A DNA stretch of 44,882 nucleotides from an uncultured Clostridia bacterium (GTDB lineage Bacteria > Bacillota > Clostridia > TANB77 > CAG-508), in contig CALXPV010000002.1 of the NCBI GenBank assembly GCA_944390295.1, positions 1 to 44,882 on the forward strand, given 5' to 3'. The position numbers were made by a program, and so were the translations under genes. Below the pieces are notes generated by a model. It was not told the DNA's origin, ran no database searches, and saw only the letters and a list, made by a program, of their open reading frames with translations. Positions 1 through 44,882 of the stretch are shown one piece after another (position 1 is the first letter of the stretch; each line of letters opens with the position of its first letter).

Positions 1-33
1 TTACTAATCTCACAAAAAATATTTAAAAAAATA

Positions 34-106
34 ACAAACCTTAGATTTTTTTCTAAGGTTTGTCAATACTCTGAAAAAATAAACATGCTTAGCATGTTTA
101 TTTTTT
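34..106. terminator. Two consecutive AT-rich stem-loops with flanking A/T runs (bidirectional terminators)
   Basis: ACAAACCTTAGA-N7-TCTAAGGTTTGT (34-64). AAAAAATAAACATGC-TTA-GCATGTTTATTTTTT (74-106). Confidence 0.5.
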
Positions 107-130
107 TGCTTTTAAGTAAATAATTAAAAT

Positions 131-937
131 ATGGAAATGATTATAGAAATATTAAAATTATTATTAGAACTATTTGCAATAATCATAATTTCTAAAAAAC
201 TATTAGTTCCAATAATTAGAAAATTAGGAGAATCTTTAAAACTAAAAGCTCATACAATAGGAGTTATATCTGGTGTTGCAACAAGTATACCGGAGTTTCT
301 TACTGTTGCATTTTCTACAAGTTCTGGATTAATATCAGCAGGAATATATAATATATTAAGTTCAAATTTGATAAATATAATACAATATTTACTATCTGTA
401 ATTATCAATAAAAATATAAAATTATTAAAAAATAAATCAATATTAATTAGCATAATTTTATCTATAATAACAATAATTATTCCAATCATAATAATATATT
501 TTAAAATCGAAAGAAATATTATTTTAATTCCGATTTTTATTATATTGTTTTATATATTTAATAAAATAAATACTAATATTCACAAAAAATATGAAATAAA
601 CCTTGAATATAAATCAAGAGAAGGGAATGTATTAAAATATATTATTTATATAATTTTTATAGGTATAATATTATATTTTATAGGTGATTTATTAAGTAAT
701 ACACTTGAAGTATTGTGTCATACATTCAATATTTCTGAAATATTAATAGGGTTTATATTAGGAATGGCTACTAGTATTCCAGAATTCATAACTTTTATAG
801 AAAGTCAAAAATATTATAGTCAAAAAGATAATTTGTTGGGGTTAATAGAAGCTAGTAACAACTTAGTAGTATCAAACACTTTAAACTTATACGTAATTGG
901 TACAATATCAATAGTAATATTTCAAATTTTGGAATAA
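131..937 (+). CDS. CaCA-family (Na+/Ca2+ exchanger, YrbG-like) membrane protein
   Basis: 268-aa polytopic ORF. Duplicated alpha-repeat-like motifs GVATSIPEF (N half) and GMATSIPEF (C half). Confidence 0.65.
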   Translation: MEMIIEILKLLLELFAIIIISKKLLVPIIRKLGESLKLKAHTIGVISGVATSIPEFLTVAFSTSSGLISAGIYNILSSNLINIIQYLLSVIINKNIKLLKNKSILISIILSIITIIIPIIIIYFKIERNIILIPIFIILFYIFNKINTNIHKKYEINLEYKSREGNVLKYIIYIIFIGIILYFIGDLLSNTLEVLCHTFNISEILIGFILGMATSIPEFITFIESQKYYSQKDNLLGLIEASNNLVVSNTLNLYVIGTISIVIFQILE

Positions 938-992
938 TTTGAAACAATTTGAATATACTTATTGTAAGACTTAAAAAATATGAGGTGTTTAT

Positions 993-1280
993 ATGATATA
1001 TGAAACATATATTAAAGAAACTAAAATAGTTGATTATACAGACAAAGAAAAAGACTTGGATTTAATAAAATGTTTAATTAAAACTAAAGGAGAACTTGAT
1101 CTAGCAAATAAGAATTTTGAGTTTGCAGAAGGAGAATTAGTAGATTATTATGCATATCAAATAAAAGCAAATCAAGCTAAAATAAATTATCTATTAAAGA
1201 AAATAAAAAGAAGAGGATTAATTATAGATAATATAGAAGAAAAAAATATAAAATTAATAACTAAACAAGAAGCTATGTAA
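993..1280 (+). CDS. YaaL-like small protein (DUF2508-like)
   Basis: 95-aa ORF with RBS GAGGTG. Helical pattern ...ELDLANKNFEFAEGELVDYYAYQIKANQAKINYLLKKIK. Sits directly upstream of bofA, as yaaL does in Bacillus. Confidence 0.5.
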   Translation: MIYETYIKETKIVDYTDKEKDLDLIKCLIKTKGELDLANKNFEFAEGELVDYYAYQIKANQAKINYLLKKIKRRGLIIDNIEEKNIKLITKQEAM

Positions 1281-1329
1281 AGAATATTTGTCCATATACA
1301 TTCATACATTTTAATAGGAGTGATTGTAT

Positions 1330-1590
1330 ATGGACTATAATAATGTTTTAGCTTTTTCAGCAGCTGTGTGTTTTATCTTTTTATTTGGAAGAATTTTTGT
1401 TAAACCTTTAAAAGTTTTATTTAAATTAGCCTTAAATTCAATTCTAGGAGGAGTTTTAATATTGATTATAAATTATATAGGGCAAAGCTTTAATTTTCAT
1501 GTGGGGTTAAATATAGTTACATCAGTACTAATAGGATTATTAGGCTTGCCAGGTGCTATATTATTAGTTATAATAAATTTAATTATATAA
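1330..1590 (+). CDS. bofA: Pro-sigmaK processing inhibitor BofA-like membrane protein
   Basis: Two-TM small protein ending ...GLNIVTSVLIGLLGLPGAILLVIINL. ATG at 1330 is 10 nt from GGAG; the track's TTG at 1324 is too close to the RBS. Confidence 0.65.
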   Translation: MDYNNVLAFSAAVCFIFLFGRIFVKPLKVLFKLALNSILGGVLILIINYIGQSFNFHVGLNIVTSVLIGLLGLPGAILLVIINLII

Positions 1591-1603
1591 TAGGAGAAAG
1601 AAA

Positions 1604-2350
1604 ATGTATTTACCAACAGAAATAAAAAAATTTATAGGCGAATGTAATATTGAAAACTATTCTACATCAAAAAATGCAGAAACATTTTATATAAAAAAAG
1701 AAGATGGATACTTTTTAAAGATTGCAGACAAAGATACTTTACAAAAGGAAGCGAAAAAGACGAAGATACTGTATAAATATGGCTTAAGTGCAAATTTTGA
1801 AGTGTATATAAGCGAAGAAAAGGATTATCTTATAACTAAAAAGATACAAGGAGAAAGTGGAATTTCAAAAAAATATTTGCAAGACCCAACAAAGCTAGTA
1901 AAAATATATGCAACTACATTAAGAAAATTTCATGAGATTAAAACAAATGAAATAAAAGAAAACACCGTAGAACCATTAATAGAAAAGGCCATTTTAAGTC
2001 CAAATGCTGATGGCTATACTTATTTACTAAAAGAAGTTAATATTTTTTCTATAAACGAAGCAATAGAAGAAATAAAAAGACTAAAAAATAAAGTAAAATA
2101 TAATGTACTAGTACATGGAGATTACTGTTTACCAAATATTATTTTAGATGATTGGAAAGTATCAGGTATTATAGATGTAGGTGAAACAGGAGTAGGGGAC
2201 AGGCATTTTGATATATTTTGGGCTTTATGGAGTTTAAATTATAATTTAAAAACAAAAAAATATAATGATTTATTTTTAGATACATATGGTAGAGATTTAA
2301 TAGATTTAGATGTATTAAAATTAATGACATTGATAAATGCTTTATTATAG
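1604..2350 (+). CDS. Aminoglycoside/choline-kinase family phosphotransferase (APH-like)
   Basis: Catalytic-loop motif HGDYCLPNIIL and metal-binding IDVGETGVGDRHFD. Confidence 0.7.
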   Translation: MYLPTEIKKFIGECNIENYSTSKNAETFYIKKEDGYFLKIADKDTLQKEAKKTKILYKYGLSANFEVYISEEKDYLITKKIQGESGISKKYLQDPTKLVKIYATTLRKFHEIKTNEIKENTVEPLIEKAILSPNADGYTYLLKEVNIFSINEAIEEIKRLKNKVKYNVLVHGDYCLPNIILDDWKVSGIIDVGETGVGDRHFDIFWALWSLNYNLKTKKYNDLFLDTYGRDLIDLDVLKLMTLINALL

Positions 2351-2360
2351 GAGGTAAGAA

Positions 2361-3218
2361 ATGATAGAAAAATTAAATCCGATAGGAATAGGAACATATA
2401 AATTAGATTTAGAAAATAAAAAAGAAACATTAGATGGTTTATTATATTCTTTTAGAAAAGGGCAAAATTATATAAGTACAAGTTTAATGTATTCAGATTG
2501 TGCAATTGTAGATTTTTTAAAAGACTTCTTTAATAAAATAAATAGAGAAGAAATTTTTGTAATGTCACATTTAGAAAAATATATAGAAAAGAAAAGTGAT
2601 GTAGAAAAACAAGTAGATGAATATTTAAAAAGAATGGGCATAGAATATATTGATGCTCTTCAAATACATACTCCAGAAGTATGTAAGCTTCCATTATTAG
2701 ATGTTTATTATGAGATGAAAAAAGTGCAAGAAAAAGGAAAAGTAAGGTATTTATCAACAAGTAATACTTCTTTTGAACAGTTAAAAGAATTACAGAATAA
2801 TTTTGGAATATATAGTTTTGAAGGTGTATATAATTTAGATTGTAAGATATATGAAAACATAGGATTAGTAGATTATTGTAAGGAAAATAATATAAAATTT
2901 ATATGTTATCAAGCATTAAGAAGAAATAAAATAGCAGAAGCAAATTATGATTTTTTAGTAAAAATGGCTGAAAAATATAATAAAACACAAAACCAGATTT
3001 TAATTAATTGGATGCTAAAAGCAAAAGGATTATATACATTAATAAAAACAACTCAAAAAGAGTATATAGATAGCAATTTAGAATCATTAGATTTCAATTT
3101 AGAAGAGGAAGATATAAAAATATTAAATGACTTCCAAAACGAAAAATATAATTCTATAAAAATAGATTGGGACGCAAACCGTGGAGGAGTTACGATAGAT
3201 AAATTAGCAAGTCAATAA
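2361..3218 (+). CDS. Aldo/keto reductase family oxidoreductase
   Basis: 285-aa ORF whose length and layout fit an AKR barrel (GIGTY..., YIDALQIHTP, NIKFICYQAL). Confidence 0.7.
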   Translation: MIEKLNPIGIGTYKLDLENKKETLDGLLYSFRKGQNYISTSLMYSDCAIVDFLKDFFNKINREEIFVMSHLEKYIEKKSDVEKQVDEYLKRMGIEYIDALQIHTPEVCKLPLLDVYYEMKKVQEKGKVRYLSTSNTSFEQLKELQNNFGIYSFEGVYNLDCKIYENIGLVDYCKENNIKFICYQALRRNKIAEANYDFLVKMAEKYNKTQNQILINWMLKAKGLYTLIKTTQKEYIDSNLESLDFNLEEEDIKILNDFQNEKYNSIKIDWDANRGGVTIDKLASQ

Positions 3219-3224
3219 GAATAT

Positions 3225-3265
3225 AAAAAAACCTAAATAAATTTAAATTTATTTAGGTTTTTTTT
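3225..3265. terminator. Bidirectional intrinsic terminator between convergent AKR gene and glmS
   Basis: AAAAAACCTAAATAAATT / AATTTATTTAGGTTTTTT perfect palindrome with A-run and T-run. Confidence 0.7.
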
Positions 3266-3272
3266 ATGAAAT

Positions 3273-3301
3273 AGGGATTTTAGGACCGTCCCCGAATCCC
3301 T
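3273..3301 (-). repeat. Palindromic element, copy A (co-oriented with glmS, overlaps its stop codon)
   Basis: Minus-strand reading is AGGGATTCGGGGACGGTCCTAAAATCCCT. Near-identical copies at 13137-13167 and 17198-17228. Confidence 0.8.
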
Positions 3302-5123
3302 ATTCAACTGTTACTGATTTAGCAAGATTTCTTGGTTTATCAACATCTAATCCCTTTGCTTTAGAAATATAATAAGAAAGCAATTGTAAAGGAATTATTG
3401 AAAGCACTGGAGCAAAACATGGCTCTGTTTTTGGAATATTAATAACTTTAAAAAATTGTGAGTTATTAAGTTCTTGATTTGTAATTACTAGTGTTTTTGC
3501 ACCACGTGTTATTACTTCTTGCATATTGCTTACTGTTTTTTCAACTAATAATGGATTTGTAATAATTCCAATTACAGTAACATCATTTTCTATTAATGCA
3601 ATAGGTCCATGTTTTAATTCTCCTGCAGCATATGCTTCAGAATGAATATAAGAAATTTCTTTTAATTTTAAAGAAGCTTCTAGGGCAGAATAGTAATCTA
3701 ATCCTCTACCTAAAAAGAACATATCTGTCTCTTTATATACAATACTTGAGAAATTTTTAATTTCTGCAACTGTTCTTAGAGCTAATTCAGCTTTTTTAGG
3801 TAATTCTAATAATTCTTCTTTTAATTTTGATATTTCTTTTTTAGAAACTGTATCTAAAACTTCAGCAAAATATAATGCTAAAATATTTAATAATACAACT
3901 TGTGAAGTATATGCTTTTGTAGAAGCAACTGCTATTTCTGGACCAGCATGTGTATAAATACAATAATCTGCTTCACGAGTAATAGAGCTTCCTATAACAT
4001 TTGCCATTGCTAAAGTTTTTGCACCTTTTTCTTTAGCTAATTTTAATGCTGCTATTGTATCAGCTGTTTCACCAGATTGACTTATAAAAATACATAAAGT
4101 TTTCTCATCAACTAATGGATCTTTATATCTAAATTCTGAAGCAATTTCAACTTCAACAGGAATTTTGCATAAAGATTCAAATGTATTTTTTACAGTATAT
4201 CCAGCATTCATTGCAGTACCACATGCTACTATATATAATTTATTTAAGCTTTGTAAGTATTCTTTAGATATACTAAAATCATTAAAAGAAATTTTATCTT
4301 CTGAAAGTTTAGAACCAATAGTTTCTCTAATTGCATTTGGTTGCTCATAGATTTCTTTTAACATAAAATCATCATAACCATCTTTTTCTGCTGAAGCAGT
4401 ATTCCATTCAATACTTTTTATTGGCTTTTCTATTTTATTTAAATCATTATCATAAAATTCTATATTTTTTCTGGATAAAACTGCAAATTCACGATCATTT
4501 AAAAAATAGAAATCTTTTGTAAATGAAAGTATTGCAGGTATATCTGATGAAATATAATTTTCATTTAGACCTTTACCTATAACTAAAGGACTATCTTGTC
4601 TTACAACAATCATATTATCAGGATAATCTTTGCAAAGTATTTCTAATGCAAAACTTCCTTTTAAATCATCACATGCTTTTTTTACAGATTTAAGAAAATC
4701 CTTTTCTTTTTTATAATAATAACTAATTAAGTTAGGGATAACTTCTGTATCTGTATCAGAGAAGAAAGTATATCCTTTATCCTCTAATAATTTTCTTAAT
4801 TCATGATAATTTTCTATAATTCCATTATGGACTACAGCAAAGGTATTGGTATTGTCATAATGAGGGTGAGAATTTTCTGCAGAAGGTTTCCCATGTGTTG
4901 CCCAACGAGTGTGGCCAATACCAATAGTTCCTTCTAAAGTATTTATTTCCTCTATAGAATTTAAATTTGCAATTCTACCTTTTTCTTTTACAACTTTTAT
5001 GCCATCATTTTCGATTGTGGCAATTCCTGCAGAGTCATAACCTCTGTATTCTAATCTAAGTAAGCCATTAATTAAAATAGGCTTAGCCTTTTTGGTTCCT
5101 ATGTAACCAATTATTCCGCACAT
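3300..5123 (-). CDS. glmS: Glutamine--fructose-6-phosphate aminotransferase
   Basis: 607 aa. N-terminal MCGIIGY (Ntn Cys), two SIS domains, C-terminal ...LAKSVTVE. Confidence 0.97.
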   Translation of the reverse strand: MCGIIGYIGTKKAKPILINGLLRLEYRGYDSAGIATIENDGIKVVKEKGRIANLNSIEEINTLEGTIGIGHTRWATHGKPSAENSHPHYDNTNTFAVVHNGIIENYHELRKLLEDKGYTFFSDTDTEVIPNLISYYYKKEKDFLKSVKKACDDLKGSFALEILCKDYPDNMIVVRQDSPLVIGKGLNENYISSDIPAILSFTKDFYFLNDREFAVLSRKNIEFYDNDLNKIEKPIKSIEWNTASAEKDGYDDFMLKEIYEQPNAIRETIGSKLSEDKISFNDFSISKEYLQSLNKLYIVACGTAMNAGYTVKNTFESLCKIPVEVEIASEFRYKDPLVDEKTLCIFISQSGETADTIAALKLAKEKGAKTLAMANVIGSSITREADYCIYTHAGPEIAVASTKAYTSQVVLLNILALYFAEVLDTVSKKEISKLKEELLELPKKAELALRTVAEIKNFSSIVYKETDMFFLGRGLDYYSALEASLKLKEISYIHSEAYAAGELKHGPIALIENDVTVIGIITNPLLVEKTVSNMQEVITRGAKTLVITNQELNNSQFFKVINIPKTEPCFAPVLSIIPLQLLSYYISKAKGLDVDKPRNLAKSVTVE

Positions 5124-5169
5124 ATATTGTTCCTCCTACTATATAATAAAATAACCAAAAAGTAACAAT

Positions 5170-5306
5170 ATAGCTACACAATTAGATTTGTTCTACTATC
5201 ACTAGTAGTTTTTGCTAATATTTATGGTTGTAGCAGACCACAGAGTACCCGCCGAATATTTCGATAAACTCTGACCTCGTCAACACTATAAGTGTCCTGG
5301 CGCTTT
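5170..5306 (-). ncRNA. glmS ribozyme (GlcN6P-responsive) in the glmS 5' leader
   Basis: Minus strand reads A|GCGCCAGGAC...GACGAGGTCAGAGTTTATCGAAATATTCGGCGGGTACTCTG..., matching the conserved glmS ribozyme core (AGCGCCAG, GACGAGG, UUAUCGAA, UUCGGCGG). Confidence 0.85.
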
Positions 5307-5556
5307 ATTAATTGTCATTTATAATATATAAAATAAACCTCCCTTCAAATATTATTACATTGTAAACTTTTTGGTTTACGCTATTATATTATAATAAAAA
5401 AGAAAAAGTATCAAGTCCAATATAATAAACAAGTAAATACCTTGTCAAAAAAGGTCGGATAGAAATGCTGTAAACATATTGAAATTAGTATAAAAAGGGT
5501 GTAAAATACTTAAGATACTAAAGTTCTATTTTTATATCCAAATTGGAGGGAAAAGT

Positions 5557-6045
5557 ATGATAGAAAAAGTAAGGGATAGTATTTACCGGATAAAATTTAA
5601 AGGAGAAGAATTCAAATTCGAAGAAAAAGGAATTATGGATTCAAAACATATGTGGATTATAGGCAGTGATGAACCAGCCAAAGAAATTCACGTAGAGTTT
5701 ATGAAATCTAAAGATATGACAGAAGATGAATACTACTCAAAATTGTTTGATGCATTAAAAAAAGTAATGCAAAAAAGAGAACTTTCCAATGTTTTTGGAA
5801 AGAATGTACTTACTATGGTGTTCTTCATAAATAAGAGAATAAAGATACATTTCTATATTACTAATATTAGAGCAGAGCTTAAAGCGAATTGGGATAATGA
5901 CGAAGATACAGATATGAAAGTTGCCGAAACAGTTTCATATATGGATGGAAAGGATATATGGAATGAATTGGATCGATTATTTCTAAAGCTGAGCGAGAAT
6001 TATAATGAAATATGGGTTTGTTCAGATTTCGATGAGGACACTTAA
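5557..6045 (+). CDS. Hypothetical acidic cytoplasmic protein (162 aa), no recognised family
   Basis: Strong RBS GGAGGG 7 nt upstream and its own terminator downstream. No TM or signal sequence. Confidence 0.6.
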   Translation: MIEKVRDSIYRIKFKGEEFKFEEKGIMDSKHMWIIGSDEPAKEIHVEFMKSKDMTEDEYYSKLFDALKKVMQKRELSNVFGKNVLTMVFFINKRIKIHFYITNIRAELKANWDNDEDTDMKVAETVSYMDGKDIWNELDRLFLKLSENYNEIWVCSDFDEDT

Positions 6046-6050
6046 AATGG

Positions 6051-6081
6051 AAAGCACACATCAAAAACTGATGTGTGCTTT
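6051..6081 (+). terminator. Intrinsic terminator
   Basis: AAAGCACACATCA-AAAAC-TGATGTGTGCTTT. Confidence 0.75.
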
Positions 6082-6144
6082 GCAATTAACATAATAATAT
6101 GATATAATATTTTTTGTAGTAAAAAAGTTGAAAGGAGAACAAAA

Positions 6145-6516
6145 ATGCAAGAAAAGAATACAATCCGGCTGAATAGCTTGGAGTTACAAATCACAAACAT
6201 GGAGGTTAATGGGGCAGGATATAAAATTGCTGTCGATTGTGGACATTATGGAGTGCATATGGTTTTAGTAAATGCAGTCCAGGCCTTTAACGAGGCAGGT
6301 AGAGAGGTGAATACAAGTTCTGTTACAGAGCATGACGAAATTACCTTTCAATATGATGATATTCACGATTTAACAGTTGGAAAAGACTGGATTACCGTTA
6401 TGTCCGGAAAAAGAAAATGGACCATGCAGAGTACATTTTACACAACCAATGAGTGTGTATCAGAAGTTGAATTTATGATACATATGATGGATTTACATCC
6501 TACTGTGAGTGATTAG
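6145..6516 (+). CDS. Hypothetical protein (123 aa), no recognised family; elevated GC
   Basis: RBS AAAGGAGA. A 60-nt spot count gives about 38% GC versus about 28% in backbone genes. Confidence 0.6.
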   Translation: MQEKNTIRLNSLELQITNMEVNGAGYKIAVDCGHYGVHMVLVNAVQAFNEAGREVNTSSVTEHDEITFQYDDIHDLTVGKDWITVMSGKRKWTMQSTFYTTNECVSEVEFMIHMMDLHPTVSD

Positions 6517-6538
6517 TTCTCTGTACTACAAATTTAGG

Positions 6539-6566
6539 GGGAAAAGGCTTCTTGCTTTTTCCCTTT
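6539..6566 (+). terminator. Intrinsic terminator
   Basis: GGGAAAAGGC-TTCTT-GCTTTTTCCC followed by TTT. Confidence 0.6.
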
Positions 6567-6630
6567 ACTACATAATTGATTGAAAAAAATAAATAATATA
6601 TATATAATTAAAAACAAGCGAGGTGAAAAA

Positions 6631-8427
6631 ATGCAAAACAAATTTAATATAGAAGAGGAAATAAAGAAATTACCATCAAAACCTGGTGTATATATAATGC
6701 ATGATAAAAATAATAATATAATATATGTGGGAAAAGCTATTTCATTAAAAAGAAGAGTTACATCATATTTTAGAAAAACAAATAAAACAGAACGTATAAA
6801 GAAAATGGTTTCATTGGTAGATTATTTTGAATATATAGTAGTTAATAATGAAGCTGAAGCATTAATTTTAGAATGTAATTTAATAAAAAAATATAGACCT
6901 AAGTTTAATGTTTTATTAAAAGATGATAAAACATATCCATATATAAAAATAGATGTAAAATCTGATTTCCCAAATGTAGTTATAACAAGAAGATTATTAA
7001 ATGATGGCTCAAAATACTTTGGACCTTATGCAAATCCAGGAGCAGCAAAAGAAATGGTAGATTTTATAAAAAGCAAATATAAAATAAGACAATGTAGGAA
7101 TTTTAAATCAACTACAAGACCTTGCTTAAATTATCATATAAAAAAATGTTTTGCACCTTGTGTTGGATATATTTCGAAAGAAGAATATAGAAAACAAATA
7201 GATGAGATAATAGATTTGTTAGAAGGAAAAACTAGTAAAATTATTAAAGAATTAGGAATACAAATGGAAGAGGCATCAAAGAAATTAGAATTTGAAAAAG
7301 CTGCATATTTAAGAGATAAGATGGTAGCAATAGAAAGAATATCAGAAAAACAAAGAGTCTCAAACATATCAGAAAATAATATTGATGTTATTGGAATCGC
7401 TAAAAATGATTTAGAAGTTTGCATAGAAATATTTTTCGTAAGAGGAAGTAAAATGGTAGGAAGAGAATATTACTTCTTTCAAGATTTAGTAGATATGGAA
7501 GAGAGTGAGATTCTTTCTGGATTTATAAAACAATATTATATGGATAATCCTAATTTACCAAATAAAATAATGATGAGAGAAGAACCAGAAGACAAGGAAA
7601 GTATAGAAGAATGGCTTTCTAATATAGCAAGTAGGAAAGTTGAAATAAAAACTCCTCAAAAAGGAGAGAAGTTACGATTTGTAGAAATGGCAGAAAATAA
7701 TGCGGAGATTACATTAAAAAATAAATTTGAAGATAAAAATAGTTTATTATTAGAATTAAAAGAAGTATTAAAAATGGATAAAATTCCTAGAAAAATAGAG
7801 TGCTATGATATATCAAATATATCAGGAACAAATATGGTTGCAGGAATGTGTGTAATGCAAAATGGAATTATTAAGAAGAATTTATCTAGAAGATTTAAAA
7901 TAAAAACAGTTTATGGACAAGATGATCCAAGATGTATGGAAGAAGTAATAGAAAGAAGACTAAAACATTCATTAAATGGAACAAGTACTGGTTTTGGAAA
8001 TTTACCAGATGTAATTTTTGTTGACGGAGGAATTACACAAATTAGAGCAGCAAGAAGAGTTATAGATAAACTTGGTGTTGATATTAAAATATTTGGAATG
8101 GTAAAAAATGATAAACATAGAACTAGAGCATTAATGGATAAAGACAGAAATGAAATTGAGATTTCTGAAGAATTATTAAATTTAATTACTAAATTTCAAG
8201 ATACTGTTCATGATACTGCAATTTCTTACCATAAAAAGTTAAGAGAGAAAGAAATGACAGAATCTGCTTTAGATAAAATTTCTGGAATAGGTGAGGCAAA
8301 AAGAAATCTACTTTTAAAAAGATTTAAAACAGTAAGTAATATAAAGAAAGCATCACCAGAAGAAATAATGACTGTTAAAGGAATAAATAAAGATTTAGCA
8401 ATAAAAATAAAACAAGAACTACGATAA
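6631..8427 (+). CDS. uvrC: Excinuclease ABC subunit C
   Basis: GIY-YIG N-terminus (PGVYIMHD..NIIYVGKA), UVR domain and C-terminal HhH. ATG at 6631 follows RBS GAGGTG; the track's TTG 6580 extension is unlikely. Confidence 0.95.
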   Translation: MQNKFNIEEEIKKLPSKPGVYIMHDKNNNIIYVGKAISLKRRVTSYFRKTNKTERIKKMVSLVDYFEYIVVNNEAEALILECNLIKKYRPKFNVLLKDDKTYPYIKIDVKSDFPNVVITRRLLNDGSKYFGPYANPGAAKEMVDFIKSKYKIRQCRNFKSTTRPCLNYHIKKCFAPCVGYISKEEYRKQIDEIIDLLEGKTSKIIKELGIQMEEASKKLEFEKAAYLRDKMVAIERISEKQRVSNISENNIDVIGIAKNDLEVCIEIFFVRGSKMVGREYYFFQDLVDMEESEILSGFIKQYYMDNPNLPNKIMMREEPEDKESIEEWLSNIASRKVEIKTPQKGEKLRFVEMAENNAEITLKNKFEDKNSLLLELKEVLKMDKIPRKIECYDISNISGTNMVAGMCVMQNGIIKKNLSRRFKIKTVYGQDDPRCMEEVIERRLKHSLNGTSTGFGNLPDVIFVDGGITQIRAARRVIDKLGVDIKIFGMVKNDKHRTRALMDKDRNEIEISEELLNLITKFQDTVHDTAISYHKKLREKEMTESALDKISGIGEAKRNLLLKRFKTVSNIKKASPEEIMTVKGINKDLAIKIKQELR

Positions 8428-8433
8428 GTATAA

Positions 8434-8465
8434 AAAACTGCTTCGAAGTTTAACGAGGCAGTTTT
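8434..8465 (+). terminator. uvrC terminator
   Basis: AAAACTGCTTCG-N8-CGAGGCAGTTTT. Confidence 0.65.
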
Positions 8466-8535
8466 ATAATGGACAAAATATCGAAAAAGTAGTATAATAA
8501 TTATGTTTACAAAATTTGAAAGGAGATAAAAGATT

Positions 8536-9276
8536 ATGAAAAAATTGTGGCTCGGATTTCCAATTGATGGGGGTGTTATAATATCCTCTCCAAAAACTGG
8601 AATACCAACTGCACGTGTAACGCGGTCTGATAATGGGCTAGAAGTAGCGGAACTTGTTGGATACAGAACAGAGAAAGAAATATTGGAAGAAGAGAATAAA
8701 AAATTTTCTTCACAAAATATCATTCGAGGAATGATTGTAGCATATGCAATTATTACAATAAGTTTTGTCCTTATAAGTGGAATACGGGGGCTTACAGTGG
8801 GACTGTATATAAGTCTTATAACATGTGTTCAAGTTCATTCTCTTTTGCCAGATATTCTTTATGCATTTAAGTATAAAGAATATGCTCAATATATGAGCAT
8901 CCTGGAAAAAATAGATGAATGTGACAGAGATAAAAAAGATATTAGTTTAGAAGAATTATCTACAATAAAATACAACCCGAAAGAAACTAATACAATAAGC
9001 CAAATACTATTGGCTTTAATATTAGCTATTGTTATTTTATTTACGGAGAATACAGCAACTATTACATATGTAATTACTATTGTTGCAATTTTTATATTGT
9101 ATATATTCTCGCTAAAAAACAGAAAGACTATAAAACTATATGAAAAAATAGAAAAATTACTTTTGTACAGAAAACCCACAAAAGATCAAATCGAATTAGT
9201 GTGGTTTGGTCTACAATTTTTAAAGAAATGCGAGGAGGAAGATTCAAGAATCTTTAACTGGTACTATAAAAATTAA
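8536..9276 (+). CDS. Hypothetical membrane protein (about 60-aa soluble N-domain plus 4-5 TM helices)
   Basis: RBS AAAGGAGA. The 5' third is visibly GC-enriched and the remainder is backbone-like. Confidence 0.6.
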   Translation: MKKLWLGFPIDGGVIISSPKTGIPTARVTRSDNGLEVAELVGYRTEKEILEEENKKFSSQNIIRGMIVAYAIITISFVLISGIRGLTVGLYISLITCVQVHSLLPDILYAFKYKEYAQYMSILEKIDECDRDKKDISLEELSTIKYNPKETNTISQILLALILAIVILFTENTATITYVITIVAIFILYIFSLKNRKTIKLYEKIEKLLLYRKPTKDQIELVWFGLQFLKKCEEEDSRIFNWYYKN

Positions 9277-9287
9277 ATCTTTTAGAA

Positions 9288-9335
9288 ACCCAAAAAACAG
9301 TCGTAATCTGGATAGAGGACGACTGTTTTTTGGGT
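9288..9335. terminator. Bidirectional terminator (convergent with deoD)
   Basis: ACCCAAAAAACAGTCGT-N14-ACGACTGTTTTTTGGGT. Confidence 0.75.
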
Positions 9336-9343
9336 TATATAAT

Positions 9344-10063
9344 TTATAGCAATATTCCAGCTTCTAAAGCAATTTTTATCATTTTGTTTAATCCTTGTTC
9401 ACGTTCTTCAGCTGATGCTTGTTTTTCTATAAATGGTGAATCTACAACAGTCATTAAACATGCAGCTTTTTTATTTAAAACCTTAGCATTATAAAATAGT
9501 GCAAAAGCTTCCATTTCGGCAGCAATTATATCTAGTTTTTTTGGAAGTCTATTAAAAAATTTCTTTGGATTAGTCATATAAAAATCTACCATATCTGTAC
9601 AAGTTGTATTACCAACAACAATTTTACTTTTAGAAATATCTGCAACTTGTTTAATTACTGAATTTAATGTTTTATCAGCTTGAACAAGATGGCAGTTTTC
9701 ATTATTAAAAGTAAGTGCATAATTTCCTTCTGTGTGAACATTGTCTGCAAGTATAACGTCAAATAAATCTAAATCCTTAGAATAAGCTCCGCAAGAGCCA
9801 ATTCTTATTATATTTTCTACATCATATAATTTATATAATTCATAAGAATAAATACCTACACTAGGCATGCCCATTCCATGAGCCATAACAGAGATTTGCT
9901 TACCTTTGTAATATCCGGTAAAGCCAAGCATATTTCTTACAGTATTAACTAATTTATAATCATCTAAAAAGTTTTCTGCTATATATTTTGCCCTTAAAGG
10001 ATCTCCAGGCATAATAACAGTTTTTGCAAAATCACCTAAATTTGCTTCATTATGTGGTGTCAT
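9344..10063 (-). CDS. deoD: Purine nucleoside phosphorylase, DeoD type
   Basis: MTPHNEANLGDFAKTVIMPGDPLRAKYIAENFL...GMGMPS... closely parallels E. coli and Bacillus DeoD. Confidence 0.93.
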   Translation of the reverse strand: MTPHNEANLGDFAKTVIMPGDPLRAKYIAENFLDDYKLVNTVRNMLGFTGYYKGKQISVMAHGMGMPSVGIYSYELYKLYDVENIIRIGSCGAYSKDLDLFDVILADNVHTEGNYALTFNNENCHLVQADKTLNSVIKQVADISKSKIVVGNTTCTDMVDFYMTNPKKFFNRLPKKLDIIAAEMEAFALFYNAKVLNKKAACLMTVVDSPFIEKQASAEEREQGLNKMIKIALEAGILL

Positions 10064-10228
10064 AATAACCTCCTATTAATATAAAATACAGTAATATTAT
10101 ACCATAAAATAAAAAAACTATAATTAATTGATATATAACTGTAATATAAAAGTAATATTTTGGAAATACACAAATTAAGTCAAAAAATGTATAATATAAA
10201 TGTAAAAAAGCGAAAAGGAGAGATAAAT

Positions 10229-10903
10229 ATGTGGACATGTTTATATTTAAGTCATATAGTTGTAATTATAATGATAATAATAGCTGTTTTAGGTATATTT
10301 TATGGAATATCACAAAAAAAGATTAAAGCATATCAAGTTATCGTTGTTTTTATATTTTGCGTAATTTCTATGGCATTAGTTGCAGGAATAACATCAATGA
10401 ATTGGATAAGTGATTTAAATGCTGAAACAGAAGCTAGTTTTAATAATACAAAATATGATTATTGGTTAGCTGATTCAAGTGAATTTTCAAGATTAGTAAG
10501 TGATAACCTTGATTTTACAAAATATGTTGATACGACTACAGGAAATATAATTGCGGTAAAAAATCAAGCAATATCTACAAACGATAAAGCAGATTTAACA
10601 GATGAAGAAGAAGCGAAAGAAGCATATGAAAATATAGTTATTAAAGACGAATTTAACTTATCTGATGATTATTTAATAACATTAGATTCAGAAAAATTTA
10701 TAAAATTAACAGATGATTTATATTATGTAAGTTATAATTATGAATATACTAAAGATGACGAAAAAGAAACAGGAAAGATTTATTTTATAGCAGATGCTAA
10801 CTATGAAATGAAAACATTTGTTATGACAAATTTAATTAATGAAGATACAGAAAAAGATTTTACAAATAATGTACTAGATCTAATTGGCACAATGGAATTA
10901 TAA
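10229..10903 (+). CDS. Hypothetical N-terminally anchored (2 TM) extracytoplasmic acidic protein
   Basis: ATG at 10229 follows AAAGGAGAG. The track's upstream extension lacks an RBS. Confidence 0.55.
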   Translation: MWTCLYLSHIVVIIMIIIAVLGIFYGISQKKIKAYQVIVVFIFCVISMALVAGITSMNWISDLNAETEASFNNTKYDYWLADSSEFSRLVSDNLDFTKYVDTTTGNIIAVKNQAISTNDKADLTDEEEAKEAYENIVIKDEFNLSDDYLITLDSEKFIKLTDDLYYVSYNYEYTKDDEKETGKIYFIADANYEMKTFVMTNLINEDTEKDFTNNVLDLIGTMEL

Positions 10904-10917
10904 GGAGGTAGAAGAAT

Positions 10918-11307
10918 ATGACAATGGCGTTAAACTTTGTTTTTGATATAATAGTCGCAATTTTAGTATATGAATATTTAAAAAGAGACAAAAAAGTGGA
11001 AGCGTATGCATCAGCAGTTATAGTTAAAGTAGCATATTTTCTATCATCTACTATAATATTGGGACAATTTAATTTTGCAGAATTTATATTATACGTATTA
11101 GTTATGGTTTGTATTGCTAGATTATATATGATAATAATAGAAACAGTATATACAAAAGAAATGAAAACAATATTATTTATATTTGTAGCTTCACTAATTG
11201 GAATGGTTATAATGACATTTATGGGACAAATTTTACATACATTATTATTTGAATTATTAACATTATTTGCGACAACATTTAATTATTCTTTACAAAAAAT
11301 ATCATAA
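10918..11307 (+). CDS. Hypothetical 4-TM membrane protein
   Basis: RBS GGAGG. Hydrophobic 129-aa ORF 14 nt after the preceding gene. Confidence 0.55.
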   Translation: MTMALNFVFDIIVAILVYEYLKRDKKVEAYASAVIVKVAYFLSSTIILGQFNFAEFILYVLVMVCIARLYMIIIETVYTKEMKTILFIFVASLIGMVIMTFMGQILHTLLFELLTLFATTFNYSLQKIS

Positions 11308-11363
11308 TTTGATTGAAAGTAAATTAATGTTATGATAATATAATCAAAGAAGAAAAAGTATTT

Positions 11364-11411
11364 AAGAGATTAAAAAAAAACCGATTTTGGCGATTTTTTA
11401 ATCTCTTTTTT
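11364..11411 (+). terminator. Terminator of the 10229-11307 operon
   Basis: AAGAGATTAAAAAA...TTTTTTAATCTCTT followed by TTTT. Confidence 0.6.
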
Positions 11412-11419
11412 GTATACTA

Positions 11420-11522
11420 GGAAAGTTCTCCTAGTAGGAGAACTTTCTGTAGTAGACAATTATGGCGAGTGTTAGATTTTCTAGCATTTACCAATGCGTA
11501 GAAAATCTTATATTCGCTTTTT
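11420..11522 (+). promoter_or_regulatory. pyrG leader: perfect 11-bp hairpin plus long terminator/attenuator hairpin
   Basis: GAAAGTTCTCC-TAGTA-GGAGAACTTTC (11421-11447). GCGAGTGTTAGATTTTCTAGC-N10-GCGTAGAAAATCTTATATTCGC followed by TTTTT (11465-11522), 25 nt before the pyrG ATG. pyrG is attenuation-controlled in Gram-positives. Confidence 0.5.
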
Positions 11523-11547
11523 GGTATTTTAGAAAGGGGTTTTATTT

Positions 11548-13146
11548 ATGAATACTAAATATATTTTTGTAACAGGCGGAGTTGTATCTGGACTCGGAAA
11601 AGGGATAACTGCAGCATCATTAGGTAGATTATTAAAAAATAGAGGATATAAAGTAACAATACAAAAATTTGATCCATACCTAAATGTTGATCCTGGTACA
11701 ATGAGCCCATATGAACATGGAGAAGTATTTGTTACAGATGATGGAGCAGAAACAGATTTAGACTTAGGACATTACGAAAGATTTATTGATGAAAATTTAA
11801 CAAAGGATTCTAGTATAACTATGGGAAAGATTTATTTAGAAGTACTAGAAAAAGAAAGAAGAGGAGATTACTTAGGAAAAACAGTACAAGTTATACCTCA
11901 TGTAACAAATGAGATAAAAGAAAAAATTTATAGTTTTGAAAATACAGATACTGATATAGTAATTACAGAAATAGGTGGAACAGTAGGAGATATAGAAGGT
12001 CTTTCTATAATAGAAGCAATAAGACAAGTAGGCTTAGAAAAAAATCCAGAAGATGTATTATATATACATGTAACACTTCTTCCATATATTACAGGTTCAA
12101 ATGAGATAAAATCAAAACCAACACAACATTCTGTTAAAGAATTACAATCATATGGAATAAAACCAAATATACTAGTATGTAGAAGTGAAATTGAAATTCC
12201 AGATTCCATTAGAGAAAAATTAGCATTATTTTGTAATGTAAGAAAAGAAAATGTAATTCAAAATAAAACAGTAAAATGTTTATATGAAGTACCGCTTATG
12301 TTAGAAAAAGAGGGACTAGGAAGAGCAGTTTGTAACCAATTAAGATTAGATAATTACATTCCAGACAATTCTGAGTGGCAAGATATGATAGATAAAATAA
12401 ATAATATACAAGATAAAACAGTAAAAATTGCAATTGTAGGAAAATATACTAGATTAGAAGATTCGTATATATCAGTTATTGAGAGCTTAACACATGCTGG
12501 TTATGCAAATAATGTAAAAGTAAAAGTAGATTTAATAGATTCAGAAAAATTAAATAAAGATAATGTAAAAGAAAAGTTAAAAGAATATAACGGAATTGTA
12601 GTTCCAGGTGGATTTGGAAATAGAGGAATAGAAGGAATGATAACAGCAATTGAATACGTTAGAGAAAATAATATTCCTTTTTTAGGTATATGCCTTGGAA
12701 TGCAAATGTCTGTTATAGAATATGCAAGAAATGTATTAAAATTAGAAGATGTAAATTCAGAGGAATTTGATGAAAATGCTAAGAACAAAGTAATTCATAT
12801 AATGGATGAACAAAAAGATGTAAAGAAAAAAGGCGGAACTATGAGATTAGGAGCATATCCTTGTTTATTAAAAGATGATAGTAAAGTAAAAGAATTATAT
12901 GGTAAAGAGAACATTTCAGAAAGACATAGACACCGTTTTGAATATAATAATGATTATAAAGAAAAATTAGAAAAAGCAGGATTAATATGTTCAGGAGTTT
13001 CTCCAAATGGAAAATTAGTAGAAATCGTAGAATATACAAAGCATCCATTTTTTATAGGAGTTCAATTCCATCCTGAATTAAAATCAAGACCAAATAGACC
13101 AGCTCCAGTATTTGTGGGATTAATAAAAGCTGCGATGGGGATTTAG
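11548..13146 (+). CDS. pyrG: CTP synthase
   Basis: [20 protein letters not shown]..., GATase domain with GICLGMQ and HRHRFE. Confidence 0.97.
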
Positions 13147-13167
13147 GGACGGTCCTAAAATCCCTAT
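13137..13167 (+). repeat. Palindromic element, copy B (supplies the last codons and stop of pyrG)
   Basis: GGGGATTTAGGGACGGTCCTAAAATCCCTAT. The pyrG stop TAG lies inside the left arm. Confidence 0.8.
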
Positions 13168-13181
13168 ACAAATTAATAAAT

Positions 13182-13217
13182 AAAAAAGAAAAAAGGCTCG
13201 AGCATTGCTCTAGCCTT
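13182..13217 (-). terminator. Terminator of the ABC exporter gene
   Basis: Minus strand reads AAGGCTAGAGC-AAT-GCTCGAGCCTT followed by TTTTTCTTTTTT. The stem overlaps the stop codon. Confidence 0.65.
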
Positions 13218-14898
13218 CATCTGCGAGTTTTCGGAATGAACTATTCCTTTTGTAAAGGTCGGAATATGAACCTGTATCAACAATTTTACCATCTTCCATA
13301 TAAAAGATAACATCTGCATCCTCTAAGATATGAAGGCGGTGAGCTACCATTATAATTGTATGATTTTCGGTAACTCTTTTTAATGTTGATATTATTCTGC
13401 TTTGAGTTATATTGTCCATTGCAGACGTAGCCTCATCTAGCAGAATAATTTTCGAAGTTCGGAGTGGAATTCTTGCCAGTGCCAACCTCTGAAGCTGACT
13501 ACCTGAAAGAGATGAACGGTTGATAACAGTATCAAGTCCGTTTTCCAACTCCTTAACAAATCCGTCTGCATCTGCATATTTCAATGCTTCCCACATATCT
13601 TTTTCTGTGGCATTTTCATTTGCCATTTGAAGATTTTCCCTTACAGCCATTGTAAAGACACAGGGCGTTTGTGGAGCATGCCGTATTGCTGCTCTTATAC
13701 TGTAATCATCTAACTCATTTAAATTTAATCCATCTAATAATATTTCACCAGAATCTGGGATAATATCATGAGATAAGACTTTTAATAGAGTAGATTTTCC
13801 ACAGCCTCCTTGGCCAACAATTCCTACAAAGGAATTAGCCTCTATGTTGATAGATATATTATCCAAAATGGTTTTATCTTCAACACAGACTGTAACATCC
13901 TTTAAGGCAAGATTGCCTTTCACATCTGAAAGATGTAGATGCACGCTACCGCATGGATCTTTTTCGAGTACTGACCTGTACTTTAGAACTTCATTTATTC
14001 GATTCTTTGATACAGTAAGGCCTGACCAAAAAGTACCAATGCGATTTATAGATGAAACTAATACCATCATATAGTTTTTATACATATATAATGTAATTAG
14101 CTCTTCTACGGTTAATTGGTCTACACTAATTAACCATATTCCTAATGCAAAAAATGCAAATAGGAAAGAATTTAGAATTACTGAAGTAATTACATTATTT
14201 TTAGCAATTACATCAGTTTCTTCTACAGAAGAACTTGTTTCATCTACGAGAGAATTTTCTAAGGTTCTCTTGATATTTGGACCTAAAAGTTGTCCTTTTA
14301 TATCTAATACACCTTCGATAAATTCCCTTATCATACTGCGAGTTCTTTCATGCGCAGTCTGACATGCTTCCCTTTTTTCCTTTAACTTATACATAGCACT
14401 TCTCTGATAAAAGAAAATTGCTATAACAGCTACTAAGAAAAGAAGGAAAATTTGCCAACTAACAAATGCTGTATATATCAGCACCAATAATCCAGTAAAA
14501 AGGCTGAACCATTGACTTGCTAGTTGAAAGATATTTTCCACCAAATTATCTGCTTCACAAACGATTGATGTTAATCGCTCGTTATTGTTATATTTTTTGA
14601 TGGAATTCGAGGTTGAATTAATTAACCTCCTGCCAACTTCCAGCTTTATATTATTAGAAATTGACAATTTACACCGAATTTCTATCTTACTTTTTTTGGA
14701 ATTTAGAACAGAAGACAAAATTCCTAATATAAGTGAAAATCCGGCAAGTATTAAAGCCAGCACAAAATTGTTTAAAGAAACCACAAGCTTGCTGGTAATT
14801 TGTGGTTCTACTACTTGAATTAAAGAAATAATAAGTCCTAAAATAAGGACTGCTATTATTCTTTTCCATTCACTCCGAAAAAACTTTTTTGATGTCAT
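13210..14898 (-). CDS. Half-size ABC exporter (fused 6-TM permease plus ATPase), no N-terminal peptidase domain
   Basis: Walker A GQGGCGKST, signature LSGSQ, Walker B ILLDEATSAMD, H-loop AHRL. RBS GGAGGAAG. Spot GC is about 38%. Confidence 0.85.
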   Translation of the reverse strand: MTSKKFFRSEWKRIIAVLILGLIISLIQVVEPQITSKLVVSLNNFVLALILAGFSLILGILSSVLNSKKSKIEIRCKLSISNNIKLEVGRRLINSTSNSIKKYNNNERLTSIVCEADNLVENIFQLASQWFSLFTGLLVLIYTAFVSWQIFLLFLVAVIAIFFYQRSAMYKLKEKREACQTAHERTRSMIREFIEGVLDIKGQLLGPNIKRTLENSLVDETSSSVEETDVIAKNNVITSVILNSFLFAFFALGIWLISVDQLTVEELITLYMYKNYMMVLVSSINRIGTFWSGLTVSKNRINEVLKYRSVLEKDPCGSVHLHLSDVKGNLALKDVTVCVEDKTILDNISINIEANSFVGIVGQGGCGKSTLLKVLSHDIIPDSGEILLDGLNLNELDDYSIRAAIRHAPQTPCVFTMAVRENLQMANENATEKDMWEALKYADADGFVKELENGLDTVINRSSLSGSQLQRLALARIPLRTSKIILLDEATSAMDNITQSRIISTLKRVTENHTIIMVAHRLHILEDADVIFYMEDGKIVDTGSYSDLYKRNSSFRKLADEG

Positions 14899-15136
14899 AA
14901 GCTCTTCCTCCTATAAAAAATATCTTCACTATGTTGACTGATAAAAATGTAACATAGGAAATAACAACAACTACTTAACATAATTATAACATATAATGAA
15001 AATACGGGCAATTAAATGATTTAAGTCACAATAATTTATAATAAAAATAAAAAAATAGTTCTAAAAGCAATTAAATACTAATAAAATTAATAGTGAATGG
15101 GCTTGTTTAAAAAGAAATGTGAATTTTGTGTGAAAA

Positions 15137-15163
15137 TTAGCAAACTCACTTGACAATTGCTAA
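15137..15163 (+). promoter_or_regulatory. Degenerate CIRCE-like inverted repeat overlapping the groES -35
   Basis: TTAGCAAAC-N9-AATTGCTAA. 7 of 9 arm positions pair and the spacing is the CIRCE N9. Confidence 0.45.
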
Positions 15164-15178
15164 TAAAAGGTATAAATT
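15150..15178 (+). promoter_or_regulatory. groESL sigmaA-type promoter
   Basis: TTGACA (15150-15155), 17 nt, TAAATT (15173-15178). Confidence 0.55.
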
Positions 15179-15179
15179 A

Positions 15180-15206
15180 TTAGCAGTCACAAAGAAAGAG
15201 TGCTAA
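15180..15206 (+). promoter_or_regulatory. CIRCE operator (HrcA binding site)
   Basis: TTAGCAGTC-N9-GAGTGCTAA versus consensus TTAGCACTC-N9-GAGTGCTAA. Confidence 0.85.
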
Positions 15207-15243
15207 TAAATCGACATATTAAAAATATAGGAGGTAATGTGTA

Positions 15244-15525
15244 ATGATAAGACCATTAGCAGACAGAGTATTATTAAAAATGGAAGAAGAAGAGGAAAAA
15301 ACAAAAAGTGGAATCATTCTATCAACATCAGCAAAGGAAAAAACACAAACAGCAAAAGTAATAGAGGTTGGACCAGGAGAAAAAATTGATGGAAAATTAG
15401 AAGAAATGTATATAAAAAAAGGAGATAGAGTAATAATAAATACTTACTCTGGATCAGATGTTAAATATGAAGGCGAAGAATACAAAATTGTAAGACAATC
15501 AGATATTTTAGCTATTATAGATTAG
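15244..15525 (+). CDS. groES: Co-chaperonin GroES
   Basis: MIRPLADRVLLK..., 93 aa, directly upstream of groEL. Confidence 0.97.
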   Translation: MIRPLADRVLLKMEEEEEKTKSGIILSTSAKEKTQTAKVIEVGPGEKIDGKLEEMYIKKGDRVIINTYSGSDVKYEGEEYKIVRQSDILAIID

Positions 15526-15541
15526 TAAGAAAGGTTGGTAA

Positions 15542-17185
<1,644 letters not shown>

Positions 17186-17197
17186 TAAAAAGAAAAA

Positions 17198-17228
17198 AGG
17201 GATTTGGGGACGGTCCTAAAATCCCTAT
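17198..17228 (+). repeat. Palindromic element, copy C (12 nt after the groEL stop)
   Basis: AGGGATTTGGGGACGGTCCTAAAATCCCTAT. Confidence 0.8.
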
Positions 17229-17293
17229 TATGTAAAAAAGATTTAAAGGCAAAACTTTAAGTATTTTTTGCTTAATAGGAAACAGTGAAATTA

Positions 17294-17322
17294 TTGAAAA
17301 AAGTTACATAATGTGGTAAAAT
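17294..17322 (+). promoter_or_regulatory. Candidate promoter of the C39-like peptidase gene
   Basis: TTGAAA, 17 nt (ending TGG), TAAAAT. Confidence 0.4.
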
Positions 17323-17379
17323 TAAAAATGAGCAACTTGTAATATTTTAATGCCAGCATTTGGCAGAAGGAGGAAAGAA

Positions 17380-18096
17380 ATGAAAGGGCAAAGAACGAGT
17401 TGGATAATGGAGCAGGAGATGCTTGAAGCTAATGTAGCTCCAAATATTTATGAGGAGCTGAAAGAGGCATGGAAGCAAGAAGCAGAATCACTTCGGCAAT
17501 CAATTGAAACATGGGAAAAACCGAAGGGTATTCTGTATGCGGCATCACTTAAAACTGCAGGACTGGTAAGATATATGCCGGTGCAGAGTTCCTTAACAGA
17601 AATTCCGTTTAGGGATGAAAGTAAAGGCGACACAACATCTACTGTAGCATCCAGTGGATGTGCAATTATCGTAGCGAAGTTCTTGGAACGGTATTTCGAC
17701 TGTGACAAGAACATGCAAATTAAGCATCTGGCAGAGATGGCCGTGGAATGTGGATACTGCGACTACAAACTGGTGGACGGAGTCTGGAAGAAGATGGAAA
17801 TGGCCCATATCTGGTTCGATAAATTTGTGCCGAGATTTTTCGGACTTAAGAGTCAGAGAATATCTGATATCAACCAGATTATGTTCGCTCTGGACGAAAA
17901 AAGAGTGCCGGTTCTTCTTGTCAGGAATTCTGTTTACAAACAGGATCCGGAAAACACCGATTCACACTTGGTATGTGTATTAGGAATCGACAAGAACGGA
18001 TATCATCTTTACGATCCGGAAATCCCGGAGATAACTCGTTGTGAATTCGAAAGAATTCACGAATCTATTCGTTTAGGATGGATTTTCTCCAAATAA
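17380..18096 (+). CDS. Papain-fold, peptidase C39-like cysteine peptidase (cytoplasmic, stand-alone)
   Basis: ATG at 17380 is 5 nt after GAAGGAGGA. Candidate triad Cys in SSGCAIIVAKFL, His in DSHLVCVLG, Asp in YDPE (about 100 and 16 residues apart). No signal peptide. Spot GC is about 42%. Confidence 0.5.
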   Translation: MKGQRTSWIMEQEMLEANVAPNIYEELKEAWKQEAESLRQSIETWEKPKGILYAASLKTAGLVRYMPVQSSLTEIPFRDESKGDTTSTVASSGCAIIVAKFLERYFDCDKNMQIKHLAEMAVECGYCDYKLVDGVWKKMEMAHIWFDKFVPRFFGLKSQRISDINQIMFALDEKRVPVLLVRNSVYKQDPENTDSHLVCVLGIDKNGYHLYDPEIPEITRCEFERIHESIRLGWIFSK

Positions 18097-18108
18097 TGCG
18101 AAAGTGTG

Positions 18109-18138
18109 CAAGCAGATAGAGATTCTTCTATCTGCTTG
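18109..18138 (+). terminator. Terminator of the peptidase gene
   Basis: CAAGCAGATAGA-GATTCT-TCTATCTGCTTG. Confidence 0.7.
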
Positions 18139-18165
18139 TTCCTAATATAGTAGATTAGAATAATA

Positions 18166-18200
18166 AAAATCGCTTGGTAATAATTATACCAAGCGATTTT
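18166..18200. terminator. Stem-loop terminating the minus-strand small-peptide genes
   Basis: AAAATCGCTTGGTA-N7-TACCAAGCGATTTT, 36 nt downstream of the peptide-B stop on the minus strand. Confidence 0.6.
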
Positions 18201-18235
18201 GAATTTTAAGGACAAATTTAAAAATTAAAATATGA

Positions 18236-18358
18236 CTAACAGCATCCGTTTCTTCTATTTCCACCGCAACAACAGAATATTAAAATTAATAATATTATCC
18301 ATATGCAACTGTCATCACCGAAACCGAAGCCACATCCACAACCTCTATTTTCTGGCAT
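18236..18358 (-). CDS. 40-aa Cys/Gly-rich single-TM peptide B
   Basis: Translated by hand: MPENRGCGCGFGFGDDSCIWIILLILIFCCCGGNRRNGCC*. SD AAAGGAGGG is 6 nt from the ATG. Below the ORF-track length cutoff. Confidence 0.6.
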   Translation of the reverse strand: MPENRGCGCGFGFGDDSCIWIILLILIFCCCGGNRRNGCC

Positions 18359-18441
18359 TGTAATCCCTCCTTTCGATAACTAAGTACTATAATTGATACT
18401 GCTCAATTATAATTACTGAAGAAAAATTAACAGTAATTTAA

Positions 18442-18564
18442 TTAGCATCCACAAGGATCACATGGTGAGTCACATCCGCATCCAGCATTTCTGCCATTTC
18501 CACATCCACAGAAAAGTAATAAGAAAAGAATGATGAACCATAATAAATCATTATTACAACACAT
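18442..18564 (-). CDS. 40-aa Cys/Gly-rich single-TM peptide A
   Basis: Translated by hand: MCCNNDLLWFIILFLLLFCGCGNGRNAGCGCDSPCDPCGC*. SD AAGGGAGG is 8 nt from the ATG. Paralogous to peptide B. Confidence 0.6.
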   Translation of the reverse strand: MCCNNDLLWFIILFLLLFCGCGNGRNAGCGCDSPCDPCGC

Positions 18565-18712
18565 AATAATTACCTCCCTTTTCTCTAAAACCTAAGTATT
18601 TATTTTCTTAGTATGATATATCTTATTCGAAAGTTATCTATTGTGTTACTAAAAAAATAATGATATAATTTTTTGCAGAATGGTAGTGTATAAAGAAAAA
18701 GGAGATAAATTT

Positions 18713-20875
18713 ATGGGTAATATAGTTTTATTAGATGATTTAACAATTAATAAAATAGCAGCCGGAGAAGTTATTGAAAGACCAGCATCTGTAGTAAAAG
18801 AAATGGTAGAAAACTCAATAGATGCAGGAGCAACAGCAATAACAGTAGAAATAAAAAATGGCGGAATTTCTTTTATAAGAATAACTGATAATGGAAAAGG
18901 AATTGCAAAAGATGATACAGAAATAGCCTTCGAAAGACATGCAACTAGTAAAATAAGAACAGCAAACGACATAGAAACAATACATTCTATGGGGTTTAGA
19001 GGAGAAGCTTTAGCAAGTATTGCAGCAGTTGCAAATGTTGAATTAGTAACAAAAACAGAAAAAGATGAAATAGGAACAAGAGTAGTAGTAGAAGCAGGTA
19101 AAGTATTAGAACATGAAGAAATAGGATGTAAAACAGGAACATCAATTACAGTTAAAAATTTATTTTTTAATACACCAGTAAGATATAAATTCTTAAAAAA
19201 AGATTTTACAGAATCTGGTTATATAGAAGATGCAATAACAAGACTTGCATTAGTAAATCCACATATTGCATTTAAATTAATAAATTCTGGAAAAACAATT
19301 ATACAAACAAATGGTAATGGTGATGTTCAAGCTGTTATATATGGAATATATGGAAAAAATATTGCAGAAAACGTACTTAAAGTAGATTATACTTATGAAG
19401 ATATTCATATAACAGGAGTTATTGGAAAGCCAGAAATAGCAAGATCTAATAGATCAAACCAATTATTCTTTGTTAATAATAGATATGTAAAAGATAAAGC
19501 TTTATCTGGCGCAATAGAAAAAGCATTTAAAGGATTACTTACAATAGGAAAATATGCATTTTCTATATTAAATATAGATATGGATCCAGCAAAAGTTGAT
19601 GTTAATGTTCACCCAGCAAAATTAGAAGTAAGATTTGCAGATGACTCAAAAATATTTAAATCAGTATATCATGCAGTAAATGATACATTGCTAAAAAATG
19701 ACTTAATAAAAGGATCTGAGAAACCAGAAGAGGGATTTGTAAATACTCCAAATACATCTTTGTTTGGTAATAGAGTAAGTCCAACTACAGAAGCTTTACA
19801 AAAAAATAGATTTAATGGATTATTAGAATTACAAAGAAAAATAAAAGAAGATTTAGAAAAGAGTAAAGCTGAACTAAACAGTAAATCAGAAGAAGAAAAT
19901 AAATTATTAAATACAGTTAAAAATATAGAAAATCCATTAGAAAATAAAGCTTCTAATGTTGAGGAAACAAAACAAGATATAAAAGTAGAAGAAAGTGAAG
20001 CACCAAAAGATATAACACCAGAAGAACCAAAAATAAAAATAGAGCAATTAGAAGAAGCAAGTAAAGAAATAGACAAACAAATAGAAAATATAGCAAATGA
20101 AAACATAAAAGAAACACCAAAAACATCATTTGATGAGATGTATTTTAAAATATTTGGAACAAAGCCACCAAAACCAGAAGGTAATGAAGATAGCAATAAA
20201 GATGAAAATGAGATAGAAGATAGTGCACATTTATTAAAGCCAAATGAAGTAGAAAATACTAATTTATTTGATAATATAGAAGATGATTATAAATATAAAC
20301 CACAATATAAATTTGTAGGAATAGTATTTAATACTTATATTATTTTTGAAATGGATAATGAAATGTATATTATGGATCAACATGCTGCTCATGAAAGAAT
20401 TATGTTTGAAAAAGTAAAGAAAAATTATTATTCAGACGAAGCAAAAGATTCTCAATTAATGCTTTTACCAGATATTATTACTTTAACACATAAAGAAATG
20501 GATATTGCAAAAGAAAATATGGATTTATTTAGAAAAGCAGGATTTATAATAGATGAATTTGGTGAAAATACAATAAAAATATCTGGAACACCAAGTATTT
20601 GTGTTGATTTAAATACAAGAGAATTATTCTTAGAAACATTAGATGAAATAAATGCAGTAGCAAGAACAGCTAAACAAGAAAAAGAAAATAGATTCTTAGC
20701 AACAATAGCTTGTAAATCAGCAGTAAAAGCACATATGGTTCTTACAAAAGAAGAAGTTGAAAGTTTAATGGATGAACTTTTAAAATTAACTAATCCATTT
20801 ACATGCCCACATGGAAGACCAACAGTAATTAAAATGTCAAAATATGAAATAGAAAGAAAATTTGAAAGAAAATAA
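18713..20875 (+). CDS. mutL: DNA mismatch repair protein MutL
   Basis: GHKL N-terminus LDDLTINKIAAGEVIERPASVVKEMVENSIDAGAT. C-terminal endonuclease motifs (DQHAAHERI, FTCPHGRP). ATG at 18713 follows AAAGGAGA. Confidence 0.95.
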   Translation: MGNIVLLDDLTINKIAAGEVIERPASVVKEMVENSIDAGATAITVEIKNGGISFIRITDNGKGIAKDDTEIAFERHATSKIRTANDIETIHSMGFRGEALASIAAVANVELVTKTEKDEIGTRVVVEAGKVLEHEEIGCKTGTSITVKNLFFNTPVRYKFLKKDFTESGYIEDAITRLALVNPHIAFKLINSGKTIIQTNGNGDVQAVIYGIYGKNIAENVLKVDYTYEDIHITGVIGKPEIARSNRSNQLFFVNNRYVKDKALSGAIEKAFKGLLTIGKYAFSILNIDMDPAKVDVNVHPAKLEVRFADDSKIFKSVYHAVNDTLLKNDLIKGSEKPEEGFVNTPNTSLFGNRVSPTTEALQKNRFNGLLELQRKIKEDLEKSKAELNSKSEEENKLLNTVKNIENPLENKASNVEETKQDIKVEESEAPKDITPEEPKIKIEQLEEASKEIDKQIENIANENIKETPKTSFDEMYFKIFGTKPPKPEGNEDSNKDENEIEDSAHLLKPNEVENTNLFDNIEDDYKYKPQYKFVGIVFNTYIIFEMDNEMYIMDQHAAHERIMFEKVKKNYYSDEAKDSQLMLLPDIITLTHKEMDIAKENMDLFRKAGFIIDEFGENTIKISGTPSICVDLNTRELFLETLDEINAVARTAKQEKENRFLATIACKSAVKAHMVLTKEEVESLMDELLKLTNPFTCPHGRPTVIKMSKYEIERKFERK

Positions 20876-20897
20876 GTATCTAATTAAAGGAGAAAAA

Positions 20898-21830
20898 ATG
20901 GAAAGCACAGTAAGCAGAAAAGACGTAATTGTAATTGGTGGACCAACAGCATCAGGCAAAACAGCATTATCAGTTGAATTAGCCAAAAGAATAAACGGAC
21001 AAATAATTTCAGCTGATTCTATGCAAATATATAAGGAAATGAATATTGGTACAGCCAAAGTTACAAAAGAGGAAATGCAAGGAATAAAACATTATATGAT
21101 AGATATTGTTTCTCCAAATGAAAGATATTCTGTTGCGGATTTTAAAAATGATGCAGAAAATGCAATAGAAGAAATGATAAAAAATGGATATACACCAATT
21201 ATAGTTGGTGGAACAGGATTATATGTAAATAGTTTAATTTATAATATAAATTATCCAGAACTAGAGTTTGATAAAGAATATAGAGATTATCTTGAAGAAA
21301 GAGCAGATAAAGAAGGACTAGAAACTTTATATAAAGAAGCTTTAGAAATAGATAAAGAAGCAACTCAAAAAATAAGCGTAAAAGATAGAAAAAGAATATT
21401 ACGAATTTTAGAAATATATAAACAAACCGGAAAAACAAAGACACAATTAGAAATAGAGTCAAGAAGTGTTCCACCAAAATATAATTATAAGGTATTTGCT
21501 ATAAATTATGATAGACAAAAATTATATGATAGAATAAATTTAAGAGTAGATAAAATGCTTGAAGAAGGACTTATAAAAGAAGTAGAAAACATTAAAAATA
21601 AATATTCAGATTTCCCAACAGCAATGCAAGGGCTTGGTTATAAAGAAGTAGTGGAGTATTTAAAAGAAGAAATATCATATGAAGAAATGGTAGAAAAAAT
21701 AAAACAAGAAAGTAGAAGGTATGCAAAAAGACAAATAACATGGTTTAAAGCCATACCAAATATAATTTGGTTAAATGCTGAAGATGGAGTTAATAAAAAT
21801 ATTGAAATTATCTTGGAGGAGACAAATTGA
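20898..21830 (+). CDS. miaA: tRNA dimethylallyltransferase
   Basis: P-loop GGPTASGKT and SADSMQIYKEMNIGTAK. ATG at 20898 follows AAAGGAGA. Confidence 0.93.
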   Translation: MESTVSRKDVIVIGGPTASGKTALSVELAKRINGQIISADSMQIYKEMNIGTAKVTKEEMQGIKHYMIDIVSPNERYSVADFKNDAENAIEEMIKNGYTPIIVGGTGLYVNSLIYNINYPELEFDKEYRDYLEERADKEGLETLYKEALEIDKEATQKISVKDRKRILRILEIYKQTGKTKTQLEIESRSVPPKYNYKVFAINYDRQKLYDRINLRVDKMLEEGLIKEVENIKNKYSDFPTAMQGLGYKEVVEYLKEEISYEEMVEKIKQESRRYAKRQITWFKAIPNIIWLNAEDGVNKNIEIILEETN

Positions 21831-23092
21831 AAAAAAAGATAAATGACAAAAGAAAAGTAATAAAACCAAATAAAATAAAAATAATTTTTGTAAGTATTCT
21901 AACTGTTGCAGTAATTATATATGGAATATATGCAATTTGGCAACTTGCAAGCAACCCTACAGATGTATTTTTAGTAGAACAAGGTTCAATTACTCAAGAA
22001 GAAAGAGTAGAAGGATATGTAATAAGAAAAGAAGAAAAAGTACAAGGGAATAATTATAAAAATGGTATGGTGCAGATAAAAGCCGAAGGAGAAAAATGTG
22101 CCAAAGATGAAAATATTTTTAGATATTACACAAAAGGAGAAGAGAATCTAGTAGCAAAAATTCAAGAACTGGACGAAAAAATAGATGAAGCACAAAAAAA
22201 TGATACTACAAGCGTATTTTCAAGTGATATAAAATTACTAGATAAAGAAATAGAATTAAGACTAAATGAACTATCTAAAACAAACGATATTCAAAAAATT
22301 ACAGAATATAAAAAAGAAATAGAAAACTACATAAAAAAGAAAACAGAAATTATTGGAGAAAACAGTAAATCTGGTTCATACTTAAATAAATTAATTCAAC
22401 AAAGAAAAGAATATGAGAAAAAGCTAAATTCTGGAAGTGAATATATAAAGGCACCAATGAGTGGAGTTGTTTCTTATAAAGTTGATGGACTAGAAGATGT
22501 TTTAACACCAGATGACTTTAGTAGTTATAATAGATCTTTTTTTGAAAGTTTGAATTTGAAAACAGGACAAGCGATTGCAACAAGTACAGAATCTGGAAAA
22601 GTTGTAAACAATTATGAATGTTATATTGCAACAATAATAAAGAAAGATAAAACACATGATATAGAAAAAGACGATAGATTAGAATTAAGACTTTCAAATG
22701 GAGATGAAATACCAGCAAGAGTATATTATATTCAAGAACAAACAGATGATGATGTATTAGTTGTTTTTAGAATTACAAAAGATGTAGAAAAATTAATAGA
22801 TAATAGAAAGATTTCTTTTGATATAATATTCTGGCAATATTCTGGTTATAAAGTACCAAATACAGCAATTATAAAAGAAGATGATTTGGCATATGTAATA
22901 AGAAATAGAGCAGGATATTTAAGTAGAGTACTTGTTAAAGTGGAAAAGGAAAGTGATACATATTCTATTATAGATAACTATGATTCTGATGAACTAAAAG
23001 AAATGGGAGTAAGCTCATCAAGTTTAAATGCAAGTACAAAAATAAATTTATATGATGAAATTCAAGCTGTTGCAGATGAAAATGTAAGATAA
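21827..23092 (+). CDS. HlyD-like membrane-fusion/adaptor family protein (N-terminal TM, coiled coil, beta-barrel)
   Basis: TM helix at aa 18-40, long coiled coil, APMSGVVSY lipoyl-like hairpin, C-terminal beta-rich domain. TTG start overlaps the miaA stop. Confidence 0.5.
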   Translation: MKKKINDKRKVIKPNKIKIIFVSILTVAVIIYGIYAIWQLASNPTDVFLVEQGSITQEERVEGYVIRKEEKVQGNNYKNGMVQIKAEGEKCAKDENIFRYYTKGEENLVAKIQELDEKIDEAQKNDTTSVFSSDIKLLDKEIELRLNELSKTNDIQKITEYKKEIENYIKKKTEIIGENSKSGSYLNKLIQQRKEYEKKLNSGSEYIKAPMSGVVSYKVDGLEDVLTPDDFSSYNRSFFESLNLKTGQAIATSTESGKVVNNYECYIATIIKKDKTHDIEKDDRLELRLSNGDEIPARVYYIQEQTDDDVLVVFRITKDVEKLIDNRKISFDIIFWQYSGYKVPNTAIIKEDDLAYVIRNRAGYLSRVLVKVEKESDTYSIIDNYDSDELKEMGVSSSSLNASTKINLYDEIQAVADENVR

Positions 23093-23219
23093 AATATTAC
23101 AAATATATTACAATAATATTAAGAATAAATTACAAACATGAAAAACTATTGACAACATCGTAAAAAAGGTAGATACTATATGCAACACAACAAAGGAGAA
23201 ATATTAGGAGGTTTTTTTA

Positions 23220-23705
23220 ATGGCAGGAGCTATAATGAACAAAGTTTGGGATCTATTTGGAATGGATACAGAAAGAAATGAAGAAGAATTAGAAGAAAAA
23301 GATTATAACGAAAATGATTATTATGAAGAAGATGAAAATGAAGAAATAGACGATAGAAGATTTTTTGGAAAGAAAAATAAAGTGGTTTCTATGCCACAAA
23401 CACAACAAATAAAAATGGTTATTTCACAACCTACAACATTTGATCAATCAGAAGAAATATGCGAATTTTTAAAAGATAAAAAATCTGTTATAGTAAATTT
23501 AGAATATGTAAACAAAGATGTTGCTAGAAGAATAGTAGACTTTATTAGTGGTGGAGTTTTTGCGTTAGATGGACATATACAAAAGGTATCAAACTCTATA
23601 TTCTTAATAGCACCATACAACTACGAAATTACAAATGAAATGGCAAGAGAAGAAATATCAAACAAATTATCTGTATCTTGGCTAAAAAACAACACAAAGA
23701 ACTAA
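23220..23705 (+). CDS. sepF: Cell division protein SepF
   Basis: Conserved core ...ISQPTTFDQSEEICEFLKDKKSVIVNLEYVNKDVARRIVDFISGGVFALDGHIQKVSNSIFLIAP. Confidence 0.9.
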   Translation: MAGAIMNKVWDLFGMDTERNEEELEEKDYNENDYYEEDENEEIDDRRFFGKKNKVVSMPQTQQIKMVISQPTTFDQSEEICEFLKDKKSVIVNLEYVNKDVARRIVDFISGGVFALDGHIQKVSNSIFLIAPYNYEITNEMAREEISNKLSVSWLKNNTKN

Positions 23706-23707
23706 AT

Positions 23708-23731
23708 AAAAGCACGTAATCTCGTGCTTTT
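23708..23731 (+). terminator. sepF terminator
   Basis: AAAAGCACG-TAATCT-CGTGCTTTT. Confidence 0.7.
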
Positions 23732-23827
23732 ATTGATAAACTCAATAAAAAGCTCTTGGAACAAAAAGAAAACCACCAAGAGTTTAATTAGCAAGCTTGT
23801 CTTGCAAATGTGAAGGAGGACGGGAAT

Positions 23828-24286
23828 ATGTTGACACCATTAGATATTGAAAATAAAAAATTCTCAAAACAAAGAATAAATGGATATAGTGTAGAAGAAG
23901 TGGATGATTTTCTAGATGAATTAACAGTTGATTATGGAAAAGCATACAAAGAAAGCACTGAAGCTAAGAAAAAAATAGATGAATTAACACAAAGCTTAGC
24001 ACACTATAAAAACATAGAAGAAACATTGCAAAGTACATTAGTTATGGCTCAATCAACAGCAGAAGAAGTAAAAAGTGTTGCAAGGCAACAAGCAGAACAA
24101 ATTGTTAAAGATGCTAAAGGAAATGCTCAAAAAGAAGCAGATTCATTAGTTCAAGAAATCAATATGAAAAAGAAAGAATTAGATGACTTGAAAAAACAAT
24201 TTGATGTTTACAAAGCAAAAATGGAAGCTTTACTAATTTCGCAATTAGAATTATTAAAAGATATAAACAAAGAAGAAGATGAATAA
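23828..24286 (+). CDS. divIVA: DivIVA-domain cell division protein
   Basis: MLTPLDIENKKFSKQRINGYSVEEVDDFLDEL... followed by coiled coil. ATG at 23828 follows GAAGGAGGA. Confidence 0.9.
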   Translation: MLTPLDIENKKFSKQRINGYSVEEVDDFLDELTVDYGKAYKESTEAKKKIDELTQSLAHYKNIEETLQSTLVMAQSTAEEVKSVARQQAEQIVKDAKGNAQKEADSLVQEINMKKKELDDLKKQFDVYKAKMEALLISQLELLKDINKEEDE

Positions 24287-24299
24287 AGATATGATAACT

Positions 24300-24340
24300 A
24301 AAGACAAATTTTGCACTGTAATGTGCAAAATTTGTCTTTA
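24300..24340 (+). terminator. divIVA terminator
   Basis: AAAGACAAATTTTGCAC-N6-GTGCAAAATTTGTCTTT. Confidence 0.8.
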
Positions 24341-24440
24341 TCTGTCTTTATTACAAATCTATTAAATGTATGTTACATTTCTATTAAGATTATTGACATA
24401 TATTTATTATTTAATAAAATATAGGATATAAGAGGTAATA

Positions 24441-24989
24441 ATGAGAATTATAGGCGGAAATTCAAGAGGAACAAAATTATATACATTAGAAGGAATTAAT
24501 ACACGTCCAACACTAGATAGAGTAAAAGAATCTATGTTTAATATTTTACAAAATAATATTAAAGAAAAAACAGTATTAGATTTATTTGCTGGTAGTGGAG
24601 CAATAGGATTAGAATTTATAAGCCGTGGAGCTAAAGAAGCTACTTTATGTGAGAAAGAAAAAAAGGCAATTAGTGTTATTAACAAAAATATTGAAAAAAT
24701 GAAAGTGCAAAGCAAAGTAAAAATTGCTTTTATGGATTATAGAAGATTTTTAGAAACAACAACCCAAAAATTTGATTTAATATTTTTAGATCCACCATAT
24801 GAAACTAATTTTATAAGTGACAGTGTAGAACTAATCTTAAAAAAGAATTTGCTAAATAATGATGGAATTATTATAGCTGAGACAGATCAAGATGAAAGAG
24901 TATTAGAAGAATTAAAAAATATAGAAATAGAGATTTATGATATACGAAAATATGGAAGAGCAAAGCTAATATTTATGCGAAAGGGGTAA
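24441..24989 (+). CDS. rsmD: 16S rRNA (guanine966-N2)-methyltransferase
   Basis: MRIIGG..RG..L....TRPT.DRVKE..FNIL, DLFAGSGAIGLE, FLDPPY. Confidence 0.9.
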   Translation: MRIIGGNSRGTKLYTLEGINTRPTLDRVKESMFNILQNNIKEKTVLDLFAGSGAIGLEFISRGAKEATLCEKEKKAISVINKNIEKMKVQSKVKIAFMDYRRFLETTTQKFDLIFLDPPYETNFISDSVELILKKNLLNNDGIIIAETDQDERVLEELKNIEIEIYDIRKYGRAKLIFMRKG

Positions 24990-24993
24990 GAAA

Positions 24994-25431
24994 ATGGAAA
25001 TTTTCACATTACTAGAAACTTTGGAAGAAATGCTAGAACAAAGTAAAAAAGTTCCATTCACAGATAAAGTCGTAGTAGATAAAGAAGCGATTTTGGAAAT
25101 TATAAAAGAAATAAGATTAAAGCTTCCAGATGAATTAAAACAAGCAAAATGGGTAAAAGAAGAAAGACAAAGAATTTTATCTGAGGCACAAAAAGAAGCT
25201 AATGATATTGTAAAAGAAGCAGAAACACGAATTATATCTATGATAGATGAACATGAAATAACTAAAAAAGCATATGAACAAAAAGCACAAATTATAGAAA
25301 CTGCCAATGAAATGTCAAGAGAAATTTCACAAGGTACAAAAGAATATGCAGACAATGTATTAAGCAGTATTCAAACAGCTTTAGAAGATGCTTTAAAAGT
25401 AATACAAAGTAATAGAAAAGAATTAAAATAA
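24994..25431 (+). CDS. Coiled-coil protein of unknown function (V-ATPase subunit H-like / ATPase-like annotation class)
   Basis: 145-aa all-helical K/E-rich ORF 4 nt after rsmD. No catalytic motifs seen. Confidence 0.4.
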   Translation: MEIFTLLETLEEMLEQSKKVPFTDKVVVDKEAILEIIKEIRLKLPDELKQAKWVKEERQRILSEAQKEANDIVKEAETRIISMIDEHEITKKAYEQKAQIIETANEMSREISQGTKEYADNVLSSIQTALEDALKVIQSNRKELK

Positions 25432-25477
25432 ATGAGAGTCAGAGGTCGGTAAAAGCAGAAAGCGGCGTCTGATTTTT

Positions 25478-25812
25478 TATATAGAAGGAAAGTTCTCCGA
25501 ACTCTCCTCCTATATAGAAAAATTTCACACAAAATTGCTATACAATTTTGGCGAACGAACAAAGACGGGGCATGTAAGTTATTTAAAAGAGAAGAAAATA
25601 TTAATCATGCCCCTTTTTGTTCTAGTATAGGAAAAATCGAGTTTTTCCTATACTAGAATGTCGCTTCGCTCTAACAACTGCACACAATTTTACTTGCGTA
25701 AAATTGGCGCACGAACAAAGACGCGACATGTTAGTTAACTAAAATGTTAGAGTATTGAAATCATGTCGCTTTTGTTCTTATATAGGAAAATTAAAGATTT
25801 TTACGAATATAA
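25478..25812 (+). repeat. Tandem array of structured modules (period about 143-157 bp), each built from conserved hairpins H1-H2-H3
   Basis: H1 at 25478-25516, 25621-25657 and 25778-25812. H2 at 25530-25550 and 25685-25706. H3 at 25557-25622 and 25713-25777. Stems differ between copies by compensatory changes. Confidence 0.75.
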
Positions 25813-25959
25813 CAAGGTTAAGTTTTCTATGGCCGTGCGATTGCAAAGCAAGATTTGTCTTTATAAAAAAATATATAATAAAATTCAAAAAAAGTGTTAA
25901 TAAAATAATTTATATGATAAAATGGAAAAGGATATTTTTATACTAAATGGAGGTAAAAA

Positions 25960-28389
25960 ATGGCACAAGCTAAAAGAGCAAAAACAACAAAGAAATCTGT
26001 AGGAAGACCAAAAGGAAGTACTAATAAAAGTAAGGGAACTAGAAGTAGAAACAAGAAAAATAATGTAGATAAAAATTTAATTGTAGTAGTAATGATAATA
26101 GTAAGTTTACTGCTATGTGTTTTAATATATACAAAATCAGGATGGATGGGAGAACATTTAAGCCCAACATTAGGTGGAATAATGGGAGTAATTAAATACA
26201 TTTTACCTATTGGAACTTTTGCTATAGCTATAAAAATTGCAACAGATGATAAGGATTATTTAAGCAAAAAAATTATAAATTATGTGATTTTCTTATTATG
26301 TATTACAGCTGCAATGACAATATTTTTAATTAATAATGGTACTTTATCAGAAAATATGGAATTTTCAGATTTTATAGAAAAATCATATGATTTAGGAACA
26401 AGAAACATAGGTGGTGGAGCAATCGGAGGAATGCTAGCTCTTCCTTTATGTCAGTTTTTAGGAACTTTAGGAAGTATAATTTTATTAATAGGAGTTGCAA
26501 TTATAAATTTAATAAATTTATTTGAGATAAAACCAGCAGAAATTATAAATAATATGATAGAAAGAGCAAAAGAACGTAGAGAATATGAAGATGAAGAAGA
26601 CGACGAAGAAGATGATGAAGAAACAGATGAAAAAGAAATTATAATAGAAAAGAAAGATAAGAAAAAGAAGAAAAAAGAAAAACAAGCAGAAGAGATTCCG
26701 ATGGAAGATCAAATTACAATTAATTTAAATGAAACAGAGCCTAAAAAGAAAAAATTATTTGGTCGTACAAAAGATGAGGTTAATGCAGTATTAAAAGAAG
26801 AGCCAACTAAACCAGACCAAATAGAAGCGAACCTATTTAAACAAGAACAAGAGAAAAAAGAAGAAAAAACAAAAGAAGTACTAGTATTAGAACATGGATT
26901 AACAGAAGAAGAAGAAAATTATGAATTTCCGCCAATAGAATTATTAAGTGAAGGACAAGGAAGAGTATTTAAAGGTGGTAAGAAAGCTTTAGCAGATACT
27001 GCAACAAAACTTCAAAAAACATTATACAGTTTTGGAGTTTCTGCAAAAGTAGAAAATGTTTCTGTAGGACCAGCTATAACAAGATATGAGGTAAAACCTG
27101 CAGAAGGTGTTAGAGTAAATAAAATTGCAAATTTAGCTGATGATATTGCGTTAAGTTTAGCAGCAGAGAGTATTAGAATAGAAGCACCAATTCCAGGAAA
27201 ACAAGCTGTAGGAATAGAAATACCAAATAAAGAAAATGAAGTAGTTCATTTAAGAGATATAATAGAAACAGAAGATTTTATAAATCATAAATCAAAACTA
27301 GCATTAGCATTAGGAAAAAATGTTGGTGGAGAAAGTGTTATTGCTGATGTTGCAAAAATGCCACACGTATTAATTGCAGGAAGTACAGGTTCAGGAAAGA
27401 GTGTTTGTATTAACACATTAATTACAAGTATATTATATAAAGCAAAACCAAATGAAGTAAAACTATTGATGGTAGATCCAAAGGTTGTTGAACTTTCTGT
27501 ATATAATGGAATACCACATTTATTAATACCAGTTGTAACAGATCCTAAAAAAGCAGCAGGTGCTTTAGCTTGGGCTGTACAAGAAATGGTAAATAGATAT
27601 AGCCTTTTTGCCAATAAAGGTGTAAGAGATATAAAAGGATATAATGCAGCAATAGAAAAAGAAGGTGGAACTGGAAAACTTCCACAAATAGTAATAATAA
27701 TAGATGAGCTTGCAGATTTAATGATGGTTGCAGCAAAAGACGTAGAAGATGCAATATGTAGATTAGCACAAATGGCAAGAGCTGCTGGAATGCACTTAGT
27801 TATAGCGACACAAAGACCATCTGTTGATGTAATTACAGGTATAATTAAAGCAAATATTCCATCAAGAATTGCTTTCGCTGTTTCTTCACAAGTAGATTCA
27901 AGAACAATACTAGATAGTGTTGGAGCAGAAAAACTATTAGGTAAAGGAGATATGTTATTTTATCCATCAGGAGCATCAAAACCTACAAGAGTCCAAGGTG
28001 CATTTGTATCTGATAGTGAAGTAGAAAAAATAGTTGACTTTTTGAAATTTAATGGTGGAGAAGCTAAATATAATGAAGATATTATAGAAAGTATAGAAAA
28101 ATCTAATAGTACAGATAAAGAATTAGATCAAATGGAAGAAGATGACGATACAGATCCATTATTAATGGAAGCTATAGATACTGTAGTAGAAACAGGACAA
28201 GCATCTACATCATTTATACAAAGAAGATTTAAAGTTGGATATGCAAGAGCAGGAAGAATAATAGATCAAATGGAAGAAAGAGGAATAATATCTGGTTACC
28301 AAGGAAGTAAACCAAGAGAAGTATTAATTACTAAAGAAAGACTTGCAGAATTAAAAATGTCAGATTCTTTAGAAGAGGAAAATAATTAG
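25960..28389 (+). CDS. ftsK: DNA translocase FtsK/SpoIIIE
   Basis: N-terminal TM domain, acidic/lysine linker, Walker A GSTGSGKS, Walker B IIIDELADLMM, gamma domain ASTSFIQRRFKVGYARAGRIIDQMEE. Confidence 0.95.
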   Translation: MAQAKRAKTTKKSVGRPKGSTNKSKGTRSRNKKNNVDKNLIVVVMIIVSLLLCVLIYTKSGWMGEHLSPTLGGIMGVIKYILPIGTFAIAIKIATDDKDYLSKKIINYVIFLLCITAAMTIFLINNGTLSENMEFSDFIEKSYDLGTRNIGGGAIGGMLALPLCQFLGTLGSIILLIGVAIINLINLFEIKPAEIINNMIERAKERREYEDEEDDEEDDEETDEKEIIIEKKDKKKKKKEKQAEEIPMEDQITINLNETEPKKKKLFGRTKDEVNAVLKEEPTKPDQIEANLFKQEQEKKEEKTKEVLVLEHGLTEEEENYEFPPIELLSEGQGRVFKGGKKALADTATKLQKTLYSFGVSAKVENVSVGPAITRYEVKPAEGVRVNKIANLADDIALSLAAESIRIEAPIPGKQAVGIEIPNKENEVVHLRDIIETEDFINHKSKLALALGKNVGGESVIADVAKMPHVLIAGSTGSGKSVCINTLITSILYKAKPNEVKLLMVDPKVVELSVYNGIPHLLIPVVTDPKKAAGALAWAVQEMVNRYSLFANKGVRDIKGYNAAIEKEGGTGKLPQIVIIIDELADLMMVAAKDVEDAICRLAQMARAAGMHLVIATQRPSVDVITGIIKANIPSRIAFAVSSQVDSRTILDSVGAEKLLGKGDMLFYPSGASKPTRVQGAFVSDSEVEKIVDFLKFNGGEAKYNEDIIESIEKSNSTDKELDQMEEDDDTDPLLMEAIDTVVETGQASTSFIQRRFKVGYARAGRIIDQMEERGIISGYQGSKPREVLITKERLAELKMSDSLEEENN

Positions 28390-28403
28390 AAAGGTGGATA
28401 AAT

Positions 28404-29945
28404 ATGCCAAGAGAAAAAATTTTTTCAAAGCTAAAATATAAAGATTATAATGCTTTACTAGAAAAAGTTTTAGAAACTAAAGAATTTCCTAGTACATCAA
28501 AAAATTTAGTGTTAAGTATTTTATATAAAATGGAAGCAGGATATGAAGATTATAAAAATACAAAAAGAGATGTAACAGAAAAAGGAAAAATAATAACAGA
28601 TTTAATAAATATAGTACAAAACCATTGTGATGTTTTAAATGTCATTAAACCAGAAAGTAATAGAAGTACTGCTTTAAAAGAAGTAAAAGAACATTATATA
28701 TCAGATATAAAAGAAAAATCTTTAGAAGTTTTACCAAATGAAAGACTAATATTACAAGGATTATATAGTTTGGACTATAATGCTAATATGGTATGTGACA
28801 AATATGGTCTTCTAAAAAAAGCAATAACATATGTTTTAAGTAGAGGAGCATCATCAAATAAAGCAGAATTAATAAGAGATTTTAACGGATATTCTTGGTA
28901 TATATCACCTATAGAATTTGAAGATATTTATTCAAATTTAATATTCCAAAATATAAGAATAATAGCAGGAAATGATTTGTTAGAGGAATGGCTAAATAAT
29001 ACTGATAAAAATAAAGACTATTTACAAGATTTAGAGAAAGAATTAACTAGAAGGTTAGATAATAAAAAGGCTAAGGAATTAATTCATCAAATGTTAAAAA
29101 CAATGTTAGTAGTATATTTAACAAGATTTCCAGAAGAAAGACCAGAAAAAGAACAAGAAGAAGATAAGAAAACTATTTTAAAGCAATTAGATGAAATTTC
29201 TAGAAAAAAGAAAAAATGCTTAAAAGAAGTGGAAAGATTAGATAAATATATTAATAATACAACAAACCTAAAAAGAGAATTAACAAGAAGAAAGAAATTA
29301 GGAACAGATTTAGAAAATATTGAAGAATTAAGAGAAGTTTTAATAAAAGACAGAGAAAATTATATAAAACAAATTATGAAATACAATAAAGCAATAGACC
29401 CAACAAGATTTGTTAAAAAAGTAAAAAGAGCTAAAGAAGTTCCAATAATAAATTATGATGAAATAATAATTAATAACTCAAGCTTAGAAGATGAAATTAT
29501 AAGATTACAAAAATTATTCTTAAGTGATTACAAAATATTAATAGAAAAGCTAGAAGGAAGAAGAGAAATAATAGAACTTATGTATGAGTTTAGATATTAT
29601 AATTTAATTCCTATAGATGATGAAACTCAAATAAAAGATGAGATTAGTTTATCAAAAGAAATAGACGAAGTAAGAACTTTTCTAATAAAGAAAGCTTTAA
29701 ACGGAAAAATTATTAATGTTGTAAACAATAATGAATATATAAATTTAGAAGTTTTAAAAAATATTTTTTCATTAAGAATAATAAATTTAGAAAATGCAGA
29801 AGTATTTTTTCAAAATACAGAAGATGGTGCAATAGTAAATTACTTAGAAGGAAATACAGAAGAAACAGCTGTAAAAATGATTTTTCCAAAAGATATAGGA
29901 AAATATAAAATTAAAGAAAATAGAAAAATAAAAATATTTTCTTAA
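28404..29945 (+). CDS. Hypothetical K/E-rich 513-aa protein, no recognised family
   Basis: RBS AAAGGTGGA. Starts 15 nt after the ftsK stop. Central coiled-coil-like region. Confidence 0.6.
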   Translation: MPREKIFSKLKYKDYNALLEKVLETKEFPSTSKNLVLSILYKMEAGYEDYKNTKRDVTEKGKIITDLINIVQNHCDVLNVIKPESNRSTALKEVKEHYISDIKEKSLEVLPNERLILQGLYSLDYNANMVCDKYGLLKKAITYVLSRGASSNKAELIRDFNGYSWYISPIEFEDIYSNLIFQNIRIIAGNDLLEEWLNNTDKNKDYLQDLEKELTRRLDNKKAKELIHQMLKTMLVVYLTRFPEERPEKEQEEDKKTILKQLDEISRKKKKCLKEVERLDKYINNTTNLKRELTRRKKLGTDLENIEELREVLIKDRENYIKQIMKYNKAIDPTRFVKKVKRAKEVPIINYDEIIINNSSLEDEIIRLQKLFLSDYKILIEKLEGRREIIELMYEFRYYNLIPIDDETQIKDEISLSKEIDEVRTFLIKKALNGKIINVVNNNEYINLEVLKNIFSLRIINLENAEVFFQNTEDGAIVNYLEGNTEETAVKMIFPKDIGKYKIKENRKIKIFS

Positions 29946-29960
29946 AATAGGAGGATACTA

Positions 29961-31616
29961 ATGAAAATAACTTTTTTAGGAGCTACAAAAACTGTAACTG
30001 GTTCTAACTTTTTAGTAGAAGGTGCAGGAAAAAGATTTTTAGTAGATTGTGGATTATTCCAAGGTAAAGCAACAGAAGAATTAGAAAATTCAGAACCATT
30101 TGAATTTGATATAAATAGCATAGATTTTATGCTATTAACACATGCACATATAGACCATTCAGGAAGAGTTCCAAAATTATATAAAGATGGGTTTAGAAAA
30201 AATGTTATAGCAACAAAAGCTACTTGTGATTTATGTTCTATAATGCTTCCTGATAGTGGTCACATACAAGAAATGGAAATAGAATGGACAAATAAAAAGA
30301 GAAAAAGAAAAGGTGAAGAACCATTAGAACCATTATATACAGCAGAAGAAGCCGCTAGGTCATTAGAATTATTTCGAGCTGTAAAATATGATGAAGTAAT
30401 AGAAATAGATGAAAATATACATGCTAGATTTAATGATGCTGGTCATATGTTAGGTTCTGCTACAATAGAAGTTTGGATAAATGAAAATGGAAAAGAAGAA
30501 AAAATAGTATTTTCAGGTGACTTAGGAAATAATGATATACCACTACTTAGTGAGCCAACAATGATAGAAGATGCTGATTATTTAGTTATGGAATCTACTT
30601 ATGGAAGTAGAATGCATATGAGAAATGATGATAAAGCCGAATTATTTTTAAATATTGTTTCAGAGACATTAGAAAGGGGAGGAACAGTAGTAATTCCTTC
30701 ATTTGCAGTAGGAAGAACACAAGAAATCTTATTTGAAATAAACAAATTAAAAGATAAAAGAGATGACGAAGATTTTAAGAAAAAATATGAGGAATTAATG
30801 AGAGTTCCAGTATATGTAGATAGTCCTCTTGCAATTTCTGCAACAGAAGTATTTGAAGATAATATGGAATTATTTGATGAAGAAACTCAAAAATACATAT
30901 CAGAAGGAAATAATCCATTAGAATTTCCAGGATTAAAATTTACACGTACAGTAGAAGAATCTAAAGCATTAAATGAAAGTGATGAATCATGTATAATTAT
31001 ATCTGCAAGTGGAATGTGTGATGTAGGTAGAATTAAACATCATTTAAAACATAATATATGGAATCCTCTTAATACAATTTTATTTGTTGGATATCAAGCA
31101 CCTGGAACATTAGGATATAGTATTGTAAACGGTGCTAAGAAAGTAAAATTATTTGGAGAAGAAATGGCAGTAAATGCTCAAATCGAATATATAGAGGGAT
31201 ATTCAGGACATGCAGACCAAGAAGGATTATTAAACTTTATATATTCTTTCATAAAAAAACCCAAACACATATTCTTAGTTCATGGAGAACCAGAAGGACA
31301 AGAAGTATTAAGATCTAAAATTATGGAGACAACAAATTTACCTGTAACAATTCCATCTTTTGGTGAAACATATGAAGTTACAGATGAAAGAGTAACATTA
31401 ACTGGTAGATACAGAAGAGATACAAAAGAAAATAATAAATTTACAAGAGTTGCAATTATAGATAGATTGAATGGATTAAAAGAAAGAATTGCTGATATGC
31501 AAGATTTAATAAAAGATGATTTAAATGAAAATACAATCGAAAATTCAGAAATTGACAGCTTAACTGCTAAAATACGTGATTTACAAAATCAAATTAGTAG
31601 AATAGTAAAAAAATAA
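29961..31616 (+). CDS. MBL-fold beta-CASP family (RNA-metabolising) hydrolase with C-terminal coiled-coil tail
   Basis: HAHIDHSG (HxHxDH), ...DAGHMLGSA..., ...SGHAD..., ...LVHGE. Confidence 0.8.
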   Translation: MKITFLGATKTVTGSNFLVEGAGKRFLVDCGLFQGKATEELENSEPFEFDINSIDFMLLTHAHIDHSGRVPKLYKDGFRKNVIATKATCDLCSIMLPDSGHIQEMEIEWTNKKRKRKGEEPLEPLYTAEEAARSLELFRAVKYDEVIEIDENIHARFNDAGHMLGSATIEVWINENGKEEKIVFSGDLGNNDIPLLSEPTMIEDADYLVMESTYGSRMHMRNDDKAELFLNIVSETLERGGTVVIPSFAVGRTQEILFEINKLKDKRDDEDFKKKYEELMRVPVYVDSPLAISATEVFEDNMELFDEETQKYISEGNNPLEFPGLKFTRTVEESKALNESDESCIIISASGMCDVGRIKHHLKHNIWNPLNTILFVGYQAPGTLGYSIVNGAKKVKLFGEEMAVNAQIEYIEGYSGHADQEGLLNFIYSFIKKPKHIFLVHGEPEGQEVLRSKIMETTNLPVTIPSFGETYEVTDERVTLTGRYRRDTKENNKFTRVAIIDRLNGLKERIADMQDLIKDDLNENTIENSEIDSLTAKIRDLQNQISRIVKK

Positions 31617-31628
31617 AGGAGAACACAA

Positions 31629-33581
31629 ATGAAGAAGAAATATTTTAATGATGCATTTATAGGAAATAGAAAAATGATTGCAAGTATTTCAAGACATGGA
31701 GAACTTTTAAGATTATCATATCCTACAGTAGATTATAGGCAATTTATAGATTTTTACGAAACAGGTGTTAAGATAAATGATTCTATGCTTATAAGACTAG
31801 AAGATGATATTAACAATGTATATAAGCAATATTATTATGAAGATACAAATGTCTTAAATACTGAAATAGAAAACACTTACTTTAATCTTAAAATATTACA
31901 AGAAGATTTTATACCAATGGAAGAAGAAGTTTTAATTAGAAGATATGAGTTTACTAATAATAATAAAATAGATTTAGATGTAAAGTTTTTAATAAATTCT
32001 AAAATGTTTTCTAATTTAAATAATATGGTAGGTGCAAGAGTATGCAATAATGCAATGCTACAATATGGACATGATTTTGCAATGGCAACTTTTTCTAATC
32101 TACCAATACATGGATATCAACTAAATAATGTAGATAATAATATTTCGTCTGGAATCTTGCAAGATAAAGATTATATAGGAATGTCAGATCATTCTGCAGT
32201 TTCTTACGATATAGGAACTATAAAACCAGGAGAAACGAAAAAATTTAATATATATATTTATATAAATAAAAATTATAAAGTTGATGTACTATATGATCTT
32301 ATAAATGAAATTGATAGAATAAAAGAATTTGACACATTAAAATTATTAAAAGAAACAAAGAATTATTGGAGAAAATATGTAAAAAAACATGAAGTACTAA
32401 AGCTTAAAGATTATGGTGAAGAATATAATTCAAAAGTAGAGAAAATTTTAAAAAGAACAATTTTATTATATCCTTTATTAGTAAATGAAAAAACAGGTGG
32501 AATAAGTGCAGCACTAGAAGTTGATGAAGAGAAGGACTTGTGTGGAAGATATAATTATTGTTGGCCAAGAGATGCTGTAACTATTTCTCAAGCATTAGAT
32601 ATGATTGGAATGTATGATGAGGCAGATAAGTTTTATAATATCTTTTTAAGAAAAACTCAAAGTAAAAATGGAATGTGGGAGCAACGTTTCTATACAGATG
32701 GAAGATTAGCTCCATGCTGGGGATATCAAATAGATGAAACAGCAAGTGTATTAGTAGGAATATATCAACATTTTAAGATAAAAGAATTTAGAAAAAAAGA
32801 AAAAGATATGGACTTATTAATAAAGAATCTAGATATGTGTGAAAATGCAACAGAATTCTTAAAAAGATATGTAGATCACCTTATGGGAAAAGAGGAAGAA
32901 GAAGTTCCGATAGAAGAGAAATATAGTTATTTGAACAGAAAACAAATCTATAAACATGTAAGTTATGATTTGTGGGAAATGAATGAAGGTGTACATTTAT
33001 ATTCTATATCTGCAATATATGCTGCATTTGACGCTATGGAAAAAATTTATTTAGAAATTCAAAAAGAAAATAAAAAATTTAAAATGCCACTTGATTTTAC
33101 AGAACTTTCACAATATAGAAACGAAATAAAAGAATATATATTAAATAATTTAGTAGATAAAAATCAAAATATCTTAAAAAGAAATACAAATGATAATAGT
33201 ATGGACATAAGCATATTGGGAGCAATTACCCCATTTAAAGTATTTAAACCAGATGAGGAAATTGTAAAAAATACAATTCAAAAAATCAATTTAACATTAA
33301 GAACATATACTGGTGGAATCTTAAGATTTGAAAATGATGGATATATGGGAGGTAAAAATCCTTGGCCAATAGCTACATTATGGATGTATATGTATTATAA
33401 AATGATAGGTGCAGAAGAAGAAGCAATAGAATGTTTTAGATTTATTGTAAAAACAGCAACAAATTTAGGATTTTTAGCTGAACAAATTGATAATGATAAA
33501 ATGGAAGCAAATTGGGTAATAGGATTAGGATGGTCACATGCGATGTTCATATTAGCTTTAGGAATAGAAGAATTAATGTAA
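31629..33581 (+). CDS. Glycoside hydrolase family 15 (glucoamylase/glucodextranase-like)
   Basis: CWPRDA, WEQRFYTDGRLAPCWGYQIDETA, DLWEMNEGVHLYS, and GFLAEQID near the C-terminus. Confidence 0.75.
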   Translation: MKKKYFNDAFIGNRKMIASISRHGELLRLSYPTVDYRQFIDFYETGVKINDSMLIRLEDDINNVYKQYYYEDTNVLNTEIENTYFNLKILQEDFIPMEEEVLIRRYEFTNNNKIDLDVKFLINSKMFSNLNNMVGARVCNNAMLQYGHDFAMATFSNLPIHGYQLNNVDNNISSGILQDKDYIGMSDHSAVSYDIGTIKPGETKKFNIYIYINKNYKVDVLYDLINEIDRIKEFDTLKLLKETKNYWRKYVKKHEVLKLKDYGEEYNSKVEKILKRTILLYPLLVNEKTGGISAALEVDEEKDLCGRYNYCWPRDAVTISQALDMIGMYDEADKFYNIFLRKTQSKNGMWEQRFYTDGRLAPCWGYQIDETASVLVGIYQHFKIKEFRKKEKDMDLLIKNLDMCENATEFLKRYVDHLMGKEEEEVPIEEKYSYLNRKQIYKHVSYDLWEMNEGVHLYSISAIYAAFDAMEKIYLEIQKENKKFKMPLDFTELSQYRNEIKEYILNNLVDKNQNILKRNTNDNSMDISILGAITPFKVFKPDEEIVKNTIQKINLTLRTYTGGILRFENDGYMGGKNPWPIATLWMYMYYKMIGAEEEAIECFRFIVKTATNLGFLAEQIDNDKMEANWVIGLGWSHAMFILALGIEELM

Positions 33582-33596
33582 AGAGGGACTTATTAA

Positions 33597-34955
33597 ATGA
33601 AGGCAAAAACAGTATTTGTATGTAATGAATGTGGATATGAATCTGCAAAATGGATGGGAAAATGCCCTGCTTGTAATGCATGGAATACATTTTTCGAAGA
33701 AAAAATATCAACAAAAACAGAAGGTGGAAAAAAAGAGAAGAAAATTGAACAAACACCAAAGCCATTAAACAGTTTTGTAGGAAAAGATGCTAAAAGAACT
33801 TCTACAGGATATGCAGAATTAGATAGAGTACTAGGAGGAGGTCTAGTAAAAGGATCTTTAGTACTAGTTGGTGGAGAACCGGGAATAGGAAAGTCTACTT
33901 TAATATTACAAATATGTAATAAAATTAAAGGAGAAGGAAAAGTTCTTTATGTATCAGGAGAGGAGTCTGCAGAGCAAATAAAACTAAGAGCAGACAGATT
34001 AAACATAAATAATGAAGATATATTATTTTTAGGAGAAACTGATATAGATGTTATTGATGAAGCAATAGAATCTATTGTTCCAAAACTTGTTATAATAGAT
34101 TCTATGCAAACCATGTATTCTGACGAAATATCTTCTGCAGCAGGAAGTGTAAGTCAAGTTAGAGAAATTACATCTAGAATAATGAAAATTTGTAAATCAA
34201 GACAAATTACGACAATTATAATTGGACATGTTACAAAAGATGGAAATATAGCAGGCCCTAGAGTTTTAGAACATATGGTAGATACAGTATTATACATAGA
34301 AGGAGAAAGATATTTTTCTTATAGAATTGTAAGAGGTGTAAAAAACAGGTTTGGATCTACAAACGAAATTGGAATGTTTGAGATGCAAGAAGAGGGAATG
34401 GTAGAAATAACAAATCCATCTTCGATACTAATATCTGAAAAAGAAGATAATCCTTCAGGTTCAATAGTTGTAGCAACAATGGAAGGAACAAGACCGCTTT
34501 TAGTAGAACTTCAAGCATTAGTAACTCAAAGCGTTTTTGGGTTACCAAGAAGAACTGCAAATGGTATAGATTACAATAGATTAACATTATTAGTAGCAGT
34601 TATGGAAAAAAGAGCAGGATTTGCCTTAGGAAACCAAGATGTATATTTAAATGTAGTAGGTGGAATGAAGATTAGTGAGCCAGCACTAGATTTAGGTATA
34701 TTACTTGCTACTGCATCAAGCTATAAAAATGTTAGCATTCCCAAAGGTGTTATAGCTATGGGTGAAGTAGGACTAACTGGAGAAATAAGAACAATTAACA
34801 TGATGGAAAAAAGGCTGAAAGAGGCTGAAAAGTTAGGTTTTAAAAAATGTATAATTCCAGAAAATAACAAAAAACTATTGAAATATAGCTATAAATTGGA
34901 TATAATTGGTGTGAAAAATATAAATGAAGCAATGAAAGCAATAGGTTTAAAATAA
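33597..34955 (+). CDS. radA: DNA repair protein RadA/Sms
   Basis: Zn finger CNECGYESAKWMGKCPACNAWNT, Walker A GEPGIGKST, KNRFG motif, Lon-like C-domain. Confidence 0.96.
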   Translation: MKAKTVFVCNECGYESAKWMGKCPACNAWNTFFEEKISTKTEGGKKEKKIEQTPKPLNSFVGKDAKRTSTGYAELDRVLGGGLVKGSLVLVGGEPGIGKSTLILQICNKIKGEGKVLYVSGEESAEQIKLRADRLNINNEDILFLGETDIDVIDEAIESIVPKLVIIDSMQTMYSDEISSAAGSVSQVREITSRIMKICKSRQITTIIIGHVTKDGNIAGPRVLEHMVDTVLYIEGERYFSYRIVRGVKNRFGSTNEIGMFEMQEEGMVEITNPSSILISEKEDNPSGSIVVATMEGTRPLLVELQALVTQSVFGLPRRTANGIDYNRLTLLVAVMEKRAGFALGNQDVYLNVVGGMKISEPALDLGILLATASSYKNVSIPKGVIAMGEVGLTGEIRTINMMEKRLKEAEKLGFKKCIIPENNKKLLKYSYKLDIIGVKNINEAMKAIGLK

Positions 34956-34992
34956 CCGTTAATATATTGTAAGCTAGAAAGGGTTGATTAAC

Positions 34993-36069
34993 TTGAGAAT
35001 CAGCAAGAAGGACGAAGTTACAGATATATTAAAACTAATAGCACCAGGAACATTAATAAGAGAAGGATTAGACAATATATTAAAAGCTAAAACAGGTGCA
35101 TTACTAGTGTTTTCAGATAATAAAGAAGTACTAGATTTAGTTGATGGAGGCTTTTTTATAGACGAAGAATATACACCATCTAAATTATATGAATTAGCAA
35201 AAATGGATGGAGCAATTATTTTAAGTACAGATTTAAAAAGGATTTTATATGCCAATGCTCAACTAATACCTTCACCAGAAATAGAAACAACAGAAACAGG
35301 AACAAGACATAGAACTGCAGAGCGTACTGCAAAACAAACTGGAGCATTAGTAGTAAGTATTTCACAAAGAAGAAATATAATTACAGTATTTAAAGGTGAT
35401 TTACGTTATACAATGCGAGATTCGTCTACAGTATTAAATAGAACAGACCAAGCAATACAAACATTAGAAAGATATAAAAAAGTATTTGATAGTAAATTAA
35501 ATATATTAAATGAATATGAATTTAATGATATTGTAACATTAGATAATGTAATTACAGCAATACAAAGAGCAGAAATGGTTATGAAAATTGTAGATGAAGT
35601 AAAAAGAGGAATTTCAGAACTTGGTGATGAGGGAAGGCTAATAAGCATGCAACTAGAAGAACTAGTTGGAGGACTAGAAAAAGAAGAATTACTAATTATA
35701 AAAGATTATAATGGTAAAATAAAAGAAAAAAATGAGGAAGAATTACTAGAAGAAATAATAAATCTACCATACGAAGATTTATTAAAAGCATCTTCAATAG
35801 CTAAAATATTAGGCTATGAAAGTTTTGAAAACTATGATGAAGTTGGTGTATATACTAGAGGATATAGAATATTAAATAAAATTCCGAAAGTTCCTAGTAA
35901 TATAGTAGATAATTTAGTAAAATCGTTTAAGTCGTTCCAACATATTTTATCTGCAGATATACCAGAATTAGATGAGGTAGAAGGAATTGGTGAAGTAAGA
36001 GCCAAAACAATAAAACAATCATTAAAAAGAATGCAAGAACAATTTATATTTGATAATGCATTAATATAA
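34993..36069 (+). CDS. disA: DNA integrity scanning protein DisA (diadenylate cyclase)
   Basis: LIAPGT..R.GL.NIL.A..GALLV, DGAIIL, TGTRHRTAERTAKQTG, C-terminal HhH (GIGEVRAKTI). The start is uncertain: TTG at 34993 (9 nt after AAAGGG) or TTG at 34984. Confidence 0.93.
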   Translation: MRISKKDEVTDILKLIAPGTLIREGLDNILKAKTGALLVFSDNKEVLDLVDGGFFIDEEYTPSKLYELAKMDGAIILSTDLKRILYANAQLIPSPEIETTETGTRHRTAERTAKQTGALVVSISQRRNIITVFKGDLRYTMRDSSTVLNRTDQAIQTLERYKKVFDSKLNILNEYEFNDIVTLDNVITAIQRAEMVMKIVDEVKRGISELGDEGRLISMQLEELVGGLEKEELLIIKDYNGKIKEKNEEELLEEIINLPYEDLLKASSIAKILGYESFENYDEVGVYTRGYRILNKIPKVPSNIVDNLVKSFKSFQHILSADIPELDEVEGIGEVRAKTIKQSLKRMQEQFIFDNALI

Positions 36070-36085
36070 AATAGGAGGAAAACAA

Positions 36086-36841
36086 ATGAAAGCAAAAAGA
36101 ATAATAATGGTAATAGCAATTATAATAATAATTGCATTAATAGGAATAGTAGGTTTTACATTATATCAAAAACAAACTACTACAATTTCAAATCCTATTG
36201 CAACAATGGAAATTGAAGGATTAGGAACTATGAAAATTGAGTTATATCCAGATCAAGCACCAAATACAGTTAAAAACTTTATTACATTAGCAAATAGAGG
36301 ATTTTATGATGGATTGACTTTCCATAGAATAGTTAAAGATTTTATGGTACAAGGTGGAGATAAAGAAGGAACAGGATCAGGATCTCCTACTTTAGCAGAT
36401 TTAAGAGATGACGGATCAAAAACAGAAACTTATGCAATTAAAGGAGAATTTGTACAAAATGGATTTAATCAAAATTCTTTAAGACATGAAAAAGGTGTAA
36501 TATCTATGGCTAGATCTGATTATAGTCAAATGGGACTATATGAAGAAGGATACAATTCAGCAGGCTCACAATTCTTTATAATGACAGAAGATAATTCTAG
36601 TTTAAATGGATATTATGCAGCATTTGGTAAAGTTATAGAAGGAATGGAAGTATTAGATAAATTAAATGAAACAAAAGTAGAAGAAGCAGAAGATGGAGCA
36701 GAAGCAAGTACTCCAGTTGACCCACCGGTTATTAAAAGTGTAAGAGTAGATACATTTGGTGTAGATTATGGAGAACCAGAAACAGTAACACCATTTGATT
36801 ACAATTCTTATTTACAACAATTATACGGAATGAGCTATTAA
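36086..36841 (+). CDS. Membrane-anchored cyclophilin-type peptidyl-prolyl isomerase
   Basis: N-terminal TM, NTVKNFITLANRGFYDGLTFHRIVKDFMVQGGD, SAGSQFFIM. Confidence 0.88.
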   Translation: MKAKRIIMVIAIIIIIALIGIVGFTLYQKQTTTISNPIATMEIEGLGTMKIELYPDQAPNTVKNFITLANRGFYDGLTFHRIVKDFMVQGGDKEGTGSGSPTLADLRDDGSKTETYAIKGEFVQNGFNQNSLRHEKGVISMARSDYSQMGLYEEGYNSAGSQFFIMTEDNSSLNGYYAAFGKVIEGMEVLDKLNETKVEEAEDGAEASTPVDPPVIKSVRVDTFGVDYGEPETVTPFDYNSYLQQLYGMSY

Positions 36842-36850
36842 TAAATTAAT

Positions 36851-36888
36851 AAAAAACACTTAAGAAATTTTCTTAAGTGCTTTTTTTT
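36851..36888 (+). terminator. Intrinsic terminator
   Basis: CACTTAAGA-AATTT-TCTTAAGTG followed by CTTTTTTTT. Confidence 0.75.
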
Positions 36889-36972
36889 GTGAATTTTTAC
36901 ATTAGCTTTTACTAATTAGGGACAGTGATTAAAAATCAAGCATATAATATTGTATAAGAGAGGTAATGTTAT

Positions 36973-38115
36973 ATGAAAATAAGATATTTTGATCATGCGG
37001 CTACAACTGCAGTTGCAGAAGAAGTAAAAGATGAAATGTTACCATATTTTACAGAAAATTATGGTAATGCATCTGCATTATATGATTTAGGTAAAAAATC
37101 TAAAGAAGCTATAAATATAGCAAGAGGAAGAGTAGCTAGAGCAATAAACGCAAAACCAAATGAAATATATTTTACGTCTTGTGGTACTGAAAGTGATAAT
37201 TTGATATTAAAAGGAATTGCAAAAGCCTATAGAAATAAAGGGAACCATATAATTACAAGTAAAATAGAACATCCAGCAATATTAAATTCTTGTAGAAGCT
37301 TAGAAAAAGAAGGAGTTAGAGTAACTTATTTAAATGTTGATAAAAATGGTTTTGTTGATTTACGAGAACTAGAAAAGGCAATAAATAAAGATACAATACT
37401 AATATCAATAATGATGGCAAATAATGAGATTGGAACAATAGAACCGGTAAAAGAGATTGCAGAAATAGCGCATATAAATAATGTGATTTTTCATACAGAT
37501 GCAGTTCAAGCAATTGGAAATATAAAAATAGATGTTAAAAAACTAGGAATAGATGCAATATCTATGTCTGCACATAAGTTTTATGGACCAAAGGGAGTAG
37601 GGGCTTTATATGTTGATGAAAATATAAATTTTGTTCCTATACAAAATGGAGGACATCAAGAAGATGATAAAAGGGCAGGTACAGAAAATGTTGCAGGAAT
37701 AGTTGGATTAGGTAAGGCAATTGAAATAGCAAATCAAGGGATTGAAGAATATAATAATAAATTATTAAATTTGCGAAATTACTTTTTAGAAAGAATAAGA
37801 GTAATACCATATACTAAAATAAATGGAGATTTAGATAAAAGATTATCAGGAAATATTAACATATCTTTCTTAGGTGTAGATAATAGAGATATAATGAAAG
37901 AATTAAATAAAAAAGGAATATGTGTTTCTGCAGGTTCAGCATGTAGTAGTGGCTTTATTAGGACTTCTCACGTGCTTTCTGCAATAGGGCTTTCTGAAGG
38001 TATTGCAAGAGGAACCATAAGAATAACATTTGGCAGGGAGAACACAAAAGAAGATATAGATTATTTAGTAGATACACTAGAAGAAACTATAAAAAAACTA
38101 AGAATTCAAAACTAA
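36973..38115 (+). CDS. Cysteine desulfurase (NifS/IscS family)
   Basis: PLP lysine motif SAHKFYGPKGVGALY and active-site loop GSACSSG. Confidence 0.9.
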   Translation: MKIRYFDHAATTAVAEEVKDEMLPYFTENYGNASALYDLGKKSKEAINIARGRVARAINAKPNEIYFTSCGTESDNLILKGIAKAYRNKGNHIITSKIEHPAILNSCRSLEKEGVRVTYLNVDKNGFVDLRELEKAINKDTILISIMMANNEIGTIEPVKEIAEIAHINNVIFHTDAVQAIGNIKIDVKKLGIDAISMSAHKFYGPKGVGALYVDENINFVPIQNGGHQEDDKRAGTENVAGIVGLGKAIEIANQGIEEYNNKLLNLRNYFLERIRVIPYTKINGDLDKRLSGNINISFLGVDNRDIMKELNKKGICVSAGSACSSGFIRTSHVLSAIGLSEGIARGTIRITFGRENTKEDIDYLVDTLEETIKKLRIQN

Positions 38116-38146
38116 AAAAAGAAGAGCTTTTAAAGCTCTTCTTTTT
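38114..38146. terminator. Bidirectional terminator between convergent genes
   Basis: AAAAAGAAGAGCTTT-T-AAAGCTCTTCTTTTT. Confidence 0.8.
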
Positions 38147-38154
38147 GAATTATA

Positions 38155-39105
38155 TTATTCTTTAGCAATATCTTTTAATTTTTTATTAACTGCCTTTTTT
38201 TCTCCGTCTTTAATAACTTCTGTTGCAGCTCCTAAACCACCTAAAGCTGCTGTAGCTTCAAATGGGATAAATACTTTGTTTGCATCACCTTTAGCAACTT
38301 CTTCAAGAGCTTCTAAAGATTTTAATTGAATAAGTTTTTCGTCTGGATCTGCTTTTTTAATTGCTTCATATACCATTCTGACTTCTTCTGCTTTAGCTTC
38401 TGCAACTTTTCTAATAGCTTCAGCTTCACCGGCAGCTCTTCTGATTCTAGCTTCTTTATCAGCTTCAGCTTGTAAGATTGCAGCTGCTTTTTGTCCTTCA
38501 GCAAGTGTGATTGCAGATTGTCTTTCACCCTCAGATTGAAGAATTAAAGCTCTTTTATTTCTTTCTGCGTTCATTTGTTTTTCCATTGCATCTTTAATAT
38601 CTTCTGGTGGGTTAATATCTTTAATTTCTACTCTGTCTATTTTACATCCCCATTTATCTGTTGCTTCATCTAGTATAGATCTTAATTTTTGGTTAATTAA
38701 ATCTCTTGAACTAAATGTATCGTCTAAAGTCATTTTACCAACGATATCACGAATTGTAGTAATTGCTAAATATTCAATACCTTTCTTTAATGATTGAATT
38801 TCATAAACTGCTTTTGCAGGGTCTGTAATTTGATAGAATACAACTGTATCTATTGTAATTGTAACATTATCTTGTGTAATAACTCCTTGTGGAGGTATAT
38901 CCATTGTTTGTTGTTTTAAACTAACAACACTACGAACATGATCTACAAATGGAAAGATAATTGTAAGACCAGCGTCTGCTACTTTATGAAATTTACCTAA
39001 TCTTTCTATAATATAAACTTCAGATTGTTTTACAACCTTAATTGATTTGTAAGCTATAATAAGTATTAAAACAATTAAGATTACTAAAAATATAATTCCT
39101 CCCAT
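38155..39105 (-). CDS. SPFH/Band-7 (stomatin-like) protein
   Basis: N-terminal TM, SPFH core (...QTMDIPPQGVITQDNVTITIDTVVFYQI...), A/E/K-rich coiled-coil tail. Confidence 0.88.
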   Translation of the reverse strand: MGGIIFLVILIVLILIIAYKSIKVVKQSEVYIIERLGKFHKVADAGLTIIFPFVDHVRSVVSLKQQTMDIPPQGVITQDNVTITIDTVVFYQITDPAKAVYEIQSLKKGIEYLAITTIRDIVGKMTLDDTFSSRDLINQKLRSILDEATDKWGCKIDRVEIKDINPPEDIKDAMEKQMNAERNKRALILQSEGERQSAITLAEGQKAAAILQAEADKEARIRRAAGEAEAIRKVAEAKAEEVRMVYEAIKKADPDEKLIQLKSLEALEEVAKGDANKVFIPFEATAALGGLGAATEVIKDGEKKAVNKKLKDIAKE

Positions 39106-39122
39106 AATTTTCTCCTTTTATT

Positions 39123-39581
39123 TTATAATTTATTGTTAACGTTAGATGGAGCTTTATAATTGCTTGCAACACAAGCTTTTACACCATCTATACCAATAAT
39201 TTCTACTTCAGAACCTTTTGGTATGACTATATTGGTCTCGATAGTTTTGGCTGACCAAATTTCACCAGCGACTTTTACTTGTCCTGTTCCTTTAAGCGAA
39301 GAGATTTCTTCAGTTACGATTGCTGTTTTTCCAATTATTGTTTTTGAATTTGTTATTGTTGTATCGTTTTTTGTATATTTATTAAGTAATGGTTTTGTGA
39401 ATATAAGAAGTATAACAGAAACGATTACAAATACTAAAATTTGAATAAATAAGTTAGAAGTAATAAAACTTACTAACATTGCTGCTACAGCTCCAATTGC
39501 AAACCATAATAGTAAAAAACCAGCAGTTAACATTTCCCCTACAAATAGTACTCCTGCAAGTACTAACCAAAGTAACCACAT
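39123..39581 (-). CDS. NfeD-family membrane protein (partner of SPFH protein)
   Basis: 3 TM plus a C-terminal OB-like soluble domain (GKTAIVTEEI...GQVKVAGEIWSAK). ATG at 39581 follows AAAGGGGGA. Operonic with the SPFH gene. Confidence 0.8.
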   Translation of the reverse strand: MWLLWLVLAGVLFVGEMLTAGFLLLWFAIGAVAAMLVSFITSNLFIQILVFVIVSVILLIFTKPLLNKYTKNDTTITNSKTIIGKTAIVTEEISSLKGTGQVKVAGEIWSAKTIETNIVIPKGSEVEIIGIDGVKACVASNYKAPSNVNNKL

Positions 39582-39757
39582 AAGAAAGTCCCCCTTTCTC
39601 GCAATAACTACTAAAATTATAACATAAAGCAATATAAAAGTAAAGAAAATAATGGTAATATTATGTTAAGTAAAACATTTTTTATAAATAATATTCACTA
39701 TTTAAATTTTTTATGATAATATGATAAAAAAATTTAAATATAATGAGGAGAATACAA

Positions 39758-41452
39758 ATGGCAAAAAGAATGTTAGAAGATACGAAAAGCAAAAAAGGTA
39801 GAATAATATTTAATATTATAGTTGCAATAATTTTTCTATTATTAATAGCAGGAATATTTTATATATCACCAAACTATGTAAAAGAAGATAGAGAAGGAAA
39901 AATTGGTATACTTATTAATAACAATGATGTTACTTTAAGTATGAAAAAAGATATTTATAAAGATGAGAATAATAATATATATTTATCAAGAGAAGATGTA
40001 AAAAATTATTTTGACAAATACATAAATTATGATGAAGAAACAGGAGAAATAATTACTACTTCAGAAATAAATATTGCTAGAATGCATGTTGGAAGTAATG
40101 ATATTTCTATAAACGGTGTAGAAGATACATTAAACTCACAAGTATTAGAAAAAAATGATACAATTTATATTCCTTTTTCAGAAATAAGCGAAAAAGTATA
40201 TGATGTAAATTTAAATTATATAGAAAGCACAGATACAATTGTAATAGATTCATTAGATAGAAAACAAGAAAAAGCAACTATAACAAAAAATACAAATTTA
40301 AAATATAAGACTACTGGATTTTCAAGAACATTATCAAAACTTAAAGAAGGCGACGAAGTTATATATATTCAAGATGTAGAAGATTGGACACAAGTAAGAA
40401 CAAAAGATGGAATAATAGGATATGTAAAAAATGATGTTCTTGGCAAAAAAGAAACTGTAAGAGAAGATAAAGAATATGTAAAAAAAGTAGAAGGAAAAGT
40501 AAACTTAGTATGGGATTACTATTCTGAGTATGTAAATGCACCAGATAGAACAAATCAAACTATAGATGGTGTTAATGTTGTATCACCAGCATTTTTCTCT
40601 TTAGAAACAGGAAGTAATGGAGAAATCTTTGATAATTGTAATGAAGAAGGAATAAGATATATAGAATGGGCTCATAACAATGGATATCAAGTATGGGCAA
40701 TGTTTTCTAATAACTCTTTAAGAGATACTACATCTAACATATTAAATGATTATGAAAAAAGAGAATATATGATACAAAATTTATTAAACTTAGCAGAGAA
40801 ATATAATATAGATGGAATAAATGTAGACTTTGAGAATATGAATGGAGAAGATAAAGATTTATATTCTAGATTTTTAATAGAATTATCACCACAATTAAGA
40901 AGAGCTGGAAAAACATTATCTGTAGATGTAACAGCACCAGATGGTTCAGAAACATGGTCTTTATGTTTTGATAGAGATACAATTGCAGATGTATCTGATT
41001 ATATTATATTTATGGCATATGACCAACATGGTCCAAGCTCAAAAAAAGCTGGAACAGTAGCAGGATATAATTGGGTAGAAACAAATATAAAGAAATTTTT
41101 AGGACAAGAAGATGTAGATGCAGAAAAATTAATTTTAGGAATTCCTTTATATACAAGACTTTGGAAAGAAACAAATGGAGAAATTGATTCTGATGTTGTA
41201 AATATGAAAGATATACAATCAGAAGTTCCAGAGGGATTAGTTGCAAATTGGGATGATGAATTAAAACAATATTATGCAGAATATGAGGAAAATGGTTCTA
41301 CATATAAAATATGGGTAGAAAATGAAAAATCTGTACAAGAGAAAATTAAATTAGCAAATAATTATAAATTAGCAGGAATTGCTTTTTGGGAAAAAGATAG
41401 AGAAACAAACGATGAGTTTTGGACAATGGTAAAAGAAGAATTAAATAAGTAA
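39758..41452 (+). CDS. Membrane-anchored SH3b plus glycoside hydrolase family 18 protein (peptidoglycan/chitin hydrolase-like)
   Basis: N-terminal TM, SH3b-like EGDEVIYIQDVEDWTQVRTKDGIIGYV, GH18 catalytic DGINVDFE. ATG at 39758 follows GAGGAG. Confidence 0.8.
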   Translation: MAKRMLEDTKSKKGRIIFNIIVAIIFLLLIAGIFYISPNYVKEDREGKIGILINNNDVTLSMKKDIYKDENNNIYLSREDVKNYFDKYINYDEETGEIITTSEINIARMHVGSNDISINGVEDTLNSQVLEKNDTIYIPFSEISEKVYDVNLNYIESTDTIVIDSLDRKQEKATITKNTNLKYKTTGFSRTLSKLKEGDEVIYIQDVEDWTQVRTKDGIIGYVKNDVLGKKETVREDKEYVKKVEGKVNLVWDYYSEYVNAPDRTNQTIDGVNVVSPAFFSLETGSNGEIFDNCNEEGIRYIEWAHNNGYQVWAMFSNNSLRDTTSNILNDYEKREYMIQNLLNLAEKYNIDGINVDFENMNGEDKDLYSRFLIELSPQLRRAGKTLSVDVTAPDGSETWSLCFDRDTIADVSDYIIFMAYDQHGPSSKKAGTVAGYNWVETNIKKFLGQEDVDAEKLILGIPLYTRLWKETNGEIDSDVVNMKDIQSEVPEGLVANWDDELKQYYAEYEENGSTYKIWVENEKSVQEKIKLANNYKLAGIAFWEKDRETNDEFWTMVKEELNK

Positions 41453-41454
41453 TA

Positions 41455-41493
41455 AAAAATCACCTTTTTCATATAATGAAGAAGGTGATTTTT
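41455..41493 (+). terminator. Stem-loop after the GH18 gene whose 3' arm contains the RBS of the next gene
   Basis: AAAAATCACCTT-N15-AAGGTGATTTTT, immediately followed by ATG at 41494. Confidence 0.55.
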
Positions 41494-42318
41494 ATGATTG
41501 GATATATAAGAAAAGATAATAATTGTAATATTTTAGACAAATTATTATGCAAAACAATTAAAAGCAATTATGAAAATGGAATAGAATATAAAAGTGTAAA
41601 ATTTAATAAAAAGTTATTAAAAATATTAATGAAAGATAATATAAAAACAGTGGTAATCGCCAAAAAAGACAAAGCAGAAAAAGAGTTTATCAATATGCTA
41701 TATGCAAATAATATAAATATATTAAATGGTAGAAATTTATTTAAACATTTATTACCAGAAATTATTGAATACTTAAGTGATAAAGTGGAAATTACTAAAG
41801 AGATGATGGAAATAACAATATTAGTAAATGATTTTTCTAAAATTAATTTGTTTTATATAAATGAAATATTAAGCAGAGTAAAAAATGTAAATATAGTTAC
41901 TAATAATATTAGTAAATTTAAAAAATGGAGTAACGATATGTATAATAAGCAAGCTATAGTTATTCCAATCATGAATAATAAAAATAAAAGTTTGAAAAAT
42001 AAGAATTATATTATTAATATAGATTTCCCAGAGGAGCAATTAAATAAATATAAAATTAATCGAAAAGCAATTATTATTAATATAGAAGAAAATATTAATA
42101 TAAATATTAAAGGATTTGAAGGAATTAATGCCAATAGCTATATAATAAAACAAGTAGATGCACTGCAAGAATTTAATTATAATGAAATATATGAATCTTA
42201 TATAATAAATAATCAGATAAATGAAATAAGAAGAAAAATAGAGAATGATAAAGTAAAAATAATATATTTAATAGGAAAGAATGGAATTATAGATAATAGC
42301 GAATATAAGAATTTATAA
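41494..42318 (+). CDS. Hypothetical N/I/K-rich 274-aa protein
   Basis: Long ORF in an AT-rich background. RBS GAAGGTGA. No recognised motifs. Confidence 0.5.
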   Translation: MIGYIRKDNNCNILDKLLCKTIKSNYENGIEYKSVKFNKKLLKILMKDNIKTVVIAKKDKAEKEFINMLYANNINILNGRNLFKHLLPEIIEYLSDKVEITKEMMEITILVNDFSKINLFYINEILSRVKNVNIVTNNISKFKKWSNDMYNKQAIVIPIMNNKNKSLKNKNYIINIDFPEEQLNKYKINRKAIIINIEENININIKGFEGINANSYIIKQVDALQEFNYNEIYESYIINNQINEIRRKIENDKVKIIYLIGKNGIIDNSEYKNL

Positions 42319-42399
42319 AACTTGATAGTCACTACTTGACAAAATAAAAATATTAGCTTAATATAATGCAGGAATAAATTTATCAGGAGGGAAGACAAT

Positions 42400-42882
42400 A
42401 TGGGAGATAGCAACAAAGAAATTCTACTAACAGAAGAAGGATATAAAAAAATGGAAGCTGAATTGGAGAAGTTAAAAACAGAAGAGAGAGCAGAGATAGC
42501 AGAAAGAATTAAAGTTGCTCTAGGATTTGGAGACCTTTCAGAAAATTCAGAATATGATGAAGCAAAAAATGCACAAGCAGAAAATGAAGAAAGAATAGCA
42601 GAATTAGAAGCAAAATTAAGATTTGCAAAAATTATTGACGATTCTGAAATAGATACAAAAAAAGTTCAAATCGGAAACACAGTAAAAGTTTTAGATATGG
42701 AATTTGATGAAGAAGTAGAATACACAATAGTAGGAACAACAGAAGCAGATATTACAGAAAATAAAATATCTAACGAATCACCAATAGGTTCAGCTTTATT
42801 AGGAAGCAAAAAAAATCAAGTAGTAGAAGTAGAAGTACCAGCAGGTATATGTAAATATAAAGTATTAGAAATAAAAAAATAA
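42400..42882 (+). CDS. greA: Transcription elongation factor GreA
   Basis: LT.EGY.K...EL..L.....[19 protein letters not shown]. Preceded by TTGACA (42336-42341), 17 nt, TAATAT. Confidence 0.95.
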
Positions 42883-42896
42883 TATATAATTTTATA

Positions 42897-42932
42897 GAAA
42901 AATACACTTATAATAGATATAAGTGTATTTTT
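42897..42932 (+). terminator. greA terminator
   Basis: AAAAATACACTTAT-N7-ATAAGTGTATTTTT. Confidence 0.75.
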
Positions 42933-43050
42933 ATTGTATAAAATGTTACATAATATTGAAAAATGAGTAAAATATATGGTAAAATATAGGCTGTATTAAG
43001 CATAAGATATGTCTTTTTCGAATATATATAATATAATAGGAGGAATAGAC

Positions 43051-43218
43051 ATGGAATATGCTAAGGATGAGATATTTACTATAGAATATAGTGATAGTAA
43101 AAATAAGAAGTTTAATGATAAGGATATTTTAAAATTAGTAATATCTATAGGATTAGTATTTTGCACAGCAAATATATTTTGTATATATAATTTTTTTAAA
43201 GTTCTATCAAATTTATAA
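43051..43218 (+). CDS. Small (55-aa) single-TM hypothetical protein
   Basis: ATG at 43051 is 7 nt after TAGGAGGA. C-terminal hydrophobic helix. Confidence 0.45.
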   Translation: MEYAKDEIFTIEYSDSKNKKFNDKDILKLVISIGLVFCTANIFCIYNFFKVLSNL

Positions 43219-43232
43219 AATGGAGATGTATT

Positions 43233-44093
43233 ATGAAACTTGCTAATAATTGGAAAGATTATGAAATATTAGATATGGCAAATGGAGAAAAACTAGAAAG
43301 ATGGGGAGATGTTGTTTTAATAAGACCAGATCCTCAAATAATTTGGACTAAAAAAACACACGAAAATAAATGGAAAACAGCAAATGCTATATATAATAGA
43401 AGTAAAACTGGTGGAGGAAGCTGGCAATATAAAAAGAAAATGCCAAGTGAATGGAAAATTAAATATAAAAATCTAACTTTTAATATTAAACCAATGGGAT
43501 TTAAACATACAGGTCTTTTCCCAGAACAAGCTGTTAATTGGGACTGGATGATGGAAAAAATAAAATCAGCCAAAAGAGATATTAAAGTTTTAAATTTATT
43601 TGCCTACACAGGAGGTGCAACAGTAGCATGCCTTTCTGCAGGAGCTTCTGTATGTCATGTAGATAGCTCTAAAGGTATGGTTAGCTGGTCAAAAGAAAAT
43701 GTAAATGCATCAGGATTAAAAGATAGACCAGTTAGATATATTGTTGATGATGTAGTTAAATTTGTAAATAGAGAAATAAGAAGAGGAAATAAGTATGATG
43801 CTATTATAATGGATCCACCATCATATGGTAGAGGAGCAAAAGGCGAAGTATGGAGATTTGAAGAAGATATAGCTAGCTTAGTAGAATTATGTATGCAAGT
43901 TATGTCTGATAAACCATTGTTCTTTTTAATTAACTCATATACTACAGGAATATCTGCTAAAGTATTAGAAAATATATTAAGAATAAATATGAAACAAGAC
44001 GGAATTTTTGAATCTGGTGAAGTTGGACTACCAATGAAAGATTCAAAAATAGTATTACCATGTGGAATATATGGTAAATGGGAGGAGAAATAA
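43233..44093 (+). CDS. Class I SAM-dependent (rRNA large-subunit RlmI/RlmK-like) methyltransferase
   Basis: NLFAYTGG (motif I) and IIMDPPSYG (motif IV). Confidence 0.75.
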   Translation: MKLANNWKDYEILDMANGEKLERWGDVVLIRPDPQIIWTKKTHENKWKTANAIYNRSKTGGGSWQYKKKMPSEWKIKYKNLTFNIKPMGFKHTGLFPEQAVNWDWMMEKIKSAKRDIKVLNLFAYTGGATVACLSAGASVCHVDSSKGMVSWSKENVNASGLKDRPVRYIVDDVVKFVNREIRRGNKYDAIIMDPPSYGRGAKGEVWRFEEDIASLVELCMQVMSDKPLFFLINSYTTGISAKVLENILRINMKQDGIFESGEVGLPMKDSKIVLPCGIYGKWEEK

Positions 44094-44779
44094 TGCTTAA
44101 TATATTATATGAAGATAATCATATTATTGTAGTAATAAAAGAACCAAGAATTCCTTCACAAGCAGATAAGACAAAAGATGCGGATATGCTTACAATAATA
44201 AAGCAATATATAAAAGAAAAATATCAAAAACCAGGAAATGTATATCTAGGATTAGTACATAGACTTGATAGATCTGTAGGTGGAGTAATGGTATTTGCAA
44301 AAACTTCTAAAGCAGCATCAAGATTAAGTGAACAGGTAAGAAATAAAACGGTTTCTAAAAGTTATATAGCTATTGTAAAAGGCAAAATGGAAAACGAAAA
44401 AGGTAATATGCAAGATTACTTAGTAAAAAATGAAAGACTAAATAAATCTACTGTTACAGATAAGAATAATAAAAAAGCAAAATATGCAGAGCTAGACTAC
44501 GAAACTATATATTATGACAAAGTTAGAAATATGAGTTTAGTAAAAATAAATTTGAAAACGGGAAGACATCACCAAATAAGAGTACAATTTTCTAGTAGAG
44601 GGCATAGCTTATGTGGTGATACTAAGTATGGTACTAGAAGTAGGACTGGAGAACTTGCATTATGGTCATATAAGTTAGAATTTAACCATCCAACAACTAA
44701 AGAAAGGCTAAGTTTTAAATATATTCCAGAAGCTACTGGTGTGTGGTCAATATTAAAAAATGTAGATAATATAGGGTAA
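44093..44779 (+). CDS. RluA-family pseudouridine synthase (no S4 domain)
   Basis: HRLDRSVGGVMVFAKT catalytic motif and GRHHQIRVQ. ATG overlaps the upstream stop (TAATG). Confidence 0.88.
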   Translation: MLNILYEDNHIIVVIKEPRIPSQADKTKDADMLTIIKQYIKEKYQKPGNVYLGLVHRLDRSVGGVMVFAKTSKAASRLSEQVRNKTVSKSYIAIVKGKMENEKGNMQDYLVKNERLNKSTVTDKNNKKAKYAELDYETIYYDKVRNMSLVKINLKTGRHHQIRVQFSSRGHSLCGDTKYGTRSRTGELALWSYKLEFNHPTTKERLSFKYIPEATGVWSILKNVDNIG

Positions 44780-44814
44780 AAAGTTCATCATAATTAATTT
44801 GATGAACTTTTTTT
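44779..44814 (+). terminator. Intrinsic terminator
   Basis: AAAAGTTCATCA-N9-TGATGAACTTTTTTT. Confidence 0.8.
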
Positions 44815-44882
44815 GTATGTAAGAAAACCACGTGCTGTGCGCGTGGTTCAAAAAAAGCGATAGCATTGTATGAAAAACCTCC

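Follow-up and report, generated by a model that had tools for sequence, protein, structure and literature searches.

The interval between a 248-aa open reading frame (ORF; 17350-18096, plus strand) and mutL on contig CALXPV010000002.1 of an uncultured Clostridia bacterium holds, on its minus strand, two very short ORFs rich in Cys. Their presence raises the question of whether such ORFs are genes at all and, if they are, to what family they belong, when they would be expressed and what their products might do. The window, by which we mean the whole stretch of 44,882 nt that was analysed, had been read before from its sequence, and that sequence-only reading described a tandem pair of unannotated genes for paralogous single-helix peptides of 40 codons each, with 9 and 8 Cys residues. 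Both ORFs lie exactly where it had placed them and each follows a strong Shine-Dalgarno site; the layout of the pair and its immediate signals is as follows.

18442-18564, minus strand: gene A, 40 codons, MCCNNDLLWFIILFLLLFCGCGNGRNAGCGCDSPCDPCGC, 9 Cys.
18236-18358, minus strand: gene B, 40 codons, MPENRGCGCGFGFGDDSCIWIILLILIFCCCGGNRRNGCC, 8 Cys.
18573-18580, minus strand: Shine-Dalgarno site of A, AAGGGAGG, 8 nt 5' of the ATG of A and kept in all orthologous loci.
18365-18372, minus strand: Shine-Dalgarno site of B, AAGGAGGG, 6 nt 5' of the ATG of B.
18359-18441, minus strand: A-B spacer of 83 nt, with no T-run and no sigma-K motif.
18159-18200, minus strand: intrinsic terminator of the A-B unit, a 14-bp stem (18200-18166) plus T-run, 3' of B.

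The listed start of mutL, which bounds the interval on its other side, is 18680, and homologues start with MGNIVLLDD at 18713. Peptide A consists of a short N-terminal end (MCCNND), a hydrophobic helix (LLWFIILFLLLF) and a 22-residue Cys/Gly/Asn-rich tail that ends in CDSPCDPCGC. Peptide B begins with a conserved N-terminal end (MPENRGCGCG), which is followed by a Gly/Phe/Asp stretch, a hydrophobic helix (IWIILLILIF) and then CCCGGNRRNGCC. Cys accounts for 20-23% of the residues of the two peptides and is arranged in C-X-C, CC and CxxC motifs (CGCGC, CCC, CDPC). The earlier claims that no terminator separates the genes and that a stem-loop follows B were borne out by a terminator scan and by folding. 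The hairpin at 18200-18166 with its T-run is the sole terminator-like site in 17900-18900 and folds with a dG of -19.4 kcal/mol (z = -6.1; none of 200 shuffles folds as well), and folding of the spacer gives a weak AT-rich hairpin at 18412-18437 that lacks a T-run and is not clearly conserved. Since the spacer hairpin is weak and the only strong terminator lies 3' of B, a single bicistronic mRNA is the simplest reading, and A and B probably form one bicistronic unit, as had been proposed, with neither a promoter motif nor a terminator in the spacer.

A and B are real genes under purifying selection. The description of the pair as unannotated holds for the ORF track of the window and fails for public assemblies, where gene callers do call both genes, always without a name. 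A protein identical to A has been called in 153 public assembly blocks, in every case in the groEL-mutL interval and divergent from mutL, and B is called in sister lineages. Six of these A loci are near-identical to the window, and their only coding changes are a synonymous GGA/GGT change in A and a Ser18Cys change in B. Codon comparisons between orthologues show changes that are mainly synonymous and at third positions; for gene B, 9 synonymous and 3 non-synonymous codons separate the window from locus L007, 8 and 1 separate L007 from L009, and 9 and 0 separate L035 from L037. Among the A orthologues, which are 85-98% identical, all indels are in frame, the gene being 108, 117, 123, 126 or 129 nt long (every one a multiple of 3), and the Cys pattern of the tail, C-x-C-x3-C-x2-C-x-C, is kept. 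At the distant orthologous loci (L007-L012, L023, L024 and L026) both ORFs and both Shine-Dalgarno sites are retained, and across orthologous loci the spacer drifts in sequence and in length (63-83 nt) between flanking ORFs that stay conserved. The earlier reading had set amino-acid-level conservation against frameshifted homologues, and it is the former that we observe.

Composition alone would not have established this, as the window contains 75 ATG-initiated ORFs of 30-60 aa, of which 4 reach 8 Cys or more, 2 of these being antisense artefacts; Cys-richness is thus not beyond chance in the window, and it is conservation that lifts the A-B pair above it. The idea that A and B are spurious ORFs in non-coding intergenic DNA, which can appeal to the chance origin of short Cys-rich ORFs antisense to AT-rich genes (the two others in the window) and to the non-significant pairwise BLASTP comparison of A with B (E = 5.8), is effectively refuted by the synonymous excess, the in-frame indels, the retention of Shine-Dalgarno sites while the spacer diverges and the significant family matches across families of Clostridia.

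The two peptides belong to an uncurated family that is widespread in the class Clostridia. A profile search of 1.84 billion representative proteins (50% identity clusters) returned 85 matches at E <= 1e-3 and 33 at E <= 1e-10, and the named family matches are all from Clostridia. B-type sequences, with the pattern MPENRGCGCG...GDDC.WIIILLIIIFCCCGGN..GCC, form 33 clusters in a set of 5.8 billion proteins, several of them from NCBI assemblies and none named, and one B-type relative is present in 376 assembly blocks. When one genome per species was scanned, relatives were found in uncultured Clostridium, Oscillospiraceae, Ruminococcus, Acutalibacteraceae, Ruminiclostridium and other Clostridia MAGs. 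At 41-55 aa in length, the relatives read MC..FGGN.CCWIIILILLFCCCGNN followed by (GCGC)n, and each has a strong Shine-Dalgarno site; in most family loci examined a GC-rich terminator-like hairpin with a T-run lies 3' of the genes. The sequence-only reading could place the peptides in no named family, which agrees with our searches: A, B and 10 diverse relatives, when scanned against Pfam and NCBIfam, matched no family, a profile search of the PDB gave no relative, and full-text literature searches with sequence strings and topic words returned no description of the family. A 78-aa Cys-rich ORF of C. sporogenes (L027) was considered as a member and rejected, its score against the family profile being 0.5 bits and its neighbours uninformative.

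Within the window the family profile matches A and B only, and the proposed paralogy of the two is confirmed at the profile level. Run against 1047 six-frame fragments of the window, a profile built from B-type sequences only retrieves A as its second-best match (21.9 bits, E = 9e-6), and it is this match and the alignment that carry the case for paralogy, as the pairwise comparison is non-significant. In some Clostridium lineages (L022, L035/L037) B occurs without A at the same groEL-mutL position, and A-type genes were found only in the lineage of the window and in L026, a limited distribution that marks A, which is a divergent paralogue, as the younger of the two.

Natural two-unit fusion proteins, about 10 of them among the representative proteins and a further two at L029 and L032, have their units joined by a Cys/Gly/Asn linker and suggest that family units may function as pairs. 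Against the A-type and B-type profiles the first fusion unit obtains similar scores, so the fusions support association between units generally and not the pairing of A with B specifically. An AlphaFold model of one fusion member places its helices, two only, on the hydrophobic cores; the packing is unreliable, and with a pLDDT of 53.5 the model is unfit for a fold search.

As to when the genes would be expressed, the region upstream of A contains a sigma-K-type promoter motif from which a transcription start can be predicted.

18644-18649, minus strand: sigma-K-type -35 element, GTAACA ('AC' at 18646-18645), a motif conserved across family loci.
18619-18627, minus strand: sigma-K-type -10 element, AATAAGATA, a variant of CATAnnnTA with A in place of C, 17 nt after the AC.
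18613-18614, minus strand: predicted transcription start, 13-14 nt past the first -10 base, giving a 5' UTR of about 49 nt.

The position of the start is taken from the distance between -10 element and transcription start in mapped C. difficile SigK promoters. A hairpin at 18592-18611 was considered as a 5'-UTR stabiliser and rejected, as it folds no better than shuffles (z = -0.8).

The motif was scored in a strict form, TAAC[AC]-N14-16-[CA]ATAnnnT[AG], and in a loose form with AC only at -35. Upstream regions of the family carry the strict motif at 21 and the loose motif at 25 of 27 loci (L029 and L033 lack it), a set that includes many close relatives and, by our own grouping rather than a computed one, represents about 15 independent lineages, about 13 of them with the loose motif. 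Control upstream regions from the same loci carry the strict motif in 2 and the loose motif in 12 (5%) of 231 cases, and on the two strands of the whole window together there are only 4 strict matches. When applied to mapped C. difficile promoters (PMC7438776 Table S6), the strict and loose forms recover 9 and 17 of 27 SigK promoters, respectively, and none of 54 SigE promoters in either form.

These elements agree with what has been described for this sigma factor. The -35 element of C. difficile SigK promoters reads (G)TAACA, the spacer between AC and the -10 element is 15-18 nt, mostly 16-17, and the -10 boxes include AATA types such as that of cotE, AATAGAATA (PMC7438776). Saujet 2013 defined sigma-K promoters by a -35 'AC' and a CATATAAT-like -10 element; the -10 box is common to sigma-E and sigma-K, whereas the -35 element differs, being ATA in the former and AC in the latter (PMC3789822). 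From the sequence motif, we infer that the A-B unit is under sigma-K control. A sigma-A-like site, TAGATA-16-TATCAT (9/12), overlaps the sigma-K-type motif upstream of A, so dual sigma-K/sigma-A control is possible. The sigma-K promoter signature of a Cys-rich micro-protein family is a new finding, and its conservation across the family makes the link to sporulation firmer than it was from the earlier reading alone.

We consider it fairly probable that A and B are co-transcribed, sigma-K-driven single-helix membrane peptides, an anaerobe counterpart of YjcZ in function and architecture, whose thiol-rich tails would be located in the spore envelope. In such a scheme, which for this step has in silico support, sigma-K RNA polymerase would transcribe A-B as a bicistronic mRNA of about 0.45 kb, late and in the mother cell, a time and place of production that are predicted from the sigma-K-type promoter. 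The near-consensus Shine-Dalgarno sites would provide for efficient translation, and the hydrophobic helices may insert into the outer forespore membrane or the mother-cell membrane, B possibly in an N-out/C-in orientation given the RR in its C-terminal flank and its acidic N-terminal flank. A, with its long C-terminal tail, would probably pair with B, with its long N-terminal tail, after the example of the natural fusions, and packing in an antiparallel manner as in the fusions would bring the two long tails to one side. More speculatively, the thiol-rich tails could form disulfide cross-links or bind metal as thiolates in the maturing spore envelope.

The same tails could instead belong to membrane-anchored metallothionein-like or redox-buffer peptides, which would bind and store Zn, Cu or Fe for the spore, or remove oxidants, and have no structural role. 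C-X-C, CC and CxxC arrangements are typical of metal-thiolate clusters, and the A/B family shares with metallothioneins a Cys content of at least 20%, arranged in this way and accompanied by Gly, Asn and Asp; the Cys share of A and B themselves and the conserved Cys pattern of the A tail are likewise in keeping with this role. To our knowledge, however, metallothioneins lack a hydrophobic helix, and in A and B such a helix is both present and conserved. In addition, the family matches no metallothionein or other Pfam or NCBIfam model, has no relative in the PDB and shows no linked metal transporter or regulator, and we regard a purely metal-binding or redox-buffering role as unlikely.

A membrane peptide of the spore envelope, the reading we prefer, invites comparison with YjcZ, to which the sequence-only reading had likened A and B along with the tiny-TM class. 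The architectural part of that likeness stands. Both families consist of 30-55 aa products of stand-alone small genes with a Gly-rich flank, and both have one very hydrophobic helix with an aromatic start and a Gly end, followed by Gly-X repeats. They may also be alike in regulation, since yjcZ of B. subtilis is assigned to the sigma-K regulon (PMC517825) and the A/B family has a sigma-K-type promoter motif. Membership by sequence, on the other hand, is not borne out. None of 12 family members matches PF09680 or TIGR01732 even at E <= 10, though a synthetic YjcZ consensus, used as a positive control, reaches 49 bits where the cut-off is 21, and an hhalign comparison between 39 sequences of the family and 36 named YjcZ proteins yields a probability of 19.5% over 4 columns. 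Given these two results, the A/B peptides are not demonstrable members of the YjcZ family.

The differences extend to several features. The flanks of the A/B family are Gly/Cys/Asn-rich (GCGCG, CCCGNN), whereas those of YjcZ are Gly/Tyr-rich (GYGGGYG); the helix of the A/B family reads W-IIILILLF-CCC-G and has no counterpart of the near-invariant YjcZ core, FALIVVLFILLIIVG; named matches come from Clostridia for the A/B family and from Bacilli for YjcZ; and tandem pairs and two-unit fusions set the A/B family apart. It could still be argued that A and B are highly divergent true homologues of YjcZ (TIGR01732, PF09680) that form a Cys-for-Tyr branch, based on the shared size, the Gly-rich flank, the run of about 12 hydrophobic residues that comes after an aromatic residue and before Gly, the Gly-X stretches on both sides, presumed sigma-K control, and the apparent confinement of both families to Firmicutes lineages known for sporulation. 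Without a model match, a convincing hhalign result or the YjcZ core, we judge such homology to be quite unlikely, and the A/B family appears to resemble YjcZ in size, architecture and predicted regulation with no detectable common ancestry. The Gly/Tyr flanks of aerobic Bacilli and the Gly/Cys flanks of anaerobic Clostridia may suggest different modes of cross-linking, through dityrosine in the former and through disulfides or metal-thiolates in the latter.

Other sporulation proteins offer partial parallels. Cys-rich spore surface proteins of Clostridia and Bacilli, for example CdeC/CdeM of C. difficile and CotY/ExsY of Bacillus, are similar to the A/B family in being Cys-rich, in being expected as late mother-cell products and in the role proposed for them, the formation of disulfide cross-links in the outer spore layers. 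They are also much larger, soluble or self-assembling, and without a transmembrane-like helix, and Pfam and NCBIfam scans, in which the A/B family has no match of any kind, reveal no likeness. SpoVM (26 aa) and CmpA (37 aa) are small mother-cell morphogenetic peptides of B. subtilis that act at the forespore surface (PMC10730256), and the A/B family is comparable in that its members would be very small sporulation peptides with a predicted mother-cell origin. SpoVM, an amphipathic helix poor in Cys and with an earlier role in the mother cell (PMC10730256 and general background), shows no homology to the A/B family, in which the helix is fully hydrophobic and Cys makes up at least 20% of residues.

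Small hydrophobic peptides may also damage membranes, and A and B could in principle be holin-like agents of mother-cell lysis under sigma-K or type I-toxin-like peptides, possibly of a toxin-antitoxin system. As single-helix peptides of 40 aa they are about as small and as hydrophobic as type I toxins and small holins, and a late mother-cell promoter is compatible with lysis for spore release. The parts of the peptides that are conserved include the Cys/Gly tails (MPENRGCGCG, CDxPCDPCGC, CCCGN) and not a charged C-terminus, which argues against such activity. No antisense promoter stands out, the region having 4 promoter-like sites compared to 4.9 expected from shuffles (one 9/12 site lies on the plus strand inside B), and Rfam reports nothing at the locus at either gathering or permissive thresholds. 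The peptide locus is fixed in the groEL-mutL interval among the Clostridium lineages examined, and plasmid and phage collections searched with B by tblastn gave no match, in a search whose low-complexity filter may lower sensitivity. A-B is a stand-alone, non-mobile unit, and we find a membrane-damaging function improbable.

The neighbourhood of the genes bears on the remaining alternative. Across 19 diverse family loci there is no conserved neighbour family, and the neighbours encode housekeeping functions such as MutL, McsA/McsB/ClpC, NifS/ThiI, FtsZ and a methionine-gamma-lyase-like protein. The 248-aa ORF next to B, which had been taken for a peptidase, matches neither a peptidase nor any other family in Pfam, NCBIfam or the PDB; its GC content is atypical (0.43 versus about 0.27), and it is dispensable among related loci, being absent in L009 and replaced in L035. 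The suggested co-occurrence with a C39-like peptidase or an ABC exporter likewise found no support, neither being conserved in the 19 loci.

That A and B are exported RiPP or bacteriocin precursors, thioether-containing or sactipeptide-like, might be supposed for small Cys-rich peptides in tandem beside a possible peptidase. As well as a C39 peptidase, the 19 loci lack a conserved radical-SAM, LanB/C/M, cyclodehydratase or dedicated ABC exporter gene near the family members, and the lack of modification genes nearby disfavours both a RiPP or bacteriocin identity and thioether chemistry. Neither peptide shows a leader or double-Gly cleavage motif: in A, MCCNND stands right before the helix, and in B the N-terminal MPENRGCGCG is the most conserved part and offers no GG/GA leader-end context. 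The conserved and strongly hydrophobic core, the sporulation type of the promoter and the lack of plasmid or phage copies all point away from this identity, and we hold it to be very improbable.

A and B are thus best regarded as probable small components of the spore envelope or the mother-cell membrane, and the widespread Cys-rich micro-protein family to which they belong is a variant of the tiny sporulation membrane protein rather than a categorically new system. Spores drive the transmission and persistence of gut Clostridia, and the late mother-cell programme is mostly uncharted outside B. subtilis and C. difficile, while genes of 40 codons are routinely overlooked or left nameless. This family is abundant in gut metagenomes, is conserved over several families of Clostridia, has a clean regulatory signature and is unusual in composition, with at least 20% Cys placed around a membrane helix, and it offers a concrete candidate for a part of the spore envelope or of the mother-cell membrane that would work through thiols. 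As such it merits a curated model in place of being skipped or annotated as a nameless 'hypothetical protein'.

A more specific and more tentative proposal, which we put forward as a possibility that is doubtful in its full form, is that these peptides represent an unrecognised class of spore-envelope micro-proteins of anaerobic endospore formers. A and B would then each supply one helix of an antiparallel membrane hairpin, like that of the natural fusions, with their Cys/Gly/Asn segments all facing the same side of the outer forespore membrane, where they would build a thiol-cross-linked layer held by disulfides or metal-thiolates. If this is true, the thiol layer would be an anaerobe's chemical alternative to the Tyr-based chemistry that aerobic Bacilli have in their Gly/Tyr-rich YjcZ and coat peptides, with an effect on how resistant the spores of gut Clostridia are or how well these bacteria tolerate oxygen.

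The peptide operon is flanked on one side by a convergent 248-aa ORF and on the other by the divergently transcribed mutL gene. The features of the window considered here, including a glmS element elsewhere in it, are:

5170-5315, minus strand, glmS ribozyme/riboswitch (RF00234; 86.8 bits, E = 1.8e-18)
10066-10093, plus strand, second strict sigma-K-type motif, TAACC-N-AATACAGTA, found by motif search
17350-18096, plus strand, 248-aa ORF

While the sequence-only reading labeled the 248-aa ORF a peptidase, this assignment is unsupported; the ORF had no match in Pfam, NCBIfam or PDB. Its GC content is about 0.43, versus about 0.27 in its surroundings. Counterparts in related loci are variants of 236-258 aa; the ORF is absent from one compared locus (L009), and in another (L035) its place is taken by a sigma-70-family gene and a 672-aa ORF. 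Overall, the 248-aa ORF looks like a variable insert, possibly an acquired one.

The mutL ORF as mechanically listed starts at 18680 (plus strand), while mutL homologues start with MGNIVLLDD, which corresponds to the ATG at 18713 in the window. The intergenic region between mutL and the peptide operon is therefore about 148 nt, and, since the genes are divergent, both promoters must fit inside it.

Three features belong to compared loci in other genomes:

L013, about 3905-3960, and corresponding regions in L014, L015 and L019, GC-rich 5'-UTR hairpin
L015, 1216-1330, minus strand, FMN riboswitch (RF00050; 108.6 bits)
L027, 4408-4644, plus strand, 78-aa Cys-rich ORF of Clostridium sporogenes

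The hairpin, GAAACGGAAGC..C...GGGAGC..GGTTTC, is common to the Oscillospiraceae-type peptide-family genes, lies immediately 3' of the predicted transcription start and has no matching family in Rfam. It is a candidate element that could stabilise the mRNA or act in regulation. The FMN riboswitch, though in a related locus, has no connection with the peptide finding.

The C. sporogenes ORF is preceded by a strong Shine-Dalgarno sequence, and in its product CC comes after each of two hydrophobic segments; the next gene begins MSKHKKKHKHKYD. Its match to the peptide family was not significant (0.5 bits), and it may be a separate, unannotated small Cys-rich gene.

Directly downstream of the second sigma-K-type motif are two ORFs (10160-10903 and 10918-11307), neither with a Pfam family, which may constitute a further late-sporulation unit.
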